From: Podarcis liolepis
Lineage: Eukaryota
Direction: 5' to 3' (one strand)
DNA: 64,000 bases
Assembly: GCA_965112155.1 (NCBI GenBank)
Contig: OZ218100.1
Part shown: positions 1-64,000 of the stretch, piece after piece
Layout: each line of letters opens with the position of its first letter
Numbering within the stretch: position 1 is the stretch's first letter
The notes under the pieces: model-generated
The model's database searches: none
What the model was told of the DNA's origin: nothing
Seen by the model: only the letters and a program-made list of their open reading frames with translations
Translations under genes and position numbers: made by a program

Positions 1-295
1 GAGAAAAAAGTAATTTTTCATGCTTTAATTCCATTTCACCCCTCCTTCCTTATCCCTACTGATGTAACTGTCAGGAAAAATCACAGCTATGCTGACAATG
101 CAATACACAGTGAACTCCAATCCATACATACCTTCTCTACAGAGACCCAGACAAAGAGAAGGTGAAAGTTACCTATTACTCTGAATAACAGAAGCGGGTC
201 AAAAGTTTGCTCCTTACAATCTTGCACCACTAAAAATAACATTAATCAGGAGAAAAATCATACTAACGCCTCCTGAGATTTTATCTTCCTACATG

Positions 296-332
296 ATTAT
301 TTATTTATTTATTTATTTACTTACTTACTTAC
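296..332 (+). repeat. (ATTT)n(ACTT)n compound microsatellite
   Basis: Direct reading. Confidence 0.9.
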
Positions 333-3300
333 TCTGACATTCTTCGCAGAGACAGAATTACTGTGTTAAAGCTGAACAGAGTGACAACATAAAAACAGCT
401 GTTGGTAATGCAAGGATTATTTTTCCCTCGGACAGCTACAAAGAAAAAGCAGCCACCTTCTCAGAAACCCACAATTCACAGCCAGAGATGTCACTACTGG
501 CGTAATGAATCTTCTGCTGACATTTAGTACAAAGAACCTGTCTTCTGACTTTTCTTTACTTCTTTTCTTTACAGGGAAAACAAACAGAAGTGTACTTTTA
601 ACCAAACACTTCTCATTTAGATTATTTGAGGATCACTTGTTTAGTTCCTGGCCTACGGAACCTAAAAGGCAAAATACCTATTCAATATTGAAAGCAGGAA
701 ACGAAAGGAATGTCCTGTGAATGAATTCAAGAACTTTCTCTCCTTTTCACACAGAAAAAGAAATCACTCTTCAGATTAAAAAATAATGCTCTGGGCTTTT
801 GTATTCCACTGCAGTGCCCTACAATATACAGTCAATAACCAAAGACTGACAGAAATCAATTAATAATAAGCAGCCTGCTGTGTGCCAGCAAATGCCTGAG
901 CGCTGAAGAAACTGTTATCCAGGCACCTAAGGGATAGTATCATTCACTCCAGCTGGACCTTGCTGGGAAAAGCATTCCATAAGGGGAGAGCAGAACCAAA
1001 CCACTCTCAGAGGTGACATCCAGGAAAGGGCCTTGATGTTGCTCGTAGGGTATGGGGCAGGTTTATGGTAGCAGAGGCATTTAGCAGCAACAATATGCAG
1101 AACGACACACACAGAAAGAACATGGGCCCTGCCCTGTCGGATTTCATACTAGTATCCAAATCCCAAATACATTTCCTGTAGGTGGGATTATAGTGTATAC
1201 TAATTTGACTACTCTGTGAGGACTGAACCACAATTGTTATATAACACATTAGCCTTTGTATAGTCTGTGATAGTTTATGCTATAACAGTAAGTTTGTTAG
1301 TCGTTGAGGTGATCTAAGACTCTGTTAAAAACAGAGTATGGAAGATGCTATGTTTTTGAAGGATTTCTACTTAACTGGCTGGGGGTAGGGGAGAATAAAT
1401 TTCTCCATAAATACTTTTGCACCTTGTTTATGTTTTCATGGAAATTATTCCTGCATTTTCCAGGGGTAATTTAACACCCGACCAAGGCATGGCTACACAC
1501 AACATGCATGTACCAATGTCTTAATGGGAAGCATTACTTCGTTTCTGAAGATAATATGCAGAAATATTTCACTGGAATATTGTGGTGTAAAAAGGTAAAT
1601 ATAAGATCCCTTTCTCAAGCACCATGATTCGAACCAGCCCCTGTGATTGCTATTTTATAGTTTGTAAAATATTCATGGTGCTTTTAATACTATGTATAGG
1701 ATTAGTGCTATATAAGAATATTAGTGTTGTACAATTATAATCCCATCTAGTTATCAACTGAATTCAGCAATTATTGAATGGACTTTTTTGATCATCCACA
1801 GATGGCAAACAAAGACTAATAAAACACAGCTATGAATCTTTTTTTTCCTTTTAAATTCTTGTTTATTTCATATCCTTTGGCACAGGAACATGATCAGGCC
1901 CAGTCTATCACATCTGACTTAAATTAATTTAATGGGAAAAGCAGGTGATCATTTACTGTCTGAATAAATTTGCAGTTCCAGAAAACATGTTCATGTCTTT
2001 AATAAGTATAAATAAACAAGTTTGACGAAGTGAAGAAAAATCAATACAGACTTTCCAAAATTTCTATGGACTGTTTACAGCCACATCTAATATGAATGAT
2101 GTGAATTAGATGCAGATCTGTTCTGGTTATTCTCAGCATATTATCAAGCATGTCAAATAATCACTTATCAGCCTTCTCACTAGTTTTGGCGCTCCCAGAT
2201 CAAACAATTACTTTTCACTCCATGCCAAAATTATCAATCACTTGGATCACTTCCTACATGCTTTTTGTGACAAACCAACCGCTGTAAACCATAGCTCAAC
2301 TTTACTTACATCTCATGGTTCACATGGAGAAAATAAAATCTTAAGCCTGGGTTCAAATGACACACAAGGCCAAATTATGATCTCACTCAGTGGGAAGCAG
2401 CAGCAGAACAACCGAGGAGGAACAAACCACACACAATCTCTAATATGGGAAGCTGCAAGATTGGCTTTCTGCAACATACAAACCAGAACACTGAGTCTAC
2501 TAATAATATCACTTCTTACATCTAGTTTTTATTTATTCCAAGGCTTTCCCCAGATGTCTGGACTTTTGGTAATTCTTGCTCTTTCCAGTTGAGAATTTCT
2601 TATCAGTTTTCACTGGATACATATTTTTAAGGTAACAGCAAAAGAAATTTATTACTAAATGTAAAATCACCCTTGCCACTACCTTTCAATGGGGTTTTGT
2701 TGGAAGGGAAAACTATTTCACTGGTATATCTTGCCTTGCTCATGTTACCCGAGCTGTGTTTGTTTTGTTTTTATGTGTATATAGATTTTTTTCAAATGTA
2801 TTTTCATTTTTAAACTGTTGATAAATGTTGATATTTCTATCATGTCTACTTGTTTTAAATGTCTGTTACTTTATTGGTATTTTCTATCATTTTACATAAA
2901 CTACTTAGAGGTATGTGTTTCTGATTGAGCCGTATATAAGTCTTGTATACCTACTTATTGTATTCATTTAACATGTTTAATGTTTATAACTGCTGAAATG
3001 TACTTTACTGGGAGCTGTATCTTTAAACGACAGTCAGTGCACACTTATCATTAAGGCATTGTTATACGAAAAACCAAGACATACTTAGGATGATTTAAAG
3101 TAAAAATATCCTCTGGGCACATAATATAAAGAAAGGGAGGGGGAATAGTGTGATAGCTGAACAATGGAGCTCTGCTTACTTGTGCAGCACACACACAAAA
3201 ACCTACCCAAGGAAAAAATACACAAACAACCTGCCAGCATTTGCTTTTGAAGTGTCAGATAACATTATTTCCAAGATGACACTGAGGGCCTTCATTGGCT

Positions 3301-3986
3301 ATGCATAAGGTCAGTGAATATTAACTTCATTTACACTTGGCTGAGAATTGGCTGGTGTCAACAATAGAGGTTTAGATCCTCTGCTGAGCAGGGTTAGAAG
3401 CTGACAGAAAGCTGCCACTGAGGAAGATGGATGATCGTACTGGCTGACCTCATTCCTCCCTAAGTGTCACCGTTTGGGCCTCTTTTCTATCTCCACAACA
3501 AAAGACCCTCTCTGAGCTTCCCAGTGGCCTTCAGCTTTATTGGTACTAACAGGTCCAGACATTTTCATCGATTGGATTCTATACCTCTTAAACACAAGAG
3601 TTTGCCCTCTTTGGCTAGCCAAACCTTGGCACAGATGTCTTTTTATTTTGTAATTGCTTCACTGCTGTCTGTTGGGAAGGATGCAATCGGACAGGCAAAC
3701 ATCATGTCAACACAGAAAATGCTGCACCATTTATCTCAGTTTCCTAATGGCATTTTGAGGAAACTGATATGTGGCTTGACTGCAGAGTTTAACCATTTTA
3801 TAACTCATCGAAGGAAGTGTGTGTGTGCCTAAATAGACATTTTTTTGCTAAGACATTTTTTTAAAAAAAACAGAAGCAGTGACAAATAATTATTAATATT
3901 AATACTACTATGCACCCTGGAACAACCGTGCTTGGAGAGCCTAGAGACTGTAAAGAGATAGATCTGGGTTATAATCTTATATTGTA

Positions 3987-4218
3987 CAGTGGTACAGGCG
4001 CTTCAGGTTATAGACACTTCAGGTTACAAACTTCGCTAACCCAGAAATAGTACCTCGGGTTAAGAACTTTGCTTCAGTATGAGAACAGAAATCGCACAAC
4101 AGCGGCACAGCGGCAGCAGCAGGCCCCATTAGTTAAAGTGGTACCTTACGTTAAGAATGGTTTCAGGTTAAGAACAGACCTCCGGAATGAATTAAGTTCT
4201 TAACCCGAGGTACCACTG
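3987..4218 (+). mobile_element. Tc1/mariner (Tigger/pogo-like) MITE family A, copy 1
   Basis: TA|CAGTGGTAC...GAGGTACCACTG|TA. Small deletion in the left end. Same internal sequence as 8 other copies. Confidence 0.9.
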
Positions 4219-4856
4219 TATATAGAAGAACAATGTTATTTCCCTAGTGTTCAGGTAAAGAAACACTCACGTAAAATACTAAAACACGGCTTTGACATAG
4301 AACTTAATTCAGTGGAGGAACTCAATCATATCCATGATAAATTAGAAATCTAAAGCTGGATTCAAACATCTGTGTGCTGAGAATACCTAATTATGATAAA
4401 CATGGTAAAATGAAATTAAAGCCTTCAGGTATATCGCTGAATGAGTGAGCCCAAAACTATTCATATAGTTTTGGAATTTGTTTTTCTTATGTAGAAGCCT
4501 AGGTTAGAAACAATGTTTCCTATATTCCTAAATGTATTTATTTATTTTTTAAAAATTACCCTCCCCAATCCGGCACAAAAAACTAAACAAAAACATTTTC
4601 AGTGCAGAATCTGAGACATTTTCTCTGCTCGAGCATTTGAGGCTATCGCATGAAATTGGCAGAGCTTTCCCAAAATTGGTCATAATATAAAGCTAGGTTA
4701 GGGATTGCACAACCTCCATACGAAACCCTGAAAAAAAGCAACTGTTTTCTTTTGTTGATGACTGCTTCACAGGCCCAATGATTCAGTGAAAGGTTCCACT
4801 ATGTAACAGGGATAAGTTGAAATTCTTAACCCACCAATATTACCCTCAATTCTATA

Positions 4857-5098
4857 CAGTGGTACCTCGGGTTACATACACTTCAGGTTACATACGCTTC
4901 AGGTTACAGACTCCGCTAACCCAGAAATAGTGCTTCAGATTAAGAACTTTGCTTCAGGATAAGAACAGAAATCATGCTCCGGCAGTGCGCCAGCAGCAGG
5001 AGGCCCCATTAGCTAAAGTGGTGCTTCAGGTTAAGAACAGTTTCAGGTTAAGTACGGACCTCCGGAACGAATTAAATACTTAACCCAAGGTACCACTG
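4857..5098 (+). mobile_element. MITE family A, copy 2
   Basis: TIR CAGTGGTACCTCGGGTTA / TAACCCAAGGTACCACTG, TA target duplication. Confidence 0.92.
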
Positions 5099-7911
5099 TA
5101 TGAGGATTCTGTTGCAATAGAAACAATTGTAATGAGCATTCAAAAAAAGGGGGAGGCATAGCAAAACAAAATGAAATGATTTGGAACTGATGGAACACAA
5201 ATCACATGTGGCCCTTAGTCACAGGTAACACAGATAAATTATTAGGCTAACTGGATATATTTTTATCTTTGTTGCTATATATAGTATAGAGACAGTGTTA
5301 AATTCAATGTAACACAAAGATTTTTTTTTATTCTAAGATATGCTACAGTGATTCTGGGCCATCTACTTAAAAATAAATAAATCTTTATTGTGGTCCAAAG
5401 GTCCATAGAACAGTGACTTTGGGCCACGTAGTTAATGCTAACATATGTAAAGGACTGAACCACATGATTACTCTATATTCTCAGAACCAAAGAGATAGAA
5501 GTTACTGGAGTTAGTCACACAAGACATAGTGGATGGGTAATTTTTCTCGCTTCTTCTCTCCTGAACTGCACAATCTTTTGCAAGTTTTCGTTAATTATTA
5601 ATTAATACTGTGCTAATGGTTAATTGCATATATGCAATCCTCACCACTGAGTTATTTATTCTGCAAAGCTTTCACAAAATCAAATTCTTAGCTTTGATTT
5701 AGATGAATAAACTATATGCAGTTTAGACACAGCAAGGCATCTCAATTTCAGTATTTATCAGAGGTGTTCATGGGTCCCAAAGTTCTCTTTGCATCTTTGA
5801 AGTTCAATTTGTTTCCGAGTAGCTCTGCACTCTCTCTGCTTTATGTTTCAGGATCTGAGTTGAATACTGAAGAATACATATAACCTCTCCTCCTTTTGGT
5901 CAAAGTGGATAAAATTTGCAGACATAGGGGCCCCAACTGCAAAACAGATTAAGCTTGCAAATTTGCAGAAAAGTATGATAAGGGACTTTTTGTGGTTGAA
6001 GTAACAGGGGTTAACACATTTCCATAATCTGTAGTAGTGTCATACTTTCAAGGGAAATAGTGGGGGATTTTGTATACCCTTTTTAACCTTAACATAATTT
6101 GCAAGTGACCGAATGGTGTGCATTCTTGCTTGTACATTTTACTTCGTTTTATTTTTATTTTATTTTTTAAAAAATGAAACTCCACACCAGCCTTTTGAGT
6201 ACTAAGCCTTACAGGCCTCTAAAACACTTTATTACTGGTATTATTTATTAGATTTGTTAGTCACTTTATCCTGCCCAAGGCAAACCAAAGCAACTTACAA
6301 TGTGAGGGTGCTTAGAATACTGCCTGCAGAGTTCTGAAGACCTGTGAGCTGTTTATGTCAAAGCAGAACTTAGGGTTTTTTGTTTTAAACCCACCTAAGT
6401 TTCAAACTTTTCTTTTCTTAAACCATCCACTGCGGTGCCTTAAAACAAATTTTAAAAGCCCACAGGCAGTATTTTGGACAGCTTCTTGCAAATCCCCTGG
6501 ACCTGGAGAAACAGAACTATATAGGAAAACATAGCTATTCTGTACAGAAACAGCAGAGTGACACAAGGCTTTGTGAGGGGGCCTGATCTGATTTGGAGGT
6601 GTTGTTAGTTACATAGTGCTTTGATTCACGGAGGGAGGAAAAAGCCACCCCCCGAAAGAAACACCCCACATACTTTGTTATTTGAACTGCACAAAGTGCC
6701 TAAGAGTGCATGCAATGATCCCTGGTACTCTTGCTTTATAAAACAATTTCAGAGAACAAAATGCAGAATACAAACCTATAGTTACATTTTAAAACCATAA
6801 AGGTCACTTTTTTAAAACGTCTAATGCAGCACTCCCCCAGCTTCTTGACATTTTTGTTTGATAAAAAGTTGCAAGATCAGGTCCTCACACTTTTATCAAC
6901 TGACATATAATTAGCATAAAGGTGCCAACTCCTTACTAAACCAGGGGATTATCATTTGCATGAATAATTCAAACAGACCTGGTGAGGTAGGCAATTCATA
7001 AGCATTACTTTCTCAAATGTAATGAAAAGGAAGGTGGTAACTCAGTGTTTGAATACATGCCTTGCAAGCGTAACAACCCCCAATTCAATCCAGACATTGC
7101 TGCACAAAAGATCTATTGAAGCAGAGCTAGGAAGCACTTTATCCCTCAGACCCTAAGGAGCTCAGGGTGGGCAGTTAAAAACTACAGAGATGAGCTGAAC
7201 CTAGGATAAAGCAGCTTCTGATATCTTTCTTTAATAAATATCTTACAAGACCTACATTTTCTATAACCCTCCATATTATGGTGATGACACTCATGAGCTA
7301 TCAGCTCGCACAAACTGCTCACATGAATGCCAATGCAGGGATGATGCCCAATACCAGGATCCAAAGAAAAATGAAACTTGTTCCATGATTCCAATGAGGC
7401 TTTAGAAGTTGTTCTCTTAACAACTCCCCATGTTGCATACCAAACTATTTTCGAAACTGAGGAAAGCATTCAAAATCCAAACATTTTGTATACATAAAAT
7501 GAGTAAGCCAAAGCCTAACTCCTGGAAGTTAAGGCTGGCTTTTACTTCCTAGGATCAAACAGGGAAAAGGTGACATCATGGGGTTACTATCACACACCCT
7601 CCTGAGACGTTAGCAAAATAGCTTCCAAATGGCAGATCAAAGCCTACCAGTAGATTCCAAGGAAATTCCGGTGGGAGGGGAAAAGAAGAGGTTACTGGCT
7701 TAGGTTGCTCAGTACTATGTTGCACTAATAGCTGAAGGCAGAAAGATGGGAAAATTCTGGCACATTCCAAAGCACAAAGACCACTGACAATCTGCCCAGA
7801 AGTATAATTAATAAAACCAAATAAAGCATTTGAAATTACCACCCCAGAACACTGTTCTGATTTCACTGTAGAATGCATGAAGAACTGACCTGACTGGGGA
7901 AGGAGAAAGTA

Positions 7912-8172
7912 CCGTATTTTTTGATCTATAATACTCACTTTTTCCTTTCTAAAAAGTAAGGGGAAATGTGTGTGCATCTTATGAAGCGAATGCAGGCTGT
8001 GCAGCTATCCCAGAAGCCAGAACAGCAAGAGGGATTGCTGCTTTCACTGCGCAGCGATCCCTCTTGCTGTTCTGGCTTCTGAGATTCAGAATATTTTTTT
8101 TTCCTTGTTTTCCTCCTCCAAAAACTAGGTGCGTCTTGTGGTCTGTTGCATCTTATAGAGCGAAAAATACAA
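7912..8172. mobile_element. Tc2-like (CCGTA-ended) Tc1/mariner MITE with internal hairpin
   Basis: TA|CCGTATTTTTTGATCTATAA ... TTATAGAGCGAAAAATACAA|TA: imperfect TIRs and TA duplication. Confidence 0.8.
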
Positions 8173-9788
8173 TAATCTGAGCCGTGTAGATTCACTGAAG
8201 ATTAAATATCCACACAGGAAAATGTAAATTATAGCCTCTAAATCTCTAGCATGTTCATAAAACAGTTCTTGGTCTACTATGGAAAATTGATGTCCCAAAA
8301 TCCCTAAACCTATGGCAGTGAGGAATTTCAATCCCAGAGCAGCCCAGGAGGGGTTCTGTTAACCATGCCTCTGATATATGGAAGCAGTTGCTCCTCGATG
8401 AGCATGCAATTGAATGACCAGCTGCAGGCTGTCACTGGATGATTTCTGCCTATGTTCATATAATGATCAGCCCCAGAGTGCAGCAGTCTCAAGAGGTGCA
8501 ACTTCTTTCAAGGCACCATAAATTGCTCCTGAGGGATCCTTAATTGACAGGTTAACATGCCCAAAGCCACCCACAGTGATACAAGGAAAGGAAAGTTCCA
8601 TGATGACAGCAGGGTGCCTATAAACTTCTTCCTTTTCAAAGGCAGCAGTGGAAACTCTGTTTAAAATAAATAAATAAATTACATTGAAGTTCAACCTTGA
8701 ATATATGCTGTACACAGCCTTAGCATCTTATTTTCACCCTTAGTATCTGATTTTCAATGTATTTTCAGTTAAAAAGGAACATGATAGAAATTGAAAATGC
8801 CCATTGTAAAGTGATATGCCACTAATAGAATTTATACAGAAAATCTTATGTTTGTCTTAGTTTGTGGAAGAACCACCTTGACTGTATTTGCCATATCAAA
8901 GTAGACACAGTTCTTAATGGGAGGAAATGGTTTAGAAAACTCTGGTGTCAAGTGAATTTTCACATATCCTGGAATAACTCAAGCAAAGGATTATTTTCTA
9001 ATCTTTGGAGCTATGCTGCACTGGCCTCATGCTCAAATGACCTAAATAGACTGTATGTGTGTAGTGTCAGAACATGTCCATCAATCAATGTCAGTATTCT
9101 CCTATACTCCATTTTTGACTGGCAGCTAACAGTACGTTATCTCCTCAACGTTAATGAAAAATGAATGGTAGTTCTTTCCTAAAATTAAATACAAATAAAT
9201 ATCTTAAACTACAGAATTGTGAAGATCTGATGTGAAAGCGGAGACTGTGCATTTTTCATATATACTGTGCATTAGAAGTTTTCTTTTTTAAAAAGTTCTC
9301 TGCTGAATGTTTGAATGTCTGTTGAAATTCAATATTTATTCCTTAACAACACACCAGACCAACTCAAACCAAACTTCATTAGTGTGCAATTGCTTATAGT
9401 TCTAACACACCACGCACCCATACTATTAAATACATGCGACAGAAAATCATTGGACTTGAAACTAACAACAATGGATACAAAGCTGCATAAAGTTAAGCAA
9501 CATAAATCCTTCAGTTTAGGTAATTCATGTGTTTTTATCAATAAATATGATTAAATTGGTCACATTTATTTTTCGAAAAAGCAGCGATGGGTTCTCCTGA
9601 TGTAGCTTGGGGGCCCAGGCTGGTTTCCTGATGAAAATTGCCCACCCTAGCTGCTACTTGCCACAGGTGTAAATAGCACCTGTGAAGGAGAAAGGAAGTG
9701 GGGATGGGAGTTTTGGTAATGGCAGGGGAAATCTTTATTATGAACATATTCTGGAGTGATACCCTGCAGCTTCTTTTTCTGCAAAATC

Positions 9789-9950
9789 AAGGTGGCCAGC
9801 TTGCACCCCTTTTAATTCTTATCTCGAATCAAAATGGTGCCTAAACCTGTATGACTGCATGTTATGCATAAAAATGCAGTTATACACATTCAGGCACCAT
9901 TTTGGCTGGAGAGAAGAACCAGAAGTGGGATAATGTAAACTGGTCACCTT
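9789..9950. mobile_element. Palindromic MITE-like element (hAT-Blackjack-like ends)
   Basis: AAGGTGGCCAG ... CTGGTCACCTT ends. Imperfect palindrome centred on TTATGCATAA (9862-9871). Confidence 0.6.
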
Positions 9951-10428
9951 CATTGATTCCATATCTCCTTTCCTTCTCTTTGTTACAGAGTAATACTAAC
10001 TCTGGGCTCTTAGTGGGGTGAAACAGATCAGATGAGCCCTGCCATTCATGCCAGCAAGCACAAAAGGTGGGAGGAGCAATAAAATCTACATTTTTTTTGC
10101 TGTGCTACCTTTAGGCTGGCTCAGTAGAGATGCTAGACTTCTCTTGGGTGGCCCAACTCTGCCTCCACCATGCCTCTGAAAGGTGTAGATGTCCACTGTA
10201 TACTAACTCCTTGCACAGCTCCTCTATAAAAATTATGTACACCGATAGTGTTATTTGAATAATAAAATCTATTGAATTAATATAATATTAATTAATTAAT
10301 ATAATGAAGTTAATTGCTTTTAAGATGCACTGATTTATGTAGCATGCGCTTAGCTCTGTCCACTAAATTTGTTCTTATGTTTCCAAATTTGAGAGTGGGT
10401 GTAGTAAAGTGGTCATGACAATAAGCTC

Positions 10429-10651
10429 TGAGGTTCGTTCTTAACCTGAAACTGTTCTTAACCTGAAGCACCACTTTAGCTAATGGGGCCTCCTGCTGCT
10501 GAAGCGCCGCCAGAGCACGATTTCTGTTCTCATCCTGAAGCAAAGTTCTTCACCTAAAGCACTATTTCTGGGTTAGCGGAGTCTGTAACCTGAAGCGTCT
10601 GTAACCTGAAGCGTCTGTAACCTGAAGCGTATGTAACCCGAGATACCACTG
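10429..10651 (-). mobile_element. MITE family A, copy 3 (one end missing)
   Basis: Reverse-orientation copy. Ends ACCACTG|TA at 10651. Three tandem TGTAACCTGAAGCGT(C/A) units. Confidence 0.88.
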
Positions 10652-13600
10652 TACTGAACTTCTAGGGTTGTTGTAAGGCTAGGCAAGATAACATCTATAA
10701 AGGGCTTTGGAAACACTCAGAAGGCGAGGTGTAACATAAAACACCGCATCAGATTATGTCCGCAAAAATGAAACAAGACTGTGTTCGGAGACATGCATGT
10801 ACTGTGAATGTGGGCTGTGCTAAACGCCTAACATCCAAATGTGTTTTACAGTGCAGATCAGTGTCTGCTGCTAGCTGTGTATACGCAGTTCCTGATCCAG
10901 CAACATAAACCATGTGCAGAAGTTGCCCTAAACGCAAATAATTTCCTGGTAGAAAAGGACAAGAAAATTCATTAGCAATCTAATTACAAATGATTCTTTT
11001 TATGTATCAGACAACTTGTGAAGATAAACTCAAATGTGCCATCCAGTTACCAAGACAACCATACATTTAAGTCTGGTAATCAGAATTCCATACTTTCTTC
11101 CTCCTCTGAGCATTTCCAAACACACTGCATAGCTTTCTTTCCAATTAAATAGGTCTAAGCAGGCCAGGTAGGGGTGCTCCAAAGACAGAAAGCAGCTGTC
11201 TCTATTAGGGTAACAAAGGCTGTCCGGTTCTTTCCTGTTCTTTCATAGGACTGATGATTTTGGTTTTGGTTTCTAAAACTTGTTTACATGTCTGTAGGCA
11301 ACAAGTTATTCTATGCTAGCTAAGTTTCACTTCAAGGTTTTTCCCTCCCCCTCCTCTGCCCTTGGCTTTCCTTTTCTCCTCACGCAGAGAGACATGTCCC
11401 TGGTTGTGCCTTTGTTACTGCAGCAATCTTACATTTTGCGCTCACCATACATTTCAAGCTGCCTGTTGCTGTGCAAACCTGAGACTGGCTAAGCATCAGA
11501 TTCCTTCTAACTTCTACCCAATAGTTACTCACTGCACTCAGTAACACTCCTCTGACTCTTTCCTCCATATGAACTCCTAGCCAGCAGCGGCCTCTTCAAA
11601 TCATCAGCAATAAAAGCAAGAATGACTGAACGAGGAGGTACAAAGCAACCCCATACACAGATGGGGTGGGGTTCAGAATATGAAATTGCAGTGCACTTTC
11701 TTCCCACCCTATATACCTTGATGTCCCTAAAGTGTGAGCGGAAAAACCCTTCTCCATCCCCTTGGCCCTATATGCCTTTTAATGGAACTAGAGTTCTGTG
11801 TTTCAAAAAGGATGTGAGCTCTTCCCCCCCCTCCCACAAACAGGAAATTTTGTGAAGTGGTAGAAAAGTGCATCATGCCTGCCTGCCCTGGGCTTCCCAT
11901 CTGAAGTCCATTTGGGGGGCTCCTTTATACATGGCTTAGTCCAGAAGGAAACAAAACAACAAATGGTGAGCATGAAATTTGTGTTGGGTTGATTTTGATC
12001 TTAAGGCAAAGCAAGCTGTTTATGCCTAAAGGGACTTTTTATTTGGACCATCCAGAAACCAAGTAAGGGGAAAATAACTTTCATTTTGTGACAGTCTGTC
12101 TGTACAGAGTCACACTGTACAAATTGTATTTGATAGCTTTGAATGTGTTTGTCCCCTAAATCTGTTATTTAGGCCGTAATCCAATGTAAGCATTTAGTTT
12201 AATCTCTTATAAAAGTGGCTGATCATGTGCTGCCAAATAGGTAATATGCCTAGACATCTCTTGGGGTAACATGGGGACAATGCTTAATTTCTTGGGGAAC
12301 GTGGAGCTTGAAGACAGTGCGAATCAGCAATGACATCCAAGCTGTGCCGGAACTGGCAGTGCTGGAGATTCAAGACTGGGTTCTCTGGAGTGTAGCTGTC
12401 CCAAGTAGGGGTGATAAGTGAAAAAGAAGATACAAGCCCCTTTTCTGCACACACACAAATCCAAAATGAATAAAAGCAAATATACAGACTTGAGTGCAAG
12501 GATTAAGGGTCTGACAATGGAATACTTGATCCATAACAGAAGAGACTGGGTTGATATTTGATATCTCACTTAAGGCTTTTGGACATATCAAGCCTCCAGA
12601 CATCAAGCCAGCAGGTGGACTATGGCTATAAATCCCATCAGCCAGTTAATTATTAGCTGGCACTATGGAATGCTGAATTTGCTTTATGTTATTTCTTTTT
12701 TAAGGAGGTGTACTCTTAAATGTGCACAAGAGCCCTGTGATTTCTAAACATGGCGGTAATGTTTTTTAAGGATATTCTGACATATTAAATTACTTGGCCT
12801 TTGCAGTAGCTACTTCATTTACTCTGGATGGTCGCTGAATAAAAATTATCAAATGGCTTCTGCATTTTGCCCCAGGAGTCAGAAAGAAGATGTAGAGACC
12901 ATAAATGAGGTTTAATGGGCTGCAACTTTATTAGATTAAGAATCAGATCTTGCTGAGAGGATCTTTGAGCTTATGCTACATTGGTTTCATGTGCTCAAGT
13001 TACCTAAGCAGCTTGTTTGTGTACATTTTCTCAGAATATCACCATCAATCAACCTCACTGTTTTCCTAGACTCCATTTTGTGGACTGGTAACAAGCAGTA
13101 AGACTGGTATCTACTGAATTTTAATGACTGCTATTGTGCTTTCTTAAGCGTATGTGAGCACTGCAGCTGAAAACAAGAAAATGGTACCATGTCACAACTA
13201 CTTGTATATACATTGTACCTGCTATCTACTAGGGCAAGGTTTATGGTTTTCAATCCTCACTAATGGTTCAAATATCCCATATAGCTATAATACCTAAGAG
13301 GAGACGTGTGATTTAGGCAACCTAGATAACTTGCCCATCCAGTCATATCACTGCAAGACTTATATGCAGTGACATCCTATACAAGTTTCGTCACTATTAA
13401 TGTACTTATGGTTGCAGCCTTAAACTTGTAGCCAACCATCTGCCAGCCACAGTGAATTAAATCCACAATTGTGCCTACTCTTGTACTCCAGAGATTTTAT
13501 CAGATTGCATTTACGTATTCTGACTCAAAAGTTTTGATTCACAATGTAGTAATTTTTTTAACAAAGGCCAGTAGAATGGTTGAAACTAAAAGGCTGTGGA

Positions 13601-16600
13601 AGCTTACATTCCTCAGCATATATTTTTGAAACCTGGGCCTTTGGAATCAAACTTACTTTCTGGTAAGCTGCTTAAGAATTACTTTCAAAGCAAGATATAT
13701 GGAACTATTTTAAAGCTAGATATATGGAACTTACAGGGAAGAAAAACAAGTATCTGGCCCTAGGAACTTGCAATTTAAAAGACAGAAGGCCGAGACGCTG
13801 GAGTAGTAACTTTCAGGGGGCTGAAAGTATTACTTGGCCTCACGACTGGCAACTGGCATTGCTGTGGATCCATATTCCAGGGCCTCTGCTCGCATTTGTT
13901 AAGTAAACCCACAGGCACAGGGTTTGCACTGTGTGAACCAGGCTACTCGCTGCCACAACCAAATTTATCTGTAATGACAAGGCCCATCTCTCATTTGCCA
14001 CATATAGCCATGTAGTGCTTTCAGAGATATGTGATTTCACACTACATCAGAACCTCATATGCAGAAGTTTGGCAATACAGGGCCCTATGAAGCTATCAGA
14101 ATTGCACTAGCTCAAACAAGGAAAGATCAATACCAGTTAATTTCTTCCTATAAAATATGCACTGATGTAACTCCTGCATTAATAGTAAATGCTGTGAACT
14201 GCATCTATTTTGACCATTTGGTTTCTTGAATGAAATGAAATTACAGCTTATACAGCTTACAACAGAGTTTCTTCAAACAACTGGCTTTAAAAAAACCCAG
14301 TTCCTTGAAATATGATATTTTGCATGTATTTTTGCTCCAATCCCAGTTTCAGTCTGGCTTGATTAATTTTAAAAAGACCAAGAAAAAATATTGTAAAATC
14401 ACAAGTTTCCCTGTTGAAGGAATAAAAGTTCATAAAAAATAAAAAATAGTCTCAATTTCTACAACCATGCAATAAGTAAGCCACTTACAGAAATTCTTTT
14501 TGGTCTGCTACAGCACATTAAATTGAAACAGTTTAATTCATAACCTTTCAGACTTAATGACTACATGTCCACATTCTATGAACATATTATTGGTTTTAAT
14601 AAACTAGACTACCATTTGAATGTGGGGCTTGCACAATGGAGGGAAAACATTAAGCACATGTATTATTAATGCTAAAAGTGAGGGAGCAATAATTGATTTT
14701 TACACTACAGTCTTAAGTGGCAATAAATATAAGAGTAGCTTCAGGCCCAGATAAAGATCAAAGAGAGCACAATTTCCATGGTTTCTCAGGTAAAAGGAGA
14801 CTTGTATTAGAATTCCTGAGCTAATCAATACAAATGGACTGACAGCTGGGTGAAAGTGAGTGCATGATTCCATCTTTCAGTAGCGCATCAGGTTTGGAAT
14901 GTTTTGCCCCTTCATGCAAATATTCATCACATAAATCTTTTTTCTTCCACTTGTTTCATGCATGTGCCCTGACTGGGTTTTCTTAACCCCCCCACCCCTT
15001 TCCAGTTCCTCCTTCCACCTTAATTTCAGCTTCTGAATGCTTGTGTTCTGGCATTTCTTATTCCAGTCATGCCTTTTCCAATGTTTATAGCAATGGAAAC
15101 ACGCGCAGATACAGAACAGTATGTACACTGCACCTAAGAATGCACACAATCGTACCAGAACTTATAAAAAGCTGCTGAAGGAAAGGGTCGGTGAGCAACA
15201 TAATGGGAGGGGGGTCTCTAGGAATGAGGTGAAGCTATGAATGAAGCTCTCTTGTTATTTTTGCTACTGGGTGCTGCATTTTGTTTACGTAATCTTTTTA
15301 TAGCCTTAGTATCAAAATGTGTTTGTTTGTTTTTGGCAAGTTGTTAAATCTGCTATTGTTTTGCTATATTATTATGAAATTGCTTTTGTAGTGTTTCTTT
15401 GAAGTGCTTTCCTGTTTTCTTTGTTGCAAACTGCCTTGAGCATATTTTTGTGTGGAAAAGCAGTGTACAAATAAAACGAAATAATGAATGAACTTTGAAA
15501 GCATTGTAACATTGATATATGACAATTAAACTTCTTCATCACTTGAGAATAAAAAGAATTGTTTCTCTGGTGTCTGACCTTTCACAGCAAGCTTCCTGTT
15601 TCTCCTGTTCCAGGACATTAATGTTCCTCACTACACATATGGATGCAACTTCAAAGTACATGTTTCGGGTTGTTTCTCTTGCTACAGCATGAAAAGGGCC
15701 CTGCTCTCATTGGAAACATATATATTGGACACCCACTGCTCTGCGCAGTGGGAAATGCAGCACACAAAAGATACAGATTTTTGCATACCAAATGCACACT
15801 AGAAGGTATATGAAGTCTCTGAATCTCCAGCACCTCTGCTCACTTCTAGATTACTGCTTTCTTAAAACCAAATTTCAGCACTGAAACCACTATCCAGTTC
15901 AATGGTCATGATATGAGATTATGCACTAGTATAGCTCACTTCCCGCTTACTCACTTAGCATTCACGTTGAACACTGCAAAGCACTTTACATGTGTTATTT
16001 TAGTAATCCTTATAACAACTGGAAGGTAGGCCAGTATTATCGAGAACTGACAGATGCAGGCACGGTAAAACAATCCTCCAGCCTCTCAGTCCATCTCTAT
16101 AATCACCTTCTCCTACACACAAATGCTATCACAGCAAACTCAGGTTTGTCAACATACTATCACAAAGATAATGCGCTGTTCATCCCTCAGAGGAGTAGTG
16201 TGGCTTTGTTTACTTATTTGCTGGGATTTTTCATTGACAATAAATAACTGAAATAAAGGAGAATAATTATAACTAAAATCCGAGCATAATGTAAAAGTGT
16301 AAAGCACAGATACAAACCAACTCTTTGTGCGGTACGTAATTATCGGTGGGGTGGGGGATGGGGAGCTTTTGATAATTAAATTATGTCCCTGTATTACAGT
16401 CTTTGGATTCTGCAAAATAATTGAAAACCCAGTCTTATGTCTTCAATCAAGATAAGAGGAAAGGGAAGGCAACCAGATGAAGGAGAAGCAAGTGGGAAGA
16501 AGAGGATGGGGCGAAAATTTATGTATGCCATCTGGGCAAGGAGTGAGATTCCCAGGTGATATTAGCAGCTGTTGTTTGGGGAAAATGTTGTTATAGTCAA

Positions 16601-19254
16601 AGTACACCAGAAAGGCATCTCATATGCTGTTCAAATTTGTCCAACGTATTCCTTCATATACATTTCACTTTCTTTCATTTCACTGTAGAGTCCTCCTCTT
16701 TTTAGGGGAAGAACCACACAGATCATGGCTCCATGCATTACTAGCCTCCACCAGGACCACCTTTCTCACTACTATATATTCTGCATGTGGTGGAAGGAAG
16801 AAGGTACAGTGCGCCGTCTTCTCCATCACACAAATTATAACACTGTACATATATGTAAGTGTGGGAACCAAATGACAGTGATATCCTTATACCTGTAATA
16901 TCAAGCAGTTCTCAATTTAATAATATCTACATTACCTAGAAACAAATGGACATCACAAGACCTGGCCATATTTAAAGCATTTTATGGGTAAATCAGGTTT
17001 TTAAATTTATTTTAAAAACTATTCAGAATAGCAGTGTCACATTGCACTGAACGCTGTTTCAGCACATAAGCCGTGCGACACAAAAAAGACCATACTTCTT
17101 TCACATGTTTTAGACAACTATTTCATCATGTTATGAAGCAGTTGAACTGAAGAGTAGATCAGTTTTGCTTTTATTGGAAGTCTGACTTTTCAGACACAAT
17201 GCCAAATTAATTTTCATATATATTTCATGCACACTGAGAAGTGCTTCCTAGCATATGAAATATTATATAGCCATGTGTGAGCAAATGAGTATTATTTTCC
17301 TTTTTAAATAACACAGAACATATGGAATATGGATTATATCAGCACTTCTCAAAGTTTCCCACCCAGAAAAAAGCCTCATTTCAACCTGAAGATAGTTTCT
17401 GTCTAAAGAAAAAACATATTATGCACCACACTGAAAATATAGTCAGTGAAAAAGTCTTTTCTTAGGTATTCCTTTAAGTTTGAATTGGCTTCTTTATTGC
17501 AGAGTATATGCATATGCATGAAAGTACACAAAGATATCTATCTATATTGGCAATGTGCAAATATATTCAATTTCAAAATACTAATTAAAACACCATAACA
17601 ACAAAACATATTAGGAAACTGTACAGATCTGGCCACACAAATGGCTAAATCCTATTGGTTAATTGGACACAGAATAAAAAACCACAACATATATGCTGGA
17701 ATTTATATAAATTTTCCACAAAGGTTGTGCTATGACTGGAGGAAGAACACAGCAACACAGCTTTTTTTTCTTTGGTGGGTGTCTGTTAGCAAGAATTGCA
17801 ATGTCCGCCTTAATATCACAATGCTGAGCATATTTCCTCAAGAGTAAGTCTCACTGTGTTCAATGAATCATACTCCCAGAAAATGTGTTTGTGATTGTAG
17901 TTATGGAATATTAATAATTCTCTCAAAATATTTTAGTAGTATAATGGATGTATCTAAACAAAATGTAAACTATGTACATAACAACCCCCAAAACACAGAG
18001 GCCTATGTAAATTCCATTAAAATCAGATTTCTATGCACATAATCACTTTAATTTAGTAAAGGGAAGGTGCACACAGAAGGAGGTTTTTCTTGTGAAAATC
18101 ATTTTCTGTATACAAAGGGAAAATGGGCAGTGCCCTTTGCTAGATCCTCTCATTCAGAAGCTAGGACTTTTCCTTTGATAGATCAGACCCATTCATAGAA
18201 CCAAAGAGATGGTGTTATAGGGAGCGGAGATAAATTCAGACCCTACCATTTCCCAAAAAAACAGGTAATTATTTTTTTAAGCTTTGCACACGAAGACCTT
18301 GCTGCACATAGGGGGGGGGGGGCAATGTATTCAATGTATTCAAAGCTAGGGTGACCGAGTCTGGACTGCAACGCAAACATTCACTATTTTACTCACTTGA
18401 CCCAATGAGGTTAATTATTAATTGCTAATACATCCAAAGTGATTGCAGGATGCAGACCTTAAAGATCAGTTAAAGCCTGATTCTGCTTCATATACTACAA
18501 AACTTGACAGTAAGAAGAACAAATTGCATTAATGTTGTGTTCAGTTTCCTTCAAAGTGAATGTACCATTCTTCCAGCTACATGATAAGTTACTACGAAGT
18601 TTATCATTAATGTTCTTAAAGCAGAAAATTCTAACTAGTATCGGAATGAGGCAGCTGACTAAAGGCATTTAAGACACCTCATGTCCTTCCGACATAAAAG
18701 AGCTGACAGCTTTTATCTTTTGTATACAGCTTTGAGTTTTGTTTTGTTTTTACAATCAAGTGGTATATAGATTTAAATAAATAAATAAATAAATAGGGTT
18801 AGTAGCTATCTAATATACATGGGCTTATTTTGAAACTTATCAGGATTATTTTTGAACAAAGAGATGGAGAGGAAGGCCAGAAAACCCCGCACAAAATGAA
18901 ACCTGGATCACCTCCAGGGTAGCATATTGTCTTAGCAGTTTCATTGGCAGCCGGCCAGATATGAGAAGTATTCTTGCAAAATGAACACAGAGAAATTTAA
19001 AAACAAGTTATCATTTAATTCCTCAACCAAAAATACCATTGATGTCTAAAATCAAGAAGACTGTTTAATTAGTAGAATTCTAATGTCTAGACACTGGTCT
19101 CAACATTTCATTTTTATCAATATTCTCACTTTTATGGAAGATATGTTTATCTTCAGAAACAACAGTGATAATTAAAAGTTGGGAAAAACCAAGCAAATAC
19201 TAAAGAAGTGTTTACCATTACTATTATGATAAACCTTTGTTCATCCCAAGTCAC

Positions 19255-19290
<36 letters not shown>
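19255..19290 (+). repeat. (TTA)12 microsatellite
   Basis: Direct reading. Confidence 0.95.
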
Positions 19291-19291
<1 letters not shown>

Positions 19292-20143
19292 AGTCAAAGT
19301 TAGCAGTATTTATGATACTTCTAACAGATTTGCATGGGTAGTTTCATATTACAATTCTTAACGCTATCTCCCAAGTTTAATGCACAGGTTCTTATTCTCT
19401 GCATCTTCAATACTGGAAGATTTGTTCAGTCCTGCAAAGATCTAAAGTCAATATCACACTGTATAAAATCCACCTGTGGGAAACTTGCAGAAATAAAACG
19501 TGTTTGCATTTTAGAATCCTGTGTAATGAATCAAACCTTTAGGAACCAGATCTGATATGGGTGCAGAGGAAACCATGCATGCTGTGACTCGCTTCCCTTT
19601 CTGAATAGCAACTTTCCTACAGCCACCCCTAGGACCCTAATGCAGCCCCAAAAAGCTTTTCAGTGGCTAATTAATCACAAGTGCATTATACTGTTACTTT
19701 TAGTTTCTGTATAGTTTCCTACAAATAAGCTACTCAGAATAAGCAGCAAGCATTCATCACACACAAGATTGTTCATGGTATCTTTTCTGCAAGTTGTGAT
19801 TTCTTCAAGGGTATTCTGAAGAATGTCCTCCTTGGCCTATTTCTTATAAAATTGCATTATGTAACTGCATTTACAGTGTTTGTGCAACACCATTAGTAAA
19901 GATGAACCGTGCTCTGCATAGTCAGTTTAACAGCCTTTTCAAAATGCAACATTCAATTGTTGACTTCCACCCTTGAATGCAATTGATCTACGCCAGCTAG
20001 TGTGAAGCATAACAATTCCAAGGCTCATGGTATCTGAACTAAATAACGGAACACTTTCATTCAAAAGTCATTTAAAAAAAAAGAGAGAGACACAGTAAAA
20101 TATTCAGTAGGGGAATACATAAAAGTATTTTTTTTCTACTTAC

Positions 20144-20813
20144 GTTCACACGTGTCCCCTTTTTGCTGGAAACCAGCTTTGCAGATACACTTTCCAATAG
20201 GTACTAACCATTCTCCCTCTGCACTACAATGCATTCTAGGAGAGTTCTCAGCCTCTTCTTCTGCGCTGCTGACACAGGTTCCTCGTACCTCAACTAAGGA
20301 GGAGAACTCTGACCCAGTCACTGTATCTGGAAAAATAGCTAAGTTCTCAATAATGGACCAGCACTTCTTGTAGTATACTTTGACAGAAACCAAAGCAATG
20401 CAGGCACCTACATCCTGAAATGCAAGGTAGAATCCTTTTTTGGACAGAGGTCCAATCTCTCTCACCTCTGTGTTAAGTTTCATCTTTCTCTCCCCAAGGT
20501 CACCTTGGGTAAAGCTTTCATCAGCTGCAATAGTATCTATTTTTACATACAGGTTTTCTCTGATACTCCTGCCAGTGTCATAGTCTGTTTCGTAATAATG
20601 CAAGTTGAAAGTTTCTTTACATGTTCCCAGGACTCCAGGAAGGCTATTACAATCCCTCAGAGTAAATTTTAGTTCTACAAAAATCCTTTGTGCATTGCCT
20701 TTTGCGATCCAGTTAGTCCGAAGCCAGTTATTTTGGTTAGGTTCCATGACTTGGCATACCTGGTACGTTCGTATAGGCGTGTAGTTTTCATCCAGCCCAC
20801 TAATTTCTTCCCA
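20144..20813 (-). CDS. EPHA7: EPHA7 coding exon 3 (ligand-binding domain and start of Cys-rich region), 670 nt
   Basis: Acceptor ttttAG|TGG. Translates [33 protein letters not shown]...[15 protein letters not shown], a classic EphA ligand-binding domain. Donor C|GTAAGT at 20144/20143. Downstream exons lie outside the window. Confidence 0.98.
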
Positions 20814-23800
20814 CTAAAACATAAAAGAAATAATTATTCATATTAAAATAGGACATTTTAGCATACTTAACAATAAAGCATCTTTCTCAAAATATGGGGG
20901 GGGGGGATTGAACTGTGGTGATGAATCTGATCCAAACCCTAGCAATATCAAAAGCATTTACATGGAGAGCTAGTATACTGTAGTAGCCAAAGGAGTGAGC
21001 AGCCCTGGTTCTCAATCTTACCTGAACTATGCAAGTTACATTTTAACCTCTGTCCTATCTAAGATTCAGATTGTGAATAATAACAAACTACTTTGCAAGT
21101 TTGTTACAAGGATTACAAGATATTTTAAGTGAAACAATTTGGACACACTAAATTGCTATATAAATGATTTTCTAACCATTTACTTCATCTTGCATTAAAT
21201 GGGTACTCTAGATCTGACAGAAACACCGGGAAAATTTTGTCACCGATTCCATGGACTATGGTCTGCAATCTTAATAATTAAAGGAGAAAACTAAGATTAT
21301 AGAGGAACACTCTTCCAACTGTGATTCGGCAGACATCCTCCCTTTTGACCTCCATGCATCTCTTGAAGATTTTATGGCACTAGGCATATACAGTTGTTTA
21401 CCATTTTCTGGAGTAGATGGTCATTTTAATGATGTTCTGTACTACTTTTAATGAAAGAGAAAGGCTATGTTTTTATATTGCTGTACACAGGACTGGTATT
21501 TTAGGAAAGGGTGGTATATGAATACTGTCATAAATAAATAAACAAAACACACAAATTTTGTGGGCCAAGATCTAAAGAGTTTGTGTCTGACATGGCAGAT
21601 TTTTCCAGATCACTTTCTCAGACAGCTCAGGGAGGCTGCAATTAGAAGCCCTGCTGGATTCACTAAAGCTTCCTACACAACCACACTGGATCCCAGCCAT
21701 AGTCTCTGAATTGTATTATTCAACAGGCACAGATTCACAACACATTTGATACAGAGAAATGGCAGGCAGGTCCATGGGGCTACTGCTGAGTTATGGGCTT
21801 TCCATTCTACAAAATCAATCAAAACTTCAGGGGTATCAAAATAAACAAAATGCCTTTAGAAAGATGTAAATCTACAAACAAAGGCTGCAATATCGGGGCT
21901 ACAATCTGCTATGCAGCCTCTCTGCAGCTGTCTAAGAGTAAAAAAGTATGCTATGTGGAATTTAGAGTAGGTAAAAAGTCTCTATGTTACAAAGGTATGC
22001 ATATGGTATCCAGTGAAGCATGGTAGCATTCTAATATTTAGGGACTGAATCCTTCGATTTCTACTTCCTTGAATATTAGAAATCAGAACAAAAAGTTTAC
22101 ATTAGAAATCAACTGTTATCAATTCTAATTGTTTGAAACCAAAACTACTATTTTTTCTTCTACTACTATTTTACATGAACTGCAAAAACTCAAGAAAATC
22201 ATTTTTTAATTTAACCCAATATTCTACTTGGTTCACTGTAACAATTCAGGCCCCTAAATTCTTGACTCGTAAAAGTCATTCAGCTATGCTAGTCTAGTCC
22301 AGATTATCTTTATTTCAATGTGTTTTCTTCTGAAGGAAGGAAAATAATAATATTTTCTCCTGCAGGTAATGAATAAAGCTGTTTTGAGCGAAGACTGAGG
22401 TGGTTCGTCGGTCGATGAAAAAATAGGTGATTGAACATAGTTCAATGGGAAGGCCAAAGGGCTAGTCCAAAAATATATTTCCAAATCTAACAAATGAAGA
22501 AAAATTACCACATTCCATGTGGGAAACATCATATGGCATACAGCTTATCGCTGACAGGCTTATCACCTTACAGCTTTGATCCTGGAATTGCATGAGGTGA
22601 TACAAGACAATTATCTTTGATGAATTACCACATGATTATATTGCTTCGTATAATCAAGTTATGACTGCAATTATATCCAAAATGCAATCTGAATTAACCC
22701 TTTGGAGTAAAATAATGACATTTAAATTTGGCTTATCTATTGAAACTGATATTAGATAAAGCTTACATCTATATTGGAAACTATCTCGGTATAACTTTTC
22801 AGATTTTGTTTTTGAAAACGAAGGAATATATAAAAGTTAGTAGTGGCATACAGTATGCTCCTTCAGGCAAAAGGTCAAGGCTATTTTTGCATATCCCTCC
22901 CACCCCCCCGCCCCTTGTAGTCCCCATGCCTCTACAAATCTACTCAAGAAGTTTGGGAGACCCTTCAGAAGCGTGTGGGAGATGGCATTGTGGGCTGCAG
23001 GGGAGAGGAAGAACAAGTGAGAGTCGTCTCCTCACTTCCACACAAGAAAACATGACGTTTGTGGAGCAGTAACCCCTGTCAGATGCAATTTTATTCTAAG
23101 AACAGAAAGAGCGTTTCCAAAAATGGAAAAGCAGGTCTGGATTCAACCCAATGATTTTTATTATTTTTTTGGCAGTATTATTTCCTTAACATTGAACAGG
23201 CCTTGGAGTGTGAATCAGGTTGGGTCACAATCACTCATCTTCTTGTGGGAACAATTCATTACTCAGGACCAGTTATCTGTAACAGTTAATGATTAAGAAC
23301 AGCTCATATGCATGCGCCCTCCTAAAAAGAAACTGTTTTTCTCCTTTCTCTTATTATTTGCAGTTAAGTGCTAGATCAGTATTCACATTAGGTGAAGTTA
23401 ACAGTAACACTTATTCAGGTTTTACTAACCACTTTCAAACCCTGGTCAGCATCAGCCACTCCTTTTGTTTTGTGCTCACGGAGTGCTTAATTGTAGTCAA
23501 CGCCAATAGGTAATGAGCAGGTGAAATTTTTACCAGGTGACAGAAGGGGCTGAGTGGGGGATATTGCAATCACCCCCTGAGAGAAACGTGACCTTGAAAT
23601 CCCTGCCATTTTAACCATGGTTAAGGGGCTGCTCAGCATTATATCTACCCAAGTCATCACTATTAATGACTCATGGAAGGCAAGCACTAAGGAAGACTGG
23701 CCTACCATGCTCAAAGCCATGTATCACACAATAGTTCACAAGCCTATTTGACAGCAAATGAGATCATTTTAGTGTTAGTCCACTGCTCTAAGAAAAGCAG

Positions 23801-25901
23801 ACATTGATGAACTGATGCTGGAACTTATTACCACAAAATATATGATGGTTGTAAATGTTGAAACGCACAGAAGTTGTAAATATAAAACTGTATTTTCAAA
23901 GCACTGCAGTATTTATGTCACAATACGCATGATATGACATGTTAGCTTAATGAAATGCACACTGTTGCTTTAGTGAGCTGAACTAATTGCCCACTGAAAC
24001 TTAATATCCCCTTTAAGAAAGGAATCATGTGAAGCTACATTATATTAAGTCAGACCAATGGTCTACATAGCACAGAACTGCCAACTGACTGGCAGGCAAA
24101 TGGCTGCCCCGCCCTTTTAAAAAGAACCAAAGTTCTTTTTAAATGGGGATAAAGTTTGCAATCTTCAGTGGTACAGCACATGCTTTGTATACTGAGCAAT
24201 GGTCTCTTCTCATCTCACTGCTTTGAACAGTACATAATACCAGGTTTGGCATTATGTGGGAAATATGTTATCTGTCATAACTGTGAGAAAGGAAACCATC
24301 TGAAGACATTTTCATACTGAAAATTCAAACAAATTATGTATATGCAAGTTAAGTGTACATATTTACTTTCTTTCCTTGGTTTGAGTACCAGTAGGTAACT
24401 GCAATTACCTTTTCTTAATTTGAAAACTCAATCTAAGCCGGAACTGATGCTTGTATTTAGCTTAAAGTAGGGACATAAGAGACAATCACCTTGAAATAAA
24501 ATGTTTCGATATATTATATTAATCTCCCAGCTTTAATGTGTATATAAACAACTGCAGAAACGTCCTGATTATCAGAAGTATGCTACTGGTACTTTCTAGA
24601 ATTACATATAATAAAACACATTATTGCCTTTTTTGCCATTAATAATGGAGACTTTGGTTTGATTTTCTTTGGTTTCAGAAATGCACTAAGAACACTGAAA
24701 CTATTTTTTCCTCAAGAGCCATCAACCTCTCCTTGAAAATGTGTTAATAAGTTCACTTGGCAATGCTTGGACTCTAGCGCATACAACAAATAAGCATAAT
24801 AAATGCAGACTTTGTGCCTTTTTATTTGCTAGATGACACCAGTATTTTTTTCTTTGTCAGGGGTACAATGCTTTTCTTTTAATCAGTATCTTAAATATGA
24901 CACTTGCAGCATGGACTACCACTGAAGTGTATTCCCATCACCTTTCCTGAAGCATTTTATATCCCCAGCCCCCAAACATGTGACCATGCCTTTATGCAGT
25001 CTACCTAAAATTGTTCTTTCCAACACACATATGAAGTTATTATTCGTCTTAAACTTTCAGCTCACATTACATTTCGAAAGCCTTCAAACTTACTTTCACC
25101 CGATGTTGGATTGAGTTTACGATCTTGCTTTTCAACTAAGACACTTAACAGGTTTTCATTCTTCTTATACACGGGATTTGTTACACTTTTGTATCCCCAC
25201 TCACAGTTCATGCTCTTTCAGTTCCACATTTCTTTATAAGCTTTGGATTAAAGGATTGATTGCGCAAACCTTTATTCACAGGCACTCAAAGAGACTGTGT
25301 GATTTAAGAACTACTCTAAATGGTGGGCAACCCAATCCTCAAAGTGCTGAGGCAGCAGAAACCCTTTTAATTAAATCAAAATTTCATCAGAGGAAAATTA
25401 TTAAGGACGCTTACTTATTTAAACTGCCCATGTGATATAGTTTCTAGAGTGTTTCATTTTTAGAAGAATCTAGATTCTTTCATTCCATCATATTGTTTCT
25501 AAACAGATGTGAGATGGGCATTTCTCATATGATCAAATGAACGGGGGGGGGGGGGAAGGAAGTCTAAATAGGAATGACTTAATTATATAAGTAATGTCAA
25601 ACTACATCAGGATAAGTTAAGTAAAGTTCTGAAAATAAGTACATAAAATTTCTGCTTTAATGGCAGCAATTTCTGTATCTTGATCTTTAAGTTCTATTAA
25701 AAAAATTAAATGCTTGAAATGTTTCTCATGTCTTGAAAACACTCGTATTGTTAAATTATAGAACACAGGTTTGAACTATACCTCCTTTCCCAGGAAAAAC
25801 GTTACACTGACAAAACATTTTGGGAAAATTTTTAATTTAAACTGTGTGTGTGTGATTTTTTTGGTGCAATTTATTTTCCCTTGTTCTTGTGGTATACTTA
25901 C

Positions 25902-25966
25902 CCCATTAGGAGGAGAAGAAATCCATTCCAACTCTGTCTGTTGTGCTTTAGAATCCAACAATATTA
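25902..25966 (-). CDS. EPHA7: EPHA7 coding exon 2, 65 nt
   Basis: Pyrimidine-rich acceptor ...ctttcAG| and donor GGG|GTAAGT. Translates (V)ILLDSKAQQTELEWISSPPNG, in frame with exons 1 and 3. Confidence 0.97.
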
Positions 25967-28340
25967 CTGAAAGAGAGAAAAAAATATTTGTGTTAAAATT
26001 ATTTTAAGAATCAAGTTTCATTTATTAAATTATCTTTCCCTAAAAAATCAGTTCAAAAAGTATTAACACAGAGCAGCTGGATGAACTTCCTCAAGTGCAG
26101 ATGACTAATTTTTCAGGTATAATTTATTATATAAAACAAAATTCTATCGGGAAATGACAGAAAATACCAAAAAAAAATTCATTTTCATTAAAGTACATTT
26201 ATTATGCAACATGCATTTATATACATTAACATTAAGTTACTTTTTAATTTTTTAACTATGTAATAACCTATTGTGATCTGTACTAGTCAAAGATGTATTA
26301 GAGAAGAGTGACAATAATGTTTACGTGTGTATATAAAACAATATATTATACCGAGATGTCAAAAATAATAAATCCAGTTAATTTGGAACTTTTCATCATC
26401 AAAAATATACATATATCTTAGCTTTACAATTCTTCATTATACAATAAATTATTAAAATGCACATACGCATACTGAGATCCAGAAAATATATTTCAAAAAG
26501 ACAAAGATGAAACTGACAGATGTTGGATGCAATTGGAGTGGGGGGGGTTGCCATTTCAGCAAAACAGAGACTACACTTCTATTTTTTCCTATAAAATTTG
26601 TTATAAATTGCAAGTACTGTAAACTTACCTGCTACTTAGAAGTACTGTTATTTTACAGTAGTGCTCAGTCCAATAAACAAAATAAAAATAGAAAAGGGCT
26701 TATACATGGGTAGTAATATAAATTTATTTATAATTTGCTGAATATGAGTACTATTGAGTATTATCATAAAGCTTTACTGACACATTAGTGCATTTAGTTC
26801 CACACCACCTCTTAAAACTGTTGGTCAGTATTTAAACTTCAAATAATGAAATATTATTTCAAATAGCATCATTCTGCTAACTGCAGATACAAACTTGGTG
26901 TTTCTTTTTTTCTTTTTTACATTGACATGTTTTAGTCAAGAGTACATTTTACTAATCGACTGTTAACAAAAGCACCTTTCAGTTTAAAATAACCAATTAA
27001 TATAAATCAATATACAGCCTGCAGTTCTCTACACAGTTAATTAGCAGTAAATTATATTGAAATCCCTGCCCAAGTGTGTAGCTGGCTGCAGTCTTAGATT
27101 TAAAAGTACTTATTGCCATGAGTACCATTTGAAATCTATCCATGCACGTTGACATATTTTGAGAAATAAGCAAAAATAAACTTCCCATCATAAAAAATAG
27201 AACTTTGTGGAATATATTCAGGCATTGTCTAATTTTGTAATCCAGTGTTAACCATGTGTAATGGGAGTAATCACTATTGATTTTAATTCAAATTACTTCC
27301 AAAGAGGAATGCAGCCTTCCAACCTGATCATCTATGCTCACAAATGGGAGTCCCACTTAGGTGCTTACTCTGAAATAAATATGCACCAACGGTTGCAGCC
27401 CTACACTTAAGTATATTGTGGAAAGCATATTGCTTTAAAGAATCTTTTTGTATCCTTACATCGTGCCTTCTCAATGAAGTTCAGGCCCTACTCAAACTTT
27501 AAATAGCTTCACTTTTCATTTAATTATTTATTTAATTAAGCCAGGTATCTAAGGGACTTCAGCTATTAATGGTCTCTAACTAGGAGTTAATAGAGTTCTG
27601 TGTATTGCTGTTGCTAATTAAAGACCATGCTGATAAGCTTAGCTAAAAAAAGTCATAGTGCAGGTTTAACCCTCCATGTCGCCATCAGTACATCTATTGA
27701 AAACAGGTTGTAATTCTTTAATTGCACTAAACATTCCCAGTGGTACTCAAACAACCTAAACATGTATTGTACACAAAATTATAGTGAAAGGGGTATCTCT
27801 CTTCTGTGTCTGGAGTACACAGAATACAAGTTTTAAAGTGCTTAGTGTGCGTTAACTTGATTTTTCAAAGTTATGAGAATAATCCTATTTTATGATACTG
27901 ACTTTTAAAGAAACAACAACTTTTTGGGGAGAGAAAAAAGAAATACTTTCACAGGTGCTGAGGGACCCTTTATTCAAGTTTCACAAGCAAACTTCCCTTA
28001 AGTTTTGCCAAGTGCTCAAAACAGAGGTTTTTCTTTTCCAAAGAAATAAGTCCCTCCAACAAACCAACCAACTCAAACCAGGTCAATAACAACAGAAAAT
28101 GAAATACATTTTAGATTCTGTTAGAGAAAGGCCTCTAATGAAATCTGTAGCCCACACATCGGCCAATTCCAGCTTTGCTGCAGTAGTCAGATCAACAGCT
28201 CAAAAATAAAGGACAGCCAGTGTAACTTGCCAGATAGAAAACTATTTCATGAACGGTGGTGCTACTATATAAAACTAGCTGTACCTAATGGAGCTACTTT
28301 TTTGGGGGGGGGTCAATTATAACCTTTGGTACCCATAAAG

Positions 28341-28534
28341 CAGAGCTTTCCAAACTTTTCATGTTAGTGACACACTTTTAAGACATGCAGCATTTCATGA
28401 CACCGTAATTCAGTTTTATTAGCAAACCGGAGGTTAAACCAACCCCTTGTAAGAGCATGGGGAGCGTTTGCATGACACACCTACACACTGCACCCTACAC
28501 AATTATATGTCGCGACACAGTTTGGAAAGCTCTG
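28341..28534. mobile_element. hAT-like MITE in EPHA7 intron 1
   Basis: Perfect 16-bp TIR CAGAGCTTTCCAAACT / AGTTTGGAAAGCTCTG. Repeated GACAC subterminal motifs. The 8-bp flanks match only partly. Confidence 0.8.
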
Positions 28535-31524
28535 TTATATAGGTATATAGCTTTTGCATGTTATTTTATTATGCTATTTTCTGAAGTTCTTCTCCCCTCT
28601 CTCGCAACCAGATAACAGTACACTGAAGTGAGTGCCAAAGAAATTACTCAACACATTTTCACACCTGATAGCTATTCTCTGAATGGTTGATCAACTCATC
28701 CCCCCAGCTTAAAAAATAAAATAAAAATATATCTCCCCACCCCCTACTGCTGTAAACACACTGTTCAGTTTAGGACACAAGTCTGACTGGGAGCCATAGC
28801 ATCTGGTTTGGATCGATCCTTGGCCCTATGGGGGTCACACACTGTGATCAGGAGGAAAGGAAAGAAGACTTGGGACACCTTCAATAGTGCGAATCTATTA
28901 AACATTTTTAAGGTGTCCCAATAATTTTTTGTTCTCGCCAGTGACCAGTGCATCCTACCCAAAGCCTGAATGTGCCACAAGACTCCTTTCTGCAATATCT
29001 TTTAACAATCTAACCAAGAGCCCCTTTGGCATTGCCAGCGGGGACTGTGTGTCACTTTGCACATGCTCAGAGGCGCTTGCTTGCTACTTTTCCCGCACCA
29101 GGCCTGGAAAACAGCCGAAGCCTTTACTCAGAAGCAAGCCCCATCTGGTTCAGTGCAGCTTAGCCTCGAGTAACAAGCGCAGCCGAAGCCTCAGAGCCAA
29201 ACAAGCCCCGAGCACAAGCGAGTTATGTTTTGGAACTCAGCCCGGGGAACTCGTCTGGCCCGGAGGAAGGAAAAGGGAAGCGGAGCATCTCCTCGGGGCT
29301 CCATCCTTCCCTCAGGCGACTGAAACAGAAGAGGCATCTCTGCTCCGAGCACCCAGGAGAATGCCGCCTCCCTCCCGGGCTCAGGAGGCGAGCAAGACTT
29401 GCACCTCACGCAGCCGTCCCCGCTCAGCTAATGAAGTGACGCGGCGGGGGCAGCCCGTTCCCGCGCTTCTCTTCCTCCTCAGCGAGCGCCTTCGCAAGCG
29501 CCCCCTTTAGCCTTTTACGCGGAGTTCCCAGGCGGGCAGCCGAGCTGAGGCGGCGGGATTTGTTTCCAGGGAGCGGAGAAGAAACCCCCGTCCGCTGGCC
29601 GAGGGGGAGGCTGCGACCCTGGCTCTCCCTCCCTCATCTCCATAGCCGCTGAACCCGAGTCCCCCTTGCAAACGAGCGTCAGGAAGTCGTGGGGCTGGCT
29701 GTGCCTTCCCCCCTCCTCCCCACAGGATTGTTTTTCTCTTGCCCCCCCCTCAAACCCCACGAGGCCCCCCTTCTTTTAAAGGTGGCCTTCATACACACCA
29801 CCGTGGACGATGAAACCTTTTTTTTTTTTTAGTGGCCGGCGATCCTCCCCCCCCGTTCTTCTCGGACCAGAAGGGGGACTGAGCAGGGTCTCCAAAGTTG
29901 GAGAGGAGTTTTGCGAGGCTGCCCCAGGTGAACTCCAGAGATCACACCACACACACGCGTTGGGTTTTTTCTCTCTCCCCCCCCCCTCCAGTCAATTCAT
30001 AAATCATGACGCCCTTCTGGACACAACGGGGTGGCTGAAGTGACACCGGCTTCGGTCTGTCCGGTGTCCCTCCCTCCGCCCCTCCAATAGGGCACCGCGT
30101 GAGGAGATGCGGGCTTCTTTCCCACCCCAGATGCCTCCCTCTCGGGAGCCGGGGCACCGCTGCCCGCCGCCTCCCCTCCCCTCCTTATCCCTTCGCCAGG
30201 TTTCCCTCGGCGTTTTCCGCCTTCCGGATAAACTTTCCACAGCCTGCCGAGCGAGAGCGCCTGATTTCGCCCTCTCTCCGCCCGCTCTCCCTCCTGCCTA
30301 GGTACAGGGCACGTTTCCACCGGGAAGAGGAGGACCCGTCCTTCCTAGCTCCGACTATAGGCTAAGCCATGCATTTTACCTCATGCCTATAAACTCAAAA
30401 AGCGAGGATGTATGGTGGGGGGGGGGCGTCCTCTCCCCCCAAAAGACATTATACCCCCTCGAACATATATGTTCACAGAACCTCACATTTCCCGCGAGGC
30501 AAGGCAAGAGATGTATTTTACATCTCGTGGGGAACCGTTTCCTTTCGCAGGTCTGCAAAACTACGGTTTGTAAACCACGGAGCAGGTTTTCGAAGCCCCC
30601 GGTTGCCATTCAAGAGGGAAGACGCCGAGGAAACAGATTAGCTCCCTGCCATACACAGAAGCAGCCTATGGATTATGCACAACAGAGGGCGCGGGTGGGG
30701 GGGGGGGAGGCAAAGCACATCTCGTGAAAATGTGCACACAGCTAATACACACACGCACGGAGACTGCGTATGTGATGCAAATAGTTCTACATGAGGCTGC
30801 TGCTGCTCCGCCTGCTCCCTCTCGGACTGAACGCCGCCGCTCCGAGAGCTGCAGATCCCGCTCTCGATACGAAGCGGACAAGTAAGACTTTCGGAGGAGC
30901 TGCTCTAGGTGACACGGGCGACTCCAAAGAAGCGCCCTCGCTCCCCACCCCAAGGGATCACATCCTCCGTCCCCAAACTCCCCTGCAGTCATGGAGTAGC
31001 TTCATTCCTCCACAAACTCCGGCGGGGGGGGGGCGGAATCTTTTCATATTTTATTATGTCGGTGGTGGGGCATCGAGGCGGGGTAGAATTGCACTGCTTA
31101 TGCTATCAGCCACCTTTTAAGTTGCCCCCTAATCGCGATAGAAGAAACTCCCCAGCGGTCCTACCGATATGCGCCCCCACCCCCTCGCCAGCCCTGCACA
31201 GACCTGAAACCATCCCAGGGCTTTGCATCACGTGCACACCTTACAGCCCTAAATCCTGATAGGAAACGCGCCCTTCTTTACAGTCACGCAGACACAATCG
31301 GGGTGCAATGGGGATCCATTATCATCTATGAATGAGGTGCTCGCTCCCTTGCCCAGGACTCGGCACGGGGCTGCGGGTGCCCAGCGCTGCCCCTTTCATC
31401 TCTGCTGGGCTCGAGAGGGAGAGGGGAGAAGGGGCTGCATGCAGTTGCAATCTCGGGGAGCAAGAATAAACACTCCAGGAAGCCCTTGCAACGAGATAAA
31501 CTTTTGTTTTCGGCATCGCCTTAC

Positions 31525-31621
31525 CTTCTTTCGCAGCCTGTGCCTCCCCCGTGTGTGCAAAGCGAAGCAGCCAGACGCAACACAAAATAATCCATGAAGG
31601 GAGCCTACTTTGAAAAACCAT
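31525..31621 (-). CDS. EPHA7: Ephrin type-A receptor 7, coding exon 1 (signal peptide), 97 nt
   Basis: ATG at 31621 in strong Kozak context (gcaccATGG). Translates MVFQSRLPSWIILCCVWLLRFAHTGEAQAAKE, recognisable as the EphA7 N-terminus. Phase-1 donor AAG|GTAAGG at 31525/31524. Confidence 0.97.
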
Positions 31622-31890
31622 GGTGCATGAGGTGTTTAAAATATATCTAATTACATATATATTCGAGAGAGAGAGACTGTGCGCTGGTTGCTGTTGCTCC
31701 CGCTGCTGCCACTCGGTGGGGATTAAAGAGCTTGTTCTGTAACGTGTTTTATTTCGCAGCGCTCTTGCCCAGAGCTCGCTCTCTCTCCCCGGCTGCCTTC
31801 TTCCCCTTGCCCTACTCGCTTTTTCTCTCCGTATTTGCTGCCTGCGAGTCTCCGACTGCAGACCGGCCGCTCGCACCACACTCCAATAAT
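31622..31890 (-). other. EPHA7: EPHA7 5' UTR (upstream boundary approximate)
   Basis: Contiguous with the ATG. Contains GGTCTGCAGTCGGAGACTCGCAGGCAGCAAA and CTCATGCACCATGG, which resemble the mammalian EPHA7 5' UTR as recalled. The TSS cannot be fixed from sequence alone. Confidence 0.6.
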
Positions 31891-31950
31891 ATCAATAGGC
31901 GCGGGGGGGTGGGTGGGAGGAGGAGGAGGAGGAGGAAAGGGGGCCGGGCC
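31881..31950 (-). promoter_or_regulatory. Candidate EPHA7 core promoter (CCAAT motif, G/GGA tract)
   Basis: CCAAT at 31883-31887 (+), followed by GGGGGGGTGGGTGG(GAG)n and GC-box-like runs about 260-330 nt upstream of the ATG. No TATA box. Confidence 0.5.
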
Positions 31951-32246
31951 AAAGCCGGGGAGAAGAGCCCGTCCTTCAGAATGACTGGCAGGAGAGCCCA
32001 GCCTACGAGAAAGCCGGATTCCGAGTTCTGGAGGCACGGCTGGGCAATGAGTCGCTCGGACGGCGGAGGCGGAGCGAGGCGTCTCAGCCATTCAGCGGCG
32101 GAAGGTGTCAGGTTGCAGCTAGTCCCGGATTCCCCTTCTGGTGCTCGTATTCTTAGCGCTCGCTGGCGGGAGGCGGGCGTGGGTCTGTCTGAGGGTCAAG
32201 CTGCACATTTAAGTTAAGCGGACTTTAAAAGTGCGAGGCTGGAGCT

Positions 32247-33464
32247 GGCACTTTTTTTAAAAAAAGGAATAGCAGCTGATGAGCAGCTGTTACAAGGGAG
32301 GAGATCAAACTGCAAGGAGCAGCCTCCCCGTCTTCCCTTCCCCTTGCTTTGCGCTTGCAGCAGAGTTGGAAAGGAGACCTGGCAGAAAGCGGAGCGCCTC
32401 CTCTTCTGAACTCCGCCGCTTTGCCTGGGGTGCGGTGCCATCCCGAGCTCCTCGTTCTTCCGCATCCCCTCTGGGCACTGTGGCAGGGACAACTCGGCCC
32501 ATGGGGCTGCCTAGAAACAAAATGCAACCAGTCACCTCTGCCAGCCCCGCTCCCTACCCCTCCAGGAGGTGCCCCAGGCAGGGTTGGGCGTGGAAAGAGC
32601 AGCCAGCTGAACCTCTGGCTGGCTCACCTGCACTCTTGGTGGGGCAGTGATTGGGTCCCAAAAGGCCCAACCTTCCCTGCGAATGGGAGGATGAATGGGC
32701 TACTCCTATAAAGGGCCATCTTATTTTCTTGGCTGCCTCCCTCTGCATGGCCTTAATGGCCACACAAAAGTTGAGTGAGCAGGCAAAGATGGTGGCTGGT
32801 CCTCCAGTGAACAGTCAGTGCCCTGTTGTGTTCCCTTGTTCCTCTCTGAGTGGCTCTGGCGGTCCCAATCCTTCCTGCTGCTGCTGTAGCAGCAGCCAGT
32901 CCAAACTTGCAAGGGTGAATGGGCAGGTTCAGAGCAAGAAGGCGGCTGAATTATCACGGGCAGCAGCAGCCAGCATTTGTCCAATCCTTGCTACTGAGAA
33001 ACAGAAAATGAGCAGTTGTGGAGACAGGAGCTGCTTCTGCCAGAAATAGCCACGACCTCCTGTCTCACTGAAGCACAGAAGGAAAGATAAGGTTCACTCT
33101 CCACCACTGTGCTGCCCAGAGGAGGATTTGGAGAGGGTGTGTGAACTGGCAGAGGTGGCTGCTTACATTTTCTCTCTAGGCAGCACCATGGGCCAAGTTT
33201 GTGCTGACAGGTTCTCCAAAGAGAGCAGAGGTAAGAGCAGCCTCCAGTTTCTCTACCTTGAATGCTTCCCCAGCAGACTTCAGAGGAGGAGATGCCTTGT
33301 CGGGTAGGAGTGGGTGTTCCTGACAGCAGGGAATCTCTCTTCCTCCTTTCCAGCTTCTGTTGCAGGGCAGGAGGAGGGAGGCCAGGTTGCTGTTGCTGCT
33401 TAATCTTCACTCCTTACTAGCAACAGCTGCTGATGGGCTGCTTTTCCTTCAAAGTAAAAGTGGC
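32247..33464. repeat. Long degenerate inverted repeat upstream of the EPHA7 promoter
   Basis: 32491-32544 matches the reverse complement of 33146-33199 at 47/54 nt without gaps. Further colinear blocks lie outward to 32247 and 33464. Confidence 0.85.
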
Positions 33465-36032
33465 AATGTTAAGCATGTTTTCTAAAAAGCATGCACACTA
33501 TAATGCAATGTGTGTTGTTTGCTGCTGCTGCAGCAAACATGGAAGGACTTTTCCCAGCAAATAATAGACACAATCTGGTGTTCAATTTTTTTAAGCTGAT
33601 AGAGTGAGATTTGAGCGGATTTTGTTCCCAAGTTAAAGCCACTGAAACGGCTTTAAATAAAGTTCCTTGAATTATCTAGAAAACAACTTACATAAGCAAA
33701 CTCTTGTAGCATACCCTAACTCTCCCTATCTCCCCACTTTCCTGAACTTTCCCAAGAAGAACTCTCCACTCCCTTCAATTTCAGCTTCTCAAAAAAAGAA
33801 AAGGGAAAAAAAGATTATTTATATTGTTTGATATGTGGATTTGGCTCAATTTAAGACTTTTCTGTGGATCTGGGTCAAACTCACAGCTTTGAAACTAGTG
33901 GAAGTGTATGTGTACAGTACTATGTGCATATAGTTTAAAAAAAGAATCACCAGTTTTTCTAATTTTAGTCTTTGCAGATTGCAGTGTCCTTTTTGGCATA
34001 CAGAATAAAAGAACAAGAACATACAAATGAAATATTCTGGTGGTTTTTCTTTCTTTTTAAAAAAAGTGATAAGAAAAAACTATGTAACACGATACCGCAT
34101 CCGTTTGATCTGCTGGCTAAAAACATCTGCAATAAAACATTTGGTTTTGTTTCTGAAGCAGCCATTGCAAATATAAAACAACCTCTTTTGATTGTATGTA
34201 ATTCAAAACCTTTGTATACTTTGCAATTCTTTAAAAAGTAAAATTATTAACATTGGCAACCTTTTCAGTTTTATTACATTGCCCCTTTACGCCTTTCCAC
34301 AGCAGTTATGAAGAAACCAGTCAGACAACATAAATCTACTTGCTGTTTGGCTCCCCACCCCCTAACACACAACCAGAAACAAGAACTAATCGGATAAAAG
34401 TAATTTTGTTGTTTACAAAGGAAAATAAAGTTGTCAGTTTTTAAAAGTTCACTCCAGTGATGAAAAGCATGCTTACTCTGCAAAATCTGATTGTATTGGG
34501 GATCTTAGCAGTGCCCTTTGTAGGAATGGAATATATAACAAAATTAATTATTATTTTTGTCAAGAATTGCAAAAAGTTAAAGAATAGTTGTTTTCCACTT
34601 TGGAAAAAAGTTTGAAACCAGAGACGATTATATGTAACTGAAATGTGAAACTTAGTAATGAATTACTAGTAATGATTTTTAGAAGAAATATGTTTCTACA
34701 TTTAAAAGGATTTATTGTTGCATTTTGCTATGAAACCCAACCTTCAGTCTGTGCCCTTTTAAAAGATACTAAATGGCATACATGTTTATATCTTTGAAAC
34801 AAATGTAGTCAACTTGTGTAAACTAGAATTGCAGTTTTCTCTAACTGTAATATACCTTCACACTGTGGCTGGAGAAGTAAACAATTATTGGTATATAGAC
34901 AATGTTAGCCATACTCAGAGTAGACCCATTGAAATTAATGGGCATCAGTAACAGTATAATTTAGTGGGATACAACCATAGGCTGCGTTTTTACTATTATA
35001 CACAGGCATACTAGAAATATGCCTTTTAGTGTGTATAGGATATAACAATATAAAATACAATCCAGTCACTTTTAAGTCCACATGCTTAACTCTCCCACTG
35101 AATTCAATGGGACTTAAATGTGCTTACTTATATAACTGTTTACAGATTTCAAACAAAATCTCCGTTTACAAACTTTTCAATTACTGCAGTTATGTTTAAA
35201 TTAATACAAATAGAAAGTTCAAAGTGTTGTACCTGCCTTATAGCTGCTGGATAACTTAAGACACATTAAGAATACTATAAATACTTTCTCCCATTAAATT
35301 GGAGACTACATATGTTGAAATAGGATAGCACAAGCAGAATCACAGGCACGAGTAGAATTACTGCTTTATATTGCTCTTTATCTCCTCTGTGTGTGCATAT
35401 GTATTTGTGGAGGAGAAAAAACAACACTGAACTGGCCTAATCCCTGCCCTAACTAAGCATTCTTATCAGGAAGTGATTCCCAATGTAATCAATATTTCTT
35501 ACTCCTGAGTGAGCATGGTTAGGGTTTCGGTTTAAGTGTAAATTTGGTGGAGAACCTCAGGTCCAATACAACTCTCCAGACTTCTCTGTCTGGACTTTGG
35601 ACCTTCCCCTTCCTCCAGGCTACATCACTTACTGGCCTGTTCTATGCCTTCCTTAAGTGGTTTTGATTGGTGTGTGTTCTTGAACTGTGACAATTATTTT
35701 GGTTTGCCTGGGCACAGAGGGCTTATGTGTTTAGAATCATCTGACTTTTGCACGATTGGAATGTAGCCTATGGTACAAAGGTAAAGAGTCACACTTGTTG
35801 CTCCACCCACTTTACCTCTGGCCCCACCCACCACCAGCATTTGGCCCCAGATATATACTCACGAGACAATGGGGCCCTTGGGTTGAAAGGAGTCCTGGGG
35901 CAAGTAATTTTGCACAATTTAAGGCACCATTTTGTTATTTTACATCCTTTTCATAGTATGTTTGGTATTATAGTAGCAGTGACTCCAACATTGGTGGGAG
36001 AAGCACCTTGTCCTAAAGAGGGGAAGGAATCT

Positions 36033-36650
36033 TAGGGCTGGGCAATATGTGGTTTTCAACATCGTGATGTATCGCCAGCTAAACACTGTGATATATTGAT
36101 ACAGTATATCAAGTTGTCTGAAATAAGAATTGAACGATGTAGAGGCGAACAGTAGGACTGGGCAATACAATGGTACCTCGGGTTAAGAACTTAATTCATT
36201 CTGGAGGTCCGTTCTTAACCTGAAACTGTTCTTAACCTGAGGTACCACTTTAGCTAATGGGGCCTTCTGCTGCTGCCACCGCACAATTTCTGTTCTCAGC
36301 CTGAAGCAAAGTTCTTAACCTTAGGTACTATTTCTGGGTTAGTGGAGTCTGTAACCTGAAGCATCTGTAACCTGAAGAGTCTATAACCCAAGGTACCACA
36401 GTATCTGGTTTTCAACATTGTGATGTATCGCCAGCTAAACATCATGATATACCAATATATCAGTGTCTGAAATAAGGATGAAGCTATGTAGAGGCCTTGG
36501 CTGGCTTCACGGTTTTCCTCATGTTGTCATTGTTGCATAGCATACACACACATCATGATTCATGATATATTGCCAGGTCAAAAATTATTAAACCAGTATC
36601 ACGATATGAACTTCAAACTGGTTTTGGACAATATATTGATATATCCCCTA
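36033..36650. mobile_element. hAT-like element with duplicated left end, interrupted by MITE A
   Basis: Starts TAGGGCTGGGCAATAT and ends ATATATCCCCTA. Repeated GATATAT/ATATC subterminal motifs. The left segment (~115 nt) is present twice. Confidence 0.65.
36168..36401 (-). mobile_element. MITE family A, copy 4 (nested in a hAT-like element)
   Basis: TA|CAATGGTACCTCGGGTT...AGGTACCACAG|TA. Confidence 0.9.
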
Positions 36651-37341
36651 GAAAGGATCTTACAGCAGGTAGAGCTAGATACACTTTCTACTAAGCAGCA
36701 GAGACTGGTTTCCTTGGTGCATCAGATAAACTTAGAAGGAGCCTGAGTTCAGGACAGTTTGAGAAACACTGTTTGATCAAGTATAACTTCTTATAACAGC
36801 AATGAAACTTCACTAGATTCATTCCCTATGATGCTGTGCATTATTCTAATAAAGCTCCATTCCAATCGTCAATTTGCCGACCATACAGCAAGCCACAGCC
36901 CCATTGATTTTAATTAGCTGTACACTTCACTCATGATTAGTAGTGGGTTGCTGTCCTTAGCAATGTCACTCTCCCAAAATATATAAAATGAAAGAAGGGG
37001 ACAGAATAAAAACTTGCTGTTACTGGAGCTGCACCAACAATGTACCACAGTGATCCCAGTGCTGTATAGAATTTCTGTACATATCATGGAAATTGCTTTA
37101 ATTGTAAGAGCCTGACAGAGGTAAGCACTTTTTCCAAAGATTTATTTAATAACATATACCTTGTGCCTAGTTATCTGCTACTTAGGTTACTGACCAAGTC
37201 TGCATTGGCTTCAGTTCAGCAGCTCTTCAGCATCAAAGGCTTCCACTCTGTTCACTGCTCCTCTGGTAGGGATAAGCGTTCTAGGTGTTGTTATAGATAC
37301 AACAAAATGTTGCACAAGTAACATTAACGTACCTAAGGCTG

Positions 37342-37382
37342 TAATTAATTAATTAATTAATTAATTAATTAATTAATTAATT
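37342..37382. repeat. (TAAT)10 microsatellite
   Basis: Direct reading. Confidence 0.95.
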
Positions 37383-40300
37383 CTGGTTTTGGTATATCTA
37401 CATTCCCTACTGGGATACACACCTAAGTTGAAATCTTTTTTTATTTCAACTGACCGTGTTGTTTTCTTTTCCAGTACCTTTTGGTAATATTTCTTAACAC
37501 TTTTTGTTTTTTCTGCAGTGGTACATTATTGAATCTACCCTGACTCATCCTGCTGGGTAGGTGCTATTTACCTTCTGTGAAGAAGAACAGATAGAAAAAA
37601 GGAAAGAAAATGTTACTTACAAGTAAACTCAAAAACCTATGGGGAATAAACTATAACCATCAATTTCCCCATAAAATTCCATGCCAAAAAGCCACTGGAG
37701 GCTCCATACAACTCAGTAGGTTACAGCTCAAAAACCATCAAATTAAAAGTTTAACCGCAACAATAAAATCAGAAGGCTGCTTTCTGAAACTGGTATTTTT
37801 AGTAAGTGAACATTTGCACTCCCTAGGCAACTTTCTGCACAGTTCAAAATGGCCTGAATCCAGGTCCACCTTGTTAACAGTGACTGATTCATGTGTTACA
37901 TTTCCCACTCGTGGAATCTTTCCTGACTCTCATGCTTGAATTCCTATGGGGAAATTCATAAAACATTGTGTTCAAGCATGCAAATTGCTTGTTTATCTAT
38001 CTGTTTGCTTCAGAACTGAACTCCAAAACTAGAAAGGCTTACGCTGGTGTGGAAGCAAGTCACATGTAGAATCTGGCAGTGGCATCATTTACAGAAGCTA
38101 GATTGACAACTACTGAACAAGAGCACTCTCGCTGATGGCACCTTCCCTGATAGAATCCTTTCCAAGAGAGCTTGCCAAACACAATCCCTCCAGACTGTGG
38201 CCCAATTCATGTTTTAATAGAACAGCATGGCTGCCACTTCCCTGTGGCTGTCTGGACATTTGAAAGACAGAATTGTGTGGGGTCACAAGGATCACACATA
38301 ATGATGGATGAATTGGGTCTTACTTAGATCAGGACTGTTTTTCAAAGTGTGCTGAAGAATAAGATTTGACCATGGATTGGGAAGAATATCTTGAATACCA
38401 GGCACTTCCACCTACACAAATAAGGCTTAGACTGAGCCTTGAGCGCTAGCGTATTTCATTGCTGTATTTTGAAAGCCCAAAACGTACTTGGGATAAGATT
38501 TCTAACGAACACAAAGGGGCTAACTTCTGAGTAAACACACACAGATAGACACGAAGTTCAGGTCCGCTCTTCTGACTGAGCAAGTCTCAGAAAAATCTGG
38601 CTTTCAGGAGATTGATTGCTTCCTAAATTACTCTAGTGAGTATTTGGATATTTATCCTAACCTGTTAGTCGAACATGCTTGTCACAGATGAGTAAATCAA
38701 TGCCATTGACTGCTATCATTTGTGACTAGCAAAAATGGTTCCCTGAACTCTCCCAGAAGCGATTATAATTCCTCAGTTTCTTTATGGTTCCATTTCCAAA
38801 GTACGTGGAATTTACAAGAATTACCATCCTGGCTATATTGCTTGAATGTCTTAAACCACCAAAGGAAAGTCTCTAGACATATCACACTACTAATAGTGGT
38901 TTGACACACACTGATCACAGTATTGTCATATGTACATTTCTTTCAACCAATGGCTGAGTTGTGGGGAAACAAATTCTACCAGTCTTATGCATATTATGGA
39001 CAGAATGGGAACCTCTGACATCACTCTGAGATTTTCAGCCAAATGTTTGGAATAAAAAAAAATCTAAACAAATGGATGCCATAATATTGATTAAATGTGT
39101 AATTGAAGAAACAATACTTAAAGACGGAAAAATAGAGGAGTCCAAACTGGCAAGAATCTTGTCTGTTGTGTCACTGGAATAGCAAAGGTGTTGAGAGGTC
39201 AGACTTACACAATAGGAAGAGAGCTCCATGCTTGCTTCTGGTTTTATGTATATTTATATGTGTACTCACTAATAGAATGAAATATTGCTGCATGTACTCC
39301 TGTCCCCTGAACTTGGACAGCAATTTGGTTTCCTTTGCAGTGAGGTCATTGGAGGTGTACTTGAGTTTATTTACAAATATACAAGTTTGGCCTAGGGGGA
39401 GGACCAGCTGAAACACACTGACAGACAGGAACATCCATTGCTCCCGCATCAGGTCTTCAGGAAGACAGACGTCGCTTTAAAGATTCTTATACAGTCCAAA
39501 CTTCACTCTCTGTATATTTTTTTCTTAGCATCAAAACTGTCCATCTGCTTTCCACAAATGTCTTCTTGTTTACATTAACACCAACTTGGGGTGGCAGAGA
39601 GAGCGAGTCATCACCCTTCCAGATATTTCATGGACTATCCCTAAGGCTGTTGAGAGCTTTCAACCTTTAAATTCCATAACAAAATAGACAGTTGCAAAGA
39701 CCATTAAGGTAATTCCCAGCAGCCTTGTTGGTCCAGTCACTTTAGCAGACTCTAGTGTAACAGTCATAGAATCACCATGTTGGAAGAAACTCCTAAGTCA
39801 CCCAGCTCTCAATTACATGGCAATATGTAAAAATCAAACAAATGTTACTGATGGAGGGAGCAGCAAAAGCAGGTCTGAAAACATCCACCACAGAATGCAG
39901 ATGTAGGCAAACAGGCTAGAAATTCTTCTGTCAAAAAAAGGTTGCTTGTTTTAACAACAGAAAGTCAAAATTCCTTCCTCATACACTGTGGTGTATTGCC
40001 TTATTCTATTTAATTCAAATGTATGAGTACATTTATAAAATCTCTATATTCCTTTGGGGTGATTATTTCACCTTTTCCTTTTTGCACCAACGTAGTCTAC
40101 TAAAATGTATGGACCAAATGACAAAAGGTGTACATAATATTTTCATATTCTGGGTACTTTTGTTTCCTTATAGATGACTCATTCCCCTCCATTTGCTTCT
40201 CTTCATTTACATTGTACAATCCCTGCTCATGTAATTCCTTTCCTGCTACATGCTAAAGCAAATCCTTTTTCACTTCTTCTTTTCTTAGTAATGATTTGTG

Positions 40301-41278
40301 AATGAGCTCCCCCAAGCAAATCATCCCATTACACAACTCCTTCACTCCCTTTCTTCAAATCACTCCCACAGAAGCCACACACAGTGAGCTCTGTCCTCCT
40401 CCACAAAACCAATTCATGTTCCTTCCTCTAAATATGTGTAATCACTTTTGCTTAGATACGTAGATTACAATTACACATATAAGATTACCTCCATATATCC
40501 TCAAGCAGTTAATTGTGTGTGTGTGTGCGCGCATATACATTTGAATTATGATATCCCTTTCACACTTCCACCTACATACCATCCGACATTTGTCAGATAA
40601 AAACATAAACTTGTCATACATTAAGCAAACAAGGAGGTCATTGTAGAGCATTTAGCAAGCCTAATGAAAGATAGCAAGCTTCCTTTTGGGACTGGCAATT
40701 TTCTCCCTATTTTAATTTTGTTTTTGTTTGTTATGTAAAAACAATCAGATATAGTTCCTTTTCATAACCAGATGCAGCATTTTTTAAAAAAAATTGGTAG
40801 CAATTCAGAATCAGATATAAGCACATTTTTGTCTCTCGGATTCTAACTTTTCGTAGGTTTTAAGCATTCAGTACATCTTTACAAAGCTGTCACATTTGCT
40901 TCCCAAGCAAGCCCAGTATGGCTACTGTTTACAGTATTGCTACAAATTGCGAATATATAAGCAAGCTACACAGGGGTGGGGTGGGGGCAGGGGGGTCGTT
41001 CATAAAGCAAGTCATGCATCAAGGTGAAGGGAAGCGGTAGTAACATTGTGGCAATTTGTTGTGATCATGATGGGAGGGGACAGTAACAGAAATGTGATGT
41101 CACACTCATTCGTTTGCTTCTCCAGCATAGTAGTATTTTTGTGCATTGTCTGTTACTTTCAAATGCTGCCTTCCCTTGCTTTCTAATGTCCCCCACCCTT
41201 TTCACATGATATTTCACATTTGTACAGGTATACCAATATGTGCTAAAGATGCCATGATTGTGCGACACATACAGACTG

Positions 41279-41506
41279 CAGTGGTACCTCGGGTTACAGA
41301 TGCTTCAGGTTACAGACGCTTCAGGTTAGACTCCGCTAACCCAAAAATAGTACCTCAGGTTAAGAACTTTGCTTCAGGATGAGAACAGAAATCGTGTGGC
41401 GGCAGTGGGAGGCCCCATTAGCTAAAGTGGTACCTCAGGTTAAGAACAGTTTCAGTTAAGAATGGACCTCCGGAACGAATTAAGTTCTTAACCCGAGGTA
41501 CCACTG
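41279..41506 (+). mobile_element. MITE family A, copy 5
   Basis: Perfect TIR CAGTGGTACCTCGGGTTA / TAACCCGAGGTACCACTG. Flanked by TG on both sides. Confidence 0.92.
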
Positions 41507-41733
41507 TGATACTTTGTATTGGAATGATAATGTGTGACAACCAGAAGGCAGATGTATGTGAAAGGTAGTTGACAATATTTTACGATGCTTATGACTACCC
41601 ACACACAGAGTGAGTGGGAAGCAGGATATAGCCCAGCAGTGACCACCTCATAAGGCCTAGAGAAGGGAAAGGCTGGTGAATTCTGCACAAGTAGGGTGGG
41701 CAGGAGCCATTTTGGGCAAGAGCTTATGTTTGG

Positions 41734-41901
41734 AACATAGGAAGCTGTCTTGGTCTGTCCATCTAGCTCAATATTGTCTACACTGACTGGCAGTTGTTTT
41801 CCAGGGTTTCAGACAGGAAATATCTCCAGCCCTACCTGGAATATGAGGGATTGAATCTGGGACCTTATGCTTTGATGGCAAGTGCTCTACGACTGCGCTA
41901 C
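41734..41901 (-). mobile_element. Degraded tRNA-derived squamate SINE
   Basis: GGGATTGAATCTGGGACCTT..GTGCTCTACGACTGCGCTAC (reverse B and A boxes). Related fragments at about 42960-43025 and 7030-7160. Confidence 0.6.
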
Positions 41902-42419
41902 TTCCCTTTACCACTATCTTGTTGGCGCATAATCAAACTTTGGGAGAGTAGTCTTGGCACTTTCATTTAGGAAATGATCTTTCTGGAAATCTTTGTATGT
42001 TTGTAAAATAGTGCTTAAGAACTGTTTTTCTATAGAATTCAATTCTGTGTAAAGTTATACAGTCACTGTCCCTTTAAATGGGTCTTAAAGACTTTCAGCA
42101 GCTATTCTTACATACAATTGGTGCTGTGTGGTTTCATCGTGGTCAAGATATGCCAGTTTATTGTAGGTTTTGTGCTCTTTTGAAATGTGGTTTTAAAAAT
42201 GATTTTAGTTTGTGTATTGTGCAAATTGCTCTGGGGGTCCCCCCCCCAGCAAAAGCAATCTATAGATCTGTTTTTATAAATAGATTATACATAGTCACAA
42301 GTGGAAAGGAAGTTTGATCTATGATTGAAGATGATGCAGCAATAAAGCAGCAAGCACATTTGGAAAGCTAAGCAGGGTCCAGTATGGTTTCAAATTGGGT
42401 GGGGGACCACATATTGAGA

Positions 42420-42491
42420 TTCCTGCATTGAATGGGTTGGACTAGATGGTCCTCAGGCTCCCTTCCAACTCTATAATTATATGATTCTATG
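42420..42491 (+). mobile_element. CR1-type 3' tail (same tail as the SINE at 48931)
   Basis: TTCCTGCATTG..GGGTTGGACTAGATGG..CCCTTCCAACTCT..ATGATTCTATG. Confidence 0.75.
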
Positions 42492-42891
42492 TATACAAAT
42501 TATATTTGTGAGAGGCTTTTTTTAAAAAAAGAGAGCCAACACCTGTCTTCTCCCCACACAAGTATGGTCTCATTCAGAACATGGAACTACCTTTAAAATC
42601 CCATTTGAGTAACAGTTCCAGGAAACTTGCCACAGTTCCCCTACCTACCATTAATTTGGAACAATTTGCTCTGCCACCGGCACAAGAGTCTGGAGTCAAA
42701 GATCAGGGCCTTTGGACTTCACTTCACTTCACTTCACTTGTGAGATATACCCTTTGCATTTGTATGAATGAGATAAAGTTTTCAACTGCCCAAGATGTCT
42801 GCCTGTTGTTTGAAATAGCAACAGCACTCCAGATTGTTTAAGACAGTATAACCAAGCACTGTGGGAAAATCCCAAATCCCAAAGTGATGTA

Positions 42892-42893
<2 letters not shown>

Positions 42894-42931
<38 letters not shown>
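42894..42931 (+). repeat. (GT)n microsatellite
   Basis: Direct reading. Confidence 0.95.
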
Positions 42932-42933
<2 letters not shown>

Positions 42934-43399
42934 ATTCACACATGTATATAGGAGTCAAAACACTAACTGGAAATGGCTATCCAGGGTTTCAGACTGGAGT
43001 CTTTGCTAGCCCTGCCTGGAGATGTGAAGGATGTTGTACACTGCCTTGTTGTACACTAAATTGTTTTGAATGCTTTCTATCCACCTGGAATTAGGAGGAA
43101 AAAGAGAAGATAATCTATCAATGTCTTTGTCCAAATGTCTCAGCTGCCAGAGATGGAGGTGGCAAATGAAGAGAGGCCACTCTTGGTTGTGTTGCCTATA
43201 CAATTGCTCCCATTTCCCACCAAGTGAAAACCACTTTATTCTTGGAGGCCTTTTAAAAGCCTCCATAATTCAAAACCGCCACCCACCTATGTTGGTTTTC
43301 TTGCTGGTTTTGCATCTTCTCTCCATTTTTATATTGAATGGTTGTTGGCCATATTTTGTGAGCTGCATTTGGGATCTTTGATCAAGGTGGTTAATATTT

Positions 43400-43599
43400 G
43401 TTTGTTTGTTTTTTGTTCCTAAATCTCACTTTTCCTCTAAGGTGCTAAAGGTGGCCTGCATTGTTCTCCTCTTCACAACACCCCTGTGAGGCTGAGAGGC
43501 AGTGACTGGTCCAAGGTCACCCAGTAAGCTTCATGGCTGAGTGGGGATTTGAACCTGGTCTCCCAGGTCCTAGTCCAATATTCCACCCACTATACCACA
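43400..43599 (-). mobile_element. MIR-like / CORE-type SINE remnant
   Basis: TTCACAACACCCCTGTGAGG..GTGACTGGTCCAAGGTCACCCAG..GGGATTTGAACC..CCACTATACCAC. Confidence 0.7.
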
Positions 43600-43859
43600 A
43601 GTTGCAGGCTTAGTCTTTCTTTAAAAACAAAGAAACCACCAAGTAAAAGTTGACCATTCCTCCAAATTTTGCCTATTTCTGACAGGCTAAAATGGTCTCC
43701 CCATACAGGTTTTCAAAGCTTATGAGTCCACATATATTTGGAATATTTACCAAAATGGATGCCAGCCAGGTTCATAGAAAGGATACCACAACATCTTTAA
43801 CCAGGCCTTTGGCTGATCAACATCTATTGCCCTTTCAAAGGTGTTGCAGAAGGGCGAAT

Positions 43860-43994
43860 TATTGTGTTGTCTTTGTTTTTAATTTTGTTATGCATTTTGT
43901 TTTGTTTTTATATTGTAATTTTATGTTGTGAGCCACCCTGAGATCTATGGGTATGTAGCAGTATACAAATGTAATAAATAAAAATAAATAAATT
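43860..43994 (+). mobile_element. L2-type 3' tail
   Basis: T-rich stretch, then TTGTGAGCCACCCTGAG..GCAGTATACAAAT..(TAAA)n. Similar tails near 2750-2945, 15300-15480, 18720-18795 and 57300-57470. Confidence 0.55.
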
Positions 43995-44235
43995 CAGTGG
44001 TACCTTGGCACTCAAATGGCTTAGTTGTCAAACAAATTGGCTCCCAAACACCAAAAACCTGGAAGTAAGTGTTCCAGTTTTTGCATGTTTTTTGGAAACC
44101 GAACATCCAACGCGGCTTCCACTTGAGTGCAGGAAGCTCCTGCAGCCAATCGGAAGCCATGCCTTGGTTTTTGAACGGTTTCGGGAGTCAAACAACTTCC
44201 AGAATGGATTAAGTTCAAGGACCAAGCTACCACTG
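43995..44235. mobile_element. Tc1/mariner MITE family B (same terminal motif as A, unrelated interior)
   Basis: CAGTGGTACCTTGG...CCAAGCTACCACTG|TA. Confidence 0.8.
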
Positions 44236-45082
44236 TAATCACTTTGAAAGCAAGGCTAATTCTGCCAGGCTTGAAAGAGCTGCGTTCAAGCTGGTCTCCC
44301 CAACAGAAGGCATATCATTAGCTTGCCTCAAAGTGATGCCATAACCAGTGGTAGGTAAAGCTCATGTACAGCAATCCCAGTGCAAACCTGCATGAGCTGT
44401 ACAGCATTAGAGGGACTGCTTAATTCAGATCATAAAGGCACGTCTCAGCCCATGATGACACAGGAAGAGAAGTAAATGAAGGAAAACAGGATGATTAAAT
44501 GCTTGGAAACTTTTGTTGCAATATTCAGGAAGTATACAAGTTTTCCTAATTCATCATACTATTTATTTATTACTAGTAAATTAATGGGCTTCTGAAAAGA
44601 ATTCATTACCCTTTTTACACACACTGCTACTTGCGGATCATTTATTCATCTGTGTTATCTAGTGTGACTAAAAACAGCTGTAATTACATTGTTAAACACT
44701 GATTAATAAGCAGCCCACATCACTAATAAAAGGAAACAAGCTAAAAAATAAAGTGCAAGCTCATTTAAAAAAATAAAATAAAAATGCAACCCCATCCTTA
44801 ACAGATCTACTTGGAAGTATATTGCATTAATTCAATTGGACTTACCTTCAAGCAAAATATGCTCAGAATTGTCATTGGTTGTATAGTTGTATAAAAACCT
44901 CTCTTTTTCTTCTGCAAAGAATGATTTGGCAGATGAATAGGAGAAGAGTAATGGAAATAAATAACTAAAACATTTCCCTGGGAATGAATACGGGACTTAA
45001 CCAATATTCATTTCAGCCTGATGACATTTTCTTTGAGAAACACAAGTAAGCAGGTTTGTTTACATGAAGACAGACTGAGCCG

Positions 45083-45260
45083 ACAATCCTAGGTCTACTT
45101 GCCTGCAAATAAGCCTCAATGAACTCAATCAGAATTTCTTTTGACTAAATATTGACAGGATTGTGCTTTCAAGCTTCAATCCTATAGACACTTACCGGGC
45201 AGTAAGTCCTAATGAGTACAGCGATACTAACTTCTGAGCTAACACACATAGATAGGATTG
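45083..45260. repeat. Two adjacent copies of a dispersed ~80-bp imperfect palindrome family
   Basis: CAATCCT...AGGATTG ends in both units. Many related copies occur across the window. Confidence 0.65.
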
Positions 45261-48022
45261 CACTGTTAATTCTACCAGCAAAGCAGCATTTCCTCAGCAT
45301 GAATAACATGTTTAGTTCTTCAGACAAGTATATTTTGCATACTTATATTAATTATGCAATTAACTTTCCAGCCATGTTGAGTCTGGGTCTGTTTTATGGA
45401 TTAGCGACAGGGTGACACATTAAGCCACCCCAGCATTTCATTATTATTTTTTCCAGGAAATTCAGTTTGATGGGAGCAACATGTCGCAAATTGTTAAGTG
45501 TCGGAAATTGGAACAGCTGCTAATGGAAAACAAGAATGCTTCAAACTCTTGATAGAATCAAGCTACTTACTTTTACAGTATGAAGTTATAGGGATTTAAA
45601 ATGAACAATAAGGCTTTTAAGAAAGCTTTCACATAAACGTTTTCAAGAACAACCTGTCCTAAAAGATCAGTGTGGCTCATTAATGCATATTAAAAATTGA
45701 ATTAAATATTCTTTTCAAACAATGAAACAATGTTGCAGTGTCTGACTCAATGCAAGGAGTTAGGGATAAATTACGGTACGCATTGTATACAAAACTGTAT
45801 ACCAGGAGCCTGATGGTCCTTTTATTCTTTTGAAAAGCTGTTTTGGAAGGGGGCAATTCAAAGCAGAGTGTCAAGGGGTGCAAGTTCTTTTCTCATCTAC
45901 CATATTCCTGATAAAAATCTTCCCCTTCCTGCAGCAGCATTCTTTGCAGTATTATAGTAGGAGGAATATCAGTACATATAGTAGGAATATCAGTACATAA
46001 GGCTGCAATCCTATATTTTGGACTAAGCCCAACTGACTGCAATGGGACTTCTGAGTGGACATGTATAGTATTTATAGTCATCCAAACTCATCATTGGTAT
46101 TCTGGAAATCTTTCTTCCTCCTTGTCCTGGAGAATTTTGTAAATCAAGAAAGGGGCACATCTTCCTTATATCTCCTTTAATAGATAACCACTAGCCATAC
46201 TGTCTGGGTTTTCTGGGTAATCTAACAGTCTTTAGACAACCATAGGTTCTCCATCTTGTTGTAAATGAGGATTTTTTTTTGTTCTCCTGTATGATTTACT
46301 TGTACTGCTGTGTGTTAATTGGTTTTATGTGCTTTGCACATTACAGGGTGTTACTGTTAATTTGTTGGCCTTGGTAGTGATTGTGTGATTAATAGCGGTT
46401 GGAGTCTTCTGTTGCTAGGCCTTACCACAGGTGAGAATACTAATTTACTTGACTGCAACAGTTATAAACAAACTTCTATAGCCAGCTGCTTCCACCACAG
46501 CTTTCCGTTACAACAGAGGTTGATGGAAACATTGGGAGGAAAATCAAAATGGAGAAGAACATGTGGAAATCACTGCATTTTAAATCCACATATTTTTATA
46601 TTGAGAAGATCCCTGCCCCTCTACCTGCTAAAAAAACCCCAGTCTTTCCCAAGCCACAATAAATGTCTGAAAGAGATTGAGATTTCAAGTATCTTGCAGT
46701 TTTACATTTAGCAAACAGAAAACTTCTATGCAGCCACCCCTGCTGGCCTTTCATAAGATTTCATATAGTCAGACTATTCCAGTTTAGGCAGAAAGTCTAC
46801 AGCTGAGATTAGTACACACAATGCATCTTTCCTAGAGTGTACCTTCCAGAATTTTAGCTGGTATGCCTCCTCTTTGACTCAGCTGGTCCTCTAAAGGCTA
46901 CGGAGACCAGAAGGGCAATTGAATGGCTCCCACCACTTAGAATTAGAGATACTTAGAGTTGATTTGCCTATGTTCCACCTATTCCTATTTACCGAGAGCA
47001 GTTTCTCCCCCCTTTTCTGCAAATAACCATCTCTAGTTTACCTTTCAAAATGGTGAACATGTATACAAATACGTACTAGAGTGCACTAGCTTCTCTTACA
47101 CACCCTGCTGCTTGTTAACGGCTTATCCAGATACTTGGTAAATGTTGCTGACTACTTGGGTTGCAGCTGTTCTGCAATAAATAAAACCAGATCCATTGTG
47201 AAATTTAATATTCTGTTAAAATTCTTAAGTTTTCCAAAAAACGAACCTGTTACGGCCAGCCTGGTTATGTGCCCTGCTTTAAAAGCCAGTGCAGGGCAGG
47301 CTATTGCAGGTGAAAGGAATATGGCCCATTGAGAGGAACTGTCAGTCATATATAATAGTGGTTGCTGGGGCAGAAGTGGATTGGGCAGAGATCTACGCAG
47401 AGTGAAGATAACAAATGTGTAAGTATCCCTATATGAATCAGTCAGATGGAGGTATGGATTTACACACATGGAGAGTGAAATGAAGTAAAAAGTACTAGCA
47501 AGAGCACAAATGTTTTTGAGTACCGTAGTTCTTTGCCCAAATTTGGATTTAATAACACACGATCTACGCTCTGTGTTGATTCTGTTACGTTGGCGGTGAA
47601 ATCCTATACATGTCAGAAGCAAATCCCCTTGTGTTCAGTGGAGCTTTCTCCCAGCTAAGTAGGTCTAGAACTGCAGTCTTACTCTGATTGCACAGGTATC
47701 TGAGATAAATAAAGATTTGTGTTGTTGCATTCACTTTGATAGGTGTTGGGGTGCATTTTACACTAGTGTTTTAGTTTAAAATCTTTTTTGCTGGTGAGCT
47801 GCGTTGAGAGGGCTTTTTGTTCTGAAAATAGTAAAAGACAAAACTTACAGCTGATCTATAAATTGAGGTAGGCAATATAGTACATAATTAATGGGAGTGA
47901 ACCTGTTTAGATTGCTACTGTGTTTGAATGCATACTACCTTCAAGTCCACATAAAGCTATGTCAGAAAAAGAGGCTTTAAATCTAGGGGCTCCCCCAACC
48001 TCTCTGATACACAGGTTTTCTG

Positions 48023-48023
<1 letters not shown>

Positions 48024-48077
<54 letters not shown>

Positions 48078-48102
48078 TTATTATTATTATTTATTATTAT
48101 TA
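48024..48102 (+). repeat. (ATT)n microsatellite, interrupted
   Basis: Direct reading. Confidence 0.95.
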
Positions 48103-48930
48103 CTATACAAACAGAGTTTTGTTTTGTTTATCCATGGGAAAAACGGGAACTCCATACCTTATGGTTTATCTATATTTGTGTATGGCTATTATTTTTTAAA
48201 AAAACAAATAAAGCCACACCTTTCATGATAAGACTACAAGCTGACTATTTATTAGGGTTTGAGCAGTATGGAATCCGTTGACGACCAAACAAGAAAAGCC
48301 ACACACACATATACCAACTTCTGCTGCTAGGAAGTTTAAAATAATATGTTTTTAAACATATTGATGGCATTATTACTCTTCGGCCAAAAGTTACGGTATA
48401 TATTTGGGAAAGCTACTGGATGGGAATGGTAACGTATCTGATCTCTCACTCCCAGACTTGTATACTTGAACACTTGCAGGATATCCATGCTATAACTCAG
48501 CACTGATGACATGATAATCCAGGGTTATGGATGTTGTATGTAATGGTGGGAATAAAAAAGTAACACTTTCCGTGTGTGTACTGGATTTATAATTTTGCTT
48601 TCCTGGTTGTTTCAGTATATCTTGCACGAAAATGCACAAGCCAATTATTTTGCATTGTTGCGCATCAAGTGGATGCCATGTTCTGTAGAAGATACTATAT
48701 GTTTCTAGCATGGATGGCGCAGGGATTCACAAAAAAACTGGATTTGACAATGCCAGTGCCTATAATAATTCTATCACCATGAGCCAACTCCAAACCTGGA
48801 GGAGGGGGAAAATTAAGAATAAAATCTAACAGTTTGATCATAAATATTAGTATAGTAGCCTCCATCTTACTTTTTTATGTGCAGTGACACCAAAATACAG
48901 TATGTATATTAAGCATAAAGGCAATCTGTA

Positions 48931-49069
48931 TATCTCTGTTGGTTAGAGCATGGTGCTGATAACACCAAGGTTGCAGGTTTGATCCCTACAGGACAGCTAC
49001 ATAGTTCTGCATTGAAGGGGATTGGACTACATGATTCTTGGGGTTCCTTCCAATGCTATAATTCTGTGA
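48931..49069 (+). mobile_element. tRNA(Ile)-derived SINE with CR1-type tail
   Basis: Head GTTGGTTAGAGCATGGTGCTGATAACACCAAGGTTGCAGGTTTGATCCC resembles tRNA-Ile. Tail TTGGACTA..GTTCCTTCCAA..ATTCTGTGA is CR1-3'-like. Confidence 0.75.
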
Positions 49070-50604
49070 GCCATCATATAAAAAGGACGTGCATAATACT
49101 TTTGTGTAACACCCACCCTTGACATATTCTTTATGTTTCCAGCTGTAGATTTCTAATAAATACTTGGTCATAGAATGAAACTACAGATGTTGGTGGATTG
49201 CATGACTCCTTGGCTGAAGTGAATACCTGAAGCCCTGAGTTTTTCTCCAGCTAGCATTTTACAGCCTCTGCTCTGGCTTTGGTGATGGGAAGGATCCAGC
49301 ACGAGAAGGGTGGTCAGACCTATCTGTCTGTCTAGCTGACTGGCTTTTCTTGTTTCCATCCTTCCTTACTAACAGCCGCACCTGGTATGTTAGGGAATGT
49401 AATGTTTCCAGGGCACCAGATGTTGCCAGGGGTGCCTTGGGAAAACTGAAACGTCCAGCACTTCAGGTGCCAGGATTGGGAGAATGCAGACAGAGAGGAG
49501 GAGACCTAGACATCTCTGCTTCTGTAACTGTACTAGGTGAGGGAGGCAGCAGCATTGAGGGGCAAAATTAAAATTATTCTGCTGCAAAGAACTTTTTCTC
49601 CAAGCATTTGCCACTGTTTTAATTTTTGGTTCCAATCTAAAATATTCCAGAGGGAGCTTACCCTCCTCTAAGTAGAGATGGAGAATTCAATGGAGGTTTC
49701 AAACAGAGTTTAAAAGAAGCCTATTAACCACGTTTAGGCTGCACCTGTATTGTACTTCATTACTAGAGAAGTTTATTGCTATTTAGGCCCCATTATTATA
49801 AGTGCATAGCATGCTTTTATTACCCTCTAATATGTGTAAAGTTCTTTTTTTTTAAAGAAACAGATTCAGCTCACCTCCTGTGTGACTGTGGTTAGATGCT
49901 GTGGAGTTGTAAAGTCTCCATTTAAAGACTGTACATCATAAAAAACATTATAGTTTTATTAATGATCGTGTAGGTTTAACATACTGTATAATAAAGGATC
50001 AATGCTATAACATGATTAGCTACCTTATGTTATATGATTTCGGCTAATGAGGAAAGACAGCTCAACAGCCACATGACCAGGGGTGGCAAAATGTGACTTA
50101 TTGACAAACAAGGAAGCTTTTCCTGCTTACGTGTTGTTGCTTCTTTTTCTACTTCCATTACACTAGAAGCCTTTGTATTATTGGTAGAATGGTGTTCAGC
50201 CTTTTGTTTAGGGTCTTTTACCTTTAACCAGGCTTGTGGGAGATCTTTTAATATTTCTTAGCATTAGATTTACTTGCCCAAGTAAATATAGCTGATGAAA
50301 GAGAAGCTGGCGATCCATAAAAGACCAGGCTGCAGGGATCCTCATTAATCTTCTAATGGTTTTTGCTGTCATCCGTCTTTAAAGTTCCTTGCCTTGTAAA
50401 GTATTTGTGGTGAAAGCTGGAGCACTCTCGGCCTTCCACTAAGCAGTGACTTCCAGCCAGATCTCCAACAAAAGCTTTCAAACAGTTTTAGTTTCAGCTG
50501 TGTCATTGGCCAGGTTTTCCACCATAAAAGGGAAAATATTGTTTGTTTAAATGGGTGTTACAAAGCCAAGGAAAGGATCAGGAGCAGAGGCAGAATCAAA
50601 GCAA

Positions 50605-50750
50605 NNNNNNNNNNNNNNNNNNNNNNNNNNNNNNNNNNNNNNNNNNNNNNNNNNNNNNNNNNNNNNNNNNNNNNNNNNNNNNNNNNNNNNNNNNNNNNNN
50701 NNNNNNNNNNNNNNNNNNNNNNNNNNNNNNNNNNNNNNNNNNNNNNNNNN
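50605..50750. other. Assembly gap (146 N)
   Basis: Run of N. Confidence 1.
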
Positions 50751-52760
50751 TGTGATTAGTAGCTTGTCTTGCTATGGGGAGTTGATAAAATAAAGCATTT
50801 TTGAATTAATTCTGTATATCAAAAAAATTGTTTTGTTGTTGTAAAATTCAGAAGACTAAGTTGAACAGTCTGATTAAAAGAGCCTCGGAATGATCCAAAC
50901 CGATGGGGCTAAATTGGCTCAAATGAAATGACTGCATTCTACTTTAACAAATTTATAGATTGGACTGGCATGGTTTCAGAATGCACATTTACCATACAGC
51001 AAGTCCTTACTTCTAAGCAAATGTGCATAGGATTGGGCTGCTGGGCTGCAATCCTATGCATACTGAGCTGGGTGTGGGCACAACTGCATGTAAAGGAGCT
51101 TACCTATGAGTAAGCATGGGTGGATCCTATTATTATTATTATTATGGGTGATTTCAAGGTGCTGAGTGAAACAATGGTTAAATGTGCTTGTTGTTCAGAG
51201 CGTGTATTTCCACATGAGAAACAATCTGTACACCTATAAGGATTTTTTTAAAAAAATCTTTTGCTTTTTTGGAATGTGTTCCCAATTAGTTTTATAAAAA
51301 GAAGGCACTCATCTGGACTAGGAACAAGTCCCTTCTCACCATCTGTTATGGATTTTTGTTTTGAGTTATAGACCCCACGTTCCATTAAAGAACTAAGTTT
51401 TAAAACACTGTTATAAAGTGCTAATATTTGGATAACCCACAATGGCCAGGTAAGCACAACTTCACATGAGAACTGGGATCCGACCACACATAAAGCTTTC
51501 AGCCCCTTTGGGAACACACACACATATATAGATTATGTGCTAATTATTACAGGGTAATTTACAAAAATGAGAACACAGGCTGTGTACAGACAACATGCTA
51601 TTTAAGGCTGAAGCAAAAAGTCAAATGTGGTTAAATTAGGATGGATGATGACAATTAATGTAAGCAAAAAAATTGGCTTGGGCTTAGCAGTTAAGGGTCA
51701 AATTAGAAACTGGGCTATAGTCCCATAACATATTTATCGGTTGTAGGTGAACAGAAGGCCTGGTTGTATTCACAGGGCAATCTGTGAGCAAACTTACTTG
51801 GGAGTAAGCCCCGCAGGAACTTAGGTTAGAATAGAATGGTGCTTTCAGGCTATTTTCCCCTCTCAAAATGAAAATGAATCTGAGCTGTACAGAAAGAGGG
51901 GCTCTAAACACCACAGGCATTTTTAAATTGCTTACCCACCACTTTGTAATACATAGAAGGATTCAGTTATGAAATTATTTAAGAGAACTAAAGAATAGGC
52001 TTGTTCAGGGGTTCTAAACTCCTTGCATGCTTTTCTTGCTTAGCAAGGAAGGTCAGGGCTAGCATTCATGGAGTTATTTGGTGTGGCACATGTGTATATG
52101 ACTCTGCCCTTCTTCTCCACTGAGTGTCTAGGTCAATGCCTGAATGGAGCTTAAGTGCAAAGCTGATTCAGCAGAAGTAGCTGTGTGAGGAAGTTGTACA
52201 GAGGCAGAACACTTATCCTCCGCTGGGAGTAAGCCCATACAACACATGCTTCCAGTCCTATTGATTGCAATGGAGTGTTAGGTTAGACACAACTAATTTG
52301 TCCCTTAGCTTGAATTCAGCTAAACCTGTGCGCTAATAGAAGTGAATGCAAGGGCTCCTACTGGTGCACTAGAGCTTTCCTCCCCTCCCCGCTGCCTGTG
52401 GTCCCCACCCCTCCCCCAAATCTATTCTGGAGGGGTTGGGAGAACTCCCAGAATAATGTGAATGGGGGATGAGGATAGGAGGGATTGTTCTGTCTGGCAA
52501 GCAGAAATACTTGCGATGATGAAATGATCATATTATAGTTATGCTGAATCCCCCCCTTTAATTCCAGTGGGGCAAACAGCCTGACCTTAATCATACTTCC
52601 CACCCCCCACCCCCAAAGTCTAGTCTTACTGATTTTTAGTGGGATGTATGTCCAAGGAAACATGGCTAGGTATGTTGCAACCGTCTTTATCTGAACATGG
52701 ACCAGTCCCAGATGTGTTTAGCGAAAGCATGTGGATTTGAAAACTGCTAAAAGTAAAATA

Positions 52761-53002
52761 CAGTGGTACCTCGGGTTAAGTACTTAATTCATTCTGGAGG
52801 TCCGTTCTTAACCTGAAACTGTTCTTAACCTGAAGCACCACTTCAGCTAATGGGGCCTCCCGCTGCCACTGCACCGCCACTGCGCGATTTCTGTTCTCAT
52901 CCTGAAGCAAAGTTCTTAACCTTAGGTACTATTTCTGGGTTAGTGGAGTCTGTAACCTGAAGCATATGTAACCTGAAGCGTATGTAACCCAAGGTACCAC
53001 TG
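52761..53002 (-). mobile_element. MITE family A, copy 6
   Basis: TIRs present with TA target duplication. Reverse orientation. Confidence 0.92.
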
Positions 53003-53927
53003 TATGTTTATGTATAATTGTGCCAGATTTCACTTGAAACTGTTTTGCTTATTTCAGTGATTTTTAGGCTGCCCTTTGGAGCCAGGCCATCACAAACTCT
53101 ACTAACTTGAGCCTCGTCTATGCTCAGCCTTGGTACATCCAGCAATTCATGTACCACCCTCATGTATTCATGCATAAGGCAGAATCCATGTGGAGGGATC
53201 CAAGATCCTGGCATGGGATCAGCAGCCTAGTTATGTATTCCAGTTTGATTGCACTGCAACATCAATAGCCATTACTGACCCTCACTATTGCCCTTGCCAG
53301 CATTATACTTGTTTAAAATTCCAAAAGAAAAAAAAAAGTATGCACACAAACTAGCTTAAAACTACATGGTTTAATAGCCATGTATATTTCTTACCCTCAT
53401 CTCCAAAACAGTGCTTTTTGGTTTCTTTTCATCTTTTGTTTAATCAACACATGTCATTAGCATATTCTCCACTCCAGTCATCCAGCCATTACTGAAAATA
53501 TTGAATCATCTGAACACCGGTGTAGGCCTCTCTTAGACACCTCATTTAATAATTCCTGCCAACTTGACAACCAGCCATTAGCAGTTAGAGAGGGAGAATA
53601 ATTTGCACTGAGTAATTTATAGGATGACTTTTACCTTTTTATCATTACAAATTGTTTGTGAGAAAAATAAAAGTGTCATCTAGAGTTATCCACTGAATAA
53701 TCACTTGGGCATCTACTGGTTTGCAATCACTGGGAAAATTCCGTATACAGATTTCTTCTTCAAGCAAAATAACCTTAACGGTGGTCTTTTAACCAAAGGA
53801 CATGTTCTTGTTTGTTATTTGTTAAGCAATATTGTTAAGCAAGAGTGCATGTGAAATATACTTATAAGGTATCAATTCTATATTCACTCACTTGTGAACA
53901 AGCACCATTGTATTCAATGATTGAATC

Positions 53928-54044
53928 CAGGGCTGGAACTGGAACTTGCCAGAACTCAATTTTGGCATCTTTCAGGTGGGCGCCATTGCCATTCTAAGAG
54001 AATGAGGGAGGTGTTCATCTCTTTTTTCTGGGAAAATAGCAATG
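53928..54044. mobile_element. Degraded hAT-like MITE
   Basis: CAGGGCT...AGCAATG degenerate ends resemble the CAGTGCT TIR. The interior resembles a lizard repeat as recalled. Confidence 0.45.
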
Positions 54045-54250
54045 GTTGTAGCCAAGTGCAAGCTCAGTTCTGCTTATGCAATGCGACTTCCTCTTCCTAT
54101 CCTTCCCTTGCACACTTCCAAAATCTATCCCAGAGGATCCCTCAATTCTATTTTGTAGATTTTGAAGGTCTATCATGGGGGAGAGGAAAAAGAAGTTCCA
54201 TTGCACCAGCAGAAGTCTGTTGCATGTGGAACAATAGCAATGGATACAAC

Positions 54251-54427
54251 CAGTGCTTTTTTCTGGGGGGACCCAGGGGTATTCATACGCCTAAACATTT
54301 TGTGAATCTTTGTACTTTTGTTCATTTACTGTATTTATTTTTCCCAATTTGAAATATAAAATGGTGATTTTCTTGAGTCAAAATGAGAGTATCCCTAAAC
54401 ACTTTTTAAAGGGGGGGGGGAGCACTG
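54251..54427. mobile_element. hAT MITE with perfect 8-bp TSD
   Basis: GATACAAC|CAGTGCT...AGCACTG|GATACAAC. Confidence 0.88.
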
Positions 54428-54558
54428 GATACAACCCATAGTTCTGAGCAGACATATGTAAAATTATTCTGTAAAAATAGTTCTGGGAGTGTAATAGGTA
54501 AGAAACTTAGGCTGCAATCCTAGGCACATTGACTTGGGAGTAAGTTCCATTGTGCCCA

Positions 54559-54962
54559 AGGCTAGATTACTACAATGCACTTTATGTGAGGCTCGCCTTA
54601 GGCTTGGACCACAAGCTGTAGCAGGTGCAAATGCAGTTGGTTAACTGGATCAACATATTGCCAGCATATAATTCTTGTGCCGGGCAATTTTCACTGGCTA
54701 CCAATATGTAACCAGGCCAAGTGAAAGGTTTTAGGACTGGTATACAATGCCCTTAACAATTTGGAACCAGCGTGTCTGAGACATCACCTTGCCCCCCGAT
54801 ATACCTGTACATGCCTTATGCCCCTGGGGTCTTCAGAATGAAATTGCTAGGTAGTTTTAGGCCAGCTCAGGAACTGTCTTGTGTTTTATTGATTTGTAAG
54901 CTGCTCTGGGAGCTTTTTTTTGGCTGAAAAACCAGGTCTACAGATGCTAAATAAATAAATAA
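54559..54962 (+). mobile_element. L2 LINE 3' remnant (ORF2 C-terminus and tail)
   Basis: Broken translation RLDYYNALY...HWLPI...VYNALNNL matches L2 ORF2 motifs. Ends in (TAAA)n. Confidence 0.8.
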
Positions 54963-55959
54963 CATGAGTTTCTGTTGTTGCTATTATTAGTTCCTTGATT
55001 CTGCGGATATCCCCGTTACAAAAATTGTTGATAGAAATATATGTGGAAAGTTGACTGGGCTCATAGAATCATTCTGAGTGAGAAATACTCAAGTCCTCCC
55101 CTCCCCCACCTTCTTCATATTTTTACATCAGCTTCTAGGCATAATGTTGTTTGCATTTTGCATTAGCTTCCTAAACCACTGTGAAAATGTCATGTAGAAC
55201 CATATCAAATGTCTTCCAAATGTCAAGATGTACTGCATTAGAGCCATATGATTAATCCTATTGAAGTCATTGGGACCACTTGTAGGAACTTGGAGGCTTA
55301 CGGTGGCAATCCTGCTCCGCTGAAATCGCCCCAGTTTTTGCTATTGACTTCAGTGGGTGAAGGATCCCACCCATGAACCCAAATTAGCTATTTGATCATT
55401 TCATTTTACCTAAATGCTTGGACGTTGATTGCATTAATTGTTCGAATAATACACCAGGCTTAAGTTAAACCTTCTGTTGTGGCTAACTGTAAATGCTATC
55501 ATATGCAGCTGACCTGAGAAAGGAACAGGCTATTTTATGCATAGTCAGTGGTCCTGCTCAAGTACTGTAGGGAGATAAATTTTGAGGGGAGGGAATCTAC
55601 CACAGATAACCAACAATTCCTCCGCACATGGTTGTTGTGTATCACATATAATGCTCTTTCCCCTTCAGTGTGCATGAATGAGCTCACATGTATGCTACTG
55701 TACATACAGAACGTTAAGAAGCAGTAATACCAAAGAGTGGGCTATATCTCTTTAACAATTATATGAATAACATTGTATCAGTTTGTTATCTTGTTACGAT
55801 ATTCAGGATAGCGAATTAGGGCATGATCCACCAAACTAAAACACTTCAAAAATCCCTGTTGATTTCAGTAGAATAAAGTGTGCATTTAACATACCCCTTG
55901 AAATGTACAGTAGTTACATGAGCTTAACTTGGGGCTTAAGCTTCTCCTGCATAGAGATA

Positions 55960-56600
55960 TCCATTCATTGTGATCTTCCTGGATTTACCCTTCCTGGGTG
56001 TGCCAGTCTGTCAAAGTCCATCTTGTGGCAACCCAGGAGAAGGCCTTTTCCATTGTGGCACCCAGCTTGCAGAATTGCCTAAGGCATGTGCCAACCTTGA
56101 AGTGTTTCTGTCAGTCACTAAAAGCTTACCTTTCACCACAAGTGTTTGCTGGTCATTGATACCTAGCTTGTTGTAATTATCATATTGGTCTGAATATAAG
56201 CCACAATTTTTTTTTCCAAATCCCAACCGTGAAAAGTTAAAAGTGTGGCTTAAATTCGTGACCTTACAAATATGGGCTTTTATGGGACTTCTGGTGAGGC
56301 AAGATGGCAGGAGCCATGGCAGTGTGTAACTCCCAGGACCACCAGCACCAGCATAAGACACAATTTTAAGGGAGCAGCTTATATTTGGGTATTGTCTTTT
56401 TCTTTTCTTCCCCTTGAATTTTAAAGGTACGGCTTATTTGTGGGTGCGGCTTATATTCGGGCCAATATGGTATTATAGCTTGTTGTGGATGCTCATGTAT
56501 CTATTGTTTCAATGTATTGATTTTCATTTTGTCTTCTATGGCTCTAAAATTGCCTTGGAAGTTTTCATGAAAGGCAGTATAGAAGTGTTATAAACAAACA
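55960..56600 (+). mobile_element. L2 3' remnant interrupted by a Tc2-like MITE
   Basis: GCCTTTTCCATTGTGGCACCCAGC (AFSIVAPS) motif, and an L2-like tail after the MITE. Confidence 0.55.
56180..56470. mobile_element. Tc2-like MITE inserted in an L2 3' remnant
   Basis: TA|TCATATTGGTCTGAATATAAGCC ... GGCTTATATTCGGGCCAATATGG|TA, with subterminal GGCTTAT repeats. Confidence 0.8.
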
Positions 56601-56827
56601 TACATAGCTGGATCAAGTAATTCTTTTATAAACCATTGACTGACAAATTCCTGAAATGGGTAAATGAGATCAGTTGTCAACCCATGAATGATATGGGGAT
56701 ATTGCATCAAATTCATTTACCTCAAACAGTTCAGAAAATGATACAATAAATCAGTATAGGGTTTAGCAACTGTATCATCTTGTACAAGCTTTAAATACTT
56801 ACAGCACAGTAGTCTATAATGGCTATT

Positions 56828-56883
56828 AAGTTATAGTTACTGTTACTGTTACTAAGTTACTATAGTTACTAAGTTACTGTTAT
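56828..56883 (+). repeat. Imperfect (GTTACT)n repeat
   Basis: Direct reading. Confidence 0.8.
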
Positions 56884-58379
56884 CGGCATCTGCAAAGGAA
56901 CATTTCAGGCTGCAAGGAAAGATTCCTCCTAAAGCAGGGCTTGCAGTCAGTGCCAGATTTAAATTCAGTGCCTCCTGCAGTCCCCAGTTTCAGCAGGGAT
57001 CGCCTGCATTCAGAAGCAACTAATCAGTAGCTCCCAAGTGGAACCAACCCCAGAAGAGCTTGCAATGGGTGCCATATTTAATGTTGCTAAATGCAAACGC
57101 TGTCAACCAGTGAACAATTGAGAGTACACCTGAAGGTTTCCCTTTGCAGCTGCATCTTTGCCTGATGGGTGTGACTGGGCCGAAATGCTAGGACTAATTT
57201 AGCATGCAGGCTGGAGACTCCCCATTCCTGGTGTACAGTCTTGATATACAGGTAGCTCTTCATGGGTTTCATCACCTCCTGATCTCACTACTTCTACCAT
57301 GAAGCTGTTGGCCATGCATTTTATTATATCTTGATGTTCTCTGTGAAGTTTGAACTGTGCTTTGTCCTGTTATGTTTTGGTTGTTGGTATTGTATGCCTT
57401 TTTATCTTTTCATACACTGCTTAGATTTTTTGAGGGATGTTTTGGATGCCATAAATATTTCAATAAAGCAACATGCTTTAGCTATTATTGTTACTGTGGC
57501 TGTATTCCACCATTCCTAGTATAGACCATATAATACAGTATATCGTGACAGACAGAGGGAGTCCTCTCCCCATTATATCCTTACAAGAAACCTGTGGAGG
57601 CACATTCGGCTGAGCAACTCACACAGTGCCACACAGTGTTTCTTGGTCTAAAACAAAGTTAAACCCAGATCGCAACAGGGTGTACTTAGCTTTCTCAAAT
57701 GGGGCTTAAATGTGCTTCAGTTTGGCTGGACTGTAACCATTATTCTTACTTTCTTCTAATTATATAGTTCACTGATTCCCAGAACGTTCTTTCCCTTTCC
57801 ATCCATTTAGCAATATCCCCAACATTATCTATTGAGGAACATATGCCTTTTTGCCTTTACTTTTACTTATAAAGGTTACCTCAGATTACTTCCACAATGG
57901 CAATCATATTGAATATGGTAAATAGGCTACCTTATAGTGTTCCCCCCCTTTTGCCTTCATTGCTGCATAATAAACGAGATGCATCTTTTCCACAGAAACC
58001 GCCTGCCGTGCACTTGCTATGTACAGCGTTAATATTATTCATTAAAAAACTAATAGCTGACTTCTTAAAGCTTGTATTGTTCAGCACCTGGGTAGCTAGC
58101 TTCTGCTGAAAGTTATTGGATTTAGGCATAGAAGAAAGATTTGTTCCTTAGTGGCAGGTCTTCTTTTATATCTTTAGGCTTGTCACAAATTATTTGGCAA
58201 TTGGTTTCACTGCTCTTACATGACAGCTCTGAGCTGTCACGTTAAGAACTGTCTTGTGTCACTGTTCCATTGGGACAGTTCAGTGAACAGCTTGAAGTTG
58301 AACTCCACTCAGTATGTTTAAAGCTTTCTTCTCTAAGTATCTAAAATGATGGTCCCCCCTTAAAAATGATGATTTAGCT

Positions 58380-58506
58380 CAAGAATGGAGAACCCCTGGC
58401 CCTACAGATGTTGTTGAACTCACATCAGTCCCAGGCAACATGGCTAATGGTCAGGAATTATGGGAATTCAAGCCCAATGCCAACTCAGGGCCACCGGCCT
58501 GTCATG
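58380..58506. mobile_element. Degraded hAT-like MITE (squamate-type)
   Basis: GGAGAACCCCTGGCCCTACAGATGTTG ... AGGGCCACCGGCC, an imperfect inverted-repeat arrangement. Confidence 0.5.
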
Positions 58507-58547
58507 ATGTGTGAAAGTTCTAGTATAACTCCACCACTAATACACCA

Positions 58548-58781
58548 CAGTGGTACCTCAGGTTACAAACACCTTGGGTTACAAACACTTCGGCTTACAA
58601 ACTCCGCTAGCCCAGAAGTAGTACCTCGGGTTAAAAACTTTACCTCAGGATGAACACAGAAATTGCGTGGCAGTGGCAGTGGGAGACCCCATTAGCTAAA
58701 GTGGTACCTCAGGTTAAGAATGGTTTCAGGTTAAGAACAGAGCTCCGGAATGAATTAAGTTCGTAACCAGAGGTACCACTG
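58548..58781 (+). mobile_element. MITE family A, copy 7
   Basis: CAGTGGTACCTC...GAGGTACCACTG|TA. Left flank is CA. Confidence 0.9.
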
Positions 58782-58794
58782 TAATAGCAGTATT

Positions 58795-58993
58795 CTGCTG
58801 CCATGTGCTTCCAGTAAGTTCCTGGTTGCTGTTTTTTTTAACTACAAAACCCTGAATAGTTTGGAACCGCCTCCTCCCGTATGATCCTGTTCATCTGCTG
58901 TGTTGAATATTGGAAGTTCTGCTATGCGTTCCACTATTTCAGAAGCAGAGTTGGCTGGAACCTCGGCAATTACAGCACCCAGTTTATGGAGCT
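58795..58993 (+). mobile_element. L2 ORF2 fragment between MITE copies 7 and 8
   Basis: YKTLNSL and APSLW-like motifs. Confidence 0.5.
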
Positions 58994-59068
58994 CCTCAGG
59001 TCAAGAATGGTTTCAGGGTAAGAACGGACCTCCGGAATGAATTAAGTTTGTAACCAGAGGTACCACTG
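58994..59068 (+). mobile_element. MITE family A, copy 8 (right-end fragment)
   Basis: Matches the last ~75 nt of the family and ends GGTACCACTG|TA. Confidence 0.85.
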
Positions 59069-59227
59069 TATTATGGCAACAATGACATGTAGCAGAATAT
59101 ATCCACCACCTGATACAGCCAGTGGAGGCTCCTCTGTGGGGCAAAGTGGGGCACAGTCCTCCCAAGATTCTGAAACCGCCCCAAACCTCCACAGTCATAG
59201 CCCAGTCTTTCTGTTTTCACCCAAATA

Positions 59228-59453
59228 CAGTGGTACCTCGGGTTACAGACGCTTCAGGTCACAGACTCTGCTAACCCAGAAATAGTACCTCGGCTTAAGA
59301 ACTTTGCTTCAGGATGAGAACAGAAATTGCACAATGGCGGCACGGTGGCAGCAGGAGGCCCCATTAGCTAAAGTGGTGCTTCAGGTTAAGAACAGTTTCA
59401 GGTTAAGAACGGACCTCCAGAACGAATTAAGTTCTTACCCCGAGGTACCACTG
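59228..59453 (+). mobile_element. MITE family A, copy 9
   Basis: TIRs present with TA target duplication. Confidence 0.92.
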
Positions 59454-61454
59454 TACATTATTAATACATTTACATTGACTGAGAGGCTCCCTAGATGCTT
59501 CTGCCTATCTCCTCTGCTTAGCCATTCAAAATAATCACTACCATGAGGTCACGCCACCCTCATCTCCAGCAAGGTCACCCAGGGACCCAAGGTCATAGAT
59601 GAGCAGGTACCTCTCCTGCAGGTCACTGCTGCATGAATAATGGAAGCCAGGTATATACACTACACAACTCTGCCAGTCCCCATGCTAATCACGACTAGGC
59701 CAGAGAGGAGGGTCAGCGCAGAGGGAGCTCACAAAACCAATAACAGAAGGCCTGTAATATTTCTTCTCTAGAGTACCTCCTGTTTTTCTTTGAAGTTCCT
59801 ATTTGCTGGCAGATGACAGCTGATGGATGAAGTGCCTGATATATTCCATTCTTCTTTGTCTTGTGATTTCCCAATTTGCTTAAAATACAGATCTCCCTCC
59901 TTCCCGGCCCGTCAGCTTCTCTCAAGGCAAGCTCTGCTTTAAGTATGAACCTCAAGCTAACTAGAATTTCTCATGTGTGCTGACATTTTGTACCCACAGT
60001 GTCACAGACAAAAATGGTGGTGACTGCAGAAATGAAACTAGCTACTAAATGTTTACAAATCGTGTTTGTGCAGAAAACCACCTTTTCCCTCCTATGAAAA
60101 AGTCAACATGAAATCTACAGAGGCTTTTTCCACTCGAGGAAATTGTAGGCACATGTGGAATCGATAACGCATCTCCCTGCATGCATGTCTGTGGTTTGCT
60201 TTTATATATATCAGCAAAATTCTCTTCATATGCTACAATAATTTTCAATTAATCTGCTTTAAACTTTCACTTTTATGTAATCTGACATACAAATCTTGTT
60301 ACATGGTTCTTTTAACGTTAGTCAGGATGTTCTACTTTATGAGATCTTGACCAAGGAATATTTATGTTGGATGGCTCTCAGCCAATAATGCACCTTTTGT
60401 TTCATAAAACTGCACTGTGAATGGTTTTAATAGGTGCCTGCATTGAACGGTGAGTGAAAAAACAGCGGCTGGGTATTTTCTTCAGCCAAGTTGCTGTCTA
60501 GTTTGAGGTGAGAAATAGCACAGAGTGCGTTTTGTGGTCTCAGACCAAATTGAAATTAAAGACCTAAGAGAATGTTCCTGGTGAAGCAGTTCTGAAATGT
60601 GAGAGAGCATGTAGACCAAAAACCATGAGAAGAGTGCCATGAAGAACAATAGTTTTGCTGATTCCGTAAGGCTAACGAAAATCCCCTATTTACGATAGGA
60701 TGTAAAGAACCCATAGCTCTCATTTAAATCAACAAAGGATGCTATGCCTCATAGCCACCCAGATGGTATTTAGACTCACATGGGATTGAGCTCATAGATG
60801 GGATTCAAGGATTGTTCCCATATCTTCATCAGAACTAAACTCAAACTAAATGGGAAATCTCTAAAAAAAAATGTGAAGTTTAACCTTACATTGAATCTGT
60901 GGGCTTTATCTTCTGTTACATCCCATCAACCAAATAGTCATATTTCAAATGCTACTTCTTATTAATGATGGTCTTATTGGTGTCGTCTTCTTCTTCTAAT
61001 ACTACTTCTCAATGCACACCTGCACAGCTACAGATATAGGCTTTCAATAAATAATGCTTCTGTGTGTGCTGCTTCCTTGAATGGGTACAATATGTGGGCT
61101 GGACTAATTGCCCCAGTGGGGATGGTATGGGAAAGGGATAATTAGGCACAAATGTGTGTGTGGGGTGAAGCAGCAAGAGAGGTGGTGACTGGCAGTGTAA
61201 CACACAGTGGGAGGTGGAGGATCAACAATGGTGGTGGATATGGGAAACAGTGATTGCCAAGGAGGTAACAAACATCTCTTTTGTTGGCCTCTTCTGTAAA
61301 CTGCTTTAAGGTTTTATACAGTCAAGCTGTATATAAATTTTATGAAGCAAATCTCTCTCTCTTTCTCTCAACTCCACCCACTCTAACTCTCTCACGACTA
61401 TTTCATAGCCATCATAGGAAATTGCATTTTATGAGGAATTCAAATTCTGTACCT

Positions 61455-61610
61455 TGCCTGGGGTTGGTGGTCCCCTCTAGAAGGTGATAGTTGAGTGAGT
61501 CCAGGGTGTGGTGAATGTGTTTTTGCATGAGGAGGTGGTGCCTGCTGCCTTGATGGAGGTTGTATTGTGACCACTCCATGTGGGGGAAGAAGGTACTAGA
61601 CATCTTCAAT
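61455..61610 (+). mobile_element. L2 ORF2 internal fragment
   Basis: Translates VQGVVNVFLHEEVVPAALMEVVL*PL, resembling the region upstream of the RT domain in L2/CR1-clade LINEs. Confidence 0.55.
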
Positions 61611-62160
61611 AGTGGTGGGGTGCCATTTTGCAATGTCTTGTGAAGTTTGATATGTGAGGAAGAGTGCAACATCAGACACTCTAATTCACATAACAAACCT
61701 CATGTGTTTCTCAAGATAATAATGTAGACAATAATGGTTGTCCAAGCTGACACTTATAAGTTACTTTATGCATCTATTCCTAACATCACAGATACGCCTT
61801 GATTCAAACTGTTGGGAGTAAAGCAGCAACACTTGCAATAAGTTACCTTAACCAGTTTGGGGGCGGGGGGCAGGGGGGGCAGGGAACCAACAGAAAGGCA
61901 ACCTGTTCTTCCCTCGCTAATTTCTTCTTGTAGATTGTTTGTATCTCAGGCTTTACTTCCTTCCTCCTTCTCCTCCTCCAGTCAGTCTTTCTCTGTACAT
62001 CCTGGTGTTAAAGCCATTTTGTTTAGCCTCATGACACTGTAATGACCACAAGTGAACTAGTACTCAGAATGGCTTTGTTTTGCCAGGAATAATAAACCTT
62101 AAGTTTCTTTATTCTTTCAACCAACAGTCTTATGAGACTATTTGTTTCTGCACTCTGCTG

Positions 62161-62162
<2 letters not shown>

Positions 62163-62206
<44 letters not shown>
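62163..62206 (+). repeat. (GT)22 microsatellite
   Basis: Direct reading. Confidence 0.95.
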
Positions 62207-62210
<4 letters not shown>

Positions 62211-63430
62211 ACAAACTCCATTGTGTACATGTCCTTCCATACATATGAAATGGAATATATGTCTCCAGAGTCATAGACAGGATTGTCCAGTTCACAAAGG
62301 CACACATAACATTAATGAATATCTTGGTTTGATGTGTCCTTCCATGCTGACTGCCACAGAAATGAGCATGTGTCATGATTGCCTGGAAAACTCATAATGA
62401 AGCTGGTATATGCATTTATGCAAAAAGCCAAAGTGGCATATAAAACAGATGCATGCAAATATCCTGGATCAAATGTAATGTGTGCAAAATGGCAAATGGG
62501 GACCTGTCTTTCAAACTGACACCACATAAAACCCCTCTCCTTTACTGCATTATGCGCCTTGTGCACATAATATCTTGAAGGCCATTGCTTTTGACAGATT
62601 CAGCATACTAATCCATCAGAGAGGAACGGCCAAGGTGATTTGGTGAGCGCCATCTGTTTGTGTAGGTCCAGGGGATATGTTTGAACATTAGGATTCCAAA
62701 TTTGCTAGAACAGTGCACAATGAGCAGCAATTCTGTAAGCCACCCCAAGTTGTGAATATCAACACTATAGTTCTTAGACAGCCAAATCCCATACATTTAG
62801 TATTGGGAAGAAAAGGAAATAATATATCTCTCTGTAATGTTCATTATTTACTATAATTTCATAATCACATTTTTATTTAGTTATTCAACTTATGTCTTGC
62901 CTTTCCTCCCAAAGGAGCCCAATGTTAAAACAGTGCTTGGGGAAAATATTCTGAATTGCTCTGTAAAATTGTACATTCTATAAAGTCAAAGTTTTACAAA
63001 AGCACGGGTTGCCTCTAGTCTAAGTACATTAACTTAGGTTCCAGGCTCTAACTTAAGTCTCATTAACTTCAATGGGAACTGGCAACATGATACTAACCAT
63101 GTCTACTTGGAAGTAAGTCTTACTGAATTCACATGGACTTATTCCTAGGTATGTGGGATAGGAAATGCAGTTAATTTAACCTGGATCCAACTCAATATCT
63201 TTGGATTTTGTATTGTGATGGGTGGGACCCTCTCATATTACATTTGATAATGTTAAGGGGAAAAACACAGGAAAGTGAAACATTTATATTGGGATGAAAA
63301 ATTGAACCCATTAGCATAAATGTAAACCTATTGATTGGAGTAAAGAGATTATGTATAAATAATATATGTATGATTTTGTTTTCTTTCAATAATCATTTGC
63401 CAGTGATGAAGGTAGCAATAGACCATCCTA

Positions 63431-63778
63431 GGTAAAGGGACCCCTGACCATTAGGTCCAGTTGTGACTGACTCTGGGGTTGCGGCGCTCATCTTGCTTTA
63501 TTGGCTGAGGGAGCCAGCGTACAGCTTCCGGGTCATGTGGCCAGCATGACTAAGCCGCTTCTGGCGAACCAGAGCAGTGCATGGAAACACCGTTTACCTT
63601 CCCACCAGAGCGGTACCTATTTATCTACTTGCACTTTGATGTGCTTTCGAACTGCTAGGTTGGCAGGAGCAGGGACTGAGCAATGGGAGCTCACCCCGTC
63701 GTGGGGATTCGAACCGCTGACCTTCTGATTGGCAAGTCCTAGGCTCTGTGGTTTAACCCACAGCGCCACCCGTGTCCC
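63431..63778 (-). mobile_element. Full-length Sauria SINE (lacertid type)
   Basis: Minus strand starts GGGACACGGGTGGCGCTGTGGGTTAAACC (A box), has B box GGTTCGAATCC and ends CCCTTTACC. Exact 14-bp TSD AATAGACCATCCTA at 63417-63430 and 63779-63792. Confidence 0.93.
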
Positions 63779-64000
63779 AATAGACCATCCTACATAGGGG
63801 ATATTCTAAAATTCAGCATTGAGTGTAATCTTAAATATACTAACCAAGGATTTATTCCTATTAAATTCACTGGGCTTTATTCCTAGTGCAGCTCTCCAGT
63901 CTTTTTCTGTAAATAGAAATGATACTTCTATTACTTCCAATAGATTCTGGGTGTGATGGGGGCATCATTCCAAATGCATCAGTGCAATTAAGTGATCAAA

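Follow-up and report, generated by a model that had tools for sequence, protein, structure and literature searches.

NuwaII (PHIS) DNA transposons are defined by a C/TNA/G target and by terminal inverted repeats (TIRs) that start with GG (Han et al. 2015, PMC4482050). PIF/Harbinger proper has a TWA target, and the painted turtle element NuwaII-1_CPB is the Harbinger-2_CPB of Repbase; in the accessible portion of that paper, the TIRs measure 13–46 bp, lengths mostly from autonomous elements, and none of the 12 host species is a squamate (PMC4482050). Harbinger insertions are reported to alter untranslated regions in sea kraits, which are squamates, and the available part of the same report gives Harbingers as absent from solely terrestrial vertebrates (PMC8437027). 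For Anolis, the accessible text of a further report counts under 10 Harbinger copies (PMC3014272). It is well established that transposons can be exonized as untranslated exons (review, PMC7786948).

Here we describe an inverted repeat in a 64,000-nucleotide stretch of Podarcis liolepis DNA (assembly GCA_965112155.1, contig OZ218100.1), hereafter the window. The repeat lies a short distance upstream of an EphA-class receptor gene that we take to be EPHA7. EPHA7 is an axon-guidance receptor. The repeat belongs to a dispersed family. We consider it probable that it arose when a non-autonomous PHIS (NuwaII/Harbinger-type) transposon inserted once, long ago, and that it was most likely incidentally exonized in a relative.

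The element resembles NuwaII in its C/TNA/G target, GG ends and inverted ends, and a non-coding NuwaII member of 1149 bp, NuwaII-1_ADig, has been described. Unlike NuwaII, its arms are ~350 bp long, roughly ten times the published TIR length, and ORFs are absent, a comparison that covers lengths and coding content (PMC4482050). With Harbinger-Snek of sea kraits it shares a 3-bp target and short non-autonomous derivatives, but Harbinger-Snek is young and abundant, whereas the window family is old and apparently low-copy (PMC8437027, available part). Chapaev3 of Anolis is likewise an old lizard DNA transposon with a 3-bp target. We rejected this class, whose TIRs start with CAC and whose targets are TWA in the accessible account, whereas the ends here start with GGG and follow C-TNA (PMC3014272). 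As in other transposon exonizations, pre-existing splice sites of the element were recruited into a non-coding exon near a transcription start. In contrast to the Alu, LINE, LTR and MIR cases in the available part of the review, both palindrome arms lie in consecutive exons, and splicing would close a hairpin (PMC7786948).

As a repeat, the element is ordinary, and repeat libraries may already contain the family. A literature search, mostly at the level of titles, found no paper describing the element, a spliced leader upstream of EPHA7 in lizards, or lizard NuwaII. The family points to old NuwaII/Harbinger-type non-autonomous families in an apparently terrestrial lizard. What is new here are the GT-AG junctions in one run from a relative, through which the right arm becomes an exon spliced to the left arm. 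Because one arm of a palindromic element can supply the donor and its counterpart the acceptor, one splice can build a long double-stranded RNA. If the spliced RNA reaches EPHA7, transposon symmetry would have led to translational control by a simple path.

Layout of the inverted repeat

The original prediction had described a degenerate inverted repeat of ~1.2 kb abutting the EPHA7 promoter. All four of its reverse-complement blocks were present, and we reproduced the identity of the inner 54-bp blocks (47/54, ungapped); in the outer pair, 32264–32303 matches the 40-bp block of the right arm at 32/40 positions; the two shorter motifs sit inside the gapped arm alignment. The arms are therefore real, but the extent had to be revised. 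Two arms of ~350 bp each surround a non-palindromic spacer of ~600 bp (Table 1), and the left end of the element is at 32193 rather than 32247. Between the arms, 230 of 311 aligned columns were identical (Jukes-Cantor distance 0.32, gaps ignored). The outer arms gave an alignment score of 487, as compared with a shuffle maximum of 207.5 (0/300 shuffles as high), and the part between the two main blocks was also significant (0/300 shuffles). A permissive alignment had suggested a full 1.2-kb palindrome, which was ruled out by the shuffle test of the spacer: its two halves are not complementary (115/300 shuffles score as high). That is, because the spacer halves do not pair, the repeat consists of ~350-bp arms and not of a 1.2-kb palindrome. 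The right end is eroded near 33525, where it runs into a CTG repeat and becomes unreadable. An Rfam scan of 30000–37000 returned three matches at E 0.23–0.87, all far below the gathering score.

The adjoining gene encodes an EphA-class receptor on the minus strand, with its ATG at 31621. Its exons 2–5 measure 65, 670, 156 and 336 nt, and exon 3 matches Eph receptors at up to E 1.7e-109. A run of N at 50605–50750 of the window has no bearing on the inverted repeat.

Table 1. Features of the element, its flanks and the associated exons and introns, in window coordinates
Feature	Position	Strand	Remarks
Coding part of exon 1, EphA receptor gene	31525..31621	-	
Next exon after intron b, through left arm toward promoter	32120..32510	-	covered to edge of compared stretch
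Left flank C-TGA, fits C/TNA target	32189..32192	+	right-end duplicate not recognisable
Whole element, ~1.33 kb, likely non-autonomous PHIS (NuwaII/Harbinger-type) DNA transposon	32193..33525	.	right end approximate
Left arm, begins with family end motif	32193..32544	+	CpG observed/expected 0.48; long tree branch
Inner 54-bp block, left	32491..32544	+	carries minus-strand splice acceptor 32511/32510
Intron b, 656 nt, GT...AG	32511..33166	-	removes spacer; unspliced contigs too
Spacer, non-palindromic	32545..33145	.	weak match to G000:C3:66.39 Mb copy only, 1/4 copies tested
Right arm	33146..33515	-	CpG observed/expected 0.04
Inner 54-bp block, right	33146..33199	-	carries minus-strand splice donor 33167/33166
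280-nt exon wholly inside right arm	33167..33446	-	X18 record 5
Outer 40-bp block with CAGCTG, family consensus	33410..33449	-	starts at minus-strand acceptor 33447/33446
Intron a, 3713 nt, GT...AG	33447..37159	-	
Upstream single-copy exon joined to right arm	37160..37262	-	X18; 5' boundary inferred, perhaps internal

A dispersed family and its probable transposon class

No similar repeat had been recognised elsewhere in the window, and within the window this holds. Genome-wide it fails, as the arms match at least 14 other loci, one of them itself palindromic. A genome search with the whole inverted repeat found six other loci at E≤2.2e-5, and a search with the right end of the element found four further loci. 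We built an arm profile from ten arm ends (the window and seven loci with long arm matches) and scanned it over 31 sources, such that copy numbers are lower bounds. Besides the sources it was made from, which match by construction, the profile matched seven loci outside its training set (L015, L067–L070, L112 and L130; E≤1.3e-4), and gave no match in L031–L036, L056 and nine stretches beside the window. Among the long-arm loci, both arms fall within ~810 bp in the C17 copy; at C9 there is one end, with the inner block present in each orientation. One full arm and two partial arms 2–3 kb inside make up the C3:66.39 Mb locus (L062:5400–8920), all three pieces falling within 3.5 kb; the remaining four loci each show a single arm in ~9 kb. 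A pattern search with the E-box block gave 11 matches, but its six new loci all failed the profile (6/6) and were excluded from the counts. When the inner right arm was used as a DNA query, it retrieved nothing but itself; the method skips diverged copies, and hence this implies no rarity.

Locus L015:1422–1554 (G000:C1:82.31 Mb) holds a ~120-bp palindrome composed of two terminal family segments only. A separate repeat of ~245 bp, SINE-like by its size, has nine copies or fragments in the window that are 79–94% alike (3985–4223, 4854–5101, 10430–10625, 36164–36404, 41279–41511, 52757–53005, 58547–58786, 58994–59073 and 59226–59458); one copy interrupts the C9 family member.

The arms begin with the end motif GGGYCAARCTRCAC. 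A pattern search for this motif gave 23 matches against 1 in the control, and the sibling motif gave 115 against 2. We examined 52 motif loci, comprising all 23 and 30 of the 115, minus one duplicate. TNA stood directly before the motif in 25 of these 52 loci (background 0.076, p 7e-15). C-TNA made up 16 of these 25 flanks (background 0.23, p 1e-5). Seven of 21 candidate second ends had at most two mismatches; TNA came next in 7/7 of them and TNAG in 6/7. Exact 3-bp duplications were found at three of the 21 candidates, L112 (365 bp), L130 (1381 bp) and L133 (236 bp), which belong to sibling families and not to the window element's own, although L112 and L130 also match the arm profile. Ends starting with GG occur at the left end of the window element and at both ends of the sibling elements, whereas the window right end is degraded. 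The shared end motif spans ~16–19 bp, with complementarity reaching ~350 bp. The window copy has C-TGA on its left, which fits a C/TNA/G target; at its eroded right end no duplicate of this flank is recognisable.

Only 9 of the 25 TNA flanks were TWA and the other 16 were TCA or TGA, and PIF/Harbinger sensu stricto was rejected on this ground. Judged by its target and ends, the element likely behaves as a non-autonomous NuwaII (PHIS) transposon. When it inserted, its two long arms would have been nearly identical, with decay setting in afterwards. A DDE transposase and its Myb-like partner, each since lost or still unrecognised, may have mobilised the element in trans. The genome contains at least 12 DDE_Tnp_4 matches; eight were extended to 10 kb, and none of these eight had family ends or a profile match. 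Five family copies contained no transposase remnant, the only hits coming from a repeat-derived frame.

Seven DDE_Tnp_4 matches (L073–L079; G000:C2, C13 and C14) have open frames of 234–489 aa and no family ends nearby. They are possibly domesticated Harbinger transposases; in the available part of the Anolis report, five similar Harbinger ORFs without ends are described as domesticated (PMC3014272). As a further observation, a GGGYCAAACTACA end and C-TNA-G flanks are common to several sibling miniature elements of ~240–440 bp (L107–L136, among the 115 matches), which look like further NuwaII/Harbinger-type families.

A probable spliced minus-strand RNA and its predicted hairpin

Seven organisms share words with the stretch, and we compared the sequence of two of them (runs X8 and X18), both of which carry the element. 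Four runs were compared over 32120–33760. Run X18, from related organism G, consists of assembled contigs (5 records, depth 6–10; RNA by guess) and is the one run with splicing. Its contigs cross two canonical GT-AG junctions, each seen in one contig: 37160 to 33446 and 33167 to 32510, both read on the minus strand, which is the sense strand of EPHA7. Because both junctions are canonical, RNA is the likely source of the X18 contigs. One record skips the 656 nt of intron b with CT..AC ends; the intron starts with GTAAGC and ends with TTTTGTTTCTAG. Another record leaves the stretch at 33449, and its 102-nt loose end maps uniquely in the window, from 37163 (0/100 shuffles), the target being single-copy DNA. 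The RNA may start further upstream, because a candidate acceptor at 37264 has its AG where the loose end would stop. Run X8, which is DNA and comes from organism E rather than organism G, has no spliced joint. Spliced and unspliced X18 contigs coexist (depths 6.2 and 7.3), and contigs inside intron b (depth 4–7) suggest either a retained intron or precursor RNA. The raw RNA runs X23 and X21, of which 12% and 6% were covered, gave 0 reads and do not speak to expression; among indexed runs, none from RNA was listed as containing the stretch.

An acceptor-like word at the position of the first acceptor was present in 10/10 arms. By comparison among arms, the first acceptor is an ancestral word of the family; the 54-bp blocks supply the donor and the second acceptor. 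X18 record 1 extends 1808 nt beyond the compared stretch, as against 1822 nt for a spliced path to the end of exon 5, a weak hint of continuity into the EphA gene.

Upstream of the Eph gene, the single-copy positions 37160–37262 form an exon of a minus-strand RNA that is not annotated, and more upstream exons are possible. In the right arm, plus-strand positions 33180–33230 hold, by symmetry, a strong candidate acceptor, a Kozak-context ATG and a donor-like AG/GTAAGA 51 nt later.

The joined window exons were predicted to fold at −233.8 kcal/mol (z −4.4 versus 40 shuffles). In this predicted spliced fold, 109 of 280 exon bases pair to the next exon, and a 13-nt loop lies at the junction; the junction stem includes an unbroken 14-bp helix and buries two good-context ATGs. 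The unspliced element is also predicted to fold arm to arm, a prediction made without shuffles. The plus-sense RNA folds better (z −8.7); selection acting on the transcribed strand would favour the reverse. In run X8 the junction stem carries substitutions at two sites, 32493 and 33184, and we saw no compensatory change. The original prediction had offered a hairpin-forming divergent promoter RNA. This idea gains some weight, yet the RNA observed is a spliced minus-strand one, sense to EPHA7, and not a divergent plus-strand RNA.

If the leader extended as far as the EPHA7 ATG, it would measure 1272 nt or more and contain 11 upstream ATGs. A long leader with many upstream ATGs makes a poor messenger. 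Because the hairpin shows no sign of selection, the exonization is most likely incidental. In the one run from the relative, a minus-strand RNA that starts at least 3.7 kb further upstream uses three splice sites in the arms, and splicing out the spacer joins arm to arm into a predicted imperfect hairpin of ~540 nt. If it continued into EPHA7, the spliced RNA would bear several upstream ATGs. We picture a minor upstream transcript with incidental exonization, in which the hairpin would be a by-product of the element's symmetry.

Divergence of the arms and rival explanations

Patchy retention of blocks, including the CAGCTG E-box, had been taken as a sign of constraint or of gene conversion between the arms. 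The arms are not evolving as a pair. Their local score to each other was 525, whereas the right arm scored 587 against C17L and 558 against C3aR, and the window arms did not group in trees of either the outer or the inner part, with low support at most nodes. Arm-wide conversion is thus unsupported. The block around the E-box is family consensus: the right-arm 40-nt block matches C3aR and C8R, both found via this block, at 36/40 positions versus 32/40 for its own partner. In run X8, the whole stretch lies on one contig with 37 differences, 33 of them listed. The listed substitutions number 16/352 in the left arm, 9/601 in the spacer, 3/370 in the right arm and 4/243 in the flank. The two arms differ (p 0.002; 0.055 on the assumption that the right arm took all four unlisted changes), and the right arm does not have significantly fewer substitutions than spacer and flank together (13/844, p 0.42). 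CpG observed/expected falls from 0.84 in the promoter through the left arm to the right arm (Table 1), a gradient suggesting that the left arm was absorbed into the CpG island.

The 54-bp block is a mild outlier to the general decay and contains two of the three splice sites; either a short conversion tract or local constraint is possible there. A conversion tract that homogenised the block from arm to arm would need no function. It would account for the 47/54 identity between the window arms, which exceeds the 32–41/54 found with seven other arm pieces and was reached in only 1–5% of 300 simulated uniform decays under each of four settings (p ~0.01–0.05), and for the letters around a CTAG word that both window arms have and other arms lack. 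Such shared letters need no conversion, however, because the arms of one element start identical. Pairs of arms from different loci also reach 45 and 49/54 in their best window, subject to ascertainment, and the window arms stay ungrouped in the inner-block tree, whose support is low. We regard this tract as unlikely. A further reading is that the transposon was exapted, with splicing of intron b acting as a switch that assembles the hairpin and upstream ORFs and thereby tunes EPHA7 output, in either the EPHA7 leader or an overlapping non-coding RNA. All three splice sites do lie in the two best-kept blocks, the predicted junction stem would bury its two ATGs after splicing, both spliced and unspliced contigs exist, and the overhang of record 1 comes close to the length of the spliced path. 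Against this stand the better fold of the plus-sense RNA, the two uncompensated stem substitutions in X8 and the left arm being the fastest-changing part, and we judge exaptation quite improbable. The most specific version, in which the remains of a palindromic NuwaII transposon would serve as a splicing-gated hairpin (its start codons buried in a stem of ~540 nt, in the EPHA7 leader or in sense RNA over the EPHA7 promoter) and so set EPHA7 output in the lizard lineage, strikes us as a long shot.

The origin of the symmetry was also weighed. One alternative is that the same repeat inserted twice, independently and in opposite orientations; another is that regulatory DNA was duplicated locally in mirror image. 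In their favour, five of the seven long-arm loci show a single clear arm end within ~9 kb, and the spacer matches only one of four copies tested, weakly. Both arms, though, face inward from the end motif, and this arrangement recurs at C17 and partly at C9; in a family that looks low-copy, two insertions would hardly land 600 bp apart by chance. Matches on many contigs are beyond what a local duplication can explain. We therefore hold both variants to be very unlikely. The mirror-duplicated cis-regulatory module of the original prediction finds no support, as the arms, E-box block included, are family sequence. Its own refuting case, two independent and untranscribed high-copy insertions, does not describe the locus either, which looks like one low-copy insertion that is apparently transcribed in the relative. 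What stood of its foldback transposon co-opted next to the promoter is the origin, borne out by the dispersed family, the end motif, the TNA flanks and a second palindromic copy; the co-option we judge improbable.

The probable single insertion is also old. Divergence between the arms is ~14 times the difference between the window and X8, and because of this ratio the insertion must be much older than the split of these two lineages.
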